Source: Oscillospiraceae bacterium
GTDB taxonomy: Bacteria > Bacillota > Clostridia > Oscillospirales > QAMX01
Assembly: GCA_015067715.1 (NCBI GenBank)
Contig: SVLY01000002.1
Span: 3,657-67,656 of the forward strand
DNA length: 64,000 nt
Reading direction: 5' to 3'
Part shown: positions 1 to 64,000 of the stretch, one piece after another
How positions within the stretch are numbered: position 1 is the stretch's first letter
Layout: the number at the start of each line of letters is the position of its first letter
Position numbers and translations under genes: made by a program
Notes under the pieces: generated by a model
Told to the model about the DNA's origin: nothing
The model's input: the letters and a program-made list of their open reading frames with translations, nothing else
Databases searched by the model: none

Positions 1-807
1 CCCAAGGGCGAATACTCCAAGGGCAAAAACGTCTGAGTTTACAGAGGCAAGGTCGGAGAACAGCCGGCTGAAATCGATCCGGGGGGCATAGGCCTTGGCC
101 CAAAGGCAAATGTCGCATACCTGGCGCAGGCCGAAGCCGGAGTGGATAAAGTGCTTGTAGGCGTGGAGAATGAGGTAGAGCAAGTGGGCTTCCGGCTCAA
201 GGGAGGTAACAGCGCGGCCGGAGCGGAGAATATATTCCCGGGTGGCGGGAGAGGCGAAAAAGCCATTCAGCTCACCCGTTGCAGAGCCATCGGAGGGGAA
301 GAGGCTTTTGTGGAGCTCGATTCGAAGGGGAGTTTTGCCTGATGCAAAGGTGACGACACTGGTGCCCTGGCCGCCGGAAACGAAAAAACCCTGGGAGAAC
401 AGAAAGCTCTCTGCGGCGTCAAAATCCTCCGGCGCGAACAGGTCTTCGTCTCCGCTGGGGCGAAGATATTCCTCCGGGAAAAGATCCCGGCAGAGAACGC
501 CTTTTACGGGGATAAGGGATATTCCTTTTTCTTTTGCCAGGGAGAGAACCTCAAGAACGTCTGCGGTGGCGCGGGTCTGGGTCATTATCTGCAGTGTGGC
601 ACGGCGCTTTGCCTCGGGGAAAAGCTCACGGGGGAAGGACTTGTGGGTGGCGCTGAAAACAAAGGGAAAGAGCTTTTGTTCAAGGCAGAGCCTTGTAAAG
701 GCGGAAAAATCCACGTCGGTAAGCTCCGGCGCGGGCGAGCCGGAAATGGATGAGCTTATGACGGACAGAAGTGCCCTTTGTTCGGGGGTGAGCTTTTTTT
801 CTGTCAT
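1..807 (-). CDS. nucleotidyltransferase-family protein (PF14907-like); C-terminal end runs off the window
   Basis: Absent from the ORF track because it has no in-window stop. A reverse-strand ATG at 807 follows a GGAAAGGAAG SD. My hand translation MTEKKLTPEQRALLSVISS...RPSGDEDLFAPEDFD...LHAYKHFIHSGFGLRQVCDI stays open to position 1. The 242..886 + ORF is its antisense shadow. Confidence 0.6.
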   Translation of the reverse strand, partial: MTEKKLTPEQRALLSVISSSISGSPAPELTDVDFSAFTRLCLEQKLFPFVFSATHKSFPRELFPEAKRRATLQIMTQTRATADVLEVLSLAKEKGISLIPVKGVLCRDLFPEEYLRPSGDEDLFAPEDFDAAESFLFSQGFFVSGGQGTSVVTFASGKTPLRIELHKSLFPSDGSATGELNGFFASPATREYILRSGRAVTSLEPEAHLLYLILHAYKHFIHSGFGLRQVCDICLWAKAYAPRIDFSRLFSDLASVNSDVFALGVFALG

Positions 808-979
808 AAGCAATACTTCCTTTCCTGAAAAATTCCCGTGTTTATTATACCACAACCTCAGGATTTTTCAATACGGCAAAAATTAAACGCCGCCGAGATG
901 TGAGGAGTGGTTCTCGGCGGCGTTTAAGGTGGAGGAGAATATCTGAGATGATATTAAAAAAATGAAGTACCTGTCGGTT

Positions 980-1870
980 TTACTGGCGCTCGTCGCCGAA
1001 GAAGAACACTGCAACTGTTCCGGGGCCGGTGTGGGAGGCAATGATGGTGCCGATGTCGCAGATCCTGATCCTGCCCTCAAGTGCGGGAAAACGCTCTTCA
1101 ATGGCTAAGGCAGTCTCCCGGGCGATATCGGGGCAGTTGGAGTGGCTGATAAAGCACTTTCCGGCATAGTCGACGCCGTTCTCAGCGTGGGCGGTCATTT
1201 CGTCAACGGTGATGCGGATGGCGTTCTTTCTGCCCCTGGTCTTTGAATAGGCAATGATCTTTCCGGCGCGGTCAAGGTGCATTATGGGGCAGATGTTCAG
1301 AACTGTCGCCACAGCGGCAGTTGCGCCGGAAACGCGGCCGCTTCGCCGGAGAAATTTCATTTCGGTGGTGAAGAACTGGGAATGGACACGGGCGAGGTTT
1401 TCTCTGAGCCAGGTCTCGGTTTCTTCCATGGTACAGCCTCTATCCCGCATATCGGCGGCTTCGTCCACAAGCAGACCCAGACCGGAGGAGGCGCAGGTGG
1501 AATCCACAACGCTGATCTTTCTTTCGGGATATTTTTCCTTCAGCATGTCAAGTGCAACGTAGGCACTGCCCACGGAGCCGCTGAGACCGGAGCTGAAGGC
1601 AATGTGGAGCACCTCGTCCCCGTTGGCAGAGATCTTTTCAAGGTAGTCAAAATACTGCTGGGGATTAAGCTGGGTGGTGGTGGGCAGCTTGCCCTGTTGG
1701 AGCATTGAATAGAAATTGGGAAGAGCGTTTTCGTCGCGGCCCATATCGTCCACGTACTGAACACCGTCCACAGTGTAATTATAGAACAAAACCGGAAGTC
1801 CCCGCCCGGAAACGTAGGAGTAGGGCAGGTCGAGAGTGGATTCACAGGAAAGAATAAATTTTGGGGTCAT
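980..1870 (-). CDS. DegV family fatty-acid-binding protein
   Basis: ORF 980..1915 trimmed to MTPKFILSCESTLDLP (ATG at 1870). DegV-like layout: STLDLP N-terminus, SSGLSGS, HTGPGT near the C-terminus. Confidence 0.85.
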   Translation of the reverse strand: MTPKFILSCESTLDLPYSYVSGRGLPVLFYNYTVDGVQYVDDMGRDENALPNFYSMLQQGKLPTTTQLNPQQYFDYLEKISANGDEVLHIAFSSGLSGSVGSAYVALDMLKEKYPERKISVVDSTCASSGLGLLVDEAADMRDRGCTMEETETWLRENLARVHSQFFTTEMKFLRRSGRVSGATAAVATVLNICPIMHLDRAGKIIAYSKTRGRKNAIRITVDEMTAHAENGVDYAGKCFISHSNCPDIARETALAIEERFPALEGRIRICDIGTIIASHTGPGTVAVFFFGDERQ

Positions 1871-2002
1871 AATACGCTCCTCGTTATCATAAAGAGAGAA
1901 ACACCTTGAGAACAAGAGTGAAACTCATTATCATCTAATATGCTATATTATGTTATCACATATCCCGAATTAAATCAAATGGTAAATTTACCGATAAATG
2001 CT

Positions 2003-2030
2003 TGCAAGATACATTGGACTGTGTTATAAT
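2003..2030 (+). promoter_or_regulatory. sigma-A type promoter (TTGCAA-17-TATAAT)
   Basis: TTGCAA at 2002..2007 and TATAAT at 2025..2030 with a 17-nt spacer, upstream of the DUF1836 gene. Confidence 0.5.
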
Positions 2031-2059
2031 TGCCTAAAAGGAAAGGCGGTGTTTTTAAA

Positions 2060-2713
2060 TTGGATTACGATCAGACCGTTGTAGTTGGAAAACTTCGCAG
2101 ATGGGAGCGTTATCTTGAGGTTTTCCGTCTTCCCAAGTGGAGCGAAATTCCCGATATCGGGCTATACATGGACCAGGTCATCCGCCTTATCACCCAGTAT
2201 CTGGACTATTACCCCCCGGAGCTCAAGGACGGGAAATATATCACGGCGACCACCGTTAACAACTACGTCCGCATGAAGATAATGCCCGAGCCCATAAAAA
2301 AGAAGTATTACCGAATTCATATCGGCTACCTTATTATGATATGCACCCTCAAGCACTCGTTAAGCATTGCCATGGTACAAAAGCTTATTCCTGCGGACAT
2401 TGGCGAGGAGGAGTTTTGCCGGATATACGAGGGCTATGCCGAGAGGCACCGTCTTTCGGCTCAGAAGTTTATCTCCCAGGTAAAAGAGATCGGCGCGCCC
2501 CTTTTCCATCCGGAAAACTCCGACGGAAGCGACCTTATGGAGGTGCACGATCTTATTTACGATTACGCCGTGCTTACCGGCTTTTCAAAGCTGCTCACGG
2601 AAAAGCTGGTGCTGTTAAAGAGCGTCACCATGGACCAGGTCGAGGCGGACACCTTTGCCTACAAATCGGACATTCGTCCCGCAGAGGCCTTTTCTGCGGA
2701 TGCTGATGAATAA
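2060..2713 (+). CDS. DUF1836 domain-containing protein
   Basis: ORF 2030..2713 contains IPDIGLYMDQVIRLITQYL...TTVNNYVRMKIMPEPIKKKYYRIHIGYLIMICTLK, typical of DUF1836 proteins that sit next to DegV genes. The TTG at 2030 overlaps the -10 box, so I prefer the in-frame TTG at 2060 after AAGGAAAGG. The start is uncertain. Confidence 0.65.
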   Translation: MDYDQTVVVGKLRRWERYLEVFRLPKWSEIPDIGLYMDQVIRLITQYLDYYPPELKDGKYITATTVNNYVRMKIMPEPIKKKYYRIHIGYLIMICTLKHSLSIAMVQKLIPADIGEEEFCRIYEGYAERHRLSAQKFISQVKEIGAPLFHPENSDGSDLMEVHDLIYDYAVLTGFSKLLTEKLVLLKSVTMDQVEADTFAYKSDIRPAEAFSADADE

Positions 2714-2735
2714 ATCTATCGGAGGATATAAAACT

Positions 2736-3803
2736 ATGGAAAAACTCAGAATAGCCCTTATCGGTGTTGGCGGAATGGGCAGCCATCACCTTTATTCCAG
2801 CCACGCCCGTAACCCCAGAGTGGAGATCGTCGCCCTTTGCGACATCATCGAAGAGCGCTGTGTTGCCGCCGCCAAAAAGCTTGGCCGCGACGACATTGCC
2901 ATCTACACCGACTACAAGGCTCTTATTGACAACGAAGAGCTGGACGCAGTTGACATTGCCACTCCCAACCGTTTCCACTCCATTATCGCGGTATACGCCC
3001 TTGAGCACGGTCTTCACGTTTTCTGCGAAAAGCCCGACGCTATCAATGTTGAAGAGGCTCTCAAGATGAAGACCGCCTCTGAAAAGGCGGGCAAGGTGCT
3101 CATGGTCATGCGCAACAACCGCTACACCCCGGGCTCAAAATACCTCAAAAAGTTTATCGCAGCCGGTGAAGCCGGCGACATCTACTGCGGACGCTGTGCG
3201 TGGATCCGCCGCCGCGGCATTCCCGGTAAGGGAGGTTGGTTTACCACCAAGAGCGAATCCGGCGGCGGTCCCCTTATCGACCTTGGCGTTCACATGATCG
3301 ACCTCTCCATCTGGCTCATGGGCAACCCCACCCCCGTTTCCGTCTCCGGCTGCACCTACTCCAAGTTTGCGGATAACGACGCCGAGTCCGACAGCGAGCA
3401 TTCCAAATTCGGCGATTCCGTCTCCAACGGCACCTTTGACGTTGAAGACCTGGCCATGGGCTTTATCCGCTTCGACAACGGCGCCTGCCTGCAGATCGAG
3501 TTCAGCTGGGCTTCCAACATCGTAAAGGAACAGCGCTACATTGAGCTTCGCGGCACAAAGGCCGGACTTACCTGGTTTGACAACGGCGACGTCGGCATCT
3601 ATTCCGAAGAGGACGGCAAGCTGGTCGACACCGTTCGCAGCTGCGACATGGGCAACGGCCACGACGAAGCCCTGCGCCACTTTACCGCCATCGTTCTCGA
3701 CGGGGCAGAGAAGGACTACGTTCCCCAGCAGGGTCTTGACATGATAAAGATCCTCTGCGCCATCTACGAGTCTGCCCAGACCGGCAAGGAAGTTATTCTC
3801 TAA
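2736..3803 (+). CDS. Gfo/Idh/MocA family oxidoreductase
   Basis: GGAGG at 2721 then ATG at 2736. MEKLRIALIGVGGMGSHH Rossmann N-terminus and an EKP motif (VFCEKPDA). Confidence 0.85.
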   Translation: MEKLRIALIGVGGMGSHHLYSSHARNPRVEIVALCDIIEERCVAAAKKLGRDDIAIYTDYKALIDNEELDAVDIATPNRFHSIIAVYALEHGLHVFCEKPDAINVEEALKMKTASEKAGKVLMVMRNNRYTPGSKYLKKFIAAGEAGDIYCGRCAWIRRRGIPGKGGWFTTKSESGGGPLIDLGVHMIDLSIWLMGNPTPVSVSGCTYSKFADNDAESDSEHSKFGDSVSNGTFDVEDLAMGFIRFDNGACLQIEFSWASNIVKEQRYIELRGTKAGLTWFDNGDVGIYSEEDGKLVDTVRSCDMGNGHDEALRHFTAIVLDGAEKDYVPQQGLDMIKILCAIYESAQTGKEVIL

Positions 3804-4699
3804 TGTTTGACATTTCCATCGGAACACTGATTCCCTATAACGCCGCTTCTGAGATGATACCTCTGCTCAACCCAAAGGGCTTTGAGTGCTACGAGCTTGA
3901 TTTTAACGGAAGCGTTCCGGAAAACGTGGATTTTTCGGCCTACGGGGAGGAGATCCTCCCGCGGCTTGAGGGCAGAAAGATATCTGCCATTGGCTTTTAC
4001 CGCAACCCCATTCTGAACGAGAGCGACAGGCACGGCCTTGAGGTTTTGATCAGAAACGCAAAGACTTTGGGCTGTGACGTGATCGGCGCCTTTGCCGGGG
4101 CAAACCCGGAAAAGACGATACCCGAGACCATCGCCGATTTCAAGCGCGTTTGGGAGCCTTTGGCGGCGCTGGCTGAGGAAAACGGAGTTCGCATCGGCTT
4201 TGAGGGCTGCGGCGGAGGCTGGTACGGCGGAAGCTGGAATATCGGCTACTGTCCGGAAGCTTGGGAGCTTATGTTCGACGCTGTTAACAGCCAGGCTTTG
4301 GGTCTTGAGTGGGAGCCCACCCATGCCATCGAGGGGCTTGCAGACCCCATTGCCCAGCTTCGCCGTTGGGCGAAAAAGGTCGTCCACGTCCACGGAAAGG
4401 ACGGCACCGTTGCCTGGGACGTCATTCGCGAAAGCGGCATAAACGGCCCCAGACCCTACGTGTGGAACCGCACACCGGGCTTTGGCGACACCAACTGGGC
4501 AGATATTTTCACCATATTGCTCCAGAGCGGCTTTGAGGGCGCCTGCGACATAGAGGGCTACCACGACCCCGTTCACTACGACGATATGGAGTGGTCAGCT
4601 CAGGTGGCAAGCCTTGAATATCTCAAAAACTGCCGGGGCGGCAAGGTGTTTTTTGACGCGCCCGGGCTTTACCACGGGTATCAGGGAAAAAGAAAATAA
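3803..4699 (+). CDS. sugar phosphate isomerase/epimerase (xylose-isomerase-like TIM barrel)
   Basis: 298-aa ORF whose start overlaps the upstream stop (TAATG). AP-endonuclease-2/xylose-isomerase-like TIM pattern (GCDVIGAFAG, HVHGKDG, DIEGYHDP). Confidence 0.75.
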   Translation: MFDISIGTLIPYNAASEMIPLLNPKGFECYELDFNGSVPENVDFSAYGEEILPRLEGRKISAIGFYRNPILNESDRHGLEVLIRNAKTLGCDVIGAFAGANPEKTIPETIADFKRVWEPLAALAEENGVRIGFEGCGGGWYGGSWNIGYCPEAWELMFDAVNSQALGLEWEPTHAIEGLADPIAQLRRWAKKVVHVHGKDGTVAWDVIRESGINGPRPYVWNRTPGFGDTNWADIFTILLQSGFEGACDIEGYHDPVHYDDMEWSAQVASLEYLKNCRGGKVFFDAPGLYHGYQGKRK

Positions 4700-4809
4700 A
4701 ATTTTGCCGCAGAGTCCTTTTAATGTGCCGGACTCTGCGGTTTTTCTTGTAATACGCAAAGGGATATGGTATTATATTCCTATCCTGACAGGAAAGCTGA
4801 GGTTTGATT

Positions 4810-6912
4810 ATGCGGGAATACGACAGAAGAGAAGAGCGCACCGGAATTCAGGAGGCTCAGGGCTACCGCCCGGAGTTTGATATGCAGTGTGACTTCGTTA
4901 TGGTCTACGGTTTTCACGACCTTGAATCGCGAATAGCCCGCTGGAAAAAAGAAGGCTACGTGGTTCATCTCATGACCGGTGTTTCCTGGGGACAGTACCA
5001 GGACTATCTCAACGGCGGTTTCGATGGGCTTGACCATTGGGACGAGGGTCAGATGGATTCCCGTGGACAGGTCATTGCCCACGGTGACGATCCAACCGTA
5101 CCCTACATGGTTCCGTCGGTGTCCTTCGCAAAATACCTTGCCCACAACCTCAGAAAGGCTGTGGACGCCGGGGTCGAGGCCATTCACCTTGAAGAGCCGG
5201 AATTCTGGGTTCACGGAGGATATTCCGAGGGCTTTAAGCGGGAATGGCAGATCTACTACAAAGAGCCCTGGTCCGATCCCGAGGCCACTCCCGAGGGGCA
5301 GTACCGGGCATCCAGGCTGAAAAGATACCTTTTTACAAGAACTCTTGACCACCTTTGCGCCGAGCTGAAGGAATATGCCCTTAAAAAATACGGAAGACTT
5401 CTTAGGTTCTACGTTCCAACCCACAGCCTTGTGAACTACACCCAGTGGAGAATCGTTTCTCCGGAATCTGCCCTTGTGGATCTGCCCACAGTTGACGGCT
5501 ATATCGCCCAGATATGGACGGGAACCTCCCGTGCGGTGAACTGCTACAGGGGAAAGGTTGCCGAGCGCACCTTTGAGACCGCTTTTTTGGAATACGGCGC
5601 AATGCAGGAGCTTGTGCGCAACACGGGCAGGAATATGTGGTACCTCCACGACCCCATCGAGGACGATCCGGAGCACACCTGGGAGGATTACCGATACAAC
5701 TACTACCGCACACTGATCGCCTCCCTTTTCCATCCGGAGATCGGCGATTACGAGGTCTGTCCCTGGCCTTCCAGAGTTATGCTTGGCAAATACGCCCTTG
5801 GCGAGGGAAAAGAAAAGGGCTTTATGCCCCCGGAATACCGCACCAACTACGTCGCTCTCACCCATACCCTCCGGGAGATGAAGGATCTTCCCCACCGCTG
5901 GCTCACGGACTCAAAGGAGATCGGCGTGCTCCTTGCAGACAGCGGAATGTACCAGCGCAGATACCCCGTGGGCGATCCAAAGCGCACCGAGACGGACACC
6001 ATCGAGTTCAGCTCTTTTTACGGAATGTGTCTGCCGCTGATGAAAAACGGCGCCTGCGTTCGCCCGGTTCAGCTGGACAACCTGAGAAGATACGCCGACC
6101 ATCTTAAGTCATATGCAACCCTCGTGCTGTCATATGAATTCATGAAGCCCGACAGCCCGGATATCCACTTTGCCCTGAGCCGGTGGGTGAACGGGGGAGG
6201 AAGACTTATGCTCGTGGGCGACGGGAAGGACAGCTTCCACAGTGTCAGAGAGTGGTGGAACGCCGACGGGGAATACGCCACACCCACGGAGCATCTCTGC
6301 GACACGCTGGGGCTTGGAAAGACCCCGGATGAGGGGCTCTACCCCGTAGGACGGGGTTGGGTATCGGTGATGTGCGCCGATCCCATTGACCTTGCCCACA
6401 GCCCAAAGCTTGCAGATTCCTATCTTGAAAAGATGGGAGCAATGTTTGAGGCCTCCGGAGAGGAGCTTGGCTCACACAACGGCCTGCTTATGGAGCGGGG
6501 AGATTTTACGATCGGCGCCGTTTTCGACGAAGGGGAAAACCGGGACGAAATGCAGGTTCTTGGCACCTTTGCGGATATGCTCTCCCACAGGTTCGATATC
6601 GTCACCGACCCGGTGCTGAAGCCCGGTGAGGTGGGACTCTGGCGCGCAGTGCGCCCGGGAGACGGGCCGGATATTCTTGCGGCGTCGGGAAGAGTGAGCG
6701 GCTTTGAGCTCACGGAGAACGGCATGAGCTTCCAACTGCGCGGGCCTGCCGGAATGATTGCTGCCGTAAGAGCAAAGGTCGGGCCGGGAGAGGTATCTGC
6801 CGTTGCGGAAGGCCTTGATGCGACCGTTGAGAAGGAAAACGTCGGAAATACGGTTCTCGTTAACTTTACGATGCCGGACGGCGGGACAAAGGTCTGCATT
6901 AGCTGGAAATAA
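4810..6912 (+). CDS. large conserved hypothetical protein, possibly glycoside-hydrolase-like
   Basis: 700-aa ORF. GAGG at 4798 then ATG at 4810. Contains a GVEAIHLEEPEFW segment. Operon context is the oxidoreductase and TIM-barrel genes. I recognise no family. Confidence 0.6.
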   Translation: MREYDRREERTGIQEAQGYRPEFDMQCDFVMVYGFHDLESRIARWKKEGYVVHLMTGVSWGQYQDYLNGGFDGLDHWDEGQMDSRGQVIAHGDDPTVPYMVPSVSFAKYLAHNLRKAVDAGVEAIHLEEPEFWVHGGYSEGFKREWQIYYKEPWSDPEATPEGQYRASRLKRYLFTRTLDHLCAELKEYALKKYGRLLRFYVPTHSLVNYTQWRIVSPESALVDLPTVDGYIAQIWTGTSRAVNCYRGKVAERTFETAFLEYGAMQELVRNTGRNMWYLHDPIEDDPEHTWEDYRYNYYRTLIASLFHPEIGDYEVCPWPSRVMLGKYALGEGKEKGFMPPEYRTNYVALTHTLREMKDLPHRWLTDSKEIGVLLADSGMYQRRYPVGDPKRTETDTIEFSSFYGMCLPLMKNGACVRPVQLDNLRRYADHLKSYATLVLSYEFMKPDSPDIHFALSRWVNGGGRLMLVGDGKDSFHSVREWWNADGEYATPTEHLCDTLGLGKTPDEGLYPVGRGWVSVMCADPIDLAHSPKLADSYLEKMGAMFEASGEELGSHNGLLMERGDFTIGAVFDEGENRDEMQVLGTFADMLSHRFDIVTDPVLKPGEVGLWRAVRPGDGPDILAASGRVSGFELTENGMSFQLRGPAGMIAAVRAKVGPGEVSAVAEGLDATVEKENVGNTVLVNFTMPDGGTKVCISWK

Positions 6913-6961
6913 AAAAATAAGCAGATCCGGAAGGGGGACTTTTCCGGATCTGCTTTTTTTG
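6911..6961. terminator. bidirectional rho-independent terminator
   Basis: GCAGATCCGGAA (6921..6932) pairs with TTCCGGATCTGC (6942..6953). It is flanked by an A-run upstream and a T-run downstream, between convergent genes. Confidence 0.8.
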
Positions 6962-6973
6962 TCTGTGTGTTTC

Positions 6974-7729
6974 CTATCCTAAAAGCACGTCTGAGACCAG
7001 CATAACGCAAAAGCCCACCAGCAGGGCGTAGGTCGCGCCGCGCTGGGCGCCGTGGGCGTGGGTCTCGGGAATCATTTCGTCGGATATGACGTAGAGCATT
7101 GTGCCCCCGGCAAAGGCCAGGGCAAAGGGGAGTATTGCCGCAGAAACGCTTACGGCAAAATAGCCGATCAGCGTGCCGACCACCTCCACAAGCCCCGTTG
7201 CCAAAGCGCAGATAAAGGTCTTTGCGGGGCTGACACCGGCGGCGAGCATTGGACCGATTATGACCATACCCTCCGGAATGTTCTGAAGGGCAATGCCTCC
7301 TGCGATGATAAGGGCGTCGGCGGTGTTTCCGCTTCCGAAGCCAACACCGGCGGCGATACCTTCGGGGAGGTTGTGGATGGCGATTGCCGCAACGAAGAGA
7401 AGCACCTTACCAAGATTTGCGTTTGTGGAGTGGGACTCGGTCTCGGGGCCTACCAGCTTGTGCAGGTGGGGCACCAGCTTGTCTATAAGGTTAAGGCAGA
7501 GCGCGCCGGCAAAAATGCCCCCGACGCAGATAAGCAGACCGAATTTTCCACCGTAGTCGATGGAGGGCAGAATAAGCCCAAGCACGGCTGCGGCAAGCAT
7601 TACACCCGCCGCAAAGCCAAGGACGATATCGCTGAATTTGTGGGAGATCTTTTTGAACACAAAGCCGATAACAGCGCCGACGACTGTTGCGCCGCCAACA
7701 CCCAGAGCAGTTAAAAGTACGGTTTCCAT
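6974..7729 (-). CDS. ZIP family metal (zinc) transporter
   Basis: 251-aa polytopic membrane ORF with ZIP signatures (HNLPEGIAAG, LQNIPEGM). Confidence 0.85.
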   Translation of the reverse strand: METVLLTALGVGGATVVGAVIGFVFKKISHKFSDIVLGFAAGVMLAAAVLGLILPSIDYGGKFGLLICVGGIFAGALCLNLIDKLVPHLHKLVGPETESHSTNANLGKVLLFVAAIAIHNLPEGIAAGVGFGSGNTADALIIAGGIALQNIPEGMVIIGPMLAAGVSPAKTFICALATGLVEVVGTLIGYFAVSVSAAILPFALAFAGGTMLYVISDEMIPETHAHGAQRGATYALLVGFCVMLVSDVLLG

Positions 7730-7829
7730 GGGTCGTTTCCCTGTTCCTTTCCGTTTGGGATCATACTGTGATTATATCACAAAGACCGGGAAAAAGATAT
7801 ATGTCACGGAGATATTTTTTATTGAGGGG

Positions 7830-7859
7830 TTGACAATATACCCCCTGGGGGTATATAAT
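7830..7859 (+). promoter_or_regulatory. csoR-copA promoter with embedded CsoR operator palindrome
   Basis: TTGACA at 7830..7835 and TATAAT at 7854..7859. Between them lies the 19-bp palindrome TATACCCCCTGGGGGTATA (7837..7855), which matches the GC-core, AT-flanked CsoR box type. Confidence 0.8.
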
Positions 7860-7892
7860 GGTTATGAAGAAAAGCTATGGAGGTGACGGTCT

Positions 7893-8183
7893 GTGGAATG
7901 CTGTCACAAAACTAAGGTGCGGGAACCCGAGGAGCGCAAAGCCCTTATAAACCGCCTGAACCGGATAGAGGGTCAGGTGAAGGGCATCCGGGGCATGGTG
8001 GAAAAAAACGCCTACTGCACGGATATTTTAACCCAGGTCGCGGCTGTGACCGCCGCGCTGAACGCCTTTAACCGGGAGCTTCTGGCAGAGCACATCAAAA
8101 CCTGCGTTGCCTCGGACATCCGCTCCGGAAAAGACGAAACTGTGGACGAGCTTATCGCGACCCTGCAGAAGCTTATGAAATGA
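7893..8183 (+). CDS. csoR: CsoR-family copper-sensing transcriptional repressor
   Basis: GGAGGTG SD then GTG at 7893. 96 aa with RLNRIEGQVKGIRGMVE and the C...H..C ligand pattern (YCTDIL ... HIKTC). Confidence 0.85.
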   Translation: MECCHKTKVREPEERKALINRLNRIEGQVKGIRGMVEKNAYCTDILTQVAAVTAALNAFNRELLAEHIKTCVASDIRSGKDETVDELIATLQKLMK

Positions 8184-8200
8184 TACGGGGAGGAAACGCT

Positions 8201-10708
8201 ATGGAGCAATACGATATAACCGGAATGAGCTGTGCGGCCTGTGTTGCAAGGGTGGAAAAAGCAGTTTCCGCCGTGCCGGGTGTGGAGAGCTGTTCTGTGA
8301 GCCTGCTTACAAACTCCATGGGAGTGACGGGAAGCGCGGACGAAAAGTCCATCATCGCCGCTGTTGAAGCCGCGGGCTACGGAGCGGGGAAAAAGGGCAC
8401 CGCGTCAAAGGGCAAAGCCGAATCCCGGGGGGAAGATGCCCTTGCGGACAGGGAAACTCCCGTTTTGAAAAGGCGGCTGTTCTGGAGTCTTGGATTTCTC
8501 TGCGTGCTGATGTACGTTTCCATGGGGCATGGCATGTGGGGCTGGCCTCTGCCGGGGTTTTTCTGTGATAATCCCGTTGCGGTAGGGCTTTTGCAGCTGC
8601 TTCTTACGGGAGCGGTTATGGTGATAAACCAGAAATTCTTTATCTCCGGCTTTAAGAGTGCATTTAAGCTTTCTCCGAATATGGACACGCTGGTGGCCCT
8701 GGGGGCTTCTGCGGCGTTTATCTACAGTACCGTGGTGCTTTTCGGGCTGTCCGGGGCTGTGGCAGAGGGCAACGCAGAAAAAATTGCAGAGCTCAGCCAC
8801 GAATACTATTTTGAATCCGCCGCAATGATACTCGCCCTTATCACCGTTGGCAAGCTTTTGGAGGCGCGCTCAAAGGGAAAGACGACCTCTGCGCTGAAAA
8901 GCCTTTTAAAGCTGGCTCCCAAAACCGCAACACTTATCCGTGACGGCCGGGAGGAGACCGTTGACGTTGAAGAGGTTCGCCCGGAAGATATCTTCGCCGT
9001 ACGCCCGGGAGAGAGCATTCCCGTGGACGGAGTGGTGGTTGAAGGTCACACCGCCGTGGACGAGTCTGCCCTCACCGGCGAGAGCCTGCCCGTTGACAAG
9101 GACGTGGGCATGACGGTTTCTGCCGGAACTTTGAACCGCTCGGGCTTTGTGAAATGCCGTGCCACGCGTGTGGGCGAAAACACCACCATCGCCGGAATAA
9201 TCAAAATGGTCAGCGATGCCGCCGCAACAAAGGCGCCCATCGCCCGCGTTGCAGATAAGGTCGCCGGGTTCTTCGTGCCGGTGGTGATGGGAATAGCCCT
9301 TGTGACAACGGCGCTCTGGCTCATCTTTGGCTCAGAGGGCGTTGGCTACGCTTTGGCGAGGGGGATCTCCGTTCTGGTAATAAGCTGTCCCTGCGCTATG
9401 GGGCTTGCAACACCCGTTGCCATAATGGTTGGCTCGGGGCTGGGAGCGAAAAACGGCATACTGTTCAAATCGGCCTCCGCCCTTGAAACGGCGGGTCGAG
9501 TGTCCGTTGTTGCGCTGGACAAGACCGGCACGGTCACCCGGGGTACTCCCGAGGTGACGGATATCGTTCCGGCGGAGGGGGTCTCTGAGGCTGAGCTGAC
9601 ACGGCTTGCCTACGGGCTTGAGGCAAAGAGCGAGCATCCCCTTGGAAAGAGCATCGTTTCCCACGCTCAAATGCTGGGCGCAGAGCTTGCTTCTGCGGAA
9701 AACTTTGAGATACTTCCGGGCAACGGACTTGTGGGCACCGTTGAGGGAAGAGCCGCCTTTGGCGGAAACGGGGACTTTGCCGCCCTGCGTGCAGAGGCAG
9801 ACCCCGGTCTTGCAAAAATTGCCGCCGGACTTGCCGCGGAGGGGAAAACCCCCATATATTTCGGTGCAGACGGAAAGCTTTGGGGCGTTATCGCAGTGGC
9901 GGACGCCATCAAGCCCGAAAGCCCCGGGGCTGTCCGGGAGCTTAAAAACATGGGGTTGAGAGTTGTTATGCTCACAGGGGACAACGGCGTTACCGCCCGT
10001 GCCATTGCATCCCGCGCCGGCATAGACGAGGTCATCTCCGACGTGCTCCCCGAGGGCAAGGAGGCAGCCGTGAGAGAGCTTTCTGCCCAGGGGCGCGTTG
10101 CCATGGTTGGGGATGGCATAAACGACGCTCCCGCCCTTACCCGTGCGGACGTTGGCATTGCCATCGGCGCCGGAACGGACGTTGCCATAGATGCGGCGGA
10201 TATCGTTCTTGTGAACAGCTCTCTGTCCGACGTTCCGGCCGCTGTTCGCCTTGGCAGACGGACTCTGCGAATTATAAAGCAGAATCTCTTCTGGGCGTTC
10301 ATATACAATATTCTGGGCATCCCCCTTGCGGCAGGGCTGTTCATTCCTCTGTTGAACTGGGAGCTTTCGCCCATGTTCGGCGCGGCGGCAATGAGCATTT
10401 CCAGCTTCTGCGTTGTTTCAAACGCCCTGAGGCTGAACCTGTTTGACGTTCACGATCCGGTTCACGACCGAAAAATAAAACAAAAAATCAAAAAGGAGAA
10501 AAAACCTATGACCAGGACACTTAAGATCGAAGGCATGATGTGCCCCCACTGCGAGGCGAGAGTTAAAAAGGTGCTGGAAGCCATGGAGGGCGTTGCCTCC
10601 GCAGAGGTAAGCCACAAGGAAGGCACAGCAGTTGTCACACTTTCCGCAAAGGTCTCCGACGAAGCTCTTAAAAAGACCGTCGAGGATGCGGGCTACACGG
10701 TTCTCTGA
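8201..10708 (+). CDS. copA: copper-translocating P1B-type ATPase with N- and C-terminal HMA domains
   Basis: GGGAGG then ATG at 8201. N-terminal GMSCAACV, CPC motif (SCPCAMGLATP), DKTGT, GDGINDAP. The extra C-terminal HMA domain starts at 10508 (GMMCPHCE). Confidence 0.9.
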   Translation: MEQYDITGMSCAACVARVEKAVSAVPGVESCSVSLLTNSMGVTGSADEKSIIAAVEAAGYGAGKKGTASKGKAESRGEDALADRETPVLKRRLFWSLGFLCVLMYVSMGHGMWGWPLPGFFCDNPVAVGLLQLLLTGAVMVINQKFFISGFKSAFKLSPNMDTLVALGASAAFIYSTVVLFGLSGAVAEGNAEKIAELSHEYYFESAAMILALITVGKLLEARSKGKTTSALKSLLKLAPKTATLIRDGREETVDVEEVRPEDIFAVRPGESIPVDGVVVEGHTAVDESALTGESLPVDKDVGMTVSAGTLNRSGFVKCRATRVGENTTIAGIIKMVSDAAATKAPIARVADKVAGFFVPVVMGIALVTTALWLIFGSEGVGYALARGISVLVISCPCAMGLATPVAIMVGSGLGAKNGILFKSASALETAGRVSVVALDKTGTVTRGTPEVTDIVPAEGVSEAELTRLAYGLEAKSEHPLGKSIVSHAQMLGAELASAENFEILPGNGLVGTVEGRAAFGGNGDFAALRAEADPGLAKIAAGLAAEGKTPIYFGADGKLWGVIAVADAIKPESPGAVRELKNMGLRVVMLTGDNGVTARAIASRAGIDEVISDVLPEGKEAAVRELSAQGRVAMVGDGINDAPALTRADVGIAIGAGTDVAIDAADIVLVNSSLSDVPAAVRLGRRTLRIIKQNLFWAFIYNILGIPLAAGLFIPLLNWELSPMFGAAAMSISSFCVVSNALRLNLFDVHDPVHDRKIKQKIKKEKKPMTRTLKIEGMMCPHCEARVKKVLEAMEGVASAEVSHKEGTAVVTLSAKVSDEALKKTVEDAGYTVL

Positions 10709-10716
10709 GAAAAGAA

Positions 10717-10758
10717 ACGCCAACGGAAACAGCTTTTGCTTTCCGTTGGCGTTTTTTG
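10717..10758 (+). terminator. rho-independent terminator of copA
   Basis: ACGCCAACGGAAA (10717..10729) pairs with TTTCCGTTGGCGT (10740..10752), followed by a T-run. Confidence 0.8.
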
Positions 10759-10775
10759 TTGCGGTTTACTTTTTT
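10752..10775. repeat. left copy of an imperfect direct repeat flanking a ~190-bp insert
   Basis: TTTTTTGTTGCGGTTTACTTTTTT recurs as TTTTTTCGTTGCGGTTGACTTTTTA at 10964..10988. Confidence 0.6.
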
Positions 10776-10824
10776 GAGCTGACTCACCAAAATTAACCCC
10801 ATCATCGCGCGTTACCGCACAAAC

Positions 10825-10850
10825 GTAGGGACGCCCCTCCCGGGGCGTCC
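10825..10850. repeat. GC-rich hairpin module of the interspersed repeat family (inverted orientation)
   Basis: GTAGGGACGCCCCTCCCGGGGCGTCC is the reverse complement of the GGACGCCCCGGGAGGGGCGTCCCTAC end of the 114-bp units at 20046 and 20327. Confidence 0.75.
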
Positions 10851-10963
10851 GAAAGGCCGCCATCGGCACACGGCTTAAACCCCGGACGCAAAATCCGAAA
10901 CAGGCTGCAACGGGCAACAGGCTCTGCTTATTAAAAAAATACCCGTTGCTCTTCCCGTGGGAC

Positions 10964-10988
10964 TTTTTTCGTTGCGGTTGACTTTTTA
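10964..10988. repeat. right copy of the imperfect direct repeat; also carries the -35 box of the downstream promoter
   Basis: See 10752..10775. The TTGACT within it is followed 17 nt later by TACTAT, upstream of the 11051 gene. Confidence 0.55.
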
Positions 10989-11050
10989 TCTTTTTTTATG
11001 TACTATATAACTGAAGCTCATAAATGATAGTCTGGGAGGTTTTTGGATAT

Positions 11051-13585
11051 ATGAAGGTAGTTGTTTTGGGAGCCGTTGCCGCAGGAACAAAGACGGCGGC
11101 CAAGCTGAAACGGGCGTGCCCCGGGGCAGAGGTTGAGATATACACGATGGATCGGGAAATATCCCGGGCGGCCTGCGGTCTGCCCTATTACGTTGGAGGG
11201 ATCATAGAAGATGAGGCCGAGCTCAGCGTTATGACCCCGGAAAGGTTTTCTTCCCTCACCGGAGCCTCCGTTCATACGGGCTTTGAGGCCGTCGGGCTGG
11301 ACGGGGAAAAGAAGACGGTTTTTGTAAAAGACCTTGCCGCAGGTGACGTGAGTCCCGTCGCTTACGACAGGCTGGTTATCGCCACGGGAGCTTCGGCCTT
11401 TGTGCCGGACGTTCCGGGACGGGACCTTCCCGGCGCTTTCACCCTGCGCACCCCCAGTGACGCCGTTGAGATCAGAAAGCATATTTCCCAAAAGAACGTA
11501 AAGCGCGCCGTTGTGGTTGGGGGAAGCTTTATCGGCCTTGAAATGGCAGATAACCTTCATTCCGCCGGAATATCCGTTACCGTTGCAGAAGGGGCAGGTG
11601 AGCTTCTTCCCGGTGTCTTCGACCCGGAAATGGCAGCTTATATCCGGCGGCATCTGGAAAAACAGGGCATCCGTACCCTCACCGGAGCAAAGGTGAACGC
11701 CATCTGTGCCGAAGGGGAGATGCTCTCCGTTGAAACGGAGACGAAAAGCCTTCCTGCCGGGGCGGTCATTATTGCCGCCGGAATAAGGCCGAACACCGCT
11801 TTTTTGCGGGACAGCGGCGTTGAGCTTATTTCCGGCAGGATAGCCGTAAACGAATTTATGGAGACCAGCCTTCCGGACGTGTACGCCGCCGGGGACTGTG
11901 CCATGGTAAAAAACCGCATCACCGGAGAAAAACAGTGGTCACCAATGGGCTCTTCGGCAAACCTTGAGGGCAGGGTGCTGGGACGTGTTCTTTCCGGCGA
12001 AAAGGCCGCTTTCCCGGGAGTTCTGGGTACGGCCATACTCCGTCTGCCGGAGCTAAACTGCGCCCGTACCGGCCTGGGAGAGGAAAGTGCAAGGCTTTCC
12101 GGCTTTGATCCGGTGACCGCCCTTGTTGTTTCGGACGACAAGCCCGGCTACTGGCCGGATGCTTCGGTCTTTTTCACAAAGCTAATTGCCGACCGGGCTA
12201 CCCACAGAATACTGGGCGCTCAGATTCTCGGCAAGGGTGCCGTGGACAAAATGGCGGATATCGCCGTTGCGGCAATCTGCTGTGGGGGAACTTTGGAGGA
12301 TCTTGAAAACGGGGATTTTGCCTACGCTCCGCCCTTTTCAACCGCCATTCACCCCTTTGCCCTCACCGTGCAGGTTTTGCAGAACAAGCTCCGGGGGGAT
12401 ACTGTCACCATCACCCCGGCGGAATACGCCGCAGGGGCTGCCGAGGGCTATACTCTCATAGATGCCGGCACTGCCTCCGGGCTTAAGGGCGTACGCCGTC
12501 TGACGGCCTCTGAGGTCAGGGAGCTTCCGGAGGGACTCTCTCAGAGGGACAGGCTTTTGCTTGTGTGCAACCGGGGCAAGGGGGCGTATCTTCTGCAGAA
12601 CCGCCTTATGGCGCTTGGATTTATTAACACCGCCGTGCTTGAGGGCGGCGTGATGTTCAACGAGGTCAGCCTTCCCGTGAGCGCGGAGGAGGTCGCCAGA
12701 ATAAAGGGTCTTGGCTTCCTTTCGGACAAGACCACCAAGGATTGCTTCAACGTAAGAGTTATAACCCGTAACGGAAAGATAACCGCCGAGGAGAGCATTG
12801 CGATCGCCTCCGGGGCAAAGCAGTTTGGAAGCGGTGAGGTGGCAATGACCTCACGCATGACCGTTGAGATCCAGCGTGTGCCCTACGCCAATGTGGACGC
12901 GCTGATTGCTTATCTTGCCGCCCACGGGCTTGAGACGGGAGGAACGGGGCCGAAGGTCAGACCCGTTGTTTCCTGCAAGGGAACCACCTGCCGCTTCGGG
13001 CTTATAGATACCTTCGGCCTGTCCGAAGAGATACACCGCCGCTTCTACAAGGGCTACCACGGGGTAAAGCTTCCCCACAAGCTTAAGATCGCCGTTGGCG
13101 GCTGTCCCAACAACTGCGTCAAGCCGGACATAAACGACATCGGCATTATCGGCCAGCGTGTGCCCTCTGTTGAGGATACCTGCCGGGGATGCAAGGTCTG
13201 TCAGGCGGAAAAGAACTGCCCCATGAAGGCACTGTCGATGGAAAACGGAAAAGCGGTCATCAACAGAGAACTCTGCAACAACTGCGGCAGATGCGCTCCG
13301 AAATGCCCCTTTAAGGCGATCAGGGCGGACAAAGAGGGCTACAGAGTCTTCGTTGGCGGAAAGTGGGGCAAAAAAGCCGCCCGGGGAATTGCTTTGGACA
13401 GGGTGTTTGAGTCAAAGCAGGACGTGCTCGACACCGTTGAAAGCTGTATTCTCTTCTTCCGTGACAAGGGCGAAGCCGGAGAGCGCTTTGGAGATACAAT
13501 TGCCAGAGTCGGCTTTGAGATGGCGCAGAAGCTCATCCTCTCCGGAGAGCTTCTGGAGCGAAAAAAAGAGATAATCGGAAAATGA
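11051..13585 (+). CDS. multidomain fusion: CoA-disulfide/NADH-oxidase-like flavoprotein + rhodanese + sulfite/nitrite-reductase-like 4Fe-4S domain
   Basis: MKVVVLGAVAAG start. Redox Cys motif SRAACGLPYY, second dinucleotide fold VVVGGSFIGLE, and AAGDCA. Rhodanese loop LLLVCNRGKG. C-terminal SCKGTTCRFG...GGCPNNC plus two ferredoxin CxxCxxCxxxCP motifs. Confidence 0.8.
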   Translation: MKVVVLGAVAAGTKTAAKLKRACPGAEVEIYTMDREISRAACGLPYYVGGIIEDEAELSVMTPERFSSLTGASVHTGFEAVGLDGEKKTVFVKDLAAGDVSPVAYDRLVIATGASAFVPDVPGRDLPGAFTLRTPSDAVEIRKHISQKNVKRAVVVGGSFIGLEMADNLHSAGISVTVAEGAGELLPGVFDPEMAAYIRRHLEKQGIRTLTGAKVNAICAEGEMLSVETETKSLPAGAVIIAAGIRPNTAFLRDSGVELISGRIAVNEFMETSLPDVYAAGDCAMVKNRITGEKQWSPMGSSANLEGRVLGRVLSGEKAAFPGVLGTAILRLPELNCARTGLGEESARLSGFDPVTALVVSDDKPGYWPDASVFFTKLIADRATHRILGAQILGKGAVDKMADIAVAAICCGGTLEDLENGDFAYAPPFSTAIHPFALTVQVLQNKLRGDTVTITPAEYAAGAAEGYTLIDAGTASGLKGVRRLTASEVRELPEGLSQRDRLLLVCNRGKGAYLLQNRLMALGFINTAVLEGGVMFNEVSLPVSAEEVARIKGLGFLSDKTTKDCFNVRVITRNGKITAEESIAIASGAKQFGSGEVAMTSRMTVEIQRVPYANVDALIAYLAAHGLETGGTGPKVRPVVSCKGTTCRFGLIDTFGLSEEIHRRFYKGYHGVKLPHKLKIAVGGCPNNCVKPDINDIGIIGQRVPSVEDTCRGCKVCQAEKNCPMKALSMENGKAVINRELCNNCGRCAPKCPFKAIRADKEGYRVFVGGKWGKKAARGIALDRVFESKQDVLDTVESCILFFRDKGEAGERFGDTIARVGFEMAQKLILSGELLERKKEIIGK

Positions 13586-14532
13586 GCAGAAGACTTTGTT
13601 GTTTTCTTTTGGCTGTGAGTGCTGCTTTGGGGATGTTTTCCGCCTGCGGAGAAAGTGACGGGGCACAGACCGGGGCTTATTATACCTTCACCGACGGTCT
13701 TGGGGTAAGCATATCCCTCCCCGAAAAGCCGGAAAGGGTCGCCGTGCTCTTTTCCTCCCTTGGAGATATCTGGCTATTGTCCGGGGGAGAGCTTTGTATT
13801 ACCGTGGGCGAGACCGTGGAGCGGGGGCTTGTTGACGAAGACTCAGTTACCCTCTGCGACAGCGGAGCGGGAAAGACCGTTAACACCGAGGTGCTCCTCG
13901 CCGCCGAGCCGGACTTTGTGATCTGCTCTGCGGATATCGGCGCCCAGAGAGAGGCGGCGGCAATGCTGAATTCCTCCGGGATACCTGCGGCCTGCTTCCG
14001 TGTGGACAGCTTTGAGGACTATCTTGCCATGCTGAAGATCTGCACAGACATCACCCAAAACCGCGAGGCCTACCGGGTTCACGGCGCTGAGCTTGCAAAG
14101 CGTGTGGAACACCTTATCGCCGGAACGGCGGGCAAAGACGGGGGAGAGATCCTCTTTGTTCGGTCGGGCTCCGGGGCGTCCTCTGCAAAGGCAAAGACTC
14201 CGGAAATGCATTTTGCCGCGGCAATGCTTCGGGATATCGGCACGGAGAACGTAGCCTCTGCCGCCCCGGTGCTTCTCGACGGGCTGAGCATTGAGGCCGT
14301 TATCGCCGCAGACCCGGATATTATCTTTATCTCTGTTATGGGAAACGAAGAGGCCGCAAGAGCCCATATGGACTCGGTGCTCGCAAGCGAGCCCTGGCAG
14401 GCCATTTCTGCCGTGAGAGAGGGCAGGGTATATTATCTGCCCCGTGAGCTCTTTCAGTATAAGCCAAACGCCTCGTGGGATGAGGCTTACCAATATCTGA
14501 TCGGAAAGGTTTATGGAGAATCGGAGAAATAA
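13582..14532 (+). CDS. ABC transporter substrate-binding lipoprotein (FecB/BtuF-type, iron-siderophore/cobalamin family)
   Basis: The ATG overlaps the upstream stop (ATGA). Lipobox LGMFSACG. Periplasmic-binding-protein-2 layout (PDFVICS, PDIIFIS). Confidence 0.8.
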   Translation: MSRRLCCFLLAVSAALGMFSACGESDGAQTGAYYTFTDGLGVSISLPEKPERVAVLFSSLGDIWLLSGGELCITVGETVERGLVDEDSVTLCDSGAGKTVNTEVLLAAEPDFVICSADIGAQREAAAMLNSSGIPAACFRVDSFEDYLAMLKICTDITQNREAYRVHGAELAKRVEHLIAGTAGKDGGEILFVRSGSGASSAKAKTPEMHFAAAMLRDIGTENVASAAPVLLDGLSIEAVIAADPDIIFISVMGNEEAARAHMDSVLASEPWQAISAVREGRVYYLPRELFQYKPNASWDEAYQYLIGKVYGESEK

Positions 14533-15502
14533 AACCGGAAAATATCTTCTTGCCGGGGCTGTTTTGGTGACGGCTTTTGTTTTGGCGCTGTTTTTCGGGG
14601 GGACAAGGCTGAGCCCCGGGGAGGTCTTTGGTGGGCTGTTTGGATTTGGGGGAGAGACCGCCGGGGTCATCATGCGCTCGGTGAGATTGCCCCGCGTTCT
14701 GGGCTGTGTGCTGTGCGGAACGGGGCTGAGCGTTTCCGGAATAATTCTGCAGAGCATAACGGACAACGGCCTTGCGGGGCCGAATATCGTGGGCGTGAAC
14801 TCCGGAGCGGGACTTGGGGCGATACTTTTTCTGTTCTTCTTTCCCGGCGCGGTAAAATTAATGCCCCTGTGCGCCTTTGGGGGAGCGTTTCTCACAACTT
14901 TAGGTGTGCTTTGGCTCTCCAAAAGGCTTGGGGGCGGAAGGCACAGCGTGATACTTGGGGGACTTGCCCTTAACGCCGTGCTCAACGCCGGGATATCCTT
15001 CGTCTCTCTTCTGGACGGGGACGTTCTGACCTCGTACAACTATTTTTCTGTTGGCGGCCTTTCCGGGGTCATGGCAGGTGAGCTGGCAGTTCCGGGGGCA
15101 ATAATCGCCCTTGGGTGGACAGCGGCGTTTTTGCTGGGCAAGAGAATGACCGTGCTCTCCCTTGGGGACGGAGTTGCGGCCTCTCTTGGAATTTCCGTTG
15201 AGCGTTTGCGGATCGCGGCGCTGCTGTGTGCAAGCGCCTCGGCGGCGGCTGTGGTGAGCTTTGCGGGTCTGCTTGGCTTTGTGGGGCTTGTGGTGCCACA
15301 TATCCTAAGACGGCTGTTTGGCTCTGGGGTCAGAGAATGCGTGCTGGGAGCGCCCCTTGTGGGCGGCGCTTTGGTGCTGTGCGCCGACCTTTTGGGCAGA
15401 GTTGTCATCGCTCCGGCGGAGGTCCCCGTTGGGATAATCATGGCGCTTATCGGCGCGCCCTTCTTTATTTTCGTGCTGGCAAGGAGGGAAAAACGTGGTT
15501 GA
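14513..15502 (+). CDS. FecCD/BtuC-family ABC transporter permease
   Basis: 329-aa polytopic ORF with PRVL, GLAGPNIVGVNSGAG and IGAPFFI, typical of the FecCD family. Confidence 0.85.
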   Translation: MENRRNKTGKYLLAGAVLVTAFVLALFFGGTRLSPGEVFGGLFGFGGETAGVIMRSVRLPRVLGCVLCGTGLSVSGIILQSITDNGLAGPNIVGVNSGAGLGAILFLFFFPGAVKLMPLCAFGGAFLTTLGVLWLSKRLGGGRHSVILGGLALNAVLNAGISFVSLLDGDVLTSYNYFSVGGLSGVMAGELAVPGAIIALGWTAAFLLGKRMTVLSLGDGVAASLGISVERLRIAALLCASASAAAVVSFAGLLGFVGLVVPHILRRLFGSGVRECVLGAPLVGGALVLCADLLGRVVIAPAEVPVGIIMALIGAPFFIFVLARREKRG

Positions 15503-16262
15503 GATAAGCTCCCTCTCCGTCACTCTCGGGGGCAAAGCTCTGCTCTCCGGGGTGGATATGAAGATCAACAGGGGCAGGCTGAATATTCTTCTGGGCAGAA
15601 ACGGCTCGGGCAAAACGACCCTTATAAACTGCCTTAACCGCACCGTTCCCTACAGTGGAAGAATTCTGATCTCCGGGAAGGACTTATCAAAGCTCTCTCC
15701 CGGGGAAAAAGCCCGGCTTTGCGCCTTTGTGCCCCAACTTTTGCCAACGCCCCGGCTGAAGGTGGGCGAGCTTGTTCCCATGGGGCGCACGCCCCATATC
15801 CCTCTTGGGAAAAGACCCACCGCCGAAGATATTTCCGCTGTGACCGCCGCGCAGGAGCGAATGGGACTTGGTGCGCTTTGGCACAGGGAGCTTTCCTCTC
15901 TTTCCGGCGGAGAGCTTCAGCGGGCGTATCTTGCCATGGCTCTGGCACAGGATACGGAGCTTCTGATCCTTGACGAGCCCACGTCGCACATGGATATCAT
16001 CGCCGCAGAGGAGTTTATGACCCTTTGCCGTGAGCTTGTGGACGGATCGGGCAAGACCCTTCTGGTCACCGTCCACGATATTGCGTCTGCCGTGCGCTTT
16101 GGGGACGATATCACCGTGGTAAAGGACGGACGGCCTGTGTTTTCCGGCGCGAAAGAGGCCTGTCTTGAAGCGCAGATACTGGAAAAAACATTCTCACTTG
16201 AAAGATACACCCATGGGGACAGGATATTCTTCTGCCCTGATGGGGGTGAGGGAGGAATTTGA
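15495..16262 (+). CDS. ABC transporter ATP-binding protein (FecE/BtuD-like)
   Basis: AGGAGGG then GTG at 15495. Walker [10 protein letters not shown], signature LSGGELQR, Walker B LLILDEPT. Confidence 0.85.
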
Positions 16263-16263
16263 A

Positions 16264-17235
16264 ATGCCCTTTGAGATAGTCAGAAACGACATAACGAAAA
16301 TGAAGGTGGACGTTGCTGTCAATGCCGCAAACCCGTCGCTTGCCCCCGGAGGGGGAGTTTGCGGCAGTATCCACCGCGCCGCAGGTCCTGCCCTTGCGGA
16401 AGAGTGCGCCGCCCTTGGGGGCTGTGAGACGGGCAAAGCCAAGGCGACACGGGGCTATAATATGCCCTGCCGCTATATTATCCACACCGTCGGCCCTGTG
16501 TGGAAAGGCGGTAACTCCGGCGAAAAGGAGGCTCTTGCCTCGTGCTACAGAGAGAGCCTCTCTCTTGCCCAAAGTCTTGGGTGCGAAAGCATTGCCTTTC
16601 CCCTTATCTCCTCGGGGATCTACGGCTATCCCGGGGACAGGGCGCTGAAGGTGGCAACAGAGACTATCGAGGCTTTTCTTGCCCACAGCGATATGACGGT
16701 GTACCTCGTTGTGTTCGACAAAAAGAACTTCTCTATAGGCGAGGCGCTCTATGCGGACATTGCGGCTTTTATAGACGATGCCTACGTTCGGGAGTTCGGG
16801 CTTTTCCGACGGGAGGCCGCCGCGCCAATGGCAATGGCACCCTGCATGGCGTCGGAGGACATGGCCGCTCTTCCGGAAATTCCGGAGCTGGACGAGAGTT
16901 TTTCCCAGCGGCTCTTGCGCATGATGGACGAGCGGGGAATGAGCGCTCCGGAGTGCTACAAGAGAGCAAACGTGGACAAAAAGCTGTTCTCGAAGATCAA
17001 AAACCAAAGCCTCCACACCCCGGCAAAAACCACGGTGCTGGCCTTTGCCGTTGCTCTGAGGCTGGACCTTGACGATACGAGAGAGCTTTTGGACAGCGCG
17101 GGATATTCCCTCTCCCGGAGCAAAAAGCTGGACGTTATCGTTGAATATTTCATCTCCCGGGGAAAATACGATATCTTCGAGATAAACGAGGCTCTCTTTG
17201 CCTTCGACCAGAGCCTGCTGGGCGGAAAATACTGA
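16264..17235 (+). CDS. macro domain protein with C-terminal uncharacterised domain
   Basis: GGGAGG then ATG at 16264. [41 protein letters not shown]...[14 protein letters not shown] is a classic macro (ADP-ribose binding/hydrolase) fold, followed by a ~130-aa helical tail. Confidence 0.8.
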
Positions 17236-17246
17236 TAAAAATTTTT

Positions 17247-17279
17247 AAAGGTCGCTTGGTAGGCGACCTTTTGCTTTCC
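17247..17279 (+). terminator. rho-independent terminator
   Basis: AAAGGTCGC (17247..17255) pairs with GCGACCTTT (17263..17271), then TTGCTTT. Confidence 0.6.
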
Positions 17280-17345
17280 CAAAAGAGCTATAATATGCCT
17301 GCGATCGAGAGAAACGCAAAAATACTTTTTGGGAGGAAAACGAAA

Positions 17346-17990
17346 ATGAAAAAAGGACTTACCGAGCTGGTATTCATACTTGACAAGAGCGGATCAATGG
17401 CAGGACTTGAGGCAGACACCGTCGGGGGCTTTAACGCCATGATAGACCGCCAGAAAAAAGAAGAGGGCGCGGCACTTGTGACCACCGTGCTCTTTGCAAA
17501 CTCTGCGGATACCGTCCACGACAGAGTACCCGTTGAAAAGGTTGAGCCCATGGACGGCAGGACGTATTCCGTTGGCGGCTGCACGGCTCTGCTGGACGCC
17601 GTGGGACAGACCGCAGAGCGCATTGCCCTTATCCACAAATACGCCCGGATCGAGGACGTGCCGGAAAAGACGGTCTTCGTTATCACCACCGACGGCATGG
17701 AAAACGCAAGCCGAAGCCACACCTATGAGACCGTTAAGCGCATTATCGAGGAGCGGAAGAAAAACGCCGGTTGGGAGTTTATTTTCCTTGGCGCCAATAT
17801 CGACGCGGCAAAGACAGCCGGAACAATGGGCATAGACAGCCCCAACGCCGTGAACTACGTCTGTGACAAACAGGGCACTGCGGTGAATTTCAGCGCCGTT
17901 GGAAAAGCCATAAGCTCTGTGCGGTCGAAGGGCAAGCTTGACAACAGCTGGCGCGAGGAGATCGACCGGGACTTTGCCAAAAGAAAATAA
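17346..17990 (+). CDS. vWA domain-containing protein
   Basis: GGGAGG then ATG at 17346. MIDAS motif LDKSGSM and later TTDGMEN. Confidence 0.8.
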   Translation: MKKGLTELVFILDKSGSMAGLEADTVGGFNAMIDRQKKEEGAALVTTVLFANSADTVHDRVPVEKVEPMDGRTYSVGGCTALLDAVGQTAERIALIHKYARIEDVPEKTVFVITTDGMENASRSHTYETVKRIIEERKKNAGWEFIFLGANIDAAKTAGTMGIDSPNAVNYVCDKQGTAVNFSAVGKAISSVRSKGKLDNSWREEIDRDFAKRK

Positions 17991-18021
17991 GCATTTTCCC
18001 CCTATGCGCCCCAGGTTTTTC

Positions 18022-18051
18022 TTGACTTGGGGCGCTTTTCTCGTTTATAAT
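18022..18051 (+). promoter_or_regulatory. sigma-A type promoter (TTGACT-18-TATAAT)
   Basis: TTGACT at 18022..18027 and TATAAT at 18046..18051, upstream of the 18094 gene. Confidence 0.5.
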
Positions 18052-18093
18052 GGTCCTGTCAGACCGAATGAGAAAAAACGGGGTGAGAATATC

Positions 18094-19980
18094 GTGTATA
18101 AAATAGCTGTTCCTCTTGTTCGCTATTACGAGCACAGGGAAGAAAATATCGCCCAGGCACGGCGCCTTGGGGCGGAGAGGGTGTTTTTGTGCCCCAGCCG
18201 GGGACTTGGCACGGAGGAGTTTTGCTCCGCCGAGCTTTTGCGGCTGGAGGAGAATATTAAGTTCTACGAAGACGCGGGCTTTGAGGTGGGCGTTTGGATA
18301 TCCACCATCGGCCACGGCGGTGACCTTGCCGGAGCTGTCAACGGCTATTACGGCGGCATGAGAAACCTTGTGGGCATAAGGGGAAGATCCGCAACGGATT
18401 CCTTCTGTCCCATGGACGAGGTCTTTTCGGGAAAGATATGCTCCTGGGTGGCGGGAATTGCCCGTGCCGGAGCAAAGATGATAATGCTGGACGACGATTA
18501 CCGTCTTTCCACCCGTGCGGGGGACAGCTGGTGTGCCTGTGAGGCTCACATGGCCGAATACCGCCGCCGTCTGGGAGAGGATATCTCCCGGGAAGAGGTG
18601 CTTGAAAAGGCCTTCACCGGCGGCCCCAACCGCTACCGCGACGTCTGGCTTGAGCTCATGGGGGACACTCTGCGTGACTTTGCAAAAAAGCTCCGCGCCG
18701 CGGCGGACAGCGTGAACCCGAATATCCGCATGGGCGCGTGCTCGTGCATTACCGTTTGGGACGGGGATGGCGCGGACTCCATTGAGATCGCAAAGATCCT
18801 CGCCGGAAAGAACCGCCCCTTTATGCGCTTTATCGGCGCGGCCTACTGGCCGTCAAGCTGGGGAGGCCCGTGTTCCAGCCTGCCCTACGTTATCGAGCTT
18901 GAAAGAATGCAGCGCTTCTGGTGCGAAAACGAGGATATCGAGATCTTTGCCGAGGGCGACGTTTATCCCCGACCCCGTCACTTTGTTCCGTCGGCCTATC
19001 TTGAACAGATGGACATGGCTCTCCGTGTGGACGGGGGAACGGACGGCATTTTGAAATACGGCATAGACTACGGCGCATCGCCAACCTACGAAACGGGCTA
19101 TGCCGACCGGGCAGAGCGCAACGCCCCACTGTACTGGGGTATTGCGGAGCTTTTTGCCGGAAAAAAGAACGTCGGCGTAAGCGTTGCCTGCGAAATGAAG
19201 CGCCTTGCAAACCGCTTTATTCCGGACTCCGGCATTATCGGCGGCAATGCGGACAACGGATTTTTCCAGCCGGAGCAGTATTTTCTCACGTCCAACTCCA
19301 TCCCGGTCACCTACGGGGACGGAATGGCCGTTAAGATCGCCTTCGGTGAAAACGCAAGATATCTCTCCATGGAGGAAAAGGGCTATATCCTCGACGTTCC
19401 CGGAGCAAAATATCTCGAGGAAAAGGGTGTTGACACCGGTCTTGCCCGGGCAACGGCCATAACCGACGCTCCCGAGGAAAAATATCCGGCGGAGGGTGAG
19501 CATATCTACCTTGGAAATGCAAGAGGGCTTTACGGCCTTGAACCAAAGGCCGGAGCTAAAGCGCACTCATTTATAGGTGAGAACATTTCCTCCTTCACCT
19601 ATGAAAATGCCCGGGGAAAACGGTTTTTGATCCTGGGCTGTGACGGGGAGAGGGCTGTGGACAATACACGGTTTTTCCGCAACTACTGCCGTCAGGCTCA
19701 GTTTATCAGAGAGATAGAATGGCTGGGTGACGAGCCCTTGCCCGCCGTCTGCCCCAAAAACCCGGAGCTTTACGTAATGTGCAAAAGGGGAGAGGGGTCA
19801 CTTTCCGTGGCGCTCATAAACTCTTTTTACGATTCCGTGCTTGACCCGGTGGTAAAGCTGGACAAAGCATATTCCTCCGTGCGCTTTTTGGGCTGTGAGG
19901 GTGAGCTGTGCGGAAACGAGGTTCGCCTTTCCGCGCCCATAGGCGCTTTCAGCCAGGCCTTTTTCGAGGTCACTCTGTAA
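18094..19980 (+). CDS. conserved hypothetical protein (possible TIM-barrel glycosidase-like)
   Basis: ORF 17938..19980 trimmed to the GTG at 18094, which lies downstream of the promoter and follows GGGGTGA. No family recognised. Function unknown. Confidence 0.55.
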   Translation: MYKIAVPLVRYYEHREENIAQARRLGAERVFLCPSRGLGTEEFCSAELLRLEENIKFYEDAGFEVGVWISTIGHGGDLAGAVNGYYGGMRNLVGIRGRSATDSFCPMDEVFSGKICSWVAGIARAGAKMIMLDDDYRLSTRAGDSWCACEAHMAEYRRRLGEDISREEVLEKAFTGGPNRYRDVWLELMGDTLRDFAKKLRAAADSVNPNIRMGACSCITVWDGDGADSIEIAKILAGKNRPFMRFIGAAYWPSSWGGPCSSLPYVIELERMQRFWCENEDIEIFAEGDVYPRPRHFVPSAYLEQMDMALRVDGGTDGILKYGIDYGASPTYETGYADRAERNAPLYWGIAELFAGKKNVGVSVACEMKRLANRFIPDSGIIGGNADNGFFQPEQYFLTSNSIPVTYGDGMAVKIAFGENARYLSMEEKGYILDVPGAKYLEEKGVDTGLARATAITDAPEEKYPAEGEHIYLGNARGLYGLEPKAGAKAHSFIGENISSFTYENARGKRFLILGCDGERAVDNTRFFRNYCRQAQFIREIEWLGDEPLPAVCPKNPELYVMCKRGEGSLSVALINSFYDSVLDPVVKLDKAYSSVRFLGCEGELCGNEVRLSAPIGAFSQAFFEVTL

Positions 19981-19993
19981 ACTCTGTAGAAAA

Positions 19994-20026
19994 GCGAGAC
20001 TTCCCCAAAGGGAAGTCTCGCTTTTC
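19994..20026 (+). terminator. rho-independent terminator
   Basis: GCGAGACTTCCC pairs with GGGAAGTCTCGC, followed by TTTT. Confidence 0.75.
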
Positions 20027-20045
20027 TGCGGTCTTTTTGGTCTAA

Positions 20046-20159
20046 GTAGGGGCGAACTGCGTTCGCCCGTTTGGCGTATCATCCCTGCTACCTTTCCCGG
20101 CGACATTGTGCTGAGGGAGACCTTTTCCGGACGCCCCGGGAGGGGCGTCCCTACATTTC
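20046..20159. repeat. 114-bp interspersed repeat unit, copy 1 (TIR-bounded, two GC hairpins)
   Basis: Differs from 20327..20440 at a single position (T/C in GTGCTGAGGG vs GTGCCGAGGG). Termini GTAGGGGCG / CGTCCCTAC are inverted repeats. Internal hairpins are GGGCGAACtgcGTTCGCCC and GGACGCCCCgggaGGGGCGTCC. Confidence 0.9.
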
Positions 20160-20326
20160 AAATATTCTTTTTGTCTGATAAGTGATATTCTATTCGCCCA
20201 TAAACTTGCGAAGCAAATATCACTGCGTAGCAATATAACTCGCCGAAGGCGAATATAACTGCGAAGCAATATAACTGTGCCGAAGGCACAATACAACTCG
20301 CCGTCAGGCGAATAGAGCCGTACACC
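20160..20326. repeat. array of ~6 mini-hairpins separated by ATATAAC-type spacers, closed by CTATTCGCC/GGCGAATAG
   Basis: The hairpins TTGCgaaGCAA, TGCgtaGCA, TCGCCgaaGGCGA, TGCgaaGCA, TGTGCCgaaGGCACA and TCGCCgtcaGGCGA each precede ATATCAC/ATATAAC/ATACAAC. A long-range complement links 20190..20198 with 20307..20315. Confidence 0.85.
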
Positions 20327-20440
20327 GTAGGGGCGAACTGCGTTCGCCCGTTTGGCGTATCATCCCTGCTACCTTTCCCGGCGACATTGTGCCGAGGGAG
20401 ACCTTTTCCGGACGCCCCGGGAGGGGCGTCCCTACATTTC
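20327..20440. repeat. 114-bp interspersed repeat unit, copy 2
   Basis: See copy 1. It abuts the stop codon of the 20441 gene. Confidence 0.9.
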
Positions 20441-21667
20441 TTATTCTCCGAATTCGGCGCTGTTAATATAGAGCACCTGGCTGAAATTGTAGAGCAGGAT
20501 ATCGTCCAGCTCTTCTCCGGCATCGTACATCTCAAGGCACTTTGTGTACATGTCGATATAAGCCTGGGTCCTTGCGTAGTCTGCCGTTCCGGGAGTCTGA
20601 CCCTTTATGGTCCACTGGGCGCCCTCGAGGTTGGCTTTCGTCTGGGTCAGGAAATAGACCTCGGGGTCGTACATGTCGGGCTGGTTCAGAATATTTCCGG
20701 AGTTCAGGTAGATGGTGTCAAGTCTTTCGTTGATGGCGGCAAGCTCGTCACTCTCTGCCTTTGAGAGCTTTGAAGCGTCCCCCTCTGCGGAGAGCAAAAG
20801 CGCGTCCTTACGGGCGGTGAGCTCTTCGACCTCTTTGACAAGCTCCACCCGGTCTGCCTCGAATTTGGCAAGATCGGCTTTGTAGTCCGAAAGCATGCTT
20901 TCGGGGGTGAGCTCATACCTTCCCTGCATTTTGTTGAGCTGTTCGAAATTGTAAAGGTAAATATCGTCCATGCTCTCGCCGTTCTCGTACATTCGGAGCA
21001 TTTCGGTATACATTTCAATGTATGCCTGTTCCTCCTGCCACTCCTTGGAGCCTTCCTTCATGCCTTTCTGGTTTTTGATGCATCTTTCAAGGCTTGAGGG
21101 GATATTGTTGAGGAAAACGTTTTCCAGGTTGTAAAAATCCGGATCTTCAAGGAATATATCCTGGTTGAACTCCAGATTTTTTATTCTTGACTCAATAAGA
21201 GCCAGCTCTTCTGCTGCATTTTTGGAGAGCTTATCTCTTTCTCCGCCGGCGGTGGCAAGAAGCTTGTCTCTTCTGTTCAAAAGGCTTTCGTAATAGTTAT
21301 TTGTGTTGTCTATGACAGATTGCCTTTTGGCAAGGTCAGCCTTGTATCGCTCAAGCTGAGCCTCGGGAGACATATCCGGAACGATCTTTTCGGGATCAAG
21401 AGTTGTTCCGTTTTCGACAACGACCGGTGCCGTGGTTTGTTCGGGGGAGGCGTTTGGGGTTGGCGCTTCGGTTTGTAAATCCTCAGATCCCTCTGATGTG
21501 GGGGACTCGGTCGTTGTAGCGGTAGTAGGTGCGGTTGTTATTTCCGTTGTATGAGGAGAGACAGCAATGATGCCGTCATTTTCGGGCACAACAGAGCATC
21601 CTGTAAGCAATGCAGCTGTTGCGAGAATAAAGACAACGGAAACGAAGAAAGTAATTCTCTTTTTCAT
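20441..21667 (-). CDS. lipoprotein with an internal ~150-aa tandem duplication, function unknown
   Basis: AGGAGG plus 8 nt then ATG at 21667. Signal/lipobox ATAALLTGCS. Two repeats share YKADLAK...KLSK...QAYI(E/D)MYT...DDI(Y/L)LYNF. Confidence 0.75.
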   Translation of the reverse strand: MKKRITFFVSVVFILATAALLTGCSVVPENDGIIAVSPHTTEITTAPTTATTTESPTSEGSEDLQTEAPTPNASPEQTTAPVVVENGTTLDPEKIVPDMSPEAQLERYKADLAKRQSVIDNTNNYYESLLNRRDKLLATAGGERDKLSKNAAEELALIESRIKNLEFNQDIFLEDPDFYNLENVFLNNIPSSLERCIKNQKGMKEGSKEWQEEQAYIEMYTEMLRMYENGESMDDIYLYNFEQLNKMQGRYELTPESMLSDYKADLAKFEADRVELVKEVEELTARKDALLLSAEGDASKLSKAESDELAAINERLDTIYLNSGNILNQPDMYDPEVYFLTQTKANLEGAQWTIKGQTPGTADYARTQAYIDMYTKCLEMYDAGEELDDILLYNFSQVLYINSAEFGE

Positions 21668-21838
21668 TGACAATTCCTCCTTGTATTTATTGATGGGGAT
21701 TTCTACGTCCCGTTTTTAATACGTATGATAACTGTTATCTGTGTTAAGTTTTGCTTAGTGTATGCCTGGCTGTTTTGGCCGGGGATTCGACTGTTAACCT
21801 CCTTTACGCGGCCCCTGCGGTGTATCTGTTACATTTTA

Positions 21839-21867
21839 ATTATATATTGTGAAAATAATGGTGTCAA
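21839..21867 (-). promoter_or_regulatory. sigma-A type promoter (TTGACA-17-TATAAT) for the 21667 lipoprotein gene
   Basis: On the reverse strand, TTGACA is at 21867..21862 and TATAAT at 21844..21839. This leaves a ~165-nt leader. Confidence 0.55.
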
Positions 21868-22030
21868 GTTTTTTTTTGAGCGTTTTTAACTTTGTTGGAT
21901 TGCACAAAAATTGTGGTCTGTTTTTGTGCATTGTGACGGAGTGTTTGTTACCGTTTTGTTACCAAAACCGATTTCCGGAACAGCTCGGGTTTTGTTTGGA
22001 AAAGGGCTTATTCGGTTGGCCGCGTCCCAC

Positions 22031-22058
22031 TTGATTTTTTGCCTGTTTGTGATATAAT
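22031..22058 (+). promoter_or_regulatory. sigma-A type promoter (TTGATT-16-TATAAT) for azlCD
   Basis: TTGATT at 22031..22036 and TATAAT at 22053..22058. Confidence 0.5.
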
Positions 22059-22121
22059 TTACCCTGCCGCGCGCTCTGCTTTGCGGCGGTACAGATCCGT
22101 TTTTTAAGGGAGTTTTTTGTT

Positions 22122-22832
22122 TTGTACAGCGACAGACCTTTTTTGCGGGGGCTTAAGGCCGGTATTCCCATCGGTCTTGGGTATCTTTCCGTTTCCTTTA
22201 CTTTCGGCATAATGGCCGTGTCCTACGGGCTTTCCTGGTGGCAGGCCATCGTCATATCCGTTGCGACCGTGACCTCTGCCGGTCAGCTTTCGGGCATTGG
22301 CATAATGATCCACCCCGGGCAGTATCTTCAGATGCTCATCTCCCAGGCGGTTATAAACGTGAGATATTCTTTTATGTCCATATCCCTCTCCCAGAAGACT
22401 GAGGAGAAATTCTCCGGGATATGGCGATGGCTTTTGGGCTTTTTCATGACGGACGAGATATTTGCCGTTGCATCCATGCAGCCCGTTGTGACACGTCCCT
22501 TTTTTGCCGGGCTTGCGGTCATCCCCCATATCGGCTGGACGGTGGGCACGGCGGCGGGAGCGCTGCTTGGAAACGTTTTGCCCCAGAGCGTAATGAGCGC
22601 GCTGTGCATTGCGATCTATGGAATGTTCGTTGCCATCGTTGTGCCCCCGGCAAAAAAGAGCAGAGCTTTGCTTTTGGTGGTGGCATTTGCGGTGTTTTTG
22701 GCCTGCGTGTTTCAGTTTGTTCCCGGGGTGAAGGAGCTTTCCTCCGGTCTTTCGGTGAGCATTTGCGCCGTTGCCGCCGCGGTCTTTGGGGCGGTGCTGT
22801 TCCCTGTGGGGGACGAAGAGAGGGGAGAGTGA
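22122..22832 (+). CDS. azlC: AzlC family branched-chain amino acid transport protein
   Basis: 236-aa membrane ORF with a TTG start after AAGGGAG. LRGLKAGIPIGLGYLSVSFTFG is typical of AzlC. Confidence 0.8.
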   Translation: MYSDRPFLRGLKAGIPIGLGYLSVSFTFGIMAVSYGLSWWQAIVISVATVTSAGQLSGIGIMIHPGQYLQMLISQAVINVRYSFMSISLSQKTEEKFSGIWRWLLGFFMTDEIFAVASMQPVVTRPFFAGLAVIPHIGWTVGTAAGALLGNVLPQSVMSALCIAIYGMFVAIVVPPAKKSRALLLVVAFAVFLACVFQFVPGVKELSSGLSVSICAVAAAVFGAVLFPVGDEERGE

Positions 22833-22839
22833 ACAAAAA

Positions 22840-23160
22840 ATGGACAACACTCAGTTTTGGCTCTATCTTCTGGTAATGGCAGGCTCGACCTATCTCATCC
22901 GGGCAATTCCCTTTTCCCTTGTGAAGAAAAAGATCAAAAACCGCTTTATCAGATCTTTTTTGTACTACATCCCCTTTGCGGTGCTTGCGGCAATGACTCT
23001 GCCCTCTGCCCTGTTTGCAACGGACACGGTCATCGGCGCGGCGGTTGGCATCGGCGTTGCGGTGGTGCTGGCGCTGTTCGACAAGGGTCTCACCCTTGTC
23101 GCCCTTGCGGCATCGGCGGCGGTGTTTGTGACCGAGCTTTTGCTTGGACTTATCAGATAA
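22840..23160 (+). CDS. azlD: AzlD family protein
   Basis: ORF 22771..23160 trimmed to MDNTQFWLYLLVMAGSTYLIRAIPF. Small hydrophobic partner immediately after azlC. Confidence 0.75.
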   Translation: MDNTQFWLYLLVMAGSTYLIRAIPFSLVKKKIKNRFIRSFLYYIPFAVLAAMTLPSALFATDTVIGAAVGIGVAVVLALFDKGLTLVALAASAAVFVTELLLGLIR

Positions 23161-23162
23161 AT

Positions 23163-23200
23163 AAAAAAAGCCCCCCTTCGGACAGGTTACGAAGGGGGGC
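23163..23200 (-). terminator. rho-independent terminator for the minus-strand 25797..23324 operon
   Basis: GCCCCCCTTCG pairs with CGAAGGGGGGC. An A-run on the plus side gives a U-tract in the minus sense. Confidence 0.7.
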
Positions 23201-23260
23201 AAATTGCCTGCCAAAGAAAGCAGTGAGGAGAGAGAGGGGGCTTTCTTTGGTGGGGAAGTC

Positions 23261-23287
23261 GCCGGAGCGGATCTCCGGCTTTTATTT
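23261..23287 (+). terminator. rho-independent terminator (plus strand, after azlD)
   Basis: GCCGGAG cggat CTCCGGC followed by TTTTATTT. Confidence 0.6.
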
Positions 23288-23323
23288 ATGCTCGTGCAGC
23301 TTTAAACTGACCATGGAGCCCGG

Positions 23324-25084
23324 TCAGTATGCTTCAAATTCGCCGGAGGCAGAGCCAACGGTTATGAGATAGGTCTCGCCGATGACAATATCGGGACTTG
23401 AGAGAATGACCACCCCAAAGGAGAGCACCGGAGAGTGGGAGATAATCAGGTTTCCGTTTTTATCCGAAAGTGTGATGGGCGTGTTTTGCGCCTGGTTTCC
23501 AACGCTTACGGCGATAACGCCCTGGGAGGTATGGGTGAAGGACTGTGCCATGCCGGAGGCTCCCGTGCCGATGAACGTGCCCCCGGAGACGGTTGCGGAA
23601 ACGTCGAAGTCAAGGGTGGCTGTGTCGCCCTGGGTGGGGCCGCAGACGGTGGTGTAGCCCCCGGATATCTCCAGTGTGCCGTTTGCATCAATTCCGTCGC
23701 CGGATGCGGTTATATCAAGCTCGCCGCCGGAAATAACAATGCTTCCGTCGGATGCGCCAAGACCGGGAGTGCCGCGAAAGCCGCTTTGGTCGGTACCCCC
23801 TGCGGCATTCAGCCCGTCGTCTGAGCAGACGAGCTTTGCTTTTCCGCCGGAAAAGAGCAGGTGCAGGGCTTCTAAACCTTCGTAGCTTTGGCGGACCGTA
23901 ATTTCGCCGCCGGAAACCCGGAGAGTCCCGTCCGCGTGAAAGCCGTCGTCCCCGGTGAGAATATCAAAAACGCCGCCGGAAAGGTCAATGTGGGAGTTTG
24001 AATGCACCCCGTCGTCGGCGGAGTTCAGAGAGTAGCTTCCCCCGGCAAGAGTCACGTTTCCTGCGGCCTTGAGAGCCTTCGTGCTGACGGCGTCTTCTTC
24101 GGTCTGTGTGCCCGGAAGGCTTCCGGGGGCAAAGCCGCCGTGACCGCCGGGTCTGCCCATACCCCCCGGCCCTCCGAAGGACTCCGTGTGGGCTTCGCCG
24201 TTTTCATATCCGCCGCCGCAGTTGAGGGAGAAGCTTCCGTTTTCGATATACAGCCAGCTTCCCGCGCTGATACCGTCGCCCTCTGTGACGGCGGTGAGGC
24301 TTACCCCGGAGATATAGATAAATCCAAGCCCGGCACCGTCGCTGTTTTCAGCGTGGAGAGCGTCCTTTCCGGAGGAGATGTCAAGCTCTCCGGCGGCGAT
24401 GCGTATGCTGTCGTTTGCGTCAAGCCCGTGAGCTGCGGCGGTTATAGTGTAGCTTCCCCCGGATATGACCAGATCGTCCTTACAGGTCACGCCGTGACCG
24501 CCGGGGGAGGAGACGGCGAGACTTCCCTCGCCCTTCAGCGTGAGGTCGGCCTTGGAAAATATTGCGGCGTCCACCTTGTTCTCATCCCGCAGAGCAAAGC
24601 TTTCCCCGGCGGTAAGGCTGTTTTCCGTGGCTTTCGCAAGGGTGATAAAGACCTTGTCTGCGTTTTTTACGTAGATAGGGGCAAAATCACTGCAGGAGAT
24701 ATTTGCTCCCGAGAGCACGAGAGTGAGCTTTGCGCTGTCCGGTGCGTCCACGGTGATACTGCCGTTTTCAAGCGTTCCTGTGAGGATATAGGTGGCCTCC
24801 TCGGTCAGAACGGCGTTTGTGCCGGAGATCATAACGGAGTCCGAGGTGGAGCTTATGCCGTTTTCCCCAAAGCTGAGGTATACCGCTGTGCCGTCTTCGG
24901 TGTCTGCCTGCAGATCCTTTTCCGAGAACATATCCTCCGGAGAAATGCTCCCGTGAACTACGGAAGAGGTGGAAGGAGCTTCGGTTGTGCCGGATGAAGT
25001 ATCGGAAACCGGCTCTTTGGACGAGCAGGCGGAAAGCGCCAATATAAGAACGAGACAAAGGGAGAGAAGATAGCTTTTTTTCAT
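23324..25084 (-). CDS. secreted lipoprotein, carbohydrate-binding/beta-helix repeat protein (Cthe_2159-like)
   Basis: MKKSYLLSLCLVLILALSACSS lipobox at ATG 25084. Repetitive G/S/D-rich beta-helix-like segments (ISGGSYTITAA..., ISGGELDITASGDGIDANG). Confidence 0.7.
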   Translation of the reverse strand: MKKSYLLSLCLVLILALSACSSKEPVSDTSSGTTEAPSTSSVVHGSISPEDMFSEKDLQADTEDGTAVYLSFGENGISSTSDSVMISGTNAVLTEEATYILTGTLENGSITVDAPDSAKLTLVLSGANISCSDFAPIYVKNADKVFITLAKATENSLTAGESFALRDENKVDAAIFSKADLTLKGEGSLAVSSPGGHGVTCKDDLVISGGSYTITAAAHGLDANDSIRIAAGELDISSGKDALHAENSDGAGLGFIYISGVSLTAVTEGDGISAGSWLYIENGSFSLNCGGGYENGEAHTESFGGPGGMGRPGGHGGFAPGSLPGTQTEEDAVSTKALKAAGNVTLAGGSYSLNSADDGVHSNSHIDLSGGVFDILTGDDGFHADGTLRVSGGEITVRQSYEGLEALHLLFSGGKAKLVCSDDGLNAAGGTDQSGFRGTPGLGASDGSIVISGGELDITASGDGIDANGTLEISGGYTTVCGPTQGDTATLDFDVSATVSGGTFIGTGASGMAQSFTHTSQGVIAVSVGNQAQNTPITLSDKNGNLIISHSPVLSFGVVILSSPDIVIGETYLITVGSASGEFEAY

Positions 25085-25104
25085 TTTTGTACAGTACCTT
25101 TTTA

Positions 25105-25797
25105 TCAAAGCTCCTCAGAGGAACTTTCTCTGTCCGAGAGGGTGATCTCAAGATTTCCGTTTTTACAGCGGAGCATATCCAGCATTTCCTTTTCGGAAAC
25201 TGAGCTTTTCATTGTTATATTGTAGGTAAGGCGGAACATGCTGCCCATGTTGACCGTCTTTACCCGTATCAGCCTGTGCTCTGAGGTAAAGTCGGCAAAT
25301 ATTCCGTCAAATGCGCCAGGATATTCCAGATCCTCGGGGACTGTGATCTTCAGCGTCCGCCGGAGTGCGGCTTTTCTGCCCTCCCCAAAAGCGGTGACGG
25401 AGTAGACCGTGAACACACCGCACATGATCAGCGTGAACAGAGCGCCGTAGGCGATATAGCCCATGCCCACGACAAGTCCCGTTGCCATGGCCAGAAACAG
25501 CATGCAGATATCTCTGGCAGTTCCCGGAACGGAGCGGAATCGCACAAGGCTGAACGCCCCTGCAACGGCAACTCCGGCGCCGATGTTTCCGTTTACCAGC
25601 ATAATAACAACGCAAACCACCCCGGGAAGCAGAGCCAGAGTGAGCACGAAGCTCTTTGTGTGGGGAGAGCGGAACGTATACGTCAGTGCGATCACCAGCC
25701 CCAAAACAAGTGATGCGAAAACGCAGAGCAAAAAGTCGCCTGCCGGTACGACGGAGGTGAGGTCGCTGTCGAAAATGCCTTTGAAGATTTCGGTCAT
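25105..25797 (-). CDS. DUF4956 domain-containing membrane protein
   Basis: 230 aa with 4-5 TM helices then a soluble tail. Overlaps the upstream gene by 4 nt. Composition and context match DUF4956 partners of bacterial VTC proteins. Confidence 0.7.
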   Translation of the reverse strand: MTEIFKGIFDSDLTSVVPAGDFLLCVFASLVLGLVIALTYTFRSPHTKSFVLTLALLPGVVCVVIMLVNGNIGAGVAVAGAFSLVRFRSVPGTARDICMLFLAMATGLVVGMGYIAYGALFTLIMCGVFTVYSVTAFGEGRKAALRRTLKITVPEDLEYPGAFDGIFADFTSEHRLIRVKTVNMGSMFRLTYNITMKSSVSEKEMLDMLRCKNGNLEITLSDRESSSEEL

Positions 25798-26516
25798 GTC
25801 AGTTCTCCTTTGGAAATTTCGGGGGCAATGTAGCCGGTATAGGCTTTGCCGTATTTGGAAAACGGGGTCTTATAGAGCTTCTCCCGGGACAAAAGCCGTG
25901 CCATCCAAAGGGGCATTCCTCCGGAGCATTTCAGCTCCATAAGCCACAGCCCGTCTTCAAGCACGGGATGCCCCCCGGGTTCGGAATCGAGGGTGAGACC
26001 GTCGGGGCGAAAGGCAATATCCCTGTCGAAGGTGACGCGAAAACCGGGATCCTCGGCGGAAAAGAAAGCCTCCCGCCGGTAAGAGAGAAATACTTTGGGC
26101 TCAAGGTGTCCGTAAAAGCTGAGAAAGCTGTCTATCTCCCGGGATATCTGGGTGTTTTGGGGGCAGGGGACGTCTCCGTTGAGCCAGCGCATTGCCATCT
26201 CCTGGGGAAGACCGATCCGCCTTTTGAATACCGTGCCCTTGTATTTCTTTTTCAGCTCAACGAAGACCGGGGAGTCCGCATCTGCCCTGGAATAGGCGCG
26301 CAGGCGGAGCTTTTCCTTGTAGATGGGCTTTTCAACAGACCTGCGGATAAGCCGGAAGGAGTCGGTGTCGTAATAGAGGTTTCTTATAACCGTCACTCCG
26401 TGCTCGTCCGGGCGCATACGGGATGAGAGCTCCCGGGTGATAAGGTGTTTGGCTTCGTCTGTGAGGATATATTTGAGCTCTTTTCGCTTGAAAACAAACT
26501 GGTTTGCCGTGGTCAC
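25794..26516 (-). CDS. VTC (polyphosphate polymerase-like, CYTH/triphosphate-tunnel) domain protein
   Basis: FKRKELKYILT...RNLYYDT...YKEKLRLRAY...VELKKKYKGTVFKRR...WLMELK is the alternating charged beta-strand pattern of the VTC/CYTH tunnel fold. Confidence 0.75.
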   Translation of the reverse strand: MTTANQFVFKRKELKYILTDEAKHLITRELSSRMRPDEHGVTVIRNLYYDTDSFRLIRRSVEKPIYKEKLRLRAYSRADADSPVFVELKKKYKGTVFKRRIGLPQEMAMRWLNGDVPCPQNTQISREIDSFLSFYGHLEPKVFLSYRREAFFSAEDPGFRVTFDRDIAFRPDGLTLDSEPGGHPVLEDGLWLMELKCSGGMPLWMARLLSREKLYKTPFSKYGKAYTGYIAPEISKGELT

Positions 26517-26678
26517 ACCTTCTTTCGCTGTGGATTATACAGCCCTTAGCTTAAACGTAGCAAAAAGAAGACCCGGAGTTTTTTGGTGGCTTTAAGGTTG
26601 GAGGAGTAAAATATAGACGCGAACGGAAAAAATATGATATAATAAGTAAAAATGCGGTGAAAGGACGGTGAGAGAACC

Positions 26679-27350
26679 GTGCGCGTGCTTTTGGCAGAGG
26701 ACGAAAAAAGCCTTGCAAGGGCGCTGGTGAAGATTTTTGCGGCCAATAATTTTTCTGCGGACGCGGTATACGACGGGCGGGATGCCCTTGACTATATCGA
26801 ATCCGGAAGCTACGATGCCGCCGTGCTTGACGTTATGATGCCGGGAATGGACGGCTTTGAGGTCCTGCGTGAGCTTCGGAGAAGGGGAAATACCGTCCCG
26901 GTTCTCATGCTCACCGCCAGATCCGAGGTGGAGGATAAGGTCAACGGGCTTGACCTTGGGGCAAATTACTACCTCACAAAGCCCTTTGACGCCCGGGAGC
27001 TTGTTGCCGCTCTTCGTGCCATAACCCGGAAAGGCGGAGAAACGGATTCCACCCTGCGCCTTGGAAATACCCTGCTTGACAGATCAACCTACGAGCTTTC
27101 CGCCCCGGGGGGTAGCTTTCGCCTTGCAAACCGGGAATTTCAGATGATGGAGATGTTCATGAGCGCCCCGAAAAAGATTATTTCCGGCGAGCGGTTCATG
27201 GAGGTCATATGGGGCTTTGACAGCGACGCTGAGATGAGCGTGGTCTGGGCGTATATTTCCTATCTCCGGAAAAAGCTTTCCGCTTTGGGTTCCGATTTGA
27301 GCATAAAGGTCCACAGAAACGCGGGCTATTCTCTGGAGGAGCAGAAATGA
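26679..27350 (+). CDS. OmpR-family response regulator
   Basis: MRVLLAEDEKSL with receiver Asp in LDVMMPGMDG. C-terminal winged helix (YISYLRKKL...VHRNAGYSL). Confidence 0.9.
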   Translation: MRVLLAEDEKSLARALVKIFAANNFSADAVYDGRDALDYIESGSYDAAVLDVMMPGMDGFEVLRELRRRGNTVPVLMLTARSEVEDKVNGLDLGANYYLTKPFDARELVAALRAITRKGGETDSTLRLGNTLLDRSTYELSAPGGSFRLANREFQMMEMFMSAPKKIISGERFMEVIWGFDSDAEMSVVWAYISYLRKKLSALGSDLSIKVHRNAGYSLEEQK

Positions 27351-28573
27351 TAGACAGGCTGAAAAGACGTTTTTCTGTTCTTGCCGTTGGGGCGCTGACG
27401 GCGGCGGTGGCTCTGATGGTGCTGGGCATGAACCTTATAAGCTTTGGAGCGCTGGTGCGGGAGGCGGACGGAACGCTGGCGTTTATGTCGGAAAACCGGG
27501 GGCGTTTTCCCGAGCCGGACAGGGGTGCTCCGGGCAAGCTTCCCCCGGGAATGTCCCCGGAGGTGCCCTATGAGTCAAGGTATTTTTCCGTGACCGTCTC
27601 TCCGGACGGGGGAATAATGCAGCCCGAGACCAGCAAGATCGTCGCTGTGGACAGGGATACTGCCCTTGAATACGGAAAAAAAGCCCTTGACCGCCGGACG
27701 GAAAAGGGCTTCGTCGGTAAATTCAGATACCTGAAATATGCCGAGGGGGATAATACAAAGATACTGTTTCTGGATTGCAGAAGGTCGTTTGATGCCTTTA
27801 CCTCGTTTTTCTGTTCGGGGCTGGCCGTTTCCGCAGTTGGACTTGGGGTGCTGTACGTTGTAGTGCTGTTCTTTATCCGGCGCATACTTCGCCCTGTTGA
27901 GGAGAGCTACGAAAAACAGAAGAGGTTCATAACCGACGCCGGACACGAGATAAAAACTCCGCTTACGGTAATAAACGCAAACGCCGCACTGCTGGAGCTT
28001 GAGCTGGGTGAAAACGAATGCGTAAGCGATATTTGCACGCAGACAAAACGGCTGACCGCACTTACAAACGACCTTGTTGAGCTTTCCAGAATGGATGAGG
28101 GCGATGCCTCCCGGGAGATGAGCCTGCTTCCTCTCTCCGAGCTGACATCAGAGGCCGCAGAGCGATTCCGTGGGCCGGCAAAGGCCGCTCAAAGACAGCT
28201 TTTTGTAAGCGTGGAGGAGGGTATCTCCCTTCGGGGAAACGGAAAGAGCCTGATGCGGATGTTTGATATTCTCCTTGAAAACGCGCTGAAATATTCGCCG
28301 GAGAAGGGGAGCATCAGCCTTTCACTTGAAAAACGCGGCCGGACGGCGGAGCTGAGGGTCGAAAACGACACCGCACGCCCCGTTCCCGAAGAGTCGCTTT
28401 CCCGGGTGTTCGACAGGTTTTATCGGGCAGACGCCTCGCGAAATTCCGAAACCGGAGGCTTTGGCATCGGGCTTTCCGTTGCAAAAAGCGTTGCCGATGC
28501 CCACGGGGCAAAAATATTTGCTTTCTCTGATGGGGATCACCGCTTTGGGATCTCCGTTCGCTTCCAGATATGA
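27347..28573 (+). CDS. sensor histidine kinase
   Basis: Overlaps the response-regulator stop. Two TM helices flank a ~140-aa extracytoplasmic domain. H-box DAGHEIKTPLT. N and G boxes (LENALKYS, GGFGIGLSV). Confidence 0.9.
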   Translation: MIDRLKRRFSVLAVGALTAAVALMVLGMNLISFGALVREADGTLAFMSENRGRFPEPDRGAPGKLPPGMSPEVPYESRYFSVTVSPDGGIMQPETSKIVAVDRDTALEYGKKALDRRTEKGFVGKFRYLKYAEGDNTKILFLDCRRSFDAFTSFFCSGLAVSAVGLGVLYVVVLFFIRRILRPVEESYEKQKRFITDAGHEIKTPLTVINANAALLELELGENECVSDICTQTKRLTALTNDLVELSRMDEGDASREMSLLPLSELTSEAAERFRGPAKAAQRQLFVSVEEGISLRGNGKSLMRMFDILLENALKYSPEKGSISLSLEKRGRTAELRVENDTARPVPEESLSRVFDRFYRADASRNSETGGFGIGLSVAKSVADAHGAKIFAFSDGDHRFGISVRFQI

Positions 28574-28628
28574 GCAAAAAACGAGCCGCAGATTTAGCGT
28601 GATACTCTTTTCGGAGTATCACGCAACT

Positions 28629-28779
28629 CTATTCGCCTGACGGCGAGTTATATTGTGCCTTCGGCACAGTTATATTATGCTACGCATAGTGATATTGTCC
28701 TGCGGACAGTTTATGGCGAATAGAATATCACTATTCACGCTGACGCGTACGAGCATATCACTTAACAGACAAAAAGAAA
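28629..28779. repeat. second copy of the mini-hairpin array, opposite orientation to 20160..20326
   Basis: CTATTCGCCtgacGGCGAG TTATATT GTGCCttcGGCAC AG TTATATT ATGCtacGCAT AG TGATATT GTCCtgcGGAC ... GGCGAATAGAATATCACT ... ACAGACAAAAAGAA. The same ends and spacers appear in the reverse complement of the 20.2-kb array, with different hairpin stems. Confidence 0.85.
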
Positions 28780-28817
28780 GAGAAGACTCGTTATGATACG
28801 AATCTTCTCTTTCTGTC
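28766..28817 (-). terminator. rho-independent terminator for the 29435..28938 gene
   Basis: AGAAAGAGAAGACT (28775..28788) pairs with AATCTTCTCTTTCT (28801..28814). In the minus sense the stem is followed by UUUUGUCUGUU. Confidence 0.6.
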
Positions 28818-28937
28818 GTTATAAGGGTTTGGGCAACTGCCCATATTTGCGTTTGACTGGTCAAATGCGATGCTTGCACTTTGCTCAAAGCATAAATTCT
28901 CCGATAAGGACATCACCCATTACTCTGCGGCGTTTTT

Positions 28938-29435
28938 TTAGTACCGTTTTGCGGAGCGGACTCTTTCGGCGACGGATTTTTTGCGTTCCCGGGCTTCGGC
29001 GGAGAGCTTTTTGAAGAGCTGGAGTGTGTCCCGAACGGAGAGCCAGCCGGGAATTATCATATAAGCCCCGATGAGGATATAGGTCACGGTCTCGCCGGCT
29101 ATTGCGCCGAAGGAGCCGGGCTCGAAGGTGACAAGCACAACGCACATCACCAGTGCTGCCAGCAGCACCGCCGCGCCTCCAACGAAGCTCCACACGGTTT
29201 GGCGGCGGAAAAATTTGGTCTGAAAGCTTGAGAAGAACAAAAACGCAAGGCAGACAAAGTCCAGCGCGACCGAGCCTATGGCAAGTCGGGAGACGGTTGA
29301 TGCGGACAGGTCAACCGGAAGCAAAAAGAGCACCAGCGCACAAACCGCGCCAACCAGACAAAGCGCCCGGATGCAGAGGGCAACAACGCTGGACCAGGCC
29401 AAAAATTTATATCCCGGAGTTTCGTATTTGAACAT
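28938..29435 (-). CDS. hypothetical membrane protein
   Basis: 165-aa ORF with four hydrophobic helices and a basic C-terminal tail. No family recognised. Confidence 0.6.
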   Translation of the reverse strand: MFKYETPGYKFLAWSSVVALCIRALCLVGAVCALVLFLLPVDLSASTVSRLAIGSVALDFVCLAFLFFSSFQTKFFRRQTVWSFVGGAAVLLAALVMCVVLVTFEPGSFGAIAGETVTYILIGAYMIIPGWLSVRDTLQLFKKLSAEARERKKSVAERVRSAKRY

Positions 29436-29605
29436 TTTTTACTTGACCTTTCAAAGGAAGATTTTGAATATATTATACCAAGGACAAGTTGGTTAATCAA
29501 GTCTTTTTTGTGACAGAGCCACATGAAAAAAACTTTTTTTCGGTACTTGTATTTTTATTCGTCATCTGTTATAATCACTCTGTAAGGCAAGGGAGGTTTG
29601 CAATT

Positions 29606-29935
29606 ATGGGTCTTTTCAAAAGACGGGCTCCCTCGAAGGAGGGCGTTCATACGGACAAGGGCCTTGCTCATCTTTGCAACAGGTCTGTTAAATACGTCAC
29701 AGTCCGAAAGCTGGGCGAAAACGGGGAGACCGTTATCGGCCGAAGCGGCTATATCAACTGTGTTGACGGAAGAATTATTATCTGTTGCGGAAGCGTTGTT
29801 CCCTTTGACCGCCCTTTGGAAGAGCTTGTTGTCGGCGAGCTTATGAGCCACAACGGAGCGACCTTTACCTTTGTTGACCGGGCGGACGGACGGAAAAAGA
29901 CCGTCACCGCCTATTATACCAGCTTTGTGAAATAA
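29606..29935 (+). CDS. small hypothetical protein
   Basis: GGGAGG then ATG at 29606 (MGLFKRRAPSKEG...), downstream of TTGTAT...TATAAT. 109 aa, no family recognised. Confidence 0.5.
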   Translation: MGLFKRRAPSKEGVHTDKGLAHLCNRSVKYVTVRKLGENGETVIGRSGYINCVDGRIIICCGSVVPFDRPLEELVVGELMSHNGATFTFVDRADGRKKTVTAYYTSFVK

Positions 29936-29965
29936 AAAGCTTATTTAGTAAACGGAGGCGAAAAA

Positions 29966-31060
29966 ATGGAAAAGAAGCTTAGAGTCGGCATTATCGGCAC
30001 CGGCGGAATTGCCCGTGCACATGCCCAGAAGTACATGATGATGGAGGATGTCGAGCTTGTTGCCGGTGCGGACATCGTTCCCGGCAAGGCGAGAGATTTT
30101 CTTGACGCCCGTGATCTGACCAAGGCAGAGGCCTTTGAGAGCGCACAGGAAATGCTGGAAAAGATGGAGCTTGACGCTGTCAGCGTCTGCACCTACAACC
30201 AGACCCACGCCGAGTGTACCGTTGCCGCTCTTGAGGCAGGTCTTCCCGTTTTGCTTGAAAAGCCCATGTGCGTCACCATGGAACAGGCAGGGGAGATCCT
30301 CCGTGCCGAGAAAAAGTCCGGAAAATTTGTTTCCGTCGGCTTCCAGCCCAGATATGACCCCAACTCCAAGAAGATCAAAGAGATCGTCCAGTCCGGCGAC
30401 CTCGGCAAAATATACTACGTCCAGACCGGCGGCGGCCGTCGCCGCGGCATTCCGGGAGGCACCTTTATCCGTAAGGAAACTGCCGGTGTGGGCGCTCTGG
30501 CAGATATCGGCTGCTACGGCCTCGATATGCCTCTGAACGCCCTGGGCTATCCCAAGCCCCTCACGGTCTCTGCCACCGCTTTTGACCACTTTGGCAAGAG
30601 CCCCGAAAACTCTCCCCAGTTCTGCAAGGATTTCTCCGTCGACGACTTCTCCGTGGCTCTTGTCCGCCTTGAGGGCGGCATCACCCTGGACTTCAGAATG
30701 TCCTGGGCAATGCACATGGACACCACCGGCGCGACCTTCTTCCTGGGCGACAAGGCCGGATTTAAGGTCATGCCTGCCGGCAAGGGTCAGCTCTGGGGCG
30801 GCGCATGGGACGGCACCGTTGGTTCCATGACCCTCTACCACGACAGCTACGGTATCCCCACCGAGACTCCCATTCCCTACATCACCCACAAGGTGGACGT
30901 TTTCTACGAAAAGGTCCGCGCCTTTGTTGAAGCTGTTAAGAACGGCGGCAGCGCCCCCATTCCCACCAGCGAGATCATCTACAACCAGGCCATCATCAGC
31001 GGCATTCTCGAATCCTCCCGTCTCGGTCACGAGGTCGAGGTCGTCCTGCCCGAGGTTTGA
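29966..31060 (+). CDS. Gfo/Idh/MocA family oxidoreductase
   Basis: MEKKLRVGIIGTGGIARAH Rossmann N-terminus and LLEKPM motif. Confidence 0.85.
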   Translation: MEKKLRVGIIGTGGIARAHAQKYMMMEDVELVAGADIVPGKARDFLDARDLTKAEAFESAQEMLEKMELDAVSVCTYNQTHAECTVAALEAGLPVLLEKPMCVTMEQAGEILRAEKKSGKFVSVGFQPRYDPNSKKIKEIVQSGDLGKIYYVQTGGGRRRGIPGGTFIRKETAGVGALADIGCYGLDMPLNALGYPKPLTVSATAFDHFGKSPENSPQFCKDFSVDDFSVALVRLEGGITLDFRMSWAMHMDTTGATFFLGDKAGFKVMPAGKGQLWGGAWDGTVGSMTLYHDSYGIPTETPIPYITHKVDVFYEKVRAFVEAVKNGGSAPIPTSEIIYNQAIISGILESSRLGHEVEVVLPEV

Positions 31061-31102
31061 GCCAAACAGAATTATCTGAACGTATAAAGGAGATTTTTAA
31101 CC

Positions 31103-32107
31103 ATGCTTAATATTGCAGTATGCAGCCGTTGGCATCCCCATGCAACCGGCTACGGCAGAGATTTTGCCGCACATCCCGAATGCAACGTCACCGTTATCTG
31201 GGACGAGGATCCTGTTCGCGGCGCCGAGTGGGCTAAAGAGCTCGGCTGTGACTTTGAGCCCGACTTTGACAAGGTTCTTGCCAGAGCCGACGTGGACGCT
31301 ATCTGCTCCACCGCTCCCACCAGCATGCACAAGGAGCTTTACGTAAAGGCCGCCGCCGCAGGCAAGCACATCTTCACCGAAAAGGTTCTTTCCGCCACCA
31401 AGGCCGAGGCCCTTGCCGTTAAAGAAGCAGTTGAGAAGTACGGCGTTAAGTTCGTCATCTCCTACCCCTTCCGCACCAGCGCCTCTATCATCTACGCCAA
31501 GAAGCTTATCGAGGACGGCACTCTTGGCAAGGTGAACTACGTTCGCGTTCGCAACTGCCACAACGGCATTTCCGACAACTGGCTTCCCGCCGACTTCACC
31601 AACCCCGAGACCACCGGCGGCGGCGCTATGATGGACCTTGGCGCCCACCCCATGTACATTCTCTCCTACCTGCTGGGCAAGCCCGAAAACGTCGTCTCCT
31701 GCTACAACAAGCTCTATAACACCCCTGTTGACGACAACTGCGTTTCCGTTATCGAGTTCGAGAACAAGGTCATCGCCGTCTCTGAGACCGGCTTTGTCAC
31801 CTGCGCCGATCCCTTCAGCCTCGAAGTTCACGGCACCGAGGGTTCCTTCTGCACCGGCGGCGCAGCCGGCGGTACCTGGCTCTACACCAGAAAGACCGAG
31901 GGCATGGGCGAAAAGGCCTGGATCAGACCCAACGTTCCCAAGCCCACCGTTCCCTCTGCCATCAACCAGTTTGTCGGCGCTTGCCTCCGCGACGAAGAGA
32001 TCGTCTTTGGTATCGACGACGCCATTAAGCTCTCCGAGCTTATGGAAGGCGCCTACAAGGCATGGAAAGAAGGCCGCAAGGTCGAGTTTTCCGAGCTTGA
32101 CGCTTAA
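31103..32107 (+). CDS. Gfo/Idh/MocA family oxidoreductase
   Basis: 334 aa with an FTEKV motif and the family's C-terminal alpha/beta domain. The N-terminal dinucleotide motif is degenerate. Confidence 0.75.
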   Translation: MLNIAVCSRWHPHATGYGRDFAAHPECNVTVIWDEDPVRGAEWAKELGCDFEPDFDKVLARADVDAICSTAPTSMHKELYVKAAAAGKHIFTEKVLSATKAEALAVKEAVEKYGVKFVISYPFRTSASIIYAKKLIEDGTLGKVNYVRVRNCHNGISDNWLPADFTNPETTGGGAMMDLGAHPMYILSYLLGKPENVVSCYNKLYNTPVDDNCVSVIEFENKVIAVSETGFVTCADPFSLEVHGTEGSFCTGGAAGGTWLYTRKTEGMGEKAWIRPNVPKPTVPSAINQFVGACLRDEEIVFGIDDAIKLSELMEGAYKAWKEGRKVEFSELDA

Positions 32108-32190
32108 GTTAAAAGTTTTTTGGAACAAAAAATATTCCCCCGGGTCTCCGGGGGGATATTTTGACTTTTACAGCAAAGGCAGAATCTGAT

Positions 32191-33264
32191 ATGAAAAAGC
32201 TTAACGTTGCCATAATCGGCCAGGGCAGAAGCGGTCTGCTCATCCACGGAGAGTTTTTCCTCAGCCCGGCCAACGAAAAGTTCAACGTGAAATACGTTGT
32301 GGACTACGATGAATTCCGCCGGGAAAAGGCAGAGCGGCTTTTCCCCGGGTGCGAGACCTTTGATTGCTACACAAAGCTTTTCGGCAAAACGGATATCGAC
32401 CTTGTGGTCAACGCTTCGTTTTCCGAAATGCACTATCCCATCACCCTTGATCTTTTGAACCACGGCTTCAACGTGCTGGTGGAAAAGCCCATGGGCGCAA
32501 CGGAGGAGCAGTGTTTGCGGCTTATCAAAACCGCAAAGGAAAAGGAGCTCACCCTTGCGGTCTTCCAGCAGACCTTCTTTGCCCCCTATTACGTCCACGC
32601 CAAAAAGGTTGCGGACAGCGGCCTGCTTGGGGATATCCAGCAGATAAGCGTGCGGTTCAACGGCTTTTCCCGGAGATGGGACTGGCAGACTCTTCAGAAA
32701 AAGTGCGCCGGAGGTCTTTACAACACCGGCCCCCACCCCGTGGGCATTGCTCTCGGACTTCTGGACTTTGACCCGGAGGCGCGGCTTGTGTTCAGCAGGC
32801 TTGGCCGGGCGCTGACAAGCGGCGACGCGGACGATTACGCAAAGCTGATAATCTCCGCCCCGGGAAAGCCCGTTGCGGACGTTGAGGTGAGCTCCTGCGA
32901 CGCTTTCTCTCCCTACAACATCAAGATAACCGGCTCAAAGGGCTGTCTTAAATCCACCACCACCCATTGCGACCTGGTCTGGCTTGAGGATGGCGAAAAT
33001 CCCCCCAGACCCGCAACGGAGATACCCCTGAGAAACGAAGCGGGCGAGCCCATATACTGCTCGGAAAATCTTATCCGCCACACCGAAAGCATAGATTTCA
33101 CCGGTACGGCCTTTGACACCGGCTCGAAATGTATGTACGACCAGATTTACGACAAAATCACCTCCGGCAAGCCCATGACGGTCACGCCGGAGATGGCCGC
33201 AAGGGTCGTGGGCGTTATTGCCGCGGCTCACGCTCAGAACCCCTTGAGCGTTGAATTCCTGTGA
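32191..33264 (+). CDS. Gfo/Idh/MocA family oxidoreductase
   Basis: ORF 32161..33264 trimmed to MKKLNVAIIGQGRSG. LVEKPM motif. Confidence 0.8.
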   Translation: MKKLNVAIIGQGRSGLLIHGEFFLSPANEKFNVKYVVDYDEFRREKAERLFPGCETFDCYTKLFGKTDIDLVVNASFSEMHYPITLDLLNHGFNVLVEKPMGATEEQCLRLIKTAKEKELTLAVFQQTFFAPYYVHAKKVADSGLLGDIQQISVRFNGFSRRWDWQTLQKKCAGGLYNTGPHPVGIALGLLDFDPEARLVFSRLGRALTSGDADDYAKLIISAPGKPVADVEVSSCDAFSPYNIKITGSKGCLKSTTTHCDLVWLEDGENPPRPATEIPLRNEAGEPIYCSENLIRHTESIDFTGTAFDTGSKCMYDQIYDKITSGKPMTVTPEMAARVVGVIAAAHAQNPLSVEFL

Positions 33265-33292
33265 CCCCACCTCTTTTGAAAGGATATTTCAG

Positions 33293-34048
33293 ATGAAGTC
33301 ATACACCGTAGATAAGCTCAGCGTTAATATTTATTCCGACCGCCCCGAAATGGGCGCGGCCGCCGCGGCGGATATTGCCGCAAAGATCAGGGAGCTTCTT
33401 GCCCACCGGGACGAGATCAACATGATCTTTGCCGCCGCACCCTCTCAGAACGAGGTTCTGGCCTCCCTCGTGGCAGATGAGAGCATTGAGTGGGGGAGGA
33501 TAAACGCCTTCCACATGGACGAATACATCGGCCTTGCCGCCGATGCGCCCCAGAGATTCGGCAATTTCCTGGGAGAGCATATTTTTGACCTTGTGGGCTT
33601 TAAGTCCGTGAACTATATCAACAGCGAAAACTCCGTTGAGGCAGAGTGCGAAAGATATTCCGCCCTGTTAAAGGCCCATCCCATTTCCATCGTCGTTATG
33701 GGCATCGGCGAAAACGGACATATCGCCTTTAACGATCCTCCCGTTGCGGATTTTGGGGACAAGGCCCTTATCAAGCCCGTTAAGCTGGACGATATCTGCC
33801 GCAACCAGCAGGTGAACGACGGTTGCTTTGCCGAAATTCAGGACGTTCCGGAATATGCCCTCACCCTTACCGTACCCATGCTCATGTCCGGAGAGAGCCT
33901 GTTTTGCATCGTTCCCGCCAAAACCAAGGCCTGGGCCGTGAGAGAGACTCTCACAGGCTCCGTGGACGAGCATTGCCCGGCAACCGCACTTCGTACCCAC
34001 CCCGACGCAAAGCTCTACCTCGAGCCGGACAGCGCCTCGCTTTTGTAA
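33293..34048 (+). CDS. glucosamine-6-phosphate deaminase / 6-phosphogluconolactonase family protein
   Basis: ORF trimmed to MKSYTVDKLS. AAAPSQ, FHMDEYIGL and MGIGENGHIAFNDP motifs of the NagB/Pgl superfamily. Confidence 0.8.
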   Translation: MKSYTVDKLSVNIYSDRPEMGAAAAADIAAKIRELLAHRDEINMIFAAAPSQNEVLASLVADESIEWGRINAFHMDEYIGLAADAPQRFGNFLGEHIFDLVGFKSVNYINSENSVEAECERYSALLKAHPISIVVMGIGENGHIAFNDPPVADFGDKALIKPVKLDDICRNQQVNDGCFAEIQDVPEYALTLTVPMLMSGESLFCIVPAKTKAWAVRETLTGSVDEHCPATALRTHPDAKLYLEPDSASLL

Positions 34049-34056
34049 AGCAAACT

Positions 34057-34106
34057 AAAAAAACGCCCTTTCCCGGGATGTTGTACATGGGAAAGGGCGT
34101 TTTTGG
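34057..34106. terminator. bidirectional rho-independent terminator
   Basis: ACGCCCTTTCCC (34063..34074) pairs with GGGAAAGGGCGT (34089..34100), with an A-run before and a T-run after, between convergent operons. Confidence 0.8.
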
Positions 34107-34117
34107 TTTGACAGATC

Positions 34118-35779
34118 TTAGCGGTATATACCTTCGTAGATCGCAAGCTGGCGCTGGACTGAGGCGCGAAGGGCTTCGATGTCCGGGTAAGCGGGGTCTT
34201 CAAGGAAGGTGCGCATGTTGTAACCATAGGCCTCTGTAGACTCGGCGTCGAAGATCCACAGGGCGTTTTTATATCTCTTGGCCCACTGGCTAAGGGCGAG
34301 AGCCTCTTCGCGGCAGTCGGAAAAGTCGGCGTTGAAATTTTCGTAAAGGTCAAAGGTTGCCCCTGTCTGAAGCTCTGCGGCGATCTCCAGGGAGTTTTCA
34401 AGGTCGAATTCCGTGGGAATGCGGTAGAGGGGATTGGGGTAGATAACGGCGTCCATGGGGTTTGCAAGGTCTGTGCGGACGCCGTTTTCAACGGTATAGC
34501 TCACGCCCTCGAGCCCCATGCACAGCGCCTGACCCAGAGCTTTGTCCGTAAGCGCAGAAATTGCAAAGTCCAGAGCCAGCTCTTTGTTTTCAGAGCCGCT
34601 TGCCACGAAAAGCGAGCATTCCGGGCCGGTTACCGAGGGGATATTGCTCAGGGGTACAACAACTCTGGGGGCGTTATGCTTTTGAAGCTCAGCATCCTTT
34701 TCAAGCTGCTTCTGGGCGATCTTGGGGTCGGTGTAGGATTCAAAATAGTAGTACATGGCGGAATCTGCCGGGTCGTTCAGCGAAAGATAACCCTCTTCCA
34801 CGATCTCTGCGTAGCCCTGCATTATCTCTTCGAACATGGGCACCTCCCAAAGGGCGAGCACCTCGGGTCCGTTTTCGGTTTCGTGGACGTAGAGCGGAAG
34901 CATGTTTATCTGGGTATAGCTTTCGTCCAGCAAAACGGAATTTATAAGCCCTTCGACGCTCGCGGTCGCCGCCAGGGCCATTTTGTTGGAATAGAGATCA
35001 CCTATGTGTGCTATTTTGTCGAGGTATGCTCTGCCGGATGTGAACCTTGATAATCTATGCTCCGGAGCTATGTTCAGAAAAACGATGTCACGAACGCTTT
35101 GGGGCTCTTCTCCCGGGAATCCGTAGCCGTTTCCGCTGGCAAGATAGCCTGCCATGCTGCTGACCTCAAGGGTGGTGGCCGAAAAACCGTATATCCTGCC
35201 GTTGTCGGAGTTTACCTTCAAAAAGGCTTCCCCGTAAATATCGCTTACGGCTTTAAGCTGGTCTTCGGTTGCCATTGAGTCGACGGGAACGATAAGCCCG
35301 TCGTTAACGTAGTCCCAAAGGGTGTCGCCGGGAATGCCCGCAAGGCCGGAAATATTGGGTCCGGGGGCAATAATGTCGCATCTGCCGCCGGCATCAACGT
35401 ATTCTCTGACCTGCATTTCAAAGGTCTTTCCCTTGCTGAGTCCGTAGTTTCCAAAGCTGTAGACCATGAGGGAAAAACCGTAGCCGTTGTCAGAGAGCCA
35501 GGTGTTGAGGGCATCGTTAAGCTCAAGGGGATAGACGTTTCCGCTGTAGCTCTGGCGGATCAGCACCAAAACGGGCTTGCCGGGGTAAGCCTTTGAGATC
35601 GCATCGTAGAGTTCGTTTGTATCGCGCACGACGTTTCGCATGCTGTATTTTTGGTTCAGATCAAATTTTTGGGGATATTGAAACTGTGTTTTCAGGTCAG
35701 GGTTTGCCGGCGCCTTTCCGCAGGCGGCAATGGACAGGGCAAGCACCAGACATAAAATTATCAAAGCTGTCTTTTTCAC
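34118..35779 (-). CDS. large extracellular solute-binding-like lipoprotein (orphan, no adjacent permeases)
   Basis: GTG at 35779 after AGGAGG. Lipobox LALSIAACG. 553 aa. Size and composition resemble family-1 solute-binding lipoproteins, but the assignment is weak. Confidence 0.65.
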   Translation of the reverse strand: MKKTALIILCLVLALSIAACGKAPANPDLKTQFQYPQKFDLNQKYSMRNVVRDTNELYDAISKAYPGKPVLVLIRQSYSGNVYPLELNDALNTWLSDNGYGFSLMVYSFGNYGLSKGKTFEMQVREYVDAGGRCDIIAPGPNISGLAGIPGDTLWDYVNDGLIVPVDSMATEDQLKAVSDIYGEAFLKVNSDNGRIYGFSATTLEVSSMAGYLASGNGYGFPGEEPQSVRDIVFLNIAPEHRLSRFTSGRAYLDKIAHIGDLYSNKMALAATASVEGLINSVLLDESYTQINMLPLYVHETENGPEVLALWEVPMFEEIMQGYAEIVEEGYLSLNDPADSAMYYYFESYTDPKIAQKQLEKDAELQKHNAPRVVVPLSNIPSVTGPECSLFVASGSENKELALDFAISALTDKALGQALCMGLEGVSYTVENGVRTDLANPMDAVIYPNPLYRIPTEFDLENSLEIAAELQTGATFDLYENFNADFSDCREEALALSQWAKRYKNALWIFDAESTEAYGYNMRTFLEDPAYPDIEALRASVQRQLAIYEGIYR

Positions 35780-35804
35780 GTTGTGTCCTCCTTTTTTTGT
35801 GTGT

Positions 35805-35959
35805 TTATTGCAGAACGAAGGAATAAGTCTCGGGATCGTAGAACCAGGGCTCGTCTATTGTTCCGTCGAGAATATCCTCTTTGGTGACGTAGAGAAGTTT
35901 CTGGGGGTAGAAATAGGTCACGTCCCTGTAGTTTTCCTTTACGGTGTAACAGTCGGGCT
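35805..35959 (-). repeat. near-identical ~155-nt 3' coding segment shared by paralogs A, B and C (copy A)
   Basis: By-eye alignment with 38338..38492 and 39476..39630 shows only a handful of substitutions. Similarity collapses immediately upstream. Confidence 0.85.
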
Positions 35960-37157
35960 CAAGGGTTCCGTCCGGGAGTATAAGATGATAGGTGAATATC
36001 AGCCCCTTTTCTGTTTCGCTGAAGAGTGTCATGGCATAGCCGGGAATGTCTACAGTTATTCGCTCGGCGGAGTCCGTGTTAACCAATTCAAAGGACTCAA
36101 AGCCGGGGTCTATAGAATAGCGGACTCCGTTGTGGTGAAATTTTTGACTGTAAGATTCTGTTTCGATGGTTAACTCAGACGGGTCGATAAGCTCTTTGGT
36201 GCTTATCCGGCAATATGACGTTTTCCCACCTGCGTAGCAGCAAAAATAATCCCTCAGGGGGTATATATCAAATATTTCAGTCCCGATGGGGAGCTTATTC
36301 CGGGATATCAGCTCATCAAGTATCACGGCACAGTCGTATACTTCGGTTTCCCCGGTTTCGATGTCAAAAGTGTACGCAGTTGCAGATTCTTCGTAAGCAA
36401 AAGAAAACTTATCTTCTGTTGCATCGTTGATTATAAAGGAGTTACTGGGAATAGTGACAGGCCTGGCAGAAACCATCCCCCATTCCTTTTTTTCGAGGTC
36501 GTAACGTGCCACCCAGTACGAATAGCGGAATTCATCCTGATTCATGGATGTCAATTCATCGATGGTCAGATTGACGTCGGTTGCAAGAGCGAAAAGACTG
36601 AGGTATATTTGTGTTCCGTAAATAACGTAAGATGATGCTGTGGAGCTGAAGTGTTTATCGAATATTTCGCCGTCATAACCCAACAGCTCTGGAGTAAAAC
36701 TAACTGTTTCGTGCTTGATTCCGTCGAGTCCGTAGTAAACCGCTTCGAGCTGGCCGTTTTTGTTGTGGGCATCTCTTATTGAAAAGATGTTGTCTTTATA
36801 TATGCCTGTGATAAGCGACGGACAAAATCCTTCGTATACCGTTCCGAAACAATCTGTTGAAGAATGGTCACAGATTGCATTGGTGCACAATGGGATGAAT
36901 GACTTCAACTCTTCGTTGAACAGATGCCTCATGATCACCCTCGTTTTTTCTCCGCCGTATTCCTTGCCTTCAAGGTCGTTAATTGCCATTTCAAGGTATG
37001 CACCGCCTTTTACGGCCATACCGTTGTCAATGACGGGGATGCGAACTGTGGGAAAGTCGGTGAGAAAAATATCGTAGGCATATTCTTCGCCCCTTCCGCA
37101 GGCGGCAAGGGGGAGTATGCTGAGGAGGGCGAGGAGGAGAAATAGAATACGTTTCAA
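35805..37157 (-). CDS. lipoprotein paralog A of an uncharacterised family (Cys/His cluster, conserved C-terminus)
   Basis: AGGAGG plus 7 nt then TTG at 37157, by analogy with paralogs B and C. Lipobox ILPLAACG. LCTNAICDHSSTDCFG. C-terminal YTVKENYRDVTYFYPQKLLYVTKEDILDGTIDEPWFYDPETYSFVLQ. Confidence 0.75.
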   Translation of the reverse strand: MKRILFLLLALLSILPLAACGRGEEYAYDIFLTDFPTVRIPVIDNGMAVKGGAYLEMAINDLEGKEYGGEKTRVIMRHLFNEELKSFIPLCTNAICDHSSTDCFGTVYEGFCPSLITGIYKDNIFSIRDAHNKNGQLEAVYYGLDGIKHETVSFTPELLGYDGEIFDKHFSSTASSYVIYGTQIYLSLFALATDVNLTIDELTSMNQDEFRYSYWVARYDLEKKEWGMVSARPVTIPSNSFIINDATEDKFSFAYEESATAYTFDIETGETEVYDCAVILDELISRNKLPIGTEIFDIYPLRDYFCCYAGGKTSYCRISTKELIDPSELTIETESYSQKFHHNGVRYSIDPGFESFELVNTDSAERITVDIPGYAMTLFSETEKGLIFTYHLILPDGTLEPDCYTVKENYRDVTYFYPQKLLYVTKEDILDGTIDEPWFYDPETYSFVLQ

Positions 37158-37226
37158 ACTGTGGCCTCCTTTTTTGGGGAGATAGGGGAGCGGCATTGGT
37201 TAGCCACTCCCCTAAGATTACTGCTT

Positions 37227-37715
37227 TTACTCTGTTACGACCGGGGGAGTGTATGCGAGAGGAATGTTGCCGTCGTTGCTTCGAGCTTGGCTTGCATACT
37301 CTACTCCGTTATGTGTTACGGAGATTTTGTAGTAGTTTTCAACTCCAAGAAGAGCAACTGAATAGTCATCAAGATTTTTTGTGACATTGGCTATAGCTTC
37401 ATTGGGGTTGGAATCTGATGCTGTGAAAGTCATGGATCTGTAATTGTTGAGATTGCTCCAAGGAGCTACCCAACATTTCACAGAAACATAAGCGAATGCA
37501 GATTCGCATTCGTGAGTTACATCGGCGGTTGCGCTTGCGATTTGGGTGCTATTTCCATATACGCCACCTCCGTACTGACCGCTGAAGTCTGCGCTACAAC
37601 CGCAATTAGGACGGGAGAAATTCATGTGGCTTATGGGAGCGGCGCTTGCCGGGATGGAGAGGAGAGCGGTCATTGTTATTACGGCGACAAGGACCAGGGT
37701 GAGTGTTCTTTTCAT
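37227..37715 (-). CDS. small secreted protein, function unknown
   Basis: AAGGAGG then ATG at 37715. Signal peptide MKRTLTLVLVAVITMTALLSIPASA. 162 aa with 5 Cys. No family recognised. Confidence 0.65.
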   Translation of the reverse strand: MKRTLTLVLVAVITMTALLSIPASAAPISHMNFSRPNCGCSADFSGQYGGGVYGNSTQIASATADVTHECESAFAYVSVKCWVAPWSNLNNYRSMTFTASDSNPNEAIANVTKNLDDYSVALLGVENYYKISVTHNGVEYASQARSNDGNIPLAYTPPVVTE

Positions 37716-37915
37716 TGTTTGTCGTCCTCCTTAAGATGAGTATAAATAGGTTATAAGGGTGTGTGCTTCAAAACAGACACAAAAAAACAGCCGCATTACT
37801 CCTGTGTTTTTGTGGCGGCAACCGCGAATGGACGGTGTGCGCTTTCCCAAAAGCAGGAATTAATACGGCTGCCTTAAAAATGTCGGGTGTGTTTTGAAGG
37901 TCAGTCTGATTGGTC
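37716..37915 (-). promoter_or_regulatory. conserved structured 5' leader, copy 2 (rod-like hairpin, U-tract, flanking inverted repeats)
   Basis: About 185 nt are nearly identical to 40826..41016. In the minus-sense RNA, CUUCAAAACACAC pairs with GUGUCUGUUUUGAAG and CAGCCGUAUUAAUUCCUG pairs with CAGGAGUAAUGCGGCUG, followed by U7. Confidence 0.6.
37781..37871 (-). terminator. terminator-like long hairpin + U7 inside leader copy 2
   Basis: 17-bp stem between 37854..37871 and 37788..37804, with a GC-rich base (CAGCCG/CGGCUG). The A-run at 37781..37787 on the plus strand gives U7 in the transcript. It lies ~65 nt upstream of the start codon. Confidence 0.5.
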
Positions 37916-38156
37916 TGCAACATATGCCCGTATCAGTCCATGGCATATGAGGGGTTCTTAAGTTGGGTTGACTACTTCTGATTGGAGCCGTTCTTAAAGA
38001 GGAACGGGTTCTGACTCTCCTTAGAGCTCGAACGGCTGAAGACTCCAAGGGGAGGCGTTGATGTGGAGGATATGGAAAACCAGTTTGCACATATCTTGTT
38101 ACCTCCTGACAGATATGGATTTTAAATTTTCAGAGGAATATATTCCCTCTAAAAAT

Positions 38157-38185
38157 ATAATAACATAAACTGTTTAATGTGTCAA
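38157..38185 (-). promoter_or_regulatory. sigma-A type promoter (TTGACA-17-TATTAT) of the 37715..34118 operon
   Basis: On the reverse strand, TTGACA is at 38185..38180 and TATTAT at 38162..38157. The near-palindrome AGAGGAATATATTCCCTCT (38132..38150) follows immediately. Confidence 0.55.
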
Positions 38186-38337
38186 TAGGTGATTTTGAAA
38201 AATCCGCTGTATAAGAATAAAACTTAGAAATAATTACCGGGCGGGGAGTAAAACTGGGTGTGACCTGAGGCAAGTTGTCAGGGAAAATTGAGAGGGAGAA
38301 ATTGACTTCTTGTTTCGCTGTGGTATTATGAGGCTAT

Positions 38338-38492
38338 TTATTGCAGAACGAAGGAATAAGTCTCGGGGTCGTAGAACCAAGGCTCGTCTATTGTTCCGTC
38401 GAGAATATCCTCTTTGGTGACGTAGAGGAATTTCAGGGGGTAGAAATAGGTCACGTCCCTGTAGTTTTCCTTTACGGTGTAGCTGTCGGGCT
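38338..38492 (-). repeat. near-identical 3' coding segment (copy B)
   Basis: See 35805..35959. Confidence 0.85.
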
Positions 38493-39450
38493 CGAGTTTT
38501 CCGTCTTCTGAAATTGTTCGCCAATAAAAGATCATGCCCTTTTCGGTTTCAGAGCAAAAAGTCAGAGAGCGGTTTTCTGTGGGTACCGACTGTTGTTTAC
38601 CCGTGACGATATTGGTCAGTATGAGCTTTTCGGAAATGGGTTCGACCAGATACAGCTCTCCGTTTTGTTCGAAGCGGTTTATGTTTTGGGCAAGCGCAAG
38701 GTAGGGGGAGTCGATGCTGAGCAGATCATTCTCAGAAAAATCCGTGAAATGTTCGAAAGAAAGATAGGGTTCGGAATTCAATTGGGTCCAGTTTTTTTCT
38801 TCAAGATCGTAGCAGAGTATCCAGTGGGCATATTCGATTTCTCCGTTTTCGAGAAACAGTGAGTCTTCGTAGCCGGGGGCTACTGTTGATATTTCGAAAT
38901 AAAGCTTTGTTCCGAAGCTGAGGTAATCGTTGTTGAGCATAGACCCGTTTTTGAGGGATTCTCCGTTGGGCATTGTAAGCTCAGGGGTGTAATCCACCGT
39001 GTCTCGGATCATCCCGTCGAGATCGTAATATATAACTTCTACACGGTCCTTATCGTTAGGTGACTCTCTTACGTCGAAAATAAGATCCTTATAAACGCCG
39101 GTTATTGTGAGGGAGTAATTTCCGTGGTAGGCATTGCCGAAACAGTCTGCGTTGCCGTGAGCGCAGGACGGTTCCATGCACAGGGGCATGAGGGTTTTTG
39201 TTTCTTCGTTAAAGAGACATCGCATTGCAACCCAGCTTTCTTCGGAATTTCGTTCTTTTCCCTGAAGGTCTTGTATATGGGTGTTAAGAAATGCGCCTCC
39301 CTTTATCGGCATACTTCTGGATATAATTGGTACATACATTTTCGGGTATTCCGGTGGGATGTAATCGTAGGTGTATTCCTCCGTCTTCCCGCAGGCGGCG
39401 AGCGGGAGTAAGCTGAGAAGGGTGAGAAGAATAAGAAGAATGCGTTTCAC
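38338..39450 (-). CDS. lipoprotein paralog B
   Basis: AGGAGG plus 7 nt then GTG at 39450. MKRILLILLTLLSLLPLAACGKTEEYTYDYIPPEYP, LCMEPSCAHGNADCFG, and the same C-terminal ~47 aa as A and C. Confidence 0.75.
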   Translation of the reverse strand: MKRILLILLTLLSLLPLAACGKTEEYTYDYIPPEYPKMYVPIISRSMPIKGGAFLNTHIQDLQGKERNSEESWVAMRCLFNEETKTLMPLCMEPSCAHGNADCFGNAYHGNYSLTITGVYKDLIFDVRESPNDKDRVEVIYYDLDGMIRDTVDYTPELTMPNGESLKNGSMLNNDYLSFGTKLYFEISTVAPGYEDSLFLENGEIEYAHWILCYDLEEKNWTQLNSEPYLSFEHFTDFSENDLLSIDSPYLALAQNINRFEQNGELYLVEPISEKLILTNIVTGKQQSVPTENRSLTFCSETEKGMIFYWRTISEDGKLEPDSYTVKENYRDVTYFYPLKFLYVTKEDILDGTIDEPWFYDPETYSFVLQ

Positions 39451-39475
39451 GTTGTGTCCTCCTTTTTTTGTGTGT

Positions 39476-39630
39476 TTATTGCAGAACGAATGAATAAGTC
39501 TCGGGGTCGTAGAACCAGGGCTCGTCTATTGTTCCGTCGAGAATATCCTCTTTGGTGACGTAGAGGAATTTCCGGGGGTAGAAATAGGTCACGTCCCTGT
39601 AGTTTTCCTTTACGGTGTAGCAGTCGGGAC
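39476..39630 (-). repeat. near-identical 3' coding segment (copy C)
   Basis: See 35805..35959. The 25 nt downstream of the stop (39451..39475) are identical to 35780..35804. Confidence 0.85.
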
Positions 39631-40825
39631 CTATACTTCCGTCTTCAAGCAGATCTCTGTAGCTGAATATTATTCCGTTTTCGGTCTCGCTGAAAAATGA
39701 CATGATTATCCCGGGAGTTTCAACGTCTGTTCTTTCGTTGGTGTTACAGTTGGTAAAGGTGAACTGACCTGCCATTGATTCTGTTGTGTAAAGGCATTCG
39801 CTGTACGTGAATCTATTGGTTCCGCCAACGGTCAGATAACGTGCTTCAGACGGGTCAATAAACTCTTTTGTACTGATGCGGATATAATAAGTTTTGTCTC
39901 TCTGATAGCAGTCGAAGAAATCTCCCGTGGGATAAATACCGGCGATCATAGTTCCTGTTGGCAGCTCGCCTTTGGCGATCTTTTCGTCAAGAATTGCGGC
40001 ACAGTCATATTCCGTGACTTCTCCGGTGGATATATCCACTGTATATCCCACACCGTTGTTTTGAAGTGTAAGCATACTTTCGTTTGCATCTCTGAAATTC
40101 AAAAACTGGGCATCGGTGGAATGGGGGAAGGTGGCAATATAGCTCCATTCCCTGTTGTCAAGGTCATAACACACGACCCAATGGAAGTACTTAAGCTGTG
40201 ACTGGTCTAACAACACCCATTCGTTATCTCCGGTGTTCAGTGCAGATAGCTGTATATATACTTTTGATCCAATAACAGTGAATATTTGGGACATATATAC
40301 TGTGTTTTCCAAAGGGGAGCCGTCGGGGAAGAAGAGCGCCGGAGTGAATAGAACGGTATCCTTTATTGTGCCGTCGAGACCGTAGTAAACTGTCTCAAGC
40401 AAACCGTTTGCGTTAGTGTGCCCTTTTTGTTTATACGTCTCTTTAATAATAAACACACTGTCCTCGTAAATTCCGGAATAGGACGTATTTGAATGACCGT
40501 ATAAATCACCGAAGCATCCGACGGTATCGTGAGTGCAGTTCGGGTCTGTACACAAGGGGGCAATGGTTTTTGTATGTTCTGAAAATATGCTGACCATGGC
40601 CACATCAGACTGCTCTGAGTTTTTTTCCTTTCCGTCAAGTTCGTGTTTAGCTATATACAGAAAGGCGCCGCCTTTTATCTTTTTGTTTGCAAGACTTCCG
40701 AGACTCATTCTGATCTCGGGGTATTCCGGTGGGATGTAATCGTAGGTGTATTCCTCTGTCTTCCCGCAGGCGGCGAGCGGGAGTAAGCAGAGGAGGGCAA
40801 GAAGAATAAACAGAATGCGTTTCAC
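39476..40825 (-). CDS. lipoprotein paralog C
   Basis: AAGGAGG plus 7 nt then GTG at 40825. MKRILFILLALLCLLPLAACGKTEEYTYDYIPPEYP, LCTDPNCTHDTVGCFG, and the conserved C-terminus. Confidence 0.75.
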   Translation of the reverse strand: MKRILFILLALLCLLPLAACGKTEEYTYDYIPPEYPEIRMSLGSLANKKIKGGAFLYIAKHELDGKEKNSEQSDVAMVSIFSEHTKTIAPLCTDPNCTHDTVGCFGDLYGHSNTSYSGIYEDSVFIIKETYKQKGHTNANGLLETVYYGLDGTIKDTVLFTPALFFPDGSPLENTVYMSQIFTVIGSKVYIQLSALNTGDNEWVLLDQSQLKYFHWVVCYDLDNREWSYIATFPHSTDAQFLNFRDANESMLTLQNNGVGYTVDISTGEVTEYDCAAILDEKIAKGELPTGTMIAGIYPTGDFFDCYQRDKTYYIRISTKEFIDPSEARYLTVGGTNRFTYSECLYTTESMAGQFTFTNCNTNERTDVETPGIIMSFFSETENGIIFSYRDLLEDGSIGPDCYTVKENYRDVTYFYPRKFLYVTKEDILDGTIDEPWFYDPETYSFVLQ

Positions 40826-41016
40826 GTTGTGTCCTCCTTAAGATGAGTATAAATGGGGAATACGGGTGTGTGCTTCAAAACAAACACAAAAAACAGCCGC
40901 ATTACTCCTGTGTTTTGTGGCGGCAACCGCGAATGGACGGTGTGCGCTTTCCCAAAAGCAGGAATTAATACGGCTGCCTTAAAAATGTCGGGTGTGTTTT
41001 GAAGGTCAGTCTGATT
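40826..41016 (-). promoter_or_regulatory. conserved structured 5' leader, copy 1
   Basis: Over the ~150-nt core it matches 37716..37915 apart from one substitution and two 1-nt homopolymer indels. A short divergent block lies near the SD. Confidence 0.6.
40888..40976 (-). terminator. terminator-like long hairpin + U6 inside leader copy 1
   Basis: Stem between 40959..40976 and 40894..40910. The A-run at 40888..40893 on the plus strand gives the U-tract. Confidence 0.5.
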
Positions 41017-41084
41017 AAATTTCGTCATGCGCCCAATCAGAGTAATGGCACATGAGGGAGTATTTGGTTATTGTTCACAGGTAT

Positions 41085-41113
41085 ATGATAACACATAATA
41101 TTGAGTATGTCAA
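41085..41113 (-). promoter_or_regulatory. sigma-A type promoter (TTGACA-17-TATCAT) of the 40825..38338 operon
   Basis: On the reverse strand, TTGACA is at 41113..41108 and TATCAT at 41090..41085. Confidence 0.55.
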
Positions 41114-41196
41114 CAGCTTCGCTGTGGATCTGCAAAAATTTATTTTATTTTCAGGGGATTATCCGGATCTGAATTGGCGGACGGAAAATGCGGAGC

Positions 41197-41234
41197 AAAT
41201 TAAACCGCCCGAAGAGAAAAAACTCTCCGGGCGG
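41197..41234 (-). terminator. rho-independent terminator of folD
   Basis: CCGCCCGAAGAG (41205..41216) pairs with CTCTCCGGGCGG (41223..41234). In the minus sense it is followed by UUUAAUUU. Confidence 0.65.
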
Positions 41235-41240
41235 CGGGCG

Positions 41241-42092
41241 TTATTTTGCGTTTTTTGCGGCAAGCGCGGTATGGGCGGCGAGAATGGCGGTGGTGACGGA
41301 GCCGACACCTCCGGGAACGGGGGTGATGGCCGAAACGATGGGCTCGGCGGCGTCGAAATCAACGTCACCGCGAAGGCGGCCGGCGGCATCGTCCCAGTTT
41401 ATACCGACGTCAACGATGACCTGTCCCGGGGAAACGTGGTCTGCGCTTATCATGTTCATGCATCCGGCGGCGGCCACGACGACGTCCGCTTTTTTTGTCA
41501 CGGCGGCAATGTCCGGGGTGCGGGTGTGGCAAACGGTGACGGTGGCGTTGCGGGCAAGCAGAAGCATTGCGGCAGGCTTGCCAACGACGAGGCTTCTGCC
41601 AACCACGACGGCGCTCTTTCCGGTGCAGTCAACGCCGTAATGGTCCAGCACCCTTACCGCCGCCTCGGCGGTACAGGGGCAAAAGCCCTTTCCGGAGCCT
41701 GTGAACACGCCGGCAAGACTGCCCTCGGTGATGCCGTCAACGTCCTTTTCGGGGAGAAGAGCATCACGGACGGCCTTGAGATCAAGGTGGCGGGGCAGGG
41801 GGCTGAACACCAGAATACCGTGGACGGAGGGGTCGGAATTCAGCCTTTCAACGGCGGCCATAAGCTCCTCCTGGGTGGCGTCTGCGGGCAGAAGCTCCCG
41901 GCGGAAGGCTATGCCAACGGTCTCACAGCGCTTTGCGGCGCCACGCTCATAGGCGAGATCGTCGCTCCGCTCACCAACGCGGAGCACGGCAAGGGTTGGG
42001 GTCGTGCCTTTTTCCTTAAGCTGGGCAACCAGCGCAGAGGTCTCCTGGTCGATGGCGGCGGCAACCTCGGCGCCTTTCAGTAAAGTGGCCAT
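41241..42092 (-). CDS. folD: bifunctional methylenetetrahydrofolate dehydrogenase/methenyltetrahydrofolate cyclohydrolase
   Basis: MATLLKGAEVAAAI...PTLAVLRVGERSDDLAYERGAAKRCE...VHGILVFSPLP...GRSLVVGKP...TPVPGGVGSVT is a full-length FolD pattern. Confidence 0.9.
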   Translation of the reverse strand: MATLLKGAEVAAAIDQETSALVAQLKEKGTTPTLAVLRVGERSDDLAYERGAAKRCETVGIAFRRELLPADATQEELMAAVERLNSDPSVHGILVFSPLPRHLDLKAVRDALLPEKDVDGITEGSLAGVFTGSGKGFCPCTAEAAVRVLDHYGVDCTGKSAVVVGRSLVVGKPAAMLLLARNATVTVCHTRTPDIAAVTKKADVVVAAAGCMNMISADHVSPGQVIVDVGINWDDAAGRLRGDVDFDAAEPIVSAITPVPGGVGSVTTAILAAHTALAAKNAK

Positions 42093-42112
42093 AGTGTTTT
42101 AATCCTTTCGGG

Positions 42113-42727
42113 TCATTTTCTGACTCTGCGGGCGGTCTCGATGGCAATACCGTCGGCAAGGGGTACGTATTTGTCAAGAAGTGCGTCCGCCTCGGCGTTC
42201 AGCGCCTCTGCGGTGGCGGCGTTTTTCATAAGGCCGGTGTTGATGAAAACGTTAAGGCTTGCGCCCTTCATTGCCGCGGCGGCAAGTGCGGCGCCAACGC
42301 CAACGTCGGAAACGGCAAGAACGCTGCCCTTGTTCAGCATTTCAGAGAGGACGTCCGTAACCTCGGCGCAAACGCGCATCATCTCAAGGGGAGGCTGAGA
42401 TGCGTCGTACAGGGCTTTTTCCATAATGCCCTCCCGGGCGGGATCGTCTTTTGGAATGCCGTAGGCCCGTGAGAGGGGCTCAAAGGCCCGCGCGTCCTCC
42501 TCGATAAGGGAGAGAAGCTTTTTCTCCGCGGCCTTTGCCCGGAGCATAAGGGCTTTGACGTCCTCCTCAACGGCGGCGTATTTGGGCTTGCCCACGGTGA
42601 GATTGCCAACCATGGAAGCCAGCGCGGCGCCAAGAGCGCCCACAAGGGCGGATGCTCCGCCTCCGCCGGGAACGGCGGCTTTGGAAGACAGCTTTTCGGT
42701 GAAATCGGAAAGAGAAAGCTCAAGCAT
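42113..42727 (-). CDS. fchA: cyclodeaminase/cyclohydrolase family protein (FTCD C-terminal-like, FchA type)
   Basis: PGGGGASALVGALGAALASMVGNLTVGK is the hallmark N-terminal motif. 204 aa, adjacent to folD. Confidence 0.8.
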   Translation of the reverse strand: MLELSLSDFTEKLSSKAAVPGGGGASALVGALGAALASMVGNLTVGKPKYAAVEEDVKALMLRAKAAEKKLLSLIEEDARAFEPLSRAYGIPKDDPAREGIMEKALYDASQPPLEMMRVCAEVTDVLSEMLNKGSVLAVSDVGVGAALAAAAMKGASLNVFINTGLMKNAATAEALNAEADALLDKYVPLADGIAIETARRVRK

Positions 42728-43478
42728 TTTGTGTTTCCTCCTTAAGTCTGTAAAGATAGTATCTGCCGCTTTTACCAGTACGCTGGGTTATTCCGGCGCG
42801 GGTGAGAAGGGTGAGTGCGCTCTGGGCAACGGCGGGCTTTACCCTGCCAAGCTTTGCAAGCTGGGCGGAGGTGAACTCCAACGGAAGCTCCGGGGGCAAA
42901 AGCAGAGCCAGATCGGCCTGTGTGCGGATGAATATTTCGTCCGTAAGGTCGGAAGGTACCCTGTCGTAGCGCACCGTGCCCCGGCGGGAGTGTTTTTTGT
43001 CCGGAACGCGGTAATCGTCCACGTGGAAAAACATAAGCCGGAGGGTGAGATTTTCGTGGCCGATGTATTTTTCGATCTTGCAAAGCTCGGCAAAGGCGGA
43101 AAAGGCCGTTCCGGTCACGGGACTTTTCCGTCCGCCGGAGACAGAGCCGTCCTCCGGGGAGATATGCCACACCCGTCGGCTCTGGGCGATGGGCAGTACA
43201 ACGGTGACCCGGACGAGGGGCAGAAATTCCTCAAGCTTTGGTCTGAGCTTTTCAAAGGCCCGTGTCTGGATCTCGATCACCCCGTCCTCTCCCGCGATGT
43301 CTGCGGTGCGGCGGCCGAGGGTAACCTCCCGGCAGAGCTCGCTGGGCTCGAGATACAGCTTTATTGTGGCGTGGAGCGTGCGTTCGTTAAGAACGCCGAT
43401 ACCGCCGGCAGCTTTCTCACGGGCGAGAGCTTCGTCCCGGGCAGAGAGAAAGCGCCGGCGGTCTGTATCGGTTATCAT
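42720..43478 (-). CDS. hypothetical protein, possible PD-(D/E)XK nuclease-like fold with C-terminal winged-helix-like tail
   Basis: 252-aa ORF overlapping the fchA start by 8 nt. The segment RRTADIAGEDGVIEIQT resembles a D...E.Q/K nuclease core. The assignment is tentative. Confidence 0.55.
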   Translation of the reverse strand: MITDTDRRRFLSARDEALAREKAAGGIGVLNERTLHATIKLYLEPSELCREVTLGRRTADIAGEDGVIEIQTRAFEKLRPKLEEFLPLVRVTVVLPIAQSRRVWHISPEDGSVSGGRKSPVTGTAFSAFAELCKIEKYIGHENLTLRLMFFHVDDYRVPDKKHSRRGTVRYDRVPSDLTDEIFIRTQADLALLLPPELPLEFTSAQLAKLGRVKPAVAQSALTLLTRAGITQRTGKSGRYYLYRLKEETQNA

Positions 43479-43492
43479 TTTATTGATTTTTC

Positions 43493-44668
43493 TTATTCGG
43501 TGGCGAAGTTGGTGAAGTAGCCCTTGATGAAGACAACGGGTGTGCCGCGGTCGCCGCTGCCGCTTACCAGGTCGCAGAGAGAACCGATAAGGTCGGAGTA
43601 ACGGCGGGGAGTGGTGCCCTGGCTCTGCATGCTGCCAACAAGGCTTCCGTCCTTTTCGGCGATGGCGGAGCGCATTGCCTCTTCAAGCTCTTCGCCGGAG
43701 AGGTTGGCAAAGTCGTTGTCGGCAAAATACTTCAGCTTCAGCTCGTTGGGAGTGCCGTCCAGACGGGGAGTGTGGGCAGGGGAGACAACGGGGTCTGCAA
43801 GCTCCCAGATGCCGCCGATGGGATCCTTAAAGCCGCCGTCACCGTAGACGAGGACTTCGATGGTGGTGCCGGTGAGCTCGCGGACCTTTGCCTGAAGTGC
43901 GGAGACAAACTCGTCACAGGCGCGGGGGAAGAGCTTAACGGTGGTGTCGGTGGCCTTGTTTGAGCCAAGGAGACCGTACTTTTCGTTGTAGCCGCTGCCG
44001 TCAACGGATTCGGTCAGGAGCTGGTCAAGGGAGAAGACCTTTTCGGCGCCTGCGGCAACAAGACGGCGACGGGTGCGGAAACGGGTGTGAATGTCGCAGT
44101 TGATAACGTTTTTGGTGTACTTAAGGATATTGGTGGGGTCGTTGGAGAAGACGATCTCGATATTGTCCCCAAGGGATTTATAGTATTCTATGTAGTCGAT
44201 GCCGGTGAAGCGGTGGACAGTCTTTCCGAAGGTGGCGCGGAAATCGGCCTCTTCGAAGCAGGCATTGGGAAGAACGCCGCGCTCGTCCATAAGATCGGGG
44301 TCGAAAAGCAGGTTGCCGACCTCGTCAGAGGGGAAGGAGAGCTGAACGTAAAGCTTTTCGCAGGACATTGCGAATGCCTTGAGAACGGTTGCGAAACGGT
44401 TGCGGCTGAGAATGGGGAAAACAATGCCCATGTCCTTGCCGCCAAGACGGGCTTTGGTATCTTTTGCGATCTGCTCGATCGTGGCGTAGTTAGACTGGGT
44501 ACGGGCGACGACTGCCTCGGTGATGCCGACGATATCTCCCTCTTCGATGGGGAAGCCTTCGTTGTTTGCGGCCCTGAGAAGATTTTCAGCCACCAGGCTG
44601 ACAAGATCGTCTCCGGCGCGGAATACGGGCATGACGATACCTCTTGCTGTGACACCGGTGTAACGCAT
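43493..44668 (-). CDS. F420-0:gamma-glutamyl ligase (CofE) family protein
   Basis: ORF trimmed to MRYTGVTARGIVMPVFRAGDDL (ATG at 44668, downstream of the promoter). GDIVGITEAVVARTQ, YGLLGSNKA and GDRGTPVVFIKGY match the CofE-domain pattern. Confidence 0.7.
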   Translation of the reverse strand: MRYTGVTARGIVMPVFRAGDDLVSLVAENLLRAANNEGFPIEEGDIVGITEAVVARTQSNYATIEQIAKDTKARLGGKDMGIVFPILSRNRFATVLKAFAMSCEKLYVQLSFPSDEVGNLLFDPDLMDERGVLPNACFEEADFRATFGKTVHRFTGIDYIEYYKSLGDNIEIVFSNDPTNILKYTKNVINCDIHTRFRTRRRLVAAGAEKVFSLDQLLTESVDGSGYNEKYGLLGSNKATDTTVKLFPRACDEFVSALQAKVRELTGTTIEVLVYGDGGFKDPIGGIWELADPVVSPAHTPRLDGTPNELKLKYFADNDFANLSGEELEEAMRSAIAEKDGSLVGSMQSQGTTPRRYSDLIGSLCDLVSGSGDRGTPVVFIKGYFTNFATE

Positions 44669-44722
44669 TGTGTGGTTCCGACCTTTCATGGTAAAACTTA
44701 TCGCAGTAAAACTGCACTCTAC

Positions 44723-44751
44723 AGTATAATGCCATTTTGTCTGTTTGTCAA
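44723..44751 (-). promoter_or_regulatory. sigma-A type promoter (TTGACA-17-TATACT)
   Basis: On the reverse strand, TTGACA is at 44751..44746 and TATACT at 44728..44723. Confidence 0.5.
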
Positions 44752-44838
44752 GTGCGAAGTTTGGGATTAAGTGTAATTTTAACATAATTAACTAATTGGA
44801 ATCCGGGAGCAAAAAAAATAATTGGCATAATTTGAGTG

Positions 44839-44867
44839 TTGACACGGGAGAAAAACAGTAATATAAT
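44839..44867 (+). promoter_or_regulatory. sigma-A type promoter (TTGACA-17-TATAAT) of the thrS T-box leader
   Basis: TTGACA at 44839..44844 and TATAAT at 44862..44867. Confidence 0.7.
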
Positions 44868-44874
44868 AATATAA

Positions 44875-45131
44875 AAGCGGAGAAGGGGACATGTCCTCTT
44901 TGGGTCTGCTTCCCACCCCAGAGATAAGAGCCTTGGCTGTGAGCTCTTTGCCGGGAAGTCCCAGGAGCGGTACCGCCCCGGAGCTCCTCCGGCGAAGGTT
45001 TTTATTCTGCGTAGCCGAAGGCGGATGCGTCCGTTACAGCGCGTTAAGTGACAAATCAGGGTGGAACCGCGGGTTATGATCTTTATCGCCCGCCCCTTGG
45101 ATTTAATTCCCGGGGGCGGGCTTGTTTTTTT
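44875..45131 (+). promoter_or_regulatory. T-box riboswitch leader (threonine) with terminator
   Basis: AGAGA box (CCAGAGATAAG ~44918). T-box sequence AATCAGGGTGGAACCGCGGG (~45054..45073). Terminator GCCCGCCCC...GGGGGCGGGC (45088..45121) plus a T-run. Candidate ACC (Thr) specifier at 44972..44974, with low certainty. Located upstream of thrS. Confidence 0.85.
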
Positions 45132-45169
45132 GCCGCCCGGGAGAAATTTGAAAGGAACGGTTTATCACT

Positions 45170-46936
45170 ATGGAAAACTACGACGAACTGCGCACACTGC
45201 GCCACACGGCCTCCCATATTATGGCTCAGGCTGTGAAACGCCTCTTCCCCGAGGTAAAGCTTGCCATCGGTCCTGCAACGGACACCGGCTTTTACTACGA
45301 TTTTGACAATGCCGAGGCCATCACTGCCGAGGATCTTCCCAAAATCGAAGCCGAGATGAAAAAGATCGTCAAGTCCAACCTTCAGCTCAAGCGCTACGAG
45401 CTCCCCAGAGCCGAGGCTATCGCCTTTATGGAAGAAAAGGGCGAGCCCTATAAGGTCGAGCTCATCAACGACCTCCCCGAGGACGCCGTTATCAGCTTCT
45501 ACGAGCAGGGCGACTTTACCGACCTCTGCGCAGGCCCCCATCTGCGCTACACCAGCGGCGTAAAGGCCTATAAGCTTCTCAGCATCACCGGCGCTTACTG
45601 GCGCGGAAACGAAAAGAACAAAATGCTCCGCCGCATCTACGGCACTGCCTTCAAGACCAGGGACGAGCTGGATGCCTATATCGCCGCCCAGGAAGAAGCC
45701 CGCCGCCGCGACCATAACAAGATCGGCAGAGAGCTTGAGTATTTCACCACCGTGGACGTTATCGGCCAGGGTCTGCCCATCCTTCTGCCCAAGGGCGCAA
45801 AGGTCATTCAGCTTCTCCAGCGCTTCGTTGAGGACGAAGAGGCCAGACGGGGCTATCTGCTCACCAAGACCCCCCTTATGGCAAAGCGCGAGCTCTACAA
45901 GATCTCCGGCCACTGGGATCACTATCTTGACGGTATGTTCATTCTGGGCGACCCCGCCGACGAGACCAAGGAGTGCTTTGCCCTCCGTCCCATGACCTGC
46001 CCCTTCCAGTATCAGGTCTATCTCAACAGAATGCGCTCCTACCGCGACCTGCCCATGAGACTGGGTGAGACCTCCACCCTTTTCCGTAACGAGGATTCCG
46101 GCGAGATGCACGGTCTTATCCGCGTTCGCCAGTTCACCATTTCCGAGGGTCACCTCGTCCTCCGTCCCGAACAGCTTGCAGAGGAGTTCAAGGGCTGTCT
46201 TGATCTTGCCAACTTCATGCTTGACGCCGTCGGCCTGAGAGAGGACTGCTCCTACCGCTTCTCCCAGTGGGATCCCGCAAACCCCAACAACAAGTACGAG
46301 GGCACCGCAGAGCAGTGGGAAGAGGCTCAGAGGATCATGAAGGAGCTTTTGGACGACTGCGGAATCGACTATTCCATCGGCATCGACGAGGCCGCCTTCT
46401 ACGGACCCAAGCTTGACATTCAGATCAAGAACGTCTTCGGCAAGGAAGACACCCTCATCACCATCCAGATCGACATGCTCCTGGCCGAAAGGTTCGGCAT
46501 GGAATATATAGACACCGACGGCTCAAAGCGCCGCCCCTATATCATCCACCGCACCTCTCTGGGCTGCTACGAGAGAACTCTCGCCCTCATCCTCGAGAAG
46601 TACGCCGGCGCTCTGCCTGCATGGATCGCTCCCGAGCAGATCCGCGTTCTGCCCATCACCGACAGAGCCCACGAATACGCCAAAGAGGTTCTTGCCCGTC
46701 TCCGGGCCGAAGGCTTCCGCTGTGACATTGACCTGCGCAGCGAAAAGATCGGCTACAAGATCCGCGAGGCTCAGATGCAGAAGCTGCCCCTCATGCTCAT
46801 GATCGGCGACAAGGAAGTTGAAAGCGGCTCCGTCTCAGTCCGTGAACGCGCCGAGGGCGACAAGGGTGCAATGTCCCTTGAGGACTTCATCGCCTTTGCC
46901 AAAGAATACGCCGCCGCTCCCAGGGCAAAGAAATAA
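45170..46936 (+). CDS. thrS: threonine--tRNA ligase (short form lacking the N-terminal TGS domain)
   Basis: 588 aa starting MENYDELRTLRHTASHIMAQAV (second-additional/editing domain HxxxH). Class II core (FRNEDSGEMHGLIRVRQFT) and C-terminal anticodon-binding domain. Confidence 0.9.
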   Translation: MENYDELRTLRHTASHIMAQAVKRLFPEVKLAIGPATDTGFYYDFDNAEAITAEDLPKIEAEMKKIVKSNLQLKRYELPRAEAIAFMEEKGEPYKVELINDLPEDAVISFYEQGDFTDLCAGPHLRYTSGVKAYKLLSITGAYWRGNEKNKMLRRIYGTAFKTRDELDAYIAAQEEARRRDHNKIGRELEYFTTVDVIGQGLPILLPKGAKVIQLLQRFVEDEEARRGYLLTKTPLMAKRELYKISGHWDHYLDGMFILGDPADETKECFALRPMTCPFQYQVYLNRMRSYRDLPMRLGETSTLFRNEDSGEMHGLIRVRQFTISEGHLVLRPEQLAEEFKGCLDLANFMLDAVGLREDCSYRFSQWDPANPNNKYEGTAEQWEEAQRIMKELLDDCGIDYSIGIDEAAFYGPKLDIQIKNVFGKEDTLITIQIDMLLAERFGMEYIDTDGSKRRPYIIHRTSLGCYERTLALILEKYAGALPAWIAPEQIRVLPITDRAHEYAKEVLARLRAEGFRCDIDLRSEKIGYKIREAQMQKLPLMLMIGDKEVESGSVSVRERAEGDKGAMSLEDFIAFAKEYAAAPRAKK

Positions 46937-46963
46937 TATATTAAATAGGAAGTTGGCTTACTG

Positions 46964-47677
46964 ATGATCCGACTGGACCGATACCTTTCGGAGGCCGGAG
47001 TGGGAAGCCGCAGTGAAGTTAAAAAGCTTATCGCGTGGGGAAGGGTCACGGTGGACGGAAAGGTCTGCCGTGACCCCTCCGCAAAGATAGCGGAAAACTC
47101 TGCGGTCACCGTCGACGGCAAACCGGAAATAAGAACTGAATTCCGAACCATTGCAATGAACAAGCCCGCAGGCTATCTGAGCGCCACGGAGGATAAGAAT
47201 CTTCCCACCGTTTCCGACCTGCTTACCGACCGCTATGCAAGATTCGACCTGAAGCCTGCAGGCAGGCTGGACAGGGACACCGTTGGTCTGCTTATCATGA
47301 CAAACGACGGCGCTCTGAACCACGGCATTATCTCTCCGGGCAGGGGAGTGAGCAAGGTCTACGAGGCTCGTCTTGACGCGCCCCTTCCGCCGGATGCCGC
47401 AGAACGGCTTGCCTCCGGCGTTACTCTTGAGGACGGGTATACCTGTCTTCCGGCGGAGCTGATGTCTTACAGCGCCGAAGAGGACCTTGCCCGCATAAAG
47501 GTGCACGAAGGAAAGTACCACCAGGTAAAGCGCATGTTTGCCTCCCTTGGGGCAAACGTTGTTGCGCTGAAGCGTTTGTCGGTGGGGCCCGTGGAGCTGG
47601 GGGACCTGGCCGAGGGTGAATTCCGGGAGCTTTCCGGCGAAGAACTGGCCGGATTATACCGCGCGGCGGGCCTGTGA
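46964..47677 (+). CDS. RsuA/RluB-family pseudouridine synthase
   Basis: MIRLDRYLSEAGVGSRSEVKKLI (S4 domain) and catalytic GRLDRDTVGLLIMTNDG. Confidence 0.85.
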   Translation: MIRLDRYLSEAGVGSRSEVKKLIAWGRVTVDGKVCRDPSAKIAENSAVTVDGKPEIRTEFRTIAMNKPAGYLSATEDKNLPTVSDLLTDRYARFDLKPAGRLDRDTVGLLIMTNDGALNHGIISPGRGVSKVYEARLDAPLPPDAAERLASGVTLEDGYTCLPAELMSYSAEEDLARIKVHEGKYHQVKRMFASLGANVVALKRLSVGPVELGDLAEGEFRELSGEELAGLYRAAGL

Positions 47678-47891
47678 ATATTGCCCATAATGACGGACGA
47701 AAACCAAAAATTGAGTTCAAATTTGAATAGACTATGTCTTAATTATGAACGGAATGTAAACGACCTCTGGAATACGGACATATTGCCTAAAAATTGGCTC
47801 CGGTTTTTGTTGACTTAAACAATTTACAAACCGCCTGAAATATGGTATCCTTTATGCAGTTAAATCACTCGCTTTTGGAGGATGGAGAAAA

Positions 47892-49004
47892 ATGGCAAGT
47901 TTGAAGCTTCAGGGTATCTACAAGAAGTACCCCGGCGGCGTTGTCGCTGTTTCTGATTTTAACCTTGATATCAAGGACAAGGAATTCATCATCTTTGTCG
48001 GACCTTCCGGTTGCGGCAAGACCACCACACTTCGTATGATCGCCGGTCTCGAAGAGATCACTGAAGGCGACCTGTTCATCGGCGATAAGTACGTTAACGA
48101 CATCGCCCCCAAGGACAGAGACATCGCGATGGTTTTCCAGAACTATGCTCTGTACCCCCACATGAGCGTTTTCGAGAACATGGCTTTCGGTCTCAGACTC
48201 CGCAAGACCCCCAAGGAAGAGATCAAGCGCCGCGTTGAAGAAGCCGCTAAGATTCTTGACATTGCTCACCTGCTCGACAGAAAGCCCAAGGCTCTCTCCG
48301 GCGGCCAGAAGCAGCGTGTCGCTCTGGGACGTGCTATCGTCCGTAACCCCAAGGTCTTCCTTCTTGACGAGCCTCTGTCCAACCTGGACGCCAAGCTCCG
48401 TGCTCAGATGAGAACCGAGCTCACCAAGCTCCATCAGAAGCTGGCCACCACCTTTATCTACGTTACCCACGACCAGGTCGAGGCTATGACCATGGGTACC
48501 CGTATCGTCTGCATGAAGGACGGTATCATCCAGCAGGTCGCAGCTCCCCAGGTTCTGTACGAATATCCCGCTAACCTGTTCGTCGCTACCTTTATCGGCA
48601 CTCCCCAGATGAACATCTTCGACGCAACTCTCCTCGACGAGGGCGGCCACACTTACATCAAGTTTGGCGAGAACAAGCTCATGCTCCCCGACGAGAAGGG
48701 CCGCAACCCCGAAGTTCTGGCTTACGCCGACCAGCAGGTCATCATCGGTATCCGTCCTGAGTGCATCAGCGACGATCCCGCCGACCTGGAGAAGAACAAG
48801 GACGCCATCGTCACTTGCGACGTCGACGTTGTCGAGCAGCTCGGCTCCGTCACCTACCTCTACCTCACCTGTGAAAAGGTCAACCTCACTGCCAGCGTTA
48901 ACGCCCGCAGCAAGGCCCGCCACGGCGACACCGTTAAGGTCGCCCTTGATATGAACAGAGTCCATCTGTTCGACAAGGAAACCGAGCACGTTATCGCAGG
49001 CTGA
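47892..49004 (+). CDS. sugar ABC transporter ATP-binding protein (MsmK/UgpC/MalK type)
   Basis: GPSGCGKTT, LSGGQKQRVALGRA and LLDEPLSNLD, plus a C-terminal TOBE-like regulatory domain. No adjacent permeases. Confidence 0.9.
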   Translation: MASLKLQGIYKKYPGGVVAVSDFNLDIKDKEFIIFVGPSGCGKTTTLRMIAGLEEITEGDLFIGDKYVNDIAPKDRDIAMVFQNYALYPHMSVFENMAFGLRLRKTPKEEIKRRVEEAAKILDIAHLLDRKPKALSGGQKQRVALGRAIVRNPKVFLLDEPLSNLDAKLRAQMRTELTKLHQKLATTFIYVTHDQVEAMTMGTRIVCMKDGIIQQVAAPQVLYEYPANLFVATFIGTPQMNIFDATLLDEGGHTYIKFGENKLMLPDEKGRNPEVLAYADQQVIIGIRPECISDDPADLEKNKDAIVTCDVDVVEQLGSVTYLYLTCEKVNLTASVNARSKARHGDTVKVALDMNRVHLFDKETEHVIAG

Positions 49005-49026
49005 TAAAAAAGCGTTGTTAATAAAA

Positions 49027-49055
49027 CCGAAGGGATTTTTCCCTTCGGTTTTTTA
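49027..49055 (+). terminator. rho-independent terminator
   Basis: CCGAAGGG attttt CCCTTCGG followed by TTTTTT. Confidence 0.8.
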
Positions 49056-49084
49056 TTTTTCCTCTTCCGCATATCCATATTATT

Positions 49085-50467
49085 GTGAACGATCCGGAAT
49101 GGGGAGATGATTGGGTTTTGAGTTGGGCAGGTGTTTTGCTTGAGAATATTTCGGCGGCCTTTTGGGGAGTTCCGGCTATTTTGCTGTTCGTGGGGGGAGG
49201 CGCCTATGCCACGGTGAGGCTGGGGTTTGCTCAGTTCAGATTCCTTGGCAGAGCCTTTGTAACCGCGTTTAAGCCTGAGAAGGGTAAGAACTCGCTTTCT
49301 GCCCTTGCGGCCTCTCTGGGGGCTGTTATGGGGCCGGGGAACATCGTTGGAGTTGCCTCTGCATTGCTTCTTGGGGGAAGCGGAGCGATATTCTGGATGT
49401 GGGTCTCTGCGTGGCTTGGAATGGCGCTGAGGTATGCCGAGAGCTTTCTTGCGGTTAAATACCGTGTAAAGAAAAACGGGATCAACCGCGGGGGAGCGAT
49501 GTACGTTTTCCAGGAAAAGGGAATGAGAGGCATGGCCGTCTTTTTTGCGGTATCCGGTATCGCCGTATCCCTTATCATGGCCTGTGCCGTGCCCTCTTCT
49601 GCCGTTGGCAGATCCTTTGAGCTCTCCCGGGGGATCCCCACGGTATTAACCGGAGCTGTGCTTTCGGCATATACTGCAATTGTGGTGTTCGGCGGAGCAA
49701 AGCGGATCGTCGCCGCGGCGGAGGTTATCGTTCCGGCGGTGTGTATCTTCTACGGGGGAATTTCTCTTGCGGCTTTTGCCGTTCACCCCGGTGAGCTTAT
49801 AAATGCTTTTGCATCAATATTCACTTCGGCCTTCAGTTTTAAGGCGGGACTTGGGGGGCTTCTTGGGGGTGCGGTGCGCTTCGGCCTTTCCCGGGGTGTT
49901 TTCTCCCATGAGGCCGGAATGGGCACGGACCCCATGTTTGCCGCTTCCACTAATGAGGAAGACCCGTGCTCCCAGGGGCTCGTTTCAATGCTGGGACCCT
50001 TTCTGGACACGGTCGTCTTTTGCAGTCTGACGGGGATTGCGGTGCTTATTTACGGCGGCTCCGGGGGAGAGGAGGCAGATCTTGTGAGATCGGCATATTC
50101 TTCATTCTTTCCCGGATTTGGAGCTTTTGCCTTGGATGCGGTGCTGCTTTTGTTGGTTTTGGCAACACTTTCCTCCTGGGCGTTTTACGGGGAGAGCTGT
50201 GTTTATTACCTTTCGGAGAAGCCGCTCTGGACTTATATTTACAGGGGCTTTTACGCTGCAGTTCCGCTTTTTGCCGCAGGTGTCCGCCCGGGAATATTGC
50301 TGACCCTGGGGGACATTGCTACTGCCTGTATGGCGGTTCCAAACGTGATATTGTGCATTTTGTTTATATGTGAGGTAAAATGTCCTCCAAAAAACCGATT
50401 TATCAGCACATCTTCCGTTGACAAAATACGTGTAAAAAGGTATCATATGGACAATGAAAAATTATAG
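49085..50467 (+). CDS. alanine/glycine:cation symporter (AGCS) family transporter
   Basis: 460-aa polytopic ORF. LLFVGGGAYATVRLGFAQFR and FSHEAGMGT motifs of the AGCS family. The GTG start is uncertain. Confidence 0.8.
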   Translation: MNDPEWGDDWVLSWAGVLLENISAAFWGVPAILLFVGGGAYATVRLGFAQFRFLGRAFVTAFKPEKGKNSLSALAASLGAVMGPGNIVGVASALLLGGSGAIFWMWVSAWLGMALRYAESFLAVKYRVKKNGINRGGAMYVFQEKGMRGMAVFFAVSGIAVSLIMACAVPSSAVGRSFELSRGIPTVLTGAVLSAYTAIVVFGGAKRIVAAAEVIVPAVCIFYGGISLAAFAVHPGELINAFASIFTSAFSFKAGLGGLLGGAVRFGLSRGVFSHEAGMGTDPMFAASTNEEDPCSQGLVSMLGPFLDTVVFCSLTGIAVLIYGGSGGEEADLVRSAYSSFFPGFGAFALDAVLLLLVLATLSSWAFYGESCVYYLSEKPLWTYIYRGFYAAVPLFAAGVRPGILLTLGDIATACMAVPNVILCILFICEVKCPPKNRFISTSSVDKIRVKRYHMDNEKL

Positions 50468-50484
50468 GTATTACGGAGCAATTC

Positions 50485-51768
50485 ATGGAAACATACGAAG
50501 GCACTAAGCTGCCCTTTATCACTCGTGAGCAGGTGGATGAAATTGTAAAGAAATATCCCACCCCATTTCACATATATGACGAAAAAGGTATCAGGGAAAA
50601 CGCCCGCAGACTTATGGACGCTTTTTCCTGGAACCCGGGTTACCGCGAGTATTTTGCCGTAAAGGCAACTCCCTCGCCTGTTATTTTGAAAATGCTCTGT
50701 GACATGGGCTGCGGTCTTGACTGTTCTTCCATGACCGAGCTTATGCTCTCCAACGCCATTGGTGTTAACGGCGAGAAGATCATGTTCTCTTCCAACGCCA
50801 CCCCGGCAGAGGAGTTTGTCTACGCAAGAAAGATCAACGCCATTATCAATCTTGACGATATCACCCATATAGATTTTCTTGCCCAGAACGGCGGTATTCC
50901 CAAGCTTGTTTCCTGCCGCTTTAACCCCGGCAAGTTCGCCATCAGCAACGCCATTATGGACGCGCCCTCCAACGCCAAGTACGGTTTCACCAAGGATCAG
51001 ATCCGCTTTGGTTTCAAGCGCCTTAAAGAGCTGGGGGCTGAAAAGTTCGGCCTTCACGCTTTCCTTTCCTCCAACACCTCCACTGAAGGGTACTATCCCG
51101 CTCTGGCAAGAGTCCTTTTTGAGCTTGCCGCTGAGCTTGCAGATAAATACGGCTATGAGATCGACTTTATAAACCTCTCCGGCGGTATCGGTGTTCCCTA
51201 TTACCCCGACCAGAAGCCCAACGACATCTACCGCATCGGTGACGGTGTGAGAAAGGTCTTTGAAGAGGTCATGGTTCCCGCAGGACTTGGCAAGACCAAG
51301 ATCTATACCGAGCTTGGCCGTTATATGCTTGCACCCTACGGCGCTCTCGTTGCAACCGCCATCCACTCCAAGCACACCTACAAGGAATATATCGGTCTTG
51401 ACGCATGCGCCTGTGACCTTATGCGCCCGGCGATGTACGGAGCCTACCACCACGTTACCGTTCTTGGCAAGGAAGACGCTCTTTGCGACCACGTTTACGA
51501 CATCACCGGTTCTCTCTGCGAGAATAACGACAAGTTCGCCGTTGACCGCGCCCTTCCCCGCATTGACAAAGGTGACTATATCTACATTCACGACACCGGC
51601 GCCCACGGCCACAGCATGGGCTACAACTACAACGGCAAGCTCCGCCATGCCGAGCTTCTGCTCCGCGAGGATGGCTCCGTTGACATGATCCGCCGGGCCG
51701 AAACTCCCAGGGACTATTTTGCAACCCTTGATTTCCTTGGACTTTTTGACTGGGGCGCAGAGAAATGA
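50485..51768 (+). CDS. lysA: PLP-dependent group IV decarboxylase, most likely diaminopimelate decarboxylase
   Basis: YPTPFHIYDEKGI, FAVKATP (PLP Lys), GCGLDCSS, LSGGIGVPY and CENNDKF match the Orn/DAP/Arg decarboxylase family 2 pattern. Substrate is inferred, not proven. Confidence 0.7.
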   Translation: METYEGTKLPFITREQVDEIVKKYPTPFHIYDEKGIRENARRLMDAFSWNPGYREYFAVKATPSPVILKMLCDMGCGLDCSSMTELMLSNAIGVNGEKIMFSSNATPAEEFVYARKINAIINLDDITHIDFLAQNGGIPKLVSCRFNPGKFAISNAIMDAPSNAKYGFTKDQIRFGFKRLKELGAEKFGLHAFLSSNTSTEGYYPALARVLFELAAELADKYGYEIDFINLSGGIGVPYYPDQKPNDIYRIGDGVRKVFEEVMVPAGLGKTKIYTELGRYMLAPYGALVATAIHSKHTYKEYIGLDACACDLMRPAMYGAYHHVTVLGKEDALCDHVYDITGSLCENNDKFAVDRALPRIDKGDYIYIHDTGAHGHSMGYNYNGKLRHAELLLREDGSVDMIRRAETPRDYFATLDFLGLFDWGAEK

Positions 51769-52736
51769 ACTATATTGAGATCCGGATCGAAACCACTCCC
51801 GAGGGTATAGAGCCCCTTGGAGACCGTCTTACCATGATCGGAGCAGATGCCTTCTCTGTTCAGGACGAGACGGACATGCTCTCTTTTTTGGACAACAACC
51901 GTAAATACTGGGACTATATCGACGAGAACCTTCTTACAAATATGAAGGGCGTCTCCCGTATCGTCATCTACGTTTGTGACGACGAAGCGGGTCACACCCT
52001 TCTGGATATTCTTCCCGGTGAGCTTGCCGAGCTCCGTGCGGCAAGACCTGACGTTGATTTTGGCACCCTTAACACCGTCTGCTCCATGGCGGACGATGAC
52101 GAGTGGCTGAATTCCTGGCGCAAGTATTACAAGCCCTTTGCCGTTGGCGACCGTATTTATATCTGTCCCGAATGGGAAGAGCCTGTTGACGCCGGCGACA
52201 GAGTTGTTTACGTTTCCGAGCCCGGACTTGCCTTTGGCAGCGGCATTCACGAGACCACAAGGCTCTGTATGGAGCTTCTGGAAAAGAACCTTCCTGAAAA
52301 CGGCACGGTTTTGGACATGGGCTGCGGAAGCGGTATTCTTGCCGTTGTCGCCCTGCTTTTGGGCGCAAAGAGCGCCTTTGGCGTTGACGTTGACGATAAG
52401 GCCGTCTCCGCCTCCGAGCACAACGCCGCGCTGAACAACGTCACCGACAGATGCACCTTCGTGTGCGGCGACCTTACCTCCGACGTTGAGCTTGTCAAGA
52501 CCCCCGAGGGCGGATTTGACGTTGTCTGTGCCAATATCGTGGCGGACGTTCTGATCTTCCTTGCGCCCTACGTTTGCGGCTACCTCAAGGAGGACGGCGC
52601 ATTCCTTGCCTCCGGTATTATCGACACAAGACTCACCGAGGTCTGCGACGCCTTTGAAAACGCAGGTCTTCGTATTGCTTCCATCCGCCGGGAAAACGGC
52701 TGGTGCGCCGTTTTGGCTCACCGGAACCTGGATTAA
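51765..52736 (+). CDS. prmA: ribosomal protein L11 methyltransferase
   Basis: The start overlaps the upstream stop. WLNSWRKYYKPF, FGSGIHETT and DMGCGSGILA motifs. Confidence 0.85.
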   Translation: MNYIEIRIETTPEGIEPLGDRLTMIGADAFSVQDETDMLSFLDNNRKYWDYIDENLLTNMKGVSRIVIYVCDDEAGHTLLDILPGELAELRAARPDVDFGTLNTVCSMADDDEWLNSWRKYYKPFAVGDRIYICPEWEEPVDAGDRVVYVSEPGLAFGSGIHETTRLCMELLEKNLPENGTVLDMGCGSGILAVVALLLGAKSAFGVDVDDKAVSASEHNAALNNVTDRCTFVCGDLTSDVELVKTPEGGFDVVCANIVADVLIFLAPYVCGYLKEDGAFLASGIIDTRLTEVCDAFENAGLRIASIRRENGWCAVLAHRNLD

Positions 52737-53908
52737 TACAGCGAAAGCCGGGCAAGCATTCTGCAAAACGCCCCGAAGAAGCCGAGCTTTTCCACATCGT
52801 GGGCGGCAAGAATGGGCACGGTGAGAATTGTCTCTCCGTTTTGGCTCACTGTGACATGTCCAAGCTCTGCGCCTGCCGTTACGGGAGCTTTGATCTCCTG
52901 GGGGTATTCCGCCGAGATAACAAGGCTGTCCCCGGTTCCTTTTTCGATAATAATGTGACTGTGCTCTCCCGTGATCAGGGAGAGCGTCTCATTTTTGCCC
53001 CCTTTCACCCCTATCTCCGGGAGCGTAAGGCCGCCCAGCGGGTCAACTGACTCGTAATTTGCAAAGCCCAGGTTCAAAAGGGCGGTTGCGCATTCAAAGC
53101 GGATTTTCGAGGTCTCTGCGCCCATGACCACGGCGCACAGGCGCATTCCGTTTTTCTCTGCGGTTGCGGAAATGCAAAAACCCGCATCTCCCGTTGAACC
53201 GGTCTTCAGCCCGGTTATGCCCTTATAACTCCGGATGAGCTTATTGGTGTTTGTGAGAACGAATTCGCCGTTTCTGATGGAGTCCATCCAGGTTGTGGTG
53301 AACGCAAACGCCTGGCTGTGGCGGGCGAGGGCGGCGCTCATTATTGCGATGTCCCGGGCGGTGGTGTAGTGACCCTCGGTGTCCAGACCGCAGGCATTTT
53401 TGAACTGTGTGTTCACCATTCCAAGCTCCCGTGCCCGTGAATTCATTTTTTCCACAAAGAGCTCTTCGCTTCCCGAAACGTGCTCTGCAAGGGCAACTGC
53501 CGCGTCGTTGGCAGAGGCAATTGAAACGCATTTGAACATCTCAAGCACGGTCATCTGCTCTCCGGGCTCTAAGAACACCTGGCTTCCTCCCATTGAACAG
53601 GCGTGTTCTCCGGCGGTCACGGTGTCCTGAAGGCTGATTGCCCCGGAGTCGCAGGCCTCAAGCACCAAAAGCATGGTCATTATCTTGGTCACGCTGGCCG
53701 GGGCGCGTTTTTCGTCGGCGTTTAGCTCGTAGAGCACCTTTCCGCTGTCCAGATCGCACAGCACCGCCGAGGGGCAGTTAAGCTGTGACAGGCTTGCAAC
53801 GGTAAGGGCGCTGTCGTAGTCGATGACGTCCCCGGTGAAGACGTCCGTTGCGAATACGGACAGTGTCGTGCAAAGCAAAATCAGAATTATTGCCGCCGTT
53901 CTTTTCAT
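52733..53908 (-). CDS. D-alanyl-D-alanine carboxypeptidase (S11 family, PBP5-like)
   Basis: Signal peptide, SVTKIMT (SxxK), SANDAA (SxN), KTGST (KTG), and a C-terminal PBP5_C-like domain. Confidence 0.85.
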   Translation of the reverse strand: MKRTAAIILILLCTTLSVFATDVFTGDVIDYDSALTVASLSQLNCPSAVLCDLDSGKVLYELNADEKRAPASVTKIMTMLLVLEACDSGAISLQDTVTAGEHACSMGGSQVFLEPGEQMTVLEMFKCVSIASANDAAVALAEHVSGSEELFVEKMNSRARELGMVNTQFKNACGLDTEGHYTTARDIAIMSAALARHSQAFAFTTTWMDSIRNGEFVLTNTNKLIRSYKGITGLKTGSTGDAGFCISATAEKNGMRLCAVVMGAETSKIRFECATALLNLGFANYESVDPLGGLTLPEIGVKGGKNETLSLITGEHSHIIIEKGTGDSLVISAEYPQEIKAPVTAGAELGHVTVSQNGETILTVPILAAHDVEKLGFFGAFCRMLARLSLY

Positions 53909-53988
53909 GTTGATCCACTTCCCTTGAATTATCTCTTACCACAATATATATGCCCCCAAAGGTTCCTTAATTACGGAGGATAAACAGC

Positions 53989-55284
53989 TTGAAGATATCC
54001 TTTTACACTCTCGGTTGCCGCACGAATCAGTTCGAGACCCAGGCCATGGAAAAGCTTTTTTCTGCCCGGGGCTTTTCCCTTATGCCCTGGGGCAGGGGAG
54101 CGGACGTTTACGTTGTGAATTCCTGCACCGTAACGGCAACTGCAGATCAGAAGACCCGTCAGCAGATAAGACGGGTCAGACGTGAAAACCCGGAAGCCGT
54201 AATCGCACTTTGCGGATGCATGGCTCAGAACTCCTCCGACGAGATAAAAGCCCGGCTGGGTGTTGACGTTCTTGGGGGAAACCGGGATCATATTGCTTTT
54301 GTGGACGCTGTATGCGATCATCTTGAGGGTAAAAATGCGGAGAACACCGGAAGAGTTTCGGATGGCTTCGTTGAGCTTCCCTCCGGCGGTCTTGCGGAGC
54401 GGACGAGAGCTCTGTTGAAGATCGAGGACGGCTGTGACTATTACTGCACCTATTGCGCCATTCCCTATGCCCGGGGGCACGTGCGTTCCGTTTTGCCCCA
54501 CCGCGCCGAAGAAGAGGCCGCAAAGCTTGCCTCACAGGGCTTTGGAGAGATCGTTATAACCGGAATAGAGATCTCTGCCTACGGCGCGGATATCGGCTTT
54601 ACAGAGGGTCTGGGAGGCATTACAGAGCGTATCGCAAAAGCCGCTTATCCTGCCAGAGTCAGCCTTGGCTCCCTGCGCCCCACGGTTATAACCGAGGATT
54701 TCTGCCGCAGGCTGTCTTCTCTTGACAATTTCTGCCGGCATTTTCACCTTTCCATCCAGAGCGGCTCCGACGGGGTGCTTGCCCGTATGAAGCGCAGATA
54801 CGGCGCGGATCAGCTCAGAAAGGCAGTTGAGCTTCTGAACCGGTATTTCGACCGTCCCAACATAACCGGAGACGTTATCTGCGGCTTTTGCGGCGAGACG
54901 GAGGAAGAGTTCCGGGAGACTCTCTCCCTTGTAAAGGAGCTGAACCTCGGCGGGCTCCACATTTTCCCATATTCCCGGAGAGCCGGAACCTTTGCGGCAA
55001 AAATGGAGGACAGCGTTGAAAAGGCGGAAAAAGCACGCAGATGTGCGCTTTTGTCCGGCGTGAGCCTGGAAAACTACGGAAACTACCTTGCCAAACAGGT
55101 TGGAAAGACCTTTACGGTGGTCTTTGAGCACAGCTCGGACTCCGGACGGGTCGGGGGATATACGGACAATTACCTCTACGCCACCGCGCCCGTCGGTCTT
55201 GCAGAGCCCGGAGAGGTGAGAAAAGTGGAGATAACCGGAGTTGATCCAGACGGGGAAAGCCTTTTGTGCATCCCCCTGGAATAA
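53989..55284 (+). CDS. mtaB: tRNA t6A37 methylthiotransferase MtaB
   Basis: GGAGGA then TTG at 53989. YTLGCRTNQFE (UPF0004 domain), radical-SAM CDYYCTYC, and a C-terminal TRAM domain. Confidence 0.85.
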   Translation: MKISFYTLGCRTNQFETQAMEKLFSARGFSLMPWGRGADVYVVNSCTVTATADQKTRQQIRRVRRENPEAVIALCGCMAQNSSDEIKARLGVDVLGGNRDHIAFVDAVCDHLEGKNAENTGRVSDGFVELPSGGLAERTRALLKIEDGCDYYCTYCAIPYARGHVRSVLPHRAEEEAAKLASQGFGEIVITGIEISAYGADIGFTEGLGGITERIAKAAYPARVSLGSLRPTVITEDFCRRLSSLDNFCRHFHLSIQSGSDGVLARMKRRYGADQLRKAVELLNRYFDRPNITGDVICGFCGETEEEFRETLSLVKELNLGGLHIFPYSRRAGTFAAKMEDSVEKAEKARRCALLSGVSLENYGNYLAKQVGKTFTVVFEHSSDSGRVGGYTDNYLYATAPVGLAEPGEVRKVEITGVDPDGESLLCIPLE

Positions 55285-55327
55285 GTTTATTTACAGCGGC
55301 ATATGCTTTGTCTGGTGGTGAGACAGA

Positions 55328-55915
55328 ATGAAAAGACCGAACTTTCTTATAACCCTTGTGGTGTGCCTTTCGGTTGCCCTTGTGGCATATTTTTCCTACC
55401 CGGTCATAACCGGGATCGTGGACAGGCGGCGGCAGGACTACACCTTTTATTCCTCCGACACCGCTCAGAAGATACCTGAGGGTGAGCTTGTGGTGGTGAT
55501 GTCCGCAGAAAAGGCCACGGAGCTTATAAATTTAGCCGTGGACGAAAGCTTTCCGGTGCAGGATATTTCCGTTGCCTTTGGGGACGGGGTCATTGTTCTG
55601 GACGGCGTTGCCTCCCGGGACAGGCTCATGTCTGAGGAGCTTATGGCAAAACACCCCAACCTGTGGCTTATAAAGCCCTTTATTCCGGAGTCTGCCCGGC
55701 TGGGGGTGAGCTTTACGGTCTCCGTTGAGCGCGGCGAGCTTAAGGTCAATCCCGAGACCTTTACGATTGCGGAGATAAACCTTCCCCTGAGCTTTCTGCC
55801 TCTTGAAGTGCGGGATGCAGTTGGGGAGATGATAACCGGGCAATACCTTCCCGAAAACCTCTCTCTGCGTTCCGTTGAGGTGACGAAGGGCCGAATTACA
55901 GTTGCAATGGACTAA
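55328..55915 (+). CDS. membrane-anchored hypothetical protein (DUF2140/YpmS-like, tentative)
   Basis: 195 aa with an N-terminal TM helix (FLITLVVCLSVALVAYF). No strong motif. Confidence 0.55.
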   Translation: MKRPNFLITLVVCLSVALVAYFSYPVITGIVDRRRQDYTFYSSDTAQKIPEGELVVVMSAEKATELINLAVDESFPVQDISVAFGDGVIVLDGVASRDRLMSEELMAKHPNLWLIKPFIPESARLGVSFTVSVERGELKVNPETFTIAEINLPLSFLPLEVRDAVGEMITGQYLPENLSLRSVEVTKGRITVAMD

Positions 55916-56039
55916 ATACCTTTCCCCCTGTTTGCTTTACCGGCCGGAGCAGACAGGGGTTTTTTTCTGTTGACAAATGATTTTCGCTGTGGTAGAGTAT
56001 AGACCGTGACCCCGTTATTTTGCTTTGGGAGGGTTAAGA

Positions 56040-57746
56040 ATGAGCTTTTTGTTTGACCCCGTTCGCCGGCCGGTTTTCCTTGGCGGAGAGTGGTTTTTGC
56101 GTGAGGACAGAGATGAAACCGGGCTGGATTTTGACCGCCCCGTGGACGGAAGCTACCGACGGGTGAACGTGCCCTCGGATGTTTCCGTGTCCATCCCCGA
56201 AAGACCGGATGCAACCGGTGTTTTCTGGTATAAAAAGACCTTCACCCCGGAGGGTGACCTTGGCTCCAAACGTGGGGTCTTGCACTTTGAGGCTGTTAAC
56301 CACACAGCTCACGTGTGGCTCAACGGGAAATATCTGGGCATGAATTCCCAGGGCTATCTGCCCTTTGAGCTGGATGCCACCGGTGCCATTCTTCCGGGGC
56401 GGGAAAACGACCTTACCGTCCGCGTGGACACCCGAAGATGCCAGGGTCAGCTCCCGACCTCGTTCTACTGGAAGAACTACGGCGGAATTATCCGGGACGT
56501 GTGGCTGTATTCAACGGAAAAGGAAAACTATATTCAAAACGCTTTTGTTTGCGCCCGGGCGGACGGAACTGCGGTCTTCACCGTCAGCTCAAAGGGTGCA
56601 GAGGGCTTTCGCCTTGAGGTCAAAGACGGCGAGGGCAACACGGTCATAGCCCGGGACGTCGAGGGAGCTTCCGTCTCCACAGAGCTCGACGGTGTAAAGC
56701 TCTGGTCGCCGGAGGAGCCGAATCTCTACACCGCAGAGATCAGCCTTATCAGTAACGGCGCTGTTTTGGACAGGTCGGTCTTTTGCTACGGCTACCGGGA
56801 CTTTGAAGCCCGGGATGGCAAACTCTGGCTCAACGGAAAAGAGATATTCTTAAAAGGCTTTAACCGCCACGAAGATCACCCGGACTTTGGCGGCGCGGCA
56901 AACCGGGAGGTCATTGAGCATGATCTTGCCATGATAAAGGCCTCCGGCGCGAACTTTATCCGCATGTGCCACTATCCCCACGACCGCTACGAGCTTGAGC
57001 TGGCAGACAGGCTCGGCCTCTGCCTTTTGGTTGAGATACCCCTTTGCGCCTATCTTGGCCCCACCTTTGGTGTGGAAGGCACGGAAAACAAGCCCCAAAA
57101 CGAGCTCGTCTACGCAAACGCAGTCGATTCTCTTCGCCGGATGATCGCCCGGGACAGAAACCATCCAAGCGTTGTGATATGGTCTGTGAGCAACGAAAAC
57201 AACGAGCCTGCAGACCCCTGTGTTTTGGACAACCACAAGGGGCTTATCGCCCTTGCCAAAAAGCTTGACCCCTCCCGGCCTGCGGTCCACGTTTCGACCT
57301 ACAGCACCCACGCCGATCGGGATAAGTATTTTGAGCACGACGATATCATCTGCTTCAACGCCTACCCCGTGCAGAATACCAGAGTTGAACAGCGCAGACG
57401 GGACGTTTCCAGCCGTGAGTCTGCACGCATGATCCCCGAGACCGTTGAGGCTCTGCGGAAGCTCTACCCCGGAAAGCCGGTCATCATAACCGAGTTTGGC
57501 AGCCGCACGGGAGTGCCGGCGGACTCTGTGGACGACGAAATGCTCCAGGAAGCGGGTGTTGCGGCGGAATATCTTGCCGCGGCGGAATGTGCCAACGGCG
57601 CCAGCGTATGGGTCTTTGCCGACCACCGCTGGCCCCGCCATCCGGAGCTTTTGAGCGATATAAGCAGATTCGGCCTTCTGTGGCCGGACAGAACGAAAAA
57701 AGCCGCGTTTGACGTGTACAGCCAACTGCTGAAAAACACGCAGTAA
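56040..57746 (+). CDS. glycoside hydrolase family 2 protein (beta-glucuronidase/beta-galactosidase-like)
   Basis: GGGAGGG then ATG at 56040. FNRHEDHP, NFIRMCHYP and NHPSVVIWSVSNE (acid/base Glu) with TEFG (nucleophile region). Confidence 0.85.
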   Translation: MSFLFDPVRRPVFLGGEWFLREDRDETGLDFDRPVDGSYRRVNVPSDVSVSIPERPDATGVFWYKKTFTPEGDLGSKRGVLHFEAVNHTAHVWLNGKYLGMNSQGYLPFELDATGAILPGRENDLTVRVDTRRCQGQLPTSFYWKNYGGIIRDVWLYSTEKENYIQNAFVCARADGTAVFTVSSKGAEGFRLEVKDGEGNTVIARDVEGASVSTELDGVKLWSPEEPNLYTAEISLISNGAVLDRSVFCYGYRDFEARDGKLWLNGKEIFLKGFNRHEDHPDFGGAANREVIEHDLAMIKASGANFIRMCHYPHDRYELELADRLGLCLLVEIPLCAYLGPTFGVEGTENKPQNELVYANAVDSLRRMIARDRNHPSVVIWSVSNENNEPADPCVLDNHKGLIALAKKLDPSRPAVHVSTYSTHADRDKYFEHDDIICFNAYPVQNTRVEQRRRDVSSRESARMIPETVEALRKLYPGKPVIITEFGSRTGVPADSVDDEMLQEAGVAAEYLAAAECANGASVWVFADHRWPRHPELLSDISRFGLLWPDRTKKAAFDVYSQLLKNTQ

Positions 57747-57769
57747 GGCCGGACGGAATGCAAAAAGAT

Positions 57770-57818
57770 CCCCTCACGGCAGGAGCACAAAACCTGCTGT
57801 GAGGGGTCATTTATTTGT
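57770..57818. terminator. bidirectional rho-independent terminator
   Basis: CCCCTCACGGCAGG pairs with CCTGCTGTGAGGGG, between convergent genes. A/T-rich runs lie on both sides. Confidence 0.7.
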
Positions 57819-57829
57819 TGGGGACGGGG

Positions 57830-58486
57830 TTATTTCTTCTTTTTTATCTGAACGCCCAGCTCGGTGGTGTAGTTGTCGCCCTGCATGCGCTTTACCATGA
57901 GGATGGTCTGACCAACGGCGGCGCAGACCATTATAAGGCCGAAGGCAACGATGAGCACCAGCCAGCAGTTCTGGAACAGGGCGAGGATGGTCTCGCCTGC
58001 GCCGGGCTGGAACATGACGGCAACGATGAAGTTCAGCCAGCAGAGGAAGATGAACAGATAGGTCGCGGGGATAACGTAGAGCAGGTTTTTGATGAACCAC
58101 CAGTTTTTATGTTTCAGGTTGTAGCGGGTGTGGTTGTAAGTAAGAATGGCGGGTATTGCCACCGCGCCGATATAGGGTGTGTACTGGAGCATGAGGTTTC
58201 GCGCCATGTAAGCAAACTCTGCCGTTTTGGGAAAGGGGAGCAAAAGGCTTGCGAAAAACCAGAGCACGCAGTAGAAAAGGTAGAGCATCATGACCGGGAA
58301 ATAGGACATAAAGCCCCGGGGAGCACTGTCCTTCCAGATGTTCAGAAGGTTTACGACGAGAAATCTGGAGGTGTATTTGGTTTTGAAATTGTACTCGTCC
58401 TCTTCCGTGACGGTGATGGGCTGGCGGTGTTTGGCCGTGTTGGCGACCTTTTTAACAGGGCCGCTCTTTTTTCTGGACTTGGGCAT
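57830..58486 (-). CDS. hypothetical membrane protein
   Basis: 218 aa with a basic N-terminus, 5-6 TM helices and a KKKK tail. No family recognised. Confidence 0.6.
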   Translation of the reverse strand: MPKSRKKSGPVKKVANTAKHRQPITVTEEDEYNFKTKYTSRFLVVNLLNIWKDSAPRGFMSYFPVMMLYLFYCVLWFFASLLLPFPKTAEFAYMARNLMLQYTPYIGAVAIPAILTYNHTRYNLKHKNWWFIKNLLYVIPATYLFIFLCWLNFIVAVMFQPGAGETILALFQNCWLVLIVAFGLIMVCAAVGQTILMVKRMQGDNYTTELGVQIKKKK

Positions 58487-58526
58487 GACTTTTTTCTCCT
58501 TTGTAATAGTAAGGGCAGGGGAGAGC

Positions 58527-60824
58527 TTACAGGGCGTTTACCGCGAGAACGCCGTTTTCGGCGGTGACGCTGATGGCGGTAACGGGATCGTCAAAGCGGC
58601 TGATAATGGCAGATGCCGCCGCATCCTCGATCTCCTTCTGAATAACGCGGCGAAGGTTTCTTGCGCCGTATTTGACGGAGTAGGACTTGTCGGTGAGATA
58701 GGCCACCGCCTCGTCGGAGACGGTGAGGCTTATGCCGCGAAGGGCAAGATTGTCGGCAAGCTCGGAGAGCATGAGCCGTGTGATGTCTGCAAAGTTCTCC
58801 CTGGAGAGCTGGTTGAAGGTGATTATCTCGTCCACACGGTTCAAAAACTCGGGGCGCATTATCTCTTCAAGTGCCTTCATGGTCTTGGCCGTACTCTGTT
58901 CGGTGAGGTTCTGGCCGAATCCCGCAGAGCCGGAGGAGAGGGAGCTTCCCGCGTTTGTGGTCATGACGATAACGGTGTTCTCAAAGCTTACCAGCCTGCC
59001 GTGGGCGTCGGTGATGTGGCCGTCGTCCAGGATCTGGAGCAGAATGTTGAGAACGTCGGGGTGAGCCTTTTCAATCTCGTCGAAGAGAACCACGGAATAG
59101 GGTTTGCGGCGGATCTTTTCGGTGAGCTGTCCGGCCTCGTCGTAGCCCACGTAGCCCGGAGGCGAACCGATGATCCGGGACACGGCGTGCTTTTCCATGA
59201 ACTCAGACATATCAAGGCGAATGAGGGACTCGGGGGAGTCGAACATATCGGCGGCAAGGCGGCGCACAAGCTCGGTCTTGCCAACGCCCGTGGGGCCGGC
59301 AAAGATGAAGGACACGGGCTTTCTCTTGGGAGAGATCCCGGCGCGGCTGCGCTTGATGGCGGCGGCAACGGAGGCGATAACGTGATCCTGGCCGATAATA
59401 TGTCCCTTAAGACGGTCCTCAAGGCCGTTAATGCGGTGGTATTCGGTCTCGGTGACCTTCGAGGCGGGGATCTTCGTCCACAGCTCGATAACGTGGGCAA
59501 GGTCGTTTACGGTGACGGGCAGACGGGTGTTGGAAAGGGCTTCGATCTCTTCCTGGATCTTGGCCTCTTTTGAGCGGATGTCCGCAAGCTCGCGGTAGAG
59601 CTCGGGGGAGTCGGCGTTTATCTTTTCCTCACGCTGGGCGCGGAGAGCGGTGAGCTCTTCGTTGAGCCGTGCGGTGTCGGAGATGGCGGTGTTGCGCAGG
59701 TTAACGGCGCTGCCGGCCTCGTCGATAAGGTCGATAGCCTTGTCGGGCAGGTATCTGTCGGTTATATATCTCTCAGAGAGCAAAACGGCCTGACGGACGA
59801 TCTCGGGAGAGATGGTGACGAGGTGGTAGGTCTCGTAATAGTCGCGGATGCCCATGAGGATCTTTATACTGTCCTCAACGGAGGGCTCTGCCACGGTTAC
59901 GGGCTGGAAGCGGCGCTCGAGAGCGGCGTCCTTTTCGATATATTTCCGGTATTCGTTGAAGGTGGTGGCGCCCACGACCTGAACCTCGCCCCGGGAGAGG
60001 GCGGGCTTTAAGATGTTTGCGGCGTTCATAGAGCCTTCGGCATCTCCTGCGCCCACAAGGTTGTGGACCTCGTCGATAACGAGAATGATGTTGCCCAGCT
60101 TTTTGACCTCGTCTATGAGACCCTTCATTCGGCTTTCGAACTGGCCGCGGAACTGGGTGCCGGCGATACAGGCGGTGAGGTCCAGCTGCCAGACCTCTTT
60201 GGTGCGGAGCTTTTCGGGGACGTTGCCGGAGAAGATCCTCTGGGCAAGACCCTCGGCAATGGCGGTCTTGCCAACGCCGGGCTCACCGATAAGACAGGGG
60301 TTGTTCTTCTGGCGGCGGTTGAGAATTTGGACAACGCGCTCTATCTCCTCGTCACGGCCGATGATACGGTCAAGACGGCCGGAGGCGGCCTTTTCGTTGA
60401 GGTTGACGCAGTAGGTGTCCAGAAATTTGTATTTCTTTTTCTGTTTTCCGTCCTTTGACGGCGCCTGACCCTGTTCGGGACGGGGAGCGCTCTGGGAAGG
60501 GTCTGCGGGAAGGCGTCCCTGGCCGAAGAGCTTGTCGAGGAAGGGGAAGGTGGCCGCGTTGGTGGTGCGGTCCTCGTCGGAGTCGCTGTCGTCGTCGGCA
60601 GAGGGAGCTTCGGAGGTGGCGGAAAGAGCGGTCATCATCTCCTTGGACATGTTTTCAAGATCGTCCTCGGAAATGCCCATTTTTTCCATCATGTCGGAAA
60701 CGGGCTTTATGCCAAGCTCTCTGGCGCATTTGAGGCAGATACCCTCGTTTTTCGTCTCTCCGTTTTCAAGTCTGGTTATAAAAACGGAGGCTATGTTCTT
60801 TTTGCATCTTGCGCAGATAACCAT
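58527..60824 (-). CDS. ClpA/B/C-family double-AAA+ ATPase with N-terminal CxxC...CxxC zinc-ribbon instead of a Clp_N repeat
   Basis: Two Walker A sites (GEPGVGKTAIAEGLA, GPTGVGKTELVRRLA). N-terminus MVICARCKKNIA...GICLKCARELG. Confidence 0.9.
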   Translation of the reverse strand: MVICARCKKNIASVFITRLENGETKNEGICLKCARELGIKPVSDMMEKMGISEDDLENMSKEMMTALSATSEAPSADDDSDSDEDRTTNAATFPFLDKLFGQGRLPADPSQSAPRPEQGQAPSKDGKQKKKYKFLDTYCVNLNEKAASGRLDRIIGRDEEIERVVQILNRRQKNNPCLIGEPGVGKTAIAEGLAQRIFSGNVPEKLRTKEVWQLDLTACIAGTQFRGQFESRMKGLIDEVKKLGNIILVIDEVHNLVGAGDAEGSMNAANILKPALSRGEVQVVGATTFNEYRKYIEKDAALERRFQPVTVAEPSVEDSIKILMGIRDYYETYHLVTISPEIVRQAVLLSERYITDRYLPDKAIDLIDEAGSAVNLRNTAISDTARLNEELTALRAQREEKINADSPELYRELADIRSKEAKIQEEIEALSNTRLPVTVNDLAHVIELWTKIPASKVTETEYHRINGLEDRLKGHIIGQDHVIASVAAAIKRSRAGISPKRKPVSFIFAGPTGVGKTELVRRLAADMFDSPESLIRLDMSEFMEKHAVSRIIGSPPGYVGYDEAGQLTEKIRRKPYSVVLFDEIEKAHPDVLNILLQILDDGHITDAHGRLVSFENTVIVMTTNAGSSLSSGSAGFGQNLTEQSTAKTMKALEEIMRPEFLNRVDEIITFNQLSRENFADITRLMLSELADNLALRGISLTVSDEAVAYLTDKSYSVKYGARNLRRVIQKEIEDAAASAIISRFDDPVTAISVTAENGVLAVNAL

Positions 60825-60865
60825 TTTGTTTTTCCTTTTTTGTTGCAGAAGTTATATGTTGTTTT

Positions 60866-61546
60866 CTAACCTATAAGCAGGTAGAAGGGATTTATCTTTT
60901 CGGTGGCGGAGATGAGGAAGGACCTTTCGCATATCATCGAGGCAAAGCCCGTGTCAAAGGACGCGTCGATAAGGGGGAGGGTCCAGCTCACAAAGAAGCA
61001 GATAAGCAGTATTGAGGCAAAGGCCATAAGGGCCGCCACAGCCGTGCCTACGATCCTGTCCGGAAGAGACAGGGCAGAGCGGTCGAGGGCGTTGCTTATC
61101 ATCATGTAGAGGAACAGGGCGATTATAAGGAAGGTCAGCAGAATGAAGGCAAAGATAACGGTCTCGGTCATAAGAGAGTCAACGTATTCCGAGAGAGTCT
61201 TTGCAATTGAGCGCTCAAAATCGTCGCTTCTGCTGAGAACAAAGTTTTCAATGCCCGTTGCGGCCTTTGAGCAAAAGCCCCAGGAGCGCATAAGCTCGGA
61301 AATGTCGGTGAGGGGGTCTTCGATAAGGGTCGTGGCGACAAAGGACGAGAGCTTCGTTCCCACGCCGGGCATGGGAAGAGCCTCGGAGAGCACCGGAGTA
61401 ATGGCCTTGGTGAGACGGCTTGCCCCAAAAACGGACAGCGCCGCAAGCCCCAGGCGGATAAGGCTTCGGATAACTCCGCGCTTATATCCCCGCCAAAGAG
61501 AATATGCCAGTATTCCGATCATCAGAAGGTCAAACAGTAGAGCCAA
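60866..61546 (-). CDS. CvpA family membrane protein
   Basis: MALLFDLLMIGILAYSLWRGYKRGVIRSLIRL is a typical CvpA N-terminus. 4 TM helices. Confidence 0.7.
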   Translation of the reverse strand: MALLFDLLMIGILAYSLWRGYKRGVIRSLIRLGLAALSVFGASRLTKAITPVLSEALPMPGVGTKLSSFVATTLIEDPLTDISELMRSWGFCSKAATGIENFVLSRSDDFERSIAKTLSEYVDSLMTETVIFAFILLTFLIIALFLYMMISNALDRSALSLPDRIVGTAVAALMAFASILLICFFVSWTLPLIDASFDTGFASMICERSFLISATEKINPFYLLIG

Positions 61547-61571
61547 GCTATCACCTCGCAGTCTGGGCGGT

Positions 61572-62780
61572 TCAGTTAAGGGTCAGCCCGTCCTCTGAGA
61601 AGAGCACGGCCGTCCCGCGGCGGATAACCGCAATATTTATAATGTCTGGTTCTGTGGATATTATCCGCTCAACGTCCAAAGCGGTGTTGTAGATGACCGC
61701 ATCCCGGCCGGTGAGAATTGCAAGACGGCCGAAAGAAGCGTGGATGGAGAGGATGTCCTCGTTGAGGGTGACTGTACCAGAGAGAACTCCCTGGGAGTCG
61801 GCGTGGATAAGGGAGTATTTTTCGTCGGGGGAGAAGGGGGCAAGCAGGAAGAACATTCCCCCCTGTCCGTCCGGGCAGATGCCCTGCAAGGGCTCTGCAA
61901 AATCACGGCTGACACAGAGCGACCCGTTTACGTCGATAAAGTCGGCGCCGGTTCGGGTGGCAACGGTGAAGCCCAGGTCGGAAACGTAAACGTCCGTGGG
62001 AACGGCGTGACCCAGCTCAACGGAGTGGGCAATTCCCTCGGCGGTGACGTCGAAGATCAGAAAACGTCCCCCAAGGCTTCCCTCGCGCTCCATAACAACG
62101 GAAACGCCAACCTTTTGACTGTCATCATGGTATGCGGAGGCGATGCAGTAATATTCCGAATTGTACCAGCGGTAGACAAGCTGGAATTTTTCGCTGTAGA
62201 CCGTAAGGCAGGAGATATAGCCCTCTGCTTCGCTTATGACCGAGACGATGCCATCCTCGCTGACGGATGCGGATATCACGTTTCCAACGGCCTCTCCGGA
62301 GGAGATAAGTCCGTTTTTGTCGAAGAGCATGAGTGCGCTTCCGCCCCGGTCGTAGGCCAGAAGATATTCTCCGGAGACCCGGAGAGAGGGCTTTGTTATC
62401 ACTGCGGCGTGGGAAAAGCCGCCGCGCCCGTCGGGTGTGGCATAGCGCACGGAGGTGGTCGTTGCAACGGCAAGGCCGTTTTCAAAGGCGGCGTAGACGG
62501 AGCTGTTTCCGCCCACCACGTCTGCCGCGCCCCCAAGGGTGTTAAGGGAGTTTCCGGAGCTTACGTTAACGTACTGCCGCAGAGATTCGGGGGTGAGACG
62601 GTCGCGGTAGTGCACGGCAAGGTAGACCATCGCCACCAGTACCGCCGAAAGAACGGAGATGACAACGGCACGGATTATCCTTGTGCGCCGAACACGGACC
62701 TTACGCCTGGCGGCAAATTCCGCCTCAAGCTGAGCGGTCTCTTCCGGTGTGGTATTAAGTTTTTCCTGCTCGTTGTTCAT
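61572..62780 (-). CDS. membrane-anchored hypothetical protein (DUF5711-like, tentative)
   Basis: 402 aa with a charged N-terminus, a single TM helix (AVVISVLSAVLVAMVYLAV), then a repetitive beta-rich ectodomain. Confidence 0.6.
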   Translation of the reverse strand: MNNEQEKLNTTPEETAQLEAEFAARRKVRVRRTRIIRAVVISVLSAVLVAMVYLAVHYRDRLTPESLRQYVNVSSGNSLNTLGGAADVVGGNSSVYAAFENGLAVATTTSVRYATPDGRGGFSHAAVITKPSLRVSGEYLLAYDRGGSALMLFDKNGLISSGEAVGNVISASVSEDGIVSVISEAEGYISCLTVYSEKFQLVYRWYNSEYYCIASAYHDDSQKVGVSVVMEREGSLGGRFLIFDVTAEGIAHSVELGHAVPTDVYVSDLGFTVATRTGADFIDVNGSLCVSRDFAEPLQGICPDGQGGMFFLLAPFSPDEKYSLIHADSQGVLSGTVTLNEDILSIHASFGRLAILTGRDAVIYNTALDVERIISTEPDIINIAVIRRGTAVLFSEDGLTLN

Positions 62781-62789
62781 TTTTGCTCC

Positions 62790-63578
62790 TTAAAAGAAGA
62801 GTCTTACGTTTGAGTTGATGCCGTCCAGCCCGGGCTCGTCCCCGTACCAGACCTGTTCAAGCCTGAGTCCGCAGGGGGGAAGGGTGATGCCGGCCTCGGT
62901 GCGGTCGCCGGAGAGAAGAAGCTTTTTCACAGCGTCCGGAGGAAGCTTGCCCTCGGAGACGGAAACCAGAGTTCCGGCGATAATGCGCACCATGTTGTAA
63001 AGAAAGCCGTCGGCGCAGATGCGTATCTCAACGCGGTCACAGTCTCCGGTAACGTTGCAGTGGAAAACTGTTCTCACCGGGCTTCTCACAGCGCTTCCCG
63101 ATGCGCAGAAGGCAGAGAAATCGTGGGTGCCAACAAGATCCGCCGCAGCAGATCGCATCAGATCCACGTTAAAGGGGTATGGGCGGAAGGCGGCGCGGTT
63201 TCTCTCGAAGGGGTGGGGGAGAAAGCTGTGGTAAAGGGTGTAGACGTATTCCTTTTTAATGCAGGAGAATCTGGCGTGGAAGCCGTTTGGCACCTGCTGC
63301 GCCCGTCTTACGGAGATATCCGGGGGGAGAAAACCGTGTATCGCCCAGGGAAAGCGGTCAGGGGGGATGGGTGTCTCCGTGCGGAAGCTGGCAATATAGC
63401 TTGCGGCGGAAACTCCGGCGTCCGTTCTGCCGCAACCGGAAAGCTCCGGGCCGGGCCATGCGCCGGTTGCGCGCTGAATGGCCTTTGAGAGGGTCTCCTG
63501 AACGGTGACGGCGTTTTTCTGGATCTGCCAGCCGTGGTAGGCGCTTCCGTCGTAGCAGAGCTCAAGGGCGAGGGTCAT
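62790..63578 (-). CDS. truA: tRNA pseudouridine(38-40) synthase
   Basis: [12 protein letters not shown] and catalytic [11 protein letters not shown]. Confidence 0.9.
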
Positions 63579-64000
63579 ATGCCAAACCTGCCTATTCCAA
63601 AATACCCCAGAACGATCACGGCGGCAAGCACCAGAACGAACAGCCCAAGGGCGATATAGTCTCTGGGGGCGGACTTCATGACCTTATACTTGCTTCTTCC
63701 CTCGCCGCCCCGGTAACAGCGGCTCTCCATTGCGGTGGCAAGCTCGTCTGCCCGGCGGAAGGCGCTTACAAACAGGGGGATCAGCAGGGGAATAAGGGAT
63801 CTTGCCCGGCGTATGAGGTTTCCGCTGTCGAAATCGGCGCCGCGGGAACGCTGGGCGGACATGATCTTGTCGGTCTCTTCGATGAGGGTGGGAATAAAGC
63901 GGAGGGCAATGCTCATCATCATCGCAAGCTCGTGGATGGGGAGCTTAAGCTTTTTCAGCGGGGAGAAAAGCTGCTCGATGGCGTCGGTGAGCATGATGGG
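63575..64000 (-). CDS. ecfT: energy-coupling factor transporter transmembrane protein EcfT; N-terminal part lies beyond the window
   Basis: The reading frame is open to position 64000. [28 protein letters not shown] is the conserved EcfT coupling-helix region. Overlaps the truA start by 4 nt. Confidence 0.85.

Follow-up and report, generated by a model that had tools for sequence, protein, structure and literature searches.

A probable BIME-like mosaic of REP doublets and a truncated Gut-1-type hairpin array between convergent genes of an uncultured Clostridia genome

REP/BIME systems are textbook knowledge for Proteobacteria and have barely been described in gut Clostridia. The closest described systems to the locus reported here are the REP/BIME elements of E. 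coli with their enzyme TnpA-REP (RayT/YafM; structure 4ER8) and the GTAG-REPs of TnpA-Y1 subclass 2.4 (Quentin et al. 2018, PMC6006769; Di Nocera et al. 2013, PMC3733652). Shared with them are a GC-rich hairpin with a 5′ GTAG at its foot, extragenic copies in the hundreds with a bias to the 3′ ends of genes, a mosaic in which different REP types alternate in orientation and are joined by fixed linkers, and RAYT-like HUH/Y1 genes, some of them with in-frame REPs. The differences lie in the host, an uncultured gut or rumen Clostridia MAG, in RAYT scores below the NCBIfam cut-off, in a species-specific 114-nt doublet with a 60-nt core, and in a second, non-REP repeat family that is added to the mosaic. 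REPINs of Pseudomonas fluorescens are also similar, as two inverted REPs form the replicating unit and a recent lineage-specific expansion took place, whereas the REPs at this locus are two different sequences and give no single long hairpin.

The second family leads to Gut-1 (RF01706), which was found in human-gut metagenomes and was given no function in the original paper (Weinberg et al. 2010, PMC2864571). Short hairpins joined by a constant heptamer and an occurrence in gut-type Clostridia are common to Gut-1 and the locus, but the locus copy reaches 46.8 bits, has the linker GTTATAT/GTGATAT instead of GUGAAAU, six hairpins instead of three and a closing stem, and here the family takes the form of a mirrored repeat, dispersed in the genome and linked to IVP genes, and not of a single sRNA gene. 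The hairpins recall the DNA mini-hairpins d(GCGNAGC) and d(GCGNNAGC) of the Hirao group, known from the ssi origins of phage G4 and RSF1010, with which they share GNA/GNNA loops closed by C:G. The heptamer d(GCGNAGC) is extraordinarily stable, with a melting temperature of 70-76 degrees C, and this mini-hairpin arises only with GNA triloops (review: PMC13037366). Those of phage G4 and RSF1010 are single sites at priming origins, whereas here arrays with a constant linker are present and the DNA folds are putative. The linked IVP genes encode a four-helix bundle of PF05635 ('23S rRNA IVS protein'; structures 2RLD, 2GSC and 4DWL), a family homologous to Avd of diversity-generating retroelements (PMC10053308). 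Unlike in those retroelements, neither a template nor a variable repeat was seen, and no RVT_1 match to a reverse transcriptase was found in the genome (92% complete), which makes retro-mobility via a DGR-type reverse transcriptase unlikely.

The window, which is the whole stretch of 64,000 nucleotides that was analysed, belongs to contig C60 of a 2.69-Mb genome of 103 contigs with 54.6% GC. The repeat block (20046-20440, 395 bp) lies between the convergent ORFs 17938-19980 (plus strand) and 20441-21673 (minus strand), and the TAA stop of the latter touches the second unit with a gap of 0; a position between convergent genes and directly at a stop codon, as in the original prediction, was thus confirmed from the ORF coordinates. 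Gene calls came from a crude in-house codon-usage caller. The minus-strand gene (20441-21673) encodes a lipoprotein-like product of 408-410 amino acids outside the Pfam and NCBIfam families, and among 34 genomes of the family no relative was detected except one weak match. No empty orthologous site and no usable relative of either flanking gene was found in the genome contigs, metagenome contigs, an exact-protein index or the 34 family genomes. The two congeners are too far removed for a comparison of the locus, as the histidine kinase beside a second array of the window is only 33-37% identical.

The block is best explained as a BIME-like mosaic of two unrelated hairpin-repeat families, namely REP doublets, presumably spread by RAYT-like enzymes, and a truncated, gene-less element of the Gut-1 type, probably with no dedicated function; we regard this explanation as likely and hold it with good confidence.

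The two units had been described as 114-bp direct repeats with a one-base difference, and this holds: 20046-20159 and 20327-20440 are 99% identical with one mismatch. Both start with GTAGGGGCGAACtgcGTTCGCCC (20046-20068 and 20327-20349) and later carry GGACGCCCCgggaGGGGCGTCC-CTAC (20129-20154 and 20410-20435), then ATTTC. The element from hairpin to hairpin measures 109 nt and not 114, since the repeat extends five nucleotides (ATTTC) beyond CTAC. The starting segment of each plus-strand unit is a GTAG-REP, here called REP-A (GTAG+GGGCGAACtgcGTTCGCCC), and a second one, REP-B (GTAG+GGACGCCCCtcccGGGGCGTCC), is read on the minus strand from 20154 to 20129 and from 20435 to 20410. REP-A and REP-B are therefore placed tail to tail, with their heads outward, around a 60-nt core.

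Terminal inverted repeats matching at eight of nine positions had been noted for the unit. The complementarity is seen, but the ends are GTAG heads and GC stems of two different REPs. Such ends, together with the multi-copy nature of the unit, could also suit a MITE with terminal inverted repeats that is moved by a DDE transposase. This is very improbable, as the heads and stems belong to two REP families, each of which occurs also alone or with other partners, and the unit thus ends in independent REP modules. Furthermore, the flanks (TCTAA and ATTTC..) show no target-site duplication, and full units (16 near-identical copies in the genome, 95-100% identical to those at the locus) are outnumbered by partial mosaics (>40) in which only unit positions 28-109, the core and REP-B, are present and joined to other 5′ modules. 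The MITE-like character that the original prediction had considered was accordingly not upheld.

No copy of the 114-nt unit was found in either congener, and the doublet with its 60-nt core is species-specific. Only the head of REP-A (23-27 nt) is common to other organisms. The exact 23-mer occurs in >120 contigs of Oscillospiraceae, Acutalibacteraceae, Ruminococcus and 'Clostridia' MAGs from animal guts, and also in Microcystis and in MAGs of Helicobacteraceae, Zoogloeaceae and Kangiella. When the unit and the array were compared by blast with 80 loci holding this exact 23-mer, only the REP head matched. Spurious ORFs across the unit had been suspected to be frequently mis-annotated as proteins; however, the 84-aa ORF over unit 1 matches one protein among 5.8 billion, and given this single database relative, the unit does not commonly give rise to mis-annotated proteins.

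The genome contains a large population of such REPs. A search for perfect hairpins (stem of 7-9 bp) directly preceded by GTAG yielded 313 sites in a few discrete families; with one stem mismatch allowed, 369 GTAG hairpins in 16 families and 102 clusters were obtained, and near-perfect GTAGG hairpins amounted to 449. REP-B (GTAGGGACGCCCCTCCCGGGGCGTCC) is present in 84 exact copies (90 in the family count) and REP-A (GTAGGGGCGAACTGCGTTCGCCC) in 41, or 56 when a one-base-shorter call of the hairpin is included (59 in the family count). Both agree with the definition of a REP, a conserved 5′ GT[AG]G at the foot of an imperfect palindrome of 20-40 nt, and REPs are present in high copy number and outside genes; only two of the 369 REPs lie inside called genes, both in RAYT genes. 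Among REPs with both flanks known, 48% are located between convergent genes, compared with 14% of all intergenic regions. As in BIMEs, different REP types alternate in orientation, are clustered and are joined by conserved linkers, with ~88 head-to-head REP pairs separated by exactly 24 nt and the tail-to-tail pair of REP-A and REP-B in 16 copies. The unit is not a REPIN: because REP-A and REP-B are different sequences it cannot form one long hairpin, and its minimum-energy fold consists of separate hairpins. For the 114-nt units, a REP/BIME-like nature had been put forward as an alternative to a MITE, and it is borne out by the GTAG hairpins, the many extragenic copies, the alternating orientation, the fixed linkers and the RAYT-like genes of the genome.

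Three to four RAYT-like genes were identified, on contigs C102, C101 and C45, plus a copy on C53 that is interrupted by TGA. Their best profile matches are Pfam Y1_Tnp and NCBIfam REP_Tyr_transpos with 55-67 bits, below the NCBIfam cut-off of 80, and among solved structures the proteins are closest to E. coli TnpA-REP (4ER8). Three of the proteins share an invariant HUH motif and the tyrosine of EYIxNNP. A tandem array of REP-B begins 29 nt downstream of the gene on C45, the 5′ end of which is truncated or uses a rare start. The string 'MCIRDR' in this ORF was considered as a Nextera adapter chimera, which was ruled out by the DNA, and it is genuine coding sequence. The genes on C101 and C102 carry in-frame GTAG-REPs, a peculiarity of TnpA-REP subclass 2.4 (PMC6006769). 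As RAYT-like genes, the REP-B array at C45 and in-frame REPs like those of subclass 2.4 are all present, the REP side of the mosaic is an ordinary BIME-like REP system of a known kind. A cognate TnpA(REP) had been proposed as something to look for; RAYT-like genes do exist, but none of the three to four is tied specifically to REP-A, and REP-B is only adjacent to the gene on C45. By analogy with E. coli TnpA-REP, the REPs would be nicked and spread as single-stranded DNA by these RAYT-like HUH/Y1 enzymes.

Between the two units lies the array (20189-20316, minus strand in Rfam orientation). Its six hairpins were located at 20206-16 (loop GAA), 20224-32 (GTA), 20240-52 (GAA), 20260-68 (GAA), 20276-90 (GAA) and 20298-311 (GTCA), with stems of 3-6 bp and the linkers ATATCAC, ATATAAC (three times) and ATACAAC. 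This agrees with the six hairpins, 3-6-bp stems and ATATAAC-like spacers of the original prediction, the loops being four times GAA, once GTA and once GTCA. The linkers read GTTATAT/GTGATAT on the minus strand, that is, ATATAAC/ATATCAC on the plus strand. The enclosing complement, predicted with 9 nt, exists but is 10 nt long and pairs TCTATTCGCC (20189-98) with GGCGAATAGA (20307-16) in a closing stem of 10 bp. In plus-strand coordinates, the array is preceded by a remnant of its proximal side, read on the minus strand (20160-20188; ATATCAC-TTATCAGACAAAAAGAA-TATTT), and the 27-mer connecting this remnant with REP-B occurs identically at 10 places of the genome. The array is followed by CCGTACACC (20318-20326, plus strand), which equals the last 9 nt of the 24-nt linker between head-to-head REPs, located before REP-A at 12 places.

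A cmscan search placed RF01706 at 20228-20299 on the minus strand (E 6.5e-8), with its 46.8 bits falling short of the gathering score of 50. Paralogues of the same linker subfamily pass this score, namely 28624-28700 (plus strand) in the window with 54.9 bits and copies on C34 and C73 with 59.1 and 56.8 bits. A match to an already described family had been named beforehand as an argument against a novel repeat; the array does match the catalogued Gut-1, though below the gathering score, and it forms a family separate from the REPs. Judged by its sequence, the array is a diverged member of Rfam Gut-1.

Gut-1 behaves as a dispersed repeat in this genome, with 75 matches, of which 37 are above the cut-off. 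It falls into linker subfamilies with GTGAAAT/ATGAAAT (canonical), GTTATAT/GTGATAT (the type of the locus, ~28 copies), GTGATGT and GTGAAGT. Throughout the genome, 81 of 112 inter-linker segments are end-to-end perfect hairpins, compared with 1.1 expected in shuffles, and 14 stem types occur. Since, in addition, the unit and the array are both multi-copy and not unique to the locus, a question of copy number that the first reading had raised, the arrangement is not due to chance.

A second gene-less array of the locus subfamily is found in the window at 28574-28880 (plus strand) and is more complete, with a 5′ hairpin (GCGTGATACTC..GAGTATCACGC), four mini-hairpins and the closing stem. It also has two ATATCAC linkers and a terminator-like hairpin, and its tail is homologous to the sequence downstream of the IVP gene. 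In Rfam orientation, the anatomy of the subfamily starts with a strong 5′ hairpin, often GCGTGATACTC-N4-5-GAGTATCACGC, and continues with three to six units of linker and mini-hairpin. GTTTAT-GGCGAATAGA then pairs with CTCTATTCGCC at the start, a stem for which a compensated variant exists on C63 (TTTTATTCGCC / GGCGAATAAAA), and one or two linkers of opposite orientation (ATATCAC) and TTAWCAGACAAAAAGAA follow. The copies end either in a terminator-like hairpin with the tail (11 places) or, via an identical 27-mer junction, in REP-B of the 114-nt unit (10 places).

Array and unit together are therefore a repeated module, which on C26 is arranged as unit-array-unit-array-unit-array-unit with up to 3.5 tandem modules. 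The recurring module, the identical junction at 10 places and the tandem on C26 make it most likely that the unit-array-unit order at the locus arose from unequal recombination or slippage between units, and the junctions suggest that a local deletion followed. The fusion of the 5′ end of the array to 9 nt of REP linker is unique to the locus within the genome, and as this unique junction retains a linker remnant, ~100 nt comprising REP-Gg, REP-H and the 5′ hairpin of the array appear to have been deleted locally, when compared with the modules on C26, C36, C61 and C62.

The duplicated arrangement might also be blamed on the assembly of a repeat-rich MAG, as 45 of the 206 contig ends fall <=300 nt from these repeats. 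Such an artefact is extremely improbable at the locus, because the two units differ by one base, the junction from the array to unit 2 is unique, and the order of modules recurs on seven other contigs. Nevertheless, repeat copy numbers and tandem counts in this genome may be wrong, since a MAG of 103 contigs breaks at such repeats.

Read on the complement of the Rfam model strand, 72 of 81 loops are GNA or GNNA closed by C:G, and the plus strand of the locus contains GCGAAGC three times (once within TTGCGAAGCAA), GCGTAGC, CCGAAGG twice and CCGTCAGG. The commonest unit of all, TGC-TTC-GCA (36 of 81), has a 3-bp stem and no predicted RNA fold (0 kcal/mol). Nearest-neighbour folding lacks a bonus for GNA loops and cannot separate DNA from RNA or one strand from the other. 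The loops that match the stable DNA mini-hairpin and the 3-bp stem of a commonest unit with no predicted RNA fold favour a role of the arrays as folded DNA.

An alternative, related to the structured ncRNA that the original prediction had listed among the possibilities, is that the array works as RNA, either as a stand-alone Gut-1 sRNA or as a 3′-UTR module acting as a barrier to 3′ exonucleases or as a sink for an RNA-binding protein, and was spread by selection for that role. Rfam models Gut-1 as RNA, and its strand is sense to the upstream gene; at the locus, the array is sense to the minus-strand gene 20441-21673. Simple copies of the subfamily begin 34-83 nt past the stop of a co-directional gene, nine of ten array copies in non-convergent contexts are co-directional with the gene, and in convergent regions the arrays are closer to the co-directional gene in 21 cases versus 5. 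An orientation test with a co-directional upstream gene in 29 of 30 cases is true by construction in convergent regions, so that only the non-convergent contexts and the stop distance were retained, and mirrored arrays likewise make the orientation in convergent regions uninformative. The variation of stems with full compensation (the 14 types and 81 of 112 perfect hairpins mentioned above) and fold z-scores of -4.2 would also fit an RNA. On the other hand, TGC-TTC-GCA is not predicted to fold as RNA, and the conserved loops on the Rfam strand are UNC/UNNC, which belong to no known class of stable RNA loops, whereas GNA/GNNA loops lie on the other strand. In complete elements the array comes before the IVP gene's promoter-like site, and some copies are preceded by a terminator-like hairpin. 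High copy number, gain and loss of whole units and a patchy distribution fit selfish DNA. A function as RNA is thus unlikely, though it keeps some weight next to the preferred reading of the block as a mosaic of selfish hairpin repeats.

Six PF05635 genes are present in the genome. The IVP gene at C63:22695-22967 has a mirrored array upstream, with the linkers of the locus type and the closing stem, and the whole element spans C63:22380-23045; in the assembly the gene shows a 1-nt deletion in a T run. Another IVP gene (C25:48088) has a mirrored GTGATGT/ACATCAC array upstream, and three others are situated at contig ends. A complete Gut-1-type element has ~700 bp and consists of the 5′ hairpin, a distal half-array, the closing stem, a mirrored proximal half-array, a promoter-like site, the 115-aa IVP gene (an Avd-like four-helix bundle) and a short hairpin tail. 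A helical bundle of 115 aa does not correspond to any known recombinase. A site of the form TTGAAA-17-TATAAT (or TATACT) separates the array from the ribosome-binding site of the IVP gene, which puts the array upstream of the likely IVP promoter.

Across the order, Gut-1 co-occurs with IVP genes and not with RAYT. Among 60 other genomes, IVP and Gut-1 were found together in 21, IVP only in 8, Gut-1 only in 3 (one match each) and neither in 28, whereas RAYT and Gut-1 were found together in 8, RAYT only in 9, Gut-1 only in 16 and neither in 27. The seven Gut-1-richest genomes of this set gave no RAYT match. With a strict linker-agnostic detector, 10 of 29 IVP genes had an array <=450 nt upstream and 2 of 29 had one downstream, against a background of 16 of 2036 genes in the genome, and mirrored repeated heptamers were seen at ~18 of the 29. 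On an IVP tree, the five linker classes can be placed with 4 changes, the smallest number possible, compared with a shuffle mean of 10.5 (0 of 200 shuffles as low), and each class spans several bacterial families. The C63 element has ~85-90% DNA identity with elements from genomes of two other families of the order. The similarity extends from the 5′ hairpin as far as ~55 nt beyond the stop codon, with distal hairpins swapped and proximal ones conserved. Gene-less copies retain the left end together with fragments of the tail (AAGGGTTTGGG.., TATTTGTGCATACAAATGC), and four of six tail matches adjoin arrays; this homology of the tail is based on exact matches that are short (13-23 nt).

The link between IVP and the arrays is suggested by adjacency, co-occurrence and shared descent, and the match between clades and linkers needs no recognition, as physical linkage or descent alone would produce it. 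The locus itself has no PF05635 gene next to its array and one proximal linker, where complete elements have a mirrored array directly upstream of the gene. Its array looks like a gene-less, truncated derivative of an IVP-linked element, a family defined here, in which nothing but the distal half, the closing stem and a single proximal linker is retained. A further step, which we put forward tentatively and hold to be possible but rather doubtful, is that Gut-1-type arrays are the cis-acting part, folded as single-stranded DNA with GNA mini-hairpins, of a mobile element that encodes IVP in its autonomous form. IVP or a recruited partner would read its own linker word, and gene-less arrays would be non-autonomous and spread in trans. 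The co-occurrence, the upstream arrays, the match of clades and linkers, the near-identity across families and the kept ends all fit this possibility.

The block at the locus itself is probably without a dedicated function. A long GC hairpin at 19984-20031 (inverted repeat I1), lying between an A-rich and a T-rich run, was called terminator-like on the plus strand, for the plus-strand gene. On the minus strand, it is by eye (a hairpin, then TTTTCT) the first plausible stop for a transcript crossing the block. If transcription of the lipoprotein gene reads on, the block would make up a structured 3′ UTR of ~450 nt, up to the hairpin 20031-19984. The hairpin of REP-B begins 11 nt after the stop of this gene. 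E. coli REPs stabilise upstream mRNA, and those near stop codons can lower translation; effects of the REP-B hairpin on mRNA decay or on the termination of translation are possible.

REP/BIME systems shape intergenic DNA; they also interrupt MAG assemblies and give rise to spurious ORFs. Gut-1, listed in Rfam since 2010 without a function or a host, is seen here as a high-copy repeat that travels with an Avd-like gene and is independent of the REP enzyme. If the link between IVP and Gut-1 is functional, this would be a new system of a repeat plus a protein. If the reading as a mobile element is true, IVP and Gut-1 would be a parallel to RAYT and REP and would explain two orphans, Rfam Gut-1 and the PF05635 proteins outside diversity-generating retroelements.

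The two genes that flank the repeat structure (window 17938-19980, 680 aa, and 20441-21673, 410 aa) match no family in Pfam or NCBIfam, and the collections searched contained no close relative of either. The 410-aa gene is lipoprotein-like, carries an internal duplication and has one paralogue, on contig C73, with 32% identity.

Several RAYT-like genes (TnpA-REP-type HUH/Y1) are present in the source genome. One of them lies together with a REP array on contig C45 (2016-3465, locus L032); it lacks a normal start codon, its reading frame being open upstream as far as a TAG. On its 3' side, seven copies of REP-B and three of a variant REP stand in a tandem array whose periods are 129 and 152 nt. 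Two other RAYT-like genes contain in-frame GTAG-headed REP hairpins (C101:11554-11738 and C102:17407-17430), whose places in the proteins are behind the first strand and between the HUH motif and the Tyr motif. A fourth RAYT-like frame (C53:12666-12983) is interrupted by an in-frame TGA. This frame is located about 230 nt away from a Gut-1-type array.

The exact 23-nt REP-A of this genome was also detected outside Clostridia, in cyanobacteria (Microcystis; L079, L101, L105 and L106) and in proteobacteria, namely in metagenome-assembled genomes of Helicobacteraceae (L044/L046/L094), Zoogloeaceae (L045) and Kangiella (L092). This distribution fits two explanations: RAYT/REP pairs may have moved from one phylum to another, or the enzyme may impose a strong constraint.

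An IVP gene, encoding a PF05635 Avd-like four-helix bundle, was found on C24 (12880-13290, locus L035) between inverted runs of the heptads ATGCAGA/GTGCAGA. No hairpins occur between these heptads, and the runs may represent a collapsed linker array. A complete IVP element, with a mirrored array and the linker type seen in the repeat structure, resides on C63 (22380-23045; locus L038 1186-1851). As assembled, its IVP gene has a T run 1 nt shorter than the intact orthologues in two other genomes of the order (G086 and G053) and would thus be either frameshifted or affected by a homopolymer error.

A second conserved promoter-like site, TTGAAA-17-TATTTT with a preceding TG, was found in L038 (1351-1323, minus strand) and L176 (1923-1951, plus strand). 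It is directed into the half-array distal to the IVP gene and away from this gene, and RNA starting there would be antisense to the strand modelled by Gut-1 (RF01706). Among L038, L176 and L178, the distal hairpins vary by whole-unit swaps and the proximal hairpins are conserved. These loci belong to genomes from three different families of the order, and the DNA identity of about 85-90% across their ~700-bp array-plus-IVP elements points to horizontal transfer of the element between families.

Follow-up and report, generated by a model that had tools for sequence, protein, structure and literature searches.

The locus described here lies in a 64,000-nt stretch of DNA (hereafter the window) from a metagenome-assembled genome of an uncultured Oscillospiraceae/Ruminococcaceae host (Oscillospiraceae bacterium, GCA_015067715.1 SVLY01000002.1:3657-67656). 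The cluster consists of three predicted lipoprotein paralogs (A, B, and C), a small secreted protein (s162), and a larger predicted lipoprotein (L553), listed below in the order of transcription.

39476..40825, minus strand: paralog C, a 449-aa lipoprotein (ORF with GTG start, alignment, all-beta propeller-like AlphaFold2 model)
38338..39450, minus strand: paralog B, a 370-aa short form (ORF with GTG start, alignment)
37227..37715, minus strand: s162, a small secreted Cys-containing protein of 162 aa (ORF; homologs beside family genes elsewhere)
35805..37157, minus strand: paralog A, 450 aa (ORF from TTG 37157)
34118..35779, minus strand: L553, a 553-aa lipoprotein that closes the cluster (ORF; SIAAC/G lipobox)

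All eight concrete statements about A, B, and C in an earlier note on this DNA were borne out, among them the lengths of 450, 370, and 449 aa, with which the minus-strand ORFs agree. The public annotation starts A at ATG 37196 (463 aa). TTG 37157 is the better start, since the AAAGGAGG that precedes it has the same spacing as at the GTG starts of B and C. The short form B lacks ~80 middle residues, and an equal gap is found in family members P0041, P0042, P0047, and P0054.

Overlooked in the earlier note, s162 and L553 are members of the same conserved gene cluster as A-C. Homologs of s162 adjoin family genes in L010 (54% identity), L016, and L013, and L553 homologs likewise close the arrays in L013 and L016. 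The conserved cluster encodes a small secreted protein and a large lipoprotein together with one to three lipoproteins of the family. A profile of L553 built from six homologs matched three PDB solute-binding proteins (E about 0.003, ~150 residues), suggesting that L553 possibly has a very divergent solute-binding-protein-like fold. L553 has no Pfam match and no adjoining permease genes, and its AlphaFold2 model (pLDDT 40.5) was unusable.

The lipoprotein family

The lipoprotein signal attributed to the paralogs was found in each of A, B, and C as the aligned lipobox MKRILxxLL..LPLAAC/G, the Cys of which is nearly invariant among 38 family members. By the lipobox criterion, A, B, C, and L553 fit predicted bacterial lipoproteins (Lgt/Lsp substrates). 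The Cys/His cluster noted before reads PLCxxxxCxHxxxxCFG in all three paralogs, and residues C92, C97, H99, and C104 (motif C-x4-C-x-H-x4-C) are invariant across the 38 members. The last 47 aa of A, B, and C are near-identical, as claimed, with variation limited to one Q/L/R and one L/F position. This tail is the best-conserved protein segment family-wide; together with the Cys3-His motif, it is kept in the 38 members down to ~20% identity. Conservation of the tail at the protein level had no place in the earlier note's reasoning and is half of the explanation given below.

The family is rare (55 representative clusters in 1.84 billion proteins). Searches of Pfam, NCBIfam, and PDB sequences returned no match, confirming that it cannot be placed in a characterised group. 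A Kelch repeat (PF01344) was considered and rejected, as the single matching stretch, in C, reached 11.8 bits (E 0.17), below the Pfam gathering threshold of 20.1. The AlphaFold2 model of C is all-beta (pLDDT 80.6, pTM 0.80), and its top Foldseek matches are nearly all beta-propellers (probability 1.0, E 1e-6 to 1e-8), with TM-scores of only 0.2-0.37. Among these matches, YncE, NirF, and tetrathionate hydrolase are also all-beta with repeated four-stranded sheets but have no sequence similarity to the A-C family. The family is thus predicted to adopt an all-beta, propeller-like fold, consistent with the earlier guess of a beta-propeller. In one relative, the family domain is fused to a BlaR1-type sensor protease.

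Near-identical ends at the DNA level

The shared ends of the paralogs, together with a second repeat (P) and two candidate promoters, are as follows.

41085..41113, minus strand: candidate sigma-70-like promoter, TTGACA-17-TATCAT with TG, upstream of P and C (near-consensus match only)
40831..41016, minus strand: repeat P upstream of C, a ~190-nt leader with a long hairpin and then a U tract (repeat families D3, D7, D10)
40719..40839, minus strand: shared 5' unit of C, with Shine-Dalgarno site, GTG, and signal-peptide and lipobox codons (repeat family D2)
39445..39628, minus strand: junction unit 1, the C tail (153 nt), a 25-nt spacer with Shine-Dalgarno site, and the B start (repeat family D1)
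39344..39464, minus strand: shared 5' unit of B (repeat analysis)
38338..38490, minus strand: junction unit 2, the B tail, then a decayed spacer and no downstream gene (repeat analysis)
38157..38185, minus strand: candidate sigma-70-like promoter, TTGACA-17-TATTAT with TG, upstream of P and s162 (near-consensus match only)
37912..38337, minus strand: gap segment that moves as one with P, s162, and A between arrangements (blastn against L001 and L006)
37724..37911, minus strand: repeat P upstream of s162 (fold z-score -6.5)
35774..35957, minus strand: junction unit 3, the A tail, the identical 25-nt spacer, and the L553 start (repeat analysis)

The cores of A-C share 35-39% protein identity pairwise and are saturated at synonymous sites. 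The last ~155 nt are 93-98% identical, synonymous sites included, in agreement with what had been judged by eye. When aligned codons are compared in windows of 15, third positions are 0.14-0.58 identical in the cores and 0.80-1.00 identical over the last ~52 codons. Among A, B, and C, identical residues use the same codon at 42-43 of 44-45 positions in the tails versus 44-45% in the cores (Fisher p 7e-11 to 9e-10); over all paralog pairs of the species, the fractions are 0.93-0.98 and 0.42-0.49. Exactly three copies of the tail sequence are present in the window, where chance alone would give 0.

The similarity reaches past the tails. A and C are each followed, directly after the stop codon, by the same 25 nt, which supply the next gene with its Shine-Dalgarno site and GTG. 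The reported 5' end shared by B and C measures 121 nt at 94% identity (39344-39464, 40719-40839); the copy at C is 71% identical to that at A. The homogenised blocks lie at ~35774-35957, 38338-38490, and 39445-39628. The longest exact runs common to the junction units are 46-76 nt, with none beyond 76 nt.

Repeat P (~190 nt) had been overlooked in the earlier note. Its two copies (37724-37911 and 40831-41016) are about 95-100% identical, and the copy upstream of C has a fold z-score of -5.9 and no Rfam match. The candidate promoter at 38157..38185 sits inside the 426-nt gap.

Gene order among strains

Gene arrangements were compared among strains with flanks 97-98.6% identical, all of them represented by metagenome assemblies. 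Arrangement I, C-B-[gap-P-s162-A]-L553, is seen in one assembly, the window's own contig. Arrangement II, C-[gap-P-s162-A]-B-L553, was recovered in two independent assemblies (L001 and L006) and was assembled with k=141. Arrangement III, G-B-L553, is present in full in L007, and its two halves occur separately in L009 and L008, from one other sample. The nucleotide identity of G to A along the gene is 0.91, then 0.4-0.6, 0.76-0.80, about 0.5, and finally 0.92-0.98, a profile that makes G a mosaic allele relative to A. The C gene of strain L001 has a 5' end with 98% identity to that of the window's B and has there been converted to the B type. The breakpoints of all rearrangements fall in the shared ends. 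The earlier note had held that a static locus would speak against cassette-like exchange; the three gene orders and the mosaic allele show that this locus is rearranged between strains rather than static.

It is conceivable that only the homogenisation is real and that the differences in gene order are artefacts of metagenome assembly at the ~155-190-nt repeats. Contigs L004, L005, L008, and L009 end exactly at tails, and arrangement I is known from the single contig mentioned above. However, the independent recovery of arrangement II, the finding of arrangement III both whole and as halves from a second sample, and the 76-nt limit on exact repeats argue against such artefacts, and mis-joining of A, B, and C cannot yield the G allele. 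We therefore regard this explanation as unlikely.

Between strains, dN/dS is 0.2-0.6 for the cluster genes versus 0.01-0.13 for most flanking genes, with the flanking DUF8091 gene reaching 0.29. The cluster proteins thus appear to evolve faster than most of those encoded in the flanks.

Origin of the shared ends

Comparison with other lineages indicates why the tails match. Against the distant lineages L002, L003, and L010-L012, the tails retain 64-77% protein identity, and the same-codon fraction is only 0.41-0.69, near background. Identity of the tail DNA is restricted to the lineage. Tail identity is 100% within the genome versus at most 86% across lineages. The tail SNPs form a patchwork common to various paralogs and strains, and no single clean crossover was traced between arrangements I and II. 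In L016, an unrelated lineage with three paralogs, the cores are 20-45% identical, the last 20 codons share 96-98% DNA identity (16-17 of 17 identical codons), and three spacers of 36-37 nt are nearly identical; homogenised ends thus recur there independently. Homogenisation is weak or absent in L003, L010, and L011, and is therefore not an obligatory trait of the family.

The tail and spacer might be selected at the nucleotide level, as a functional DNA or RNA element (an mRNA structure, a processing or stability site, translational coupling, or a binding site). The spacer does hold the Shine-Dalgarno site and the start of the next gene, and the tail-spacer-start block has been homogenised in L016 as well. 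Still, no significant structure is predicted (z is +0.28 for the unit from the window and +1.17 for that from L016), neither is there an Rfam match, the two units are unrelated in sequence, and the B tail is equally conserved with no gene following it in the window. Moreover, nucleotide conservation across lineages is no greater than the protein requires. The nucleotide-level constraint offered as an alternative in the earlier note finds no support, as there is neither excess codon identity to distant lineages nor significant RNA structure, and we consider such an element improbable. Instead, the lineage-limited DNA identity, with codon identity at background against distant relatives, points to gene conversion acting on a protein-constrained tail.

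Even less probable is that the ends are kept solely by protein need, through purifying selection and codon preference with no DNA exchange among paralogs. The tail is indeed the segment that the family conserves best at low overall identity. Yet within the same genes the codon identity at identical residues drops from the tail values above to about 0.44 in the cores, tails of other lineages are equally conserved as protein with different codons, the non-coding 25-nt spacers are also identical, and core and tail similarities are incongruent. Taken together, the lineage-limited synonymous identity, the patchwork SNPs, and the incongruence of core and tail show gene conversion or homologous recombination, as had been proposed.

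A programmed cassette system, in which a dedicated recombinase moves cores at high frequency for phase or antigenic variation (an integron-like array, a shufflon, or silent cassettes), is similarly very doubtful. One core has moved between two slots, and the mosaic allele G exists. However, the ~10 kb to each side of the locus, in the window and in L001 alike, contain no gene for a recombinase, integrase, or transposase. No inverted repeats other than A/T tracts flank the promoters or cores in the window, and the junction units, which are direct repeats, lack hairpin potential. None of A, B, and C is a silent cassette, since all three are full-length genes that each carry a ribosome-binding site. 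These negative findings leave no hint of a programmed switch for antigenic or phase variation of A-C. That the paralogs are young duplicates, with cores diverged very fast by positive selection and ends too recent to have changed, is exceedingly unlikely, for although the between-strain dN/dS exceeds that of most flanking genes, it is below 1, the core third-position identity is about 0.3 with saturated synonymous sites, the core same-codon fraction is at the level seen against distant lineages, and no core is less similar to other-lineage genes (0.40-0.45 identity) than to its neighbours (0.36-0.39).

The closest analogue by organisation is the tandem lipoprotein-like (lpl) cluster of Staphylococcus aureus nuSa-alpha, in which a conserved nucleotide block in each ORF is the site of recombination (Tsuru and Kobayashi 2008, PMC2568036). 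Strains differ there in which units have been deleted, translocated, converted, or substituted. The unit that evolves reaches across two neighbouring genes, from the 3' part of one through the intergenic region to the 5' part of the other, and circle excision followed by reintegration has been proposed for translocation (PMC2568036). Both clusters are tandem lipoprotein paralogs of Gram-positive bacteria, each gene with a highly conserved nucleotide block, and conspecific strains carry rearrangements with breakpoints in that block, which here come from metagenome assemblies, with arrangement I from a single source. The excision and reintegration model fits the movement of B. In lpl, however, the conserved block sits in the middle of the ORF between variable flanks, whereas in A-C conservation falls on the 3' end, the spacer, and the 5' end, with a variable core; A-C also differ in their predicted propeller-like fold and uncultured host. 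Homology to Lpl (DUF576) was rejected, as neither Pfam nor NCBIfam gave A-C any match at E <= 1, signal-peptide hits aside. The cluster behaves like lpl and is not a member of the Lpl protein family.

Other systems share parts of this design. The Hop/Bab outer-membrane paralogs of Helicobacter pylori are nearly identical at both the 5' and the 3' end but diverge in the middle, undergo gene conversion and form chimeras between loci, and vary by strain in the assignment of alleles to slots. They are Gram-negative outer-membrane beta-barrels with an established role in host adhesion, and their loci are dispersed, whereas A-C are in tandem. In the programmed systems of Borrelia (vlsE/vls) and Mycoplasma (vsa and vlp), recombination likewise diversifies surface lipoproteins whose variable regions sit between conserved ends. 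These systems rely on silent cassettes plus a single expression site, on site-specific invertases, or on slipped-strand tracts, and the A-C locus shows none of these devices. The Borrelia vlsE system has been summarised elsewhere (PMC9159922). Like an integron, the A-C locus is an array of ORFs with a repeated junction element after each and a strain-variable order of units, but its junction lies inside coding sequence and encodes a conserved protein segment. An integron cassette array was rejected, as no IntI integrase was found and the junction has neither an attC-like hairpin nor significant structure.

The explanation that we consider probable combines protein-constrained ends, recombinational homogenisation, and crossover at the junction blocks, with the cores left divergent. 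The C-terminal ~45 residues, the signal peptide, and the Cys3-His motif are under strong family-wide purifying selection at the protein level. The block of 3' tail, 25-nt spacer, and signal-peptide codons of the next gene is repeatedly homogenised among paralogs within the species by homologous recombination or gene conversion, which the old, divergent cores escape. The junction blocks of ~155-200 nt, with their 46-76-nt exact runs, would then serve as crossover sites at which cores are translocated, deleted or inserted, and recombined between strains. The enzymatic route would be general RecA-type recombination, whether as unequal crossing-over, as excision of a circle that then reintegrates, or as import of DNA from other strains. 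The distinct cores may be maintained by selection for surface diversity, and the tail may close the propeller or dock to a common partner.

Recombination among paralogs is a familiar bacterial route to surface-protein variation, found here in a new protein family. A more speculative proposal, which we hold to be rather doubtful, is that the cluster is an undescribed modular cell-surface system of uncultured Oscillospiraceae/Clostridia, in which the tail docks interchangeable propeller heads onto s162 or L553 and the tail DNA is the recombination handle. If this were true, the BlaR1-type fusion would fit a ligand-sensing role for the propeller, and populations would swap heads and so diversify their receptors or ligand range.

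Lipoprotein genes and their setting

Three tandem lipoprotein paralogs (C, B, and A) are arranged head to tail with the gene for a 162-aa secreted protein (s162) and the gene for a 553-aa lipoprotein (L553).

Genes of the locus
40825..39476, minus strand: C, lipoprotein, 449 aa
39450..38338, minus strand: B, lipoprotein, 370 aa
37715..37227, minus strand: s162, secreted protein, 162 aa
37157..35805, minus strand: A, lipoprotein, 450 aa from TTG 37157
35779..34118, minus strand: L553, lipoprotein, 553 aa

A, B, and C each start with a lipoprotein signal that closes with the lipobox LAAC, contain a PLCxxxxCxHxxxxCFG motif, and have a C terminus whose final 47 residues vary at only one Q/L/R and one L/F position. 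The TTG at 37157 is preceded by AAAGGAGG, at a spacing equal to that of the GTG starts of B and C, and is judged from the sequence to be the best placed start for A; public annotation has ATG 37196 (463 aa). The only NCBI-accessioned entry of the B cluster, MBE6937056.1, consists of 295 aa as compared to 370 aa here. Two starts (A and B) thus seem to be miscalled in the public annotation of this genome, a metagenome assembly labelled Ruminococcaceae/Oscillospiraceae bacterium.

The G+C content is 44-46% at 36 to 41 kb versus about 55% in the surroundings. GC3 is 0.45-0.55 for A, B, C, and s162, 0.64 for L553, and 0.66-0.75 for flanking housekeeping genes. The low GC3 of the module (35800-41000) suggests either a foreign origin or differing codon constraints. 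A separate low-G+C stretch (43.7%, strong AT skew) holds a 410-aa lipoprotein gene (20441-21673, minus strand) which is unrelated to the A/B/C family and whose two halves are visibly alike (YKADLAK...LSK...MYD/ENGE..DDI.LYNF), an internal duplication.

A leader repeat of ∼190 nt, P, is found on the minus strand at 37724-37911 (upstream of s162) and at 40831-41016 (upstream of C), the copies being about 95-100% identical. Either copy follows a near-consensus sigma-70-like promoter (38185-38157 and 41113-41085, respectively) and can form a very long hairpin with a U tract behind it (z -6.5 upstream of s162 and -5.9 upstream of C). Short hairpins lie upstream of P, near 37925-37960 and 41025-41060, and show a compensatory difference between the copies (CATATGCC/GGCATATG versus CATGTGCC/GGCGCATG). 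Judged by these predicted features, P could be a terminator or an attenuator-type leader. P has no Rfam match, a blastn search returned nothing similar to it outside this species, and the leaders of two distant-lineage contigs, L010 and L016, have no obvious counterpart.

Homogenisation of the gene ends

The earlier note had described, by eye, near-identical ends around divergent cores, and measurement bears this out. In codon-aligned windows, third-position identity among the paralogs is 0.80-1.00 over the last ∼52 codons (the tail, ∼155 nt) and about 0.3 throughout the cores. Where residues are identical, the same codon is used at 42-43 of 44-45 tail positions versus 44-45% of core positions (Fisher p 7e-11 to 9e-10). 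The pattern is real and far beyond chance. The homogenised block has a sharp onset at CCCGAC, about 153 nt upstream of the stop, and the 64-kb window holds exactly three copies of the tail sequence. As had also been noted, the 25-nt spacers behind A and C are identical and run into the start codon of the next gene, and B and C share their 5′ ends (121 nt, 94% identity). The A-run upstream of the Shine-Dalgarno sequence in these spacers (35780-35804 and 39451-39475) is apparently one base shorter in three contigs of close strains with a different gene order (L004, L007, and L008; Type III below), a homopolymer length that was inferred from a frame shift in an ungapped dot alignment.

Two readings of this pattern had been offered, namely that the ends are constrained at the nucleotide level or that they are products of gene conversion or cassette recombination. 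The first is not supported. When the tails are compared with those of distant lineages (L002, L003, and L010-L012), protein identity is still 64-77%, and identical residues share a codon in a fraction of 0.41-0.69, near the 0.35-0.49 of the core background. The tail protein is conserved across the family and its nucleotide identity is not, and a family-wide nucleotide-level element is therefore excluded. The tail and spacer were also considered as an RNA element, but they are predicted to be no more structured than shuffled controls (z +0.28 in the window and +1.17 in L016), and an Rfam scan of 33.5-41.5 kb gave no match.

Several observations instead point to lineage-restricted homogenisation. 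In their cores, A, B, and C resemble genes of other lineages (0.40-0.45) as much as they resemble one another (0.36-0.39), whereas the tails group strictly by genome, a pattern that marks concerted evolution. SNPs in the tails form a patchwork over paralogs and strains. In L001, a contig of a close strain, the 5′ end of C is 98% identical to the B of the window, as compared to 94% for the window's own C, and is a recent conversion to the B type. The tails of the paralogs differ by 1-3%, comparable to the dS between strains at the locus (0.014-0.061), so homogenisation continues on the time scale at which the strains diverge.

L016 shows the same conserved-ends architecture independently of the window's lineage. 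Its paralogs have cores that are 20-45% identical, and over the last 20 codons their DNA identity is 96-98%; the three spacers (36-37 nt), one of them preceding an L553 homolog, are nearly the same, and a 5′ end is common to two paralogs. The L016 sequences bear no relation to the window's own. Little or no homogenisation is seen in L003, or in L010 with L011. L011, L012, and protein P0004 form a further case: the tail peptides of P0003, P0004, and P0007 are almost the same (..YVYVTKEDILDGNIDEPWYYDAETYSFVQ.), with a tail same-codon fraction of 0.72 versus 0.43 for the core and cores about 41% identical in the P0007/P0003 pair. This may be a third lineage, in which homogenisation is older or partial.

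Gene order in related strains

Contigs from other samples, with flanks 97-98.6% identical to the window, reveal that the locus is not static: three arrangements were found overall, between which the position of the B core (Types I and II) or the gene content differs.

Arrangements of the locus (gap, 37912..38337; G, an allele found in other strains)
Type I: P-C-B-[gap-P-s162-A]-L553; window only, one assembly
Type II: P-C-[gap-P-s162-A]-B-L553; L001 and L006, two samples
Type III: P-G-B-L553; entire in L007, in two pieces in L009 and L008 (another sample); L004 shows B-L553

All breakpoints fall within the shared 5′ end or within a junction unit made up of the 3′ tail, the spacer, and the start of the next gene. 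G (446 aa) is a mosaic allele: its first ∼66 nt are those of C, a unique core follows, and the remainder is about 80% identical to the 3′ third of A, with which it has an extended tail in common from about codon 391. Tail SNPs do not mark a single crossover between Types I and II, as they form a patchwork with no clean switch. The rearrangements and mosaics come from metagenome assemblies and are to be read with that caveat; however, the exact shared runs of the junction unit (46-76 nt) are shorter than the k=141 with which L001 and L006 were assembled, and this speaks against simple mis-joins. Exact homology of 46-76 nt is enough for RecA-type recombination.

The recombination reading stands in part. 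Lineage-bound homogenisation, the SNP patchwork, and the three arrangements favor gene conversion and reassortment, but a cassette system in the strict sense finds no such backing. No recombinase, integrase, or transposase genes were found within ∼10 kb of the locus, the only inverted repeats are A/T tracts, and no silent or truncated cassettes are present at the locus; a programmed switch, an integron, or a shufflon is for these reasons unsupported.

The between-strain dN/dS of these genes is 0.2-0.6, versus 0.01-0.13 for most flanking genes (one, DUF8091, reaches 0.29), which indicates relaxed or mildly diversifying selection and not strong positive selection. Strain dS (versus L001 and L006) is itself uneven, with 0.22-0.24 in a GFO/IDH/MocA gene (29966-31060), 0.08-0.10 in the next two genes, and 0.014-0.05 within the lipoprotein locus and to the right of it. 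The uneven values at 29966-33264 suggest imported DNA segments adjoining the locus.

The protein family, its cluster, and a proposed mechanism

As the earlier note had found, the family could not be placed in any characterised group. When A, B, C, s162, and L553 were scanned against Pfam, NCBIfam, PADLOC, and PHROGs, all matches were at the level of the signal peptide or below threshold, and PDB sequence searches with the family profile, and with single sequences of L553 and s162, gave no match. The family is rare: a word-indexed search of 5.8 billion proteins found 10 clusters and a profile search of 1.84 billion proteins found 55 representatives. No relative was detected in GTDB representative genomes, in JGI metagenome contigs (peptide and exact-DNA scans), or in IMG/VR viral contigs. 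Conserved among 38 members, some with as little as ∼20% identity, are the lipobox Cys, the residues C92, C97, H99, and C104, and the C-terminal tail (consensus YVTKEDxxDGxIDEPWYYDxETGxF).

A beta-propeller had been guessed for the cores. For C, AlphaFold2 predicts an all-beta structure (pLDDT 80.6, pTM 0.80), and Foldseek matches are almost only beta-propellers (NirF, YncE, tetrathionate hydrolase, WD40, and Kelch; E 1e-6 to 1e-8), although they are generic, with TM-scores of just 0.2-0.37. A beta-propeller is the probable fold class. A Pfam scan of the 38 members found a BlaR1 M56 domain in one fusion protein and nothing else. In this protein, P0049 (719 aa), a public representative from outside the window, the family domain sits behind a BlaR1-type M56 peptidase/sensor module with an HExxH motif (Pfam E 2.7e-27). 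Because this relative joins the domain to a sensor-protease, an extracellular ligand-binding role is hinted at, and the fusion suggests that the propeller domain can act as an extracellular sensor.

The same neighbors recur in deeply diverged lineages and form a conserved three-component gene cluster, with true homology between its s162-like and L553-like proteins and their counterparts in the window.

Related clusters in distant lineages
L016: small secreted protein; family genes of 470, 450, and 488 aa; 588-aa L553 homolog
L013: truncated upstream family gene; small secreted protein; 408-aa family gene; 537-aa L553 homolog
L010: 442-aa family gene; s162 homolog; second family gene (truncated)

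The L553 profile marginally matches PDB solute-binding proteins (E about 0.003); an AlphaFold2 model of L553 from six homologs (pLDDT 40.5) was too poor for use.

The tail and the signal peptide are under strong protein-level constraint, and nucleotide homogenisation, restricted by lineage, extends over the tail, the spacer, and the next 5′ end. Our current hypothesis is that the protein constraint slows divergence of the ends and would keep them recombination-competent, so that general homologous recombination could both homogenise the ends and reassort the cores. Conversion tracts entering the cores may be aborted by mismatches or purged by selection for distinct cores. The tail, together with a conserved EYxYD strand just behind the lipid anchor, might serve in propeller closure or contact a shared partner.

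Such end-sharing recombination is known from the Helicobacter Hop/Bab outer-membrane protein paralogs, which match in behavior and belong to an unrelated protein family. The tandem lipoprotein (lpl) cluster of Staphylococcus aureus, also of an unrelated family, has the same behavior and mechanism; the schemes of Tsuru and Kobayashi (PMC2568036), circle excision with reintegration or repeated unequal crossing-over, would yield exactly the Type I/II shift of the B core. In this locus, concerted evolution and the reshuffling of genes by recombination at their shared ends are well documented; the mechanism is already known from S. aureus lpl and the Helicobacter paralogs, and no concept is overturned. 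As a practical warning, the junction repeats break, or may mis-order, metagenome assemblies.

What is new is a rare, unnamed lipoprotein family in a conserved three-component cluster. Both are found in metagenome assemblies of uncultured Oscillospiraceae/Clostridia, have no Pfam or NCBIfam model, and merit naming and structure determination. The case is of value mainly because the architecture recurs independently in two distant lineages and because it draws attention to a family worth structural and functional work. The locus is a natural experiment in which a short, protein-constrained terminal module would retain DNA identity sufficient for recombination.

Follow-up and report, generated by a model that had tools for sequence, protein, structure and literature searches.

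A candidate intrinsic leader terminator within a long 5'-UTR hairpin heads two lipoprotein operons of a rumen Oscillospiraceae bacterium

In a 64-kb stretch of DNA (the window, meaning the whole stretch that was analysed), two operons each begin with a leader in which imperfect inverted repeats bracket a hairpin that is followed directly by a run of U residues. Does such a leader act as RNA, by terminating transcription ahead of the genes, or as DNA, by inversion of the segment between the repeats? The initial annotation of the locus offered both answers, antitermination at a leader terminator and a site-specific inversion modelled on the cwpV switch of Clostridioides difficile.

Both operons and both leaders lie on the minus strand. 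The genes and the end of operon 2 are as follows.

39476..40825, minus strand: operon 1 gene 1, 449-aa lipoprotein with a predicted beta-propeller fold; Shine-Dalgarno sequence GGAGG at 40833..40837, start codon GTG at 40825
38338..39450, minus strand: operon 1 gene 2, 370-aa lipoprotein, a paralogue
34118..37715, minus strand: operon 2, whole
37227..37715, minus strand: operon 2 gene 1, 162-aa secreted protein; start codon ATG at 37715
35805..37196, minus strand: operon 2 gene 2, 450/463-aa lipoprotein (paralogue)
34118..35779, minus strand: operon 2 gene 3, 553-aa lipoprotein
34059..34104, minus strand: end of operon 2, canonical intrinsic terminator, GCCCUUUCCC...GGGAAAGGGC followed by U7

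No family in Pfam, NCBIfam or PADLOC was matched by the downstream proteins. The beta-propeller predicted for the 449-aa protein (pLDDT 80) identifies a generic fold only, and the lipoprotein family is tiny, with 10 clusters among 5.8 billion proteins. The window itself belongs to the MAG of an uncultured rumen bacterium of the Ruminococcaceae/Oscillospiraceae, with protein accessions MBE6937055-58. No candidate regulator gene adjoins the operons. Because operon 2 ends in a textbook terminator, a hairpin followed by U7 is a genuine stop signal in the source organism.

Upstream of both leaders lie sigma-70-type promoters with an extended -10 element. The promoters and the parts of the leaders outside the long hairpin are listed here.

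41085..41113, minus strand: operon 1 promoter, TTGACA-17-TATCAT with TG extension, 11/12 consensus match
38157..38185, minus strand: operon 2 promoter, TTGACA-17-TATTAT with TG extension, 11/12 consensus match
37965..38145, minus strand: insertion of ~180 nt unique to leader copy 2, after the promoter and before the shared part; contains AGGAGG and a 23-codon ORF (38092..38021)
41026..41054, minus strand: 5' hairpin of leader copy 1, CAUGUGCC...GGCGCAUG; differs from copy 2 by a compensatory pair (G-C<->A-U) and by a U-G<->U-A pair
37921..37949, minus strand: 5' hairpin of leader copy 2, CAUAUGCC...GGCAUAUG, a predicted fold
37716..37765, minus strand: variable linker and Shine-Dalgarno sequence GGAGG (37726..37730) of copy 2, without a promoter-like site

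The leaders are ~250 nt (copy 1) and ~430 nt (copy 2) long and ~96% identical across their last ~190 nt, from AATCAGACTGACC to the Shine-Dalgarno sequence. In both operons, the long hairpin separates the start codon from the sole promoter. Neither operon has a site matching the promoter consensus at 9/12 or more positions in the stretch from U-tract to Shine-Dalgarno sequence, so the expression of both must pass the hairpin and the U-tract. The linker from the U-tract to the Shine-Dalgarno sequence is the most variable part of the leader among strains.

The hairpin is composed of the following parts.

37766..37899, minus strand: rod-like leader hairpin of copy 2, 134 nt; -57.4 kcal/mol, z = -7.67 (antisense -44.8 kcal/mol, z = -3.54)
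40873..41004, minus strand: rod-like leader hairpin of copy 1, 132 nt from inverted-repeat arm to arm; -55.3 kcal/mol sense versus -43.6 kcal/mol antisense; covariance-model score 180 bits
37887..37899, minus strand: inverted-repeat arm, 5' in the RNA, copy 2; 5' strand of the basal helix
37766..37780 (repeat match 37766-37778), minus strand: inverted-repeat arm, 3' in the RNA, copy 2
40992..41004, minus strand: inverted-repeat arm, 5' in the RNA, copy 1, CUUCAAAACACAC; 5' strand of the basal helix
40873..40887 (repeat match 40873-40885), minus strand: inverted-repeat arm, 3' in the RNA, copy 1, GUGUUUGUUUUGAAG; made on read-through only
37854..37871, minus strand: 5' arm of the terminator stem, copy 2, CAGCCGUAUUAAUUCCUG; pairs with the 3' arm at 37788..37804
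37788..37804, minus strand: 3' arm of the terminator stem, copy 2, CAGGAGUAAUGCGGCUG
40959..40976, minus strand: 5' arm of the terminator stem, copy 1
40894..40910, minus strand: 3' arm of the terminator stem, copy 1
37781..37787, minus strand: U7 tract, copy 2, 0 nt from the stem
40888..40893, minus strand: U6 tract, copy 1, directly after the stem
37805..37853, minus strand: apical domain, in which the rod continues (UUUU/AAAA, GGG/CCC, GCA/UGC, ACCGU/GCGGU) to the loop CCAUUC; loop positions vary between strains

The inverted repeats described in the initial annotation are present at both loci, with 13 nt per arm and one mismatch (92% complementary) and gaps of 108 nt in copy 2 and 106 nt in copy 1. 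The annotated 17-bp, GC-based stem was also confirmed, together with its U7 (U6 in copy 1) and with both copies in the terminator-forming orientation; the distance from the U-tract to the start codon, given earlier as ~65 nt, is 66 nt in copy 2 and 63 nt in copy 1. The stem includes two G-U pairs and a single bulged A; at its base (CAGCCG/CGGCUG), 5/6 pairs are G-C. A single continuous hairpin was predicted for copy 1, for copy 2 and for the alignment consensus. It is an unbranched rod that consists of the repeat arms (10 bp), a 5-bp helix (GACAU/GUGUC), the AAGG/UUUU element, the 17-bp stem and the apical helices. In the consensus fold, the U-tract is partly paired with AAGG and the helix runs on to the repeat arms. 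The repeat arms thus pair with each other as the base of the RNA rod, and the inverted repeat is therefore better read as a basal RNA helix than as a recombination site.

The design of the leader stem, with the hairpin base set against U7, matches that of operon 2's own 3' terminator. The classical rules of Lesnik allow a loop of 3-10 nt (as quoted in PMC2784873); the 17-bp stem closes a domain of 49 nt, itself helical, and falls outside this small-loop range. A consensus terminator scanner, which allows loops of 3-8 nt, made no call on the leader stem.

We then compared the inverted repeat and the whole hairpin with chance. A search of the 64-kb window for 13-nt inverted repeats (up to one mismatch, gap of 50-300 nt) returned 12 clusters, compared with ~10 expected (1.6e7 position pairs x 6e-7). 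The inverted repeat by itself is at chance level. Unlike it, the composite hairpin is far above chance, and none of 200 shuffles of the 134-nt element was equally stable (z = -7.67). Against an expectation of 0.01, the window contains exactly two occurrences of the repeat core with its flank. The fold is also strand-specific. The opposite strand of copy 2 is ~12 kcal/mol less stable (-44.8 versus -57.4 kcal/mol), because many G-U pairs of the mRNA sense correspond to C-A there.

Relatives were gathered by exact-protein look-ups, which returned many independent assemblies of the same lineage, and 10 distinct leader variants were obtained from these related metagenome assemblies. In an alignment of nine variants, standard pairs occupy 585 of 585 pair cells of the consensus structure and 7/7 variable paired columns keep pairing, figures that come from few events in one narrow lineage and from a structure derived from the same sequences. 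Six of these columns show one-sided changes to or from G-U, and the seventh, in the 5' hairpin, is a G-C<->A-U double change. The tenth variant (L039) converts a U-G pair to U-A and keeps the pairing. One change, G-C to G-U, was seen in the basal helix. Variable columns are ~2.5 times as frequent among the unpaired positions of the rod as among the paired ones (4/34 versus 5/108). Most leader changes are C->U on the sense strand, and a mutational bias could yield the same pattern. Together, the substitutions and the strand asymmetry point to selection on the sense-strand RNA fold, with the repeat-arm helices included.

The leader is confined to this lineage in every collection that was searched. 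Rfam 15 returned nothing on the leaders, either at the gathering threshold over the whole window or at E <= 10 over 37600..41300. A metagenome scan with an interior 21-mer gave two chance matches, both unrelated. When one genome per GTDB species was scanned with the repeat-gap-repeat pattern, a single chance match came up, within Lachnospiraceae coding sequence, and viral contigs gave 0 matches; a protein-based locus search of GTDB genomes also returned none. Where homologous lipoprotein loci were 33-43% identical, their leaders proved unrelated. A covariance model run with filters off on the window and on the distant relatives L010 and L011 recovered only the two known copies, plus weak antisense images of both at ~20 bits. 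Among strains of the lineage, the leader is 96-100% conserved even with a first downstream gene that is only 47% identical.

Taken together, an RNA-level leader terminator (attenuator) acting in the mRNA sense is the best-supported reading, to which we assign a probability of roughly 55%. In such an attenuator, a strong sigma-70-type promoter would transcribe each operon into the long leader, where the small 5' hairpin would form first. The rod-like hairpin would then zip from its apical loop while its 3' strand emerges. The 17-bp stem, closing against U6/U7, would act as an intrinsic terminator at which most transcripts would stop, and the lipoprotein genes would be expressed from read-through transcripts only. 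In read-through RNA, the arm after the U-tract would pair with the arm before the stem, extending the rod to ~54 bp; this near-continuous duplex would be a plausible stabiliser or a substrate for a double-strand RNase. The downstream repeat arm has not yet been made when the polymerase reaches the U-tract, so on this kinetic argument the configuration of hairpin plus U7 should necessarily form during transcription, and we infer that termination does probably occur there.

How the genes would then be expressed can be stated more tentatively. Folds of leader prefixes and folds with either arm blocked gave only weak local alternatives as an antiterminator helix, >20 kcal/mol worse. Since no competing antiterminator helix exists among them, a trans-acting protein is likelier than ligand-driven refolding. 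Read-through may accordingly be modulated by a trans-acting factor, most likely an RNA-binding or processive antitermination protein; alternatively, termination may simply be partial. No leader ORF is conserved between copies 1 and 2. Counting against the attenuator are the large structured 'loop', the missing antiterminator, the lack of an adjoining regulator, the absence of an Rfam family and the restriction of the element to a single narrow lineage.

Several of these same features would suit a 5'-UTR hairpin that has a structural role and causes little termination or none, in which the ~54-bp rod serves as a stabiliser or an RNase III-type site. The U-run would then be part of an internal loop (AAGG/UUUU) with the helix continuing through to the repeat arms, and the 'loop' above the stem is much bigger than that of canonical terminators. 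The basal helix, which can form in read-through RNA only, is nevertheless conserved, and the absence of an antiterminator alternative fits this reading as well. What weighs against it is that the geometry of stem base and U7 is exactly that of the organism's genuine terminator, and that with the polymerase on the U-tract the partner strand of the basal helix is still unmade, so that the hairpin with U7 must exist at that moment. We regard a purely structural role as somewhat unlikely, although it is the reading to be considered seriously after the attenuator.

The stretch from promoter to U-tract might instead be a gene of its own, a small RNA of ~190 nt in copy 1 and a small-protein mRNA in copy 2, with the operons served by incidental read-through. 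A strong promoter followed by a terminator is indeed the anatomy of a small RNA, and copy 2 contains AGGAGG-N9-ATG with the 23-codon ORF. This ORF is missing from copy 1, however, and the conservation does not stop at the terminator but runs on through the repeat arm to the Shine-Dalgarno sequence. In addition, the operons have no promoter of their own, and the element was found every time at the head of lipoprotein genes. A separate small gene is therefore improbable.

Inversion was the second mechanism raised by the initial annotation: an unlinked tyrosine or serine recombinase would flip the segment of a cwpV-style invertible terminator cassette, and the flipped state would allow read-through (ON). 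Its premise that inversion abolishes the terminator holds in silico. The flipped segment forms a hairpin of -44.8 kcal/mol followed by CCUUAAAAAUG instead of U7, a loss of 12.6 kcal/mol. The repeats, with 13 nt and one mismatch, lie between promoter and ORF, and invertible sites are typically imperfect inverted repeats of 10-20 nt whose recombinases may be unlinked and sit elsewhere in the genome (PMC5903667). The genes that would be switched encode surface lipoproteins and belong to a hypervariable island, a typical setting for phase variation, and cwpV provides a precedent (PMC2784873).

Orientation was examined at the assembly level by comparing each recovered copy with the forward reference and with a reference flipped in silico, whose junctions read GACCTTCAAAACA[G/A]ACACAAAAAA... 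and ...CCTTAAAAATGTCGGGTGTGTTTTGAAGCAC. The terminator orientation was present in 26 of 26 junction observations (20 full and 6 partial copies) and the flipped one in 0, a count that reflects the majority orientation of each assembly, so that a minority state such as the ~5% ON of cwpV would escape it. The sample comprises 17 independent assemblies and the window, and the partial copies cover the right-hand junction. As several assemblies have ~2-3x coverage, each samples few genomes, and a frequently flipping switch should have appeared. Breaks of many contigs within the leader were considered as a sign of inversion and rejected, as they fall at the divergence of direct repeats or within the shared repeat; with all partial copies forward and the breaks at the repeat, the repeat itself explains them.

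Other evidence also argues against inversion. As the initial annotation had stated, no recombinase gene was seen in the window: Phage_integrase, Resolvase and Recombinase domains are absent from the Pfam matches of the large ORFs in the 64 kb, several of which have no match at all. The annotation had also raised further copies of the inverted repeat; a search of one genome per GTDB species and of viral contigs found none, and the two in the window stand alone. Similar repeats are expected ~10 times per 64 kb by chance, the repeat arms run into further RNA helices, and the whole structure is sense-strand specific. Its cwpV logic stands in so far as repeats lie between promoter and ORF and fails in that both arms of the 17-bp stem are inside the segment (37871..37788), with no stem across the repeat junction, where the terminator of cwpV sits. 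Of the two mechanisms, attenuation is the better supported, by the terminator design, its position and the strand-specific pairing, whereas inversion, with no flipped copy among 26, gained no support and appears very improbable. If it were true, it would produce low-frequency ON/OFF phase variation, coordinated or independent, of two beta-propeller lipoprotein operons, and reads showing flipping would extend the terminator-inversion logic of cwpV, which is rare, beyond Clostridioides.

A repeat of the dispersed palindromic kind (MITE, ERIC or Correia-like) that came by chance to lie in two leaders without dedicated function would account for a ~134-bp imperfect palindrome with terminal inverted repeats in two copies 3.1 kb apart, but it is scarcely credible given that the homology of the copies reaches past both arms, upstream to the 5' hairpin and promoter and downstream to the Shine-Dalgarno sequence, that there is no target-site duplication, that only 2 copies occur in 64 kb (covariance model, filters off) and none in GTDB representatives or viral contigs, and that the substitutions are sense-strand specific and preserve pairing.

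Three further candidates were tried and rejected. Leader-peptide attenuation was set aside because the small ORFs differ between the copies, being frame-shifted by homopolymer indels. Antisense-RNA attenuation (pT181/pIP501-type) is unsupported, with no promoter-like site antisense to the hairpin. For an integron attC-like site, the repeat cores CTTCAAAAC/GTTTTGAAG misfit RYYYAAC/GTTRRRY by inspection and no integrase was found; moreover, the cassette breakpoints lie in conserved gene ends, not at the hairpin.

Among strains with ~98% identity in the flanks, the island bounded by folD and nagB is strikingly plastic. The 370-aa cassette lies behind the 449-aa gene in the window and behind the 463-aa gene in L008, L015 and L016, and the first gene past leader 1 is the 449-aa gene, a 446-aa gene (47% identical to the 449-aa one) or the 162/167-aa gene. 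In L034-L037, the stretch 41208..34226 is missing and the 553-aa gene is reduced to its last ~108 nt. The cores of the paralogues diverge, but their 5' ends (signal peptide) and 3' ends (last ~45 codons) are nearly identical, and it is in these conserved gene ends, as well as in the leaders, that the rearrangements have their breakpoints. Since genes are shuffled, swapped or deleted behind a leader that remains 96-100% identical, the leader looks like a conserved 'expression head' of a variable surface-lipoprotein island.

If the attenuator reading is correct, the locus adds one more lineage-specific leader terminator and is of local interest; the leader heads an uncharacterised family of surface beta-propeller lipoproteins that varies among closely related rumen strains. 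It also carries a general lesson, in that an inverted repeat around a hairpin is usually just the lower part of a longer RNA hairpin. The strand and the molecule on which selection acts are revealed by G-U pairs and by substitutions that preserve wobble pairing.

The leaders can be compared with three known kinds of element. ERIC and Correia-type palindromic repeats form long RNA hairpins in transcripts and are dispersed, with defined ends and copy numbers from the tens to the hundreds. The element described here resembles them as a ~130-nt imperfect palindrome that is co-transcribed, strand-dependent and a plausible substrate for a double-strand RNase, but it has two copies in the same leader context and homology beyond its ends.

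The cwpV switch (Cdi1) of Clostridioides difficile has 21-bp repeats that lie 195 bp apart, and its terminator, which has a 9-bp stem, spans the point at which the left repeat meets the interior and is rewritten on inversion (Emerson et al. 2009, PMC2784873). Both orientations were detected by PCR, the recombinase RecV was identified, and ~5% of cells were ON in culture (PMC2784873). The two systems share imperfect inverted repeats between a fixed promoter and a surface-protein ORF, an intrinsic terminator in one orientation only (here in silico) and the absence of an adjacent recombinase gene, and the start codon follows the right repeat arm at comparable distances, 57 nt in cwpV and 50 nt here. 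They differ in that the repeats here are 13 nt long and 106-108 nt apart, and that the 17-bp stem is wholly internal while the repeat arms pair mutually as RNA. Moreover, cwpV has both orientations and RecV, whereas 0/26 copies here are flipped and no recombinase was seen in the window.

Leader terminators that are relieved by trans-acting factors, through protein-dependent or processive antitermination, are known in Firmicutes, including those controlled by BglG/SacY-RAT, ANTAR and LoaP systems. The present leaders differ from them in that inspection revealed no RAT-like hairpin, no dual-hexaloop ANTAR substrate and no known binding motif, with nothing convincing for ANTAR, RAT, TRAP, HutP or CsrA, and in that there is neither an adjoining regulator gene nor an Rfam match; their stem encloses a 49-nt domain, not a small loop. 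The likeness lies in the overall order of promoter, long structured leader, terminator and Shine-Dalgarno sequence, with no other promoter for the operon. By this comparison, the leaders would represent a lineage-restricted intrinsic leader terminator inside a long 5'-UTR hairpin, probably an element of a known kind.

The lipoprotein genes form an island between folD and nagB, and three of their products are paralogous:

34226..41208, lipoprotein island, between folD (41241..42092) and nagB (33251..34048)
39476..40825, minus strand, paralogous lipoprotein gene
38338..39450, minus strand, paralogous lipoprotein gene
35805..37196, minus strand, paralogous lipoprotein gene

The three proteins have near-identical signal peptides and N-termini, divergent cores, and identical last ~45 residues (YTVKENYRDVTYFYP.K.LYVTKEDILDGTIDEPWFYDPETYSFVLQ). 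A beta-propeller fold is predicted for them (pLDDT 80), and no family match was obtained in Pfam, NCBIfam or PADLOC. The lipoprotein family comprises only 10 clusters among 5.8 billion proteins.

Across strains with ~98% flank identity, the island is hypervariable (the window compared with the related loci L008, L024, L025, L001, and L034-L037). The 370-aa cassette occupies different positions in different strains, and the first gene downstream of leader 1 is swapped, encoding a product of 449 aa, 446 aa (47% identity), or 162/167 aa. Four loci (L034-L037), representing 7 contigs, have lost the island entirely and retain just the final ~108 nt of the 553-aa gene. The breakpoints map to conserved gene ends and to both direct-repeat leaders. 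Separately, a promoter-like site on the plus strand (38302..38329; 10/12 match, with a TG extension) is directed into the 370-aa gene from its 3' end, in antisense orientation.

The leaders show differences in homopolymer length, and copy 2 carries an insertion:

37805..37810 (copy 2) and 40911..40914 (copy 1), A-tract of variable length
37781..37787 (copy 2) and 40888..40893 (copy 1), U-tract of variable length
37965..38145, minus strand, insertion of ~180 nt in copy 2, missing from copy 1

Within the long leader hairpin, the only indels are in homopolymer lengths, A5/A4 and U7/U6 (columns 160 and 184 of the alignment of leader variants from related metagenome assemblies). The lengths are mostly coupled, as A5+U7 or A4+U6 in 7 of the 9 variants, and this coupling keeps an alternative A-U hairpin, CACAAAAACACAG...CUGUUUUUUUGUG, in register. 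It may reflect linkage alone, or termination may be tuned by U-tract length. The copy 2 insertion carries a hairpin, AGAGGGAAUAUAUUCCUCU, close to the predicted transcript start, and a strong AGGAGG-N9-ATG with a 23-codon ORF, MCKLVFHILHINASPWSLQPFEL (38092..38021, minus strand). The insertion with this ORF is kept in L002 and L008, with too little divergence to bear on whether it is coding; the ORF may encode a small protein or leader peptide.

The leader contains three occurrences of the motif CACACC, with equivalents in copy 1:

37882..37891, CACACC
37832..37837, CACACC
37752..37762, CACACC

ACACACCC lies immediately 3' of each repeat core (CUUCAAAAC followed by ACACCC, and GUUUUGAAG followed by CACACACCC). 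In the predicted fold, two of the three CACACC occurrences are single-stranded, at the base of the hairpin. CACACC may be a protein-binding motif or a composition effect, its significance being marginal by our own post hoc estimate.

Elsewhere in the window, a two-component system (26679..28573) is closely followed downstream by a Gut-1 RNA (RF01706; 28624..28700, plus strand), which scores 54.9 bits where the gathering score is 50.

In L010, a more distant relative whose lipoprotein is 43% identical, a repeated leader segment also stands 5' of every cluster gene:

1..117, 1447..1876 and 2366..2465 of L010, repeated leader segments, e.g. GGTTACCGCCGGAGTAGGCTCT..., GGGAGGGGAAAATCCTCTCC...CAAACAATCCCTAACATGGTCTAACACACAACAC

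Such lipoprotein islands may generally carry repeated leaders; the L010 leader sequence is unrelated to the leader hairpin of the window.
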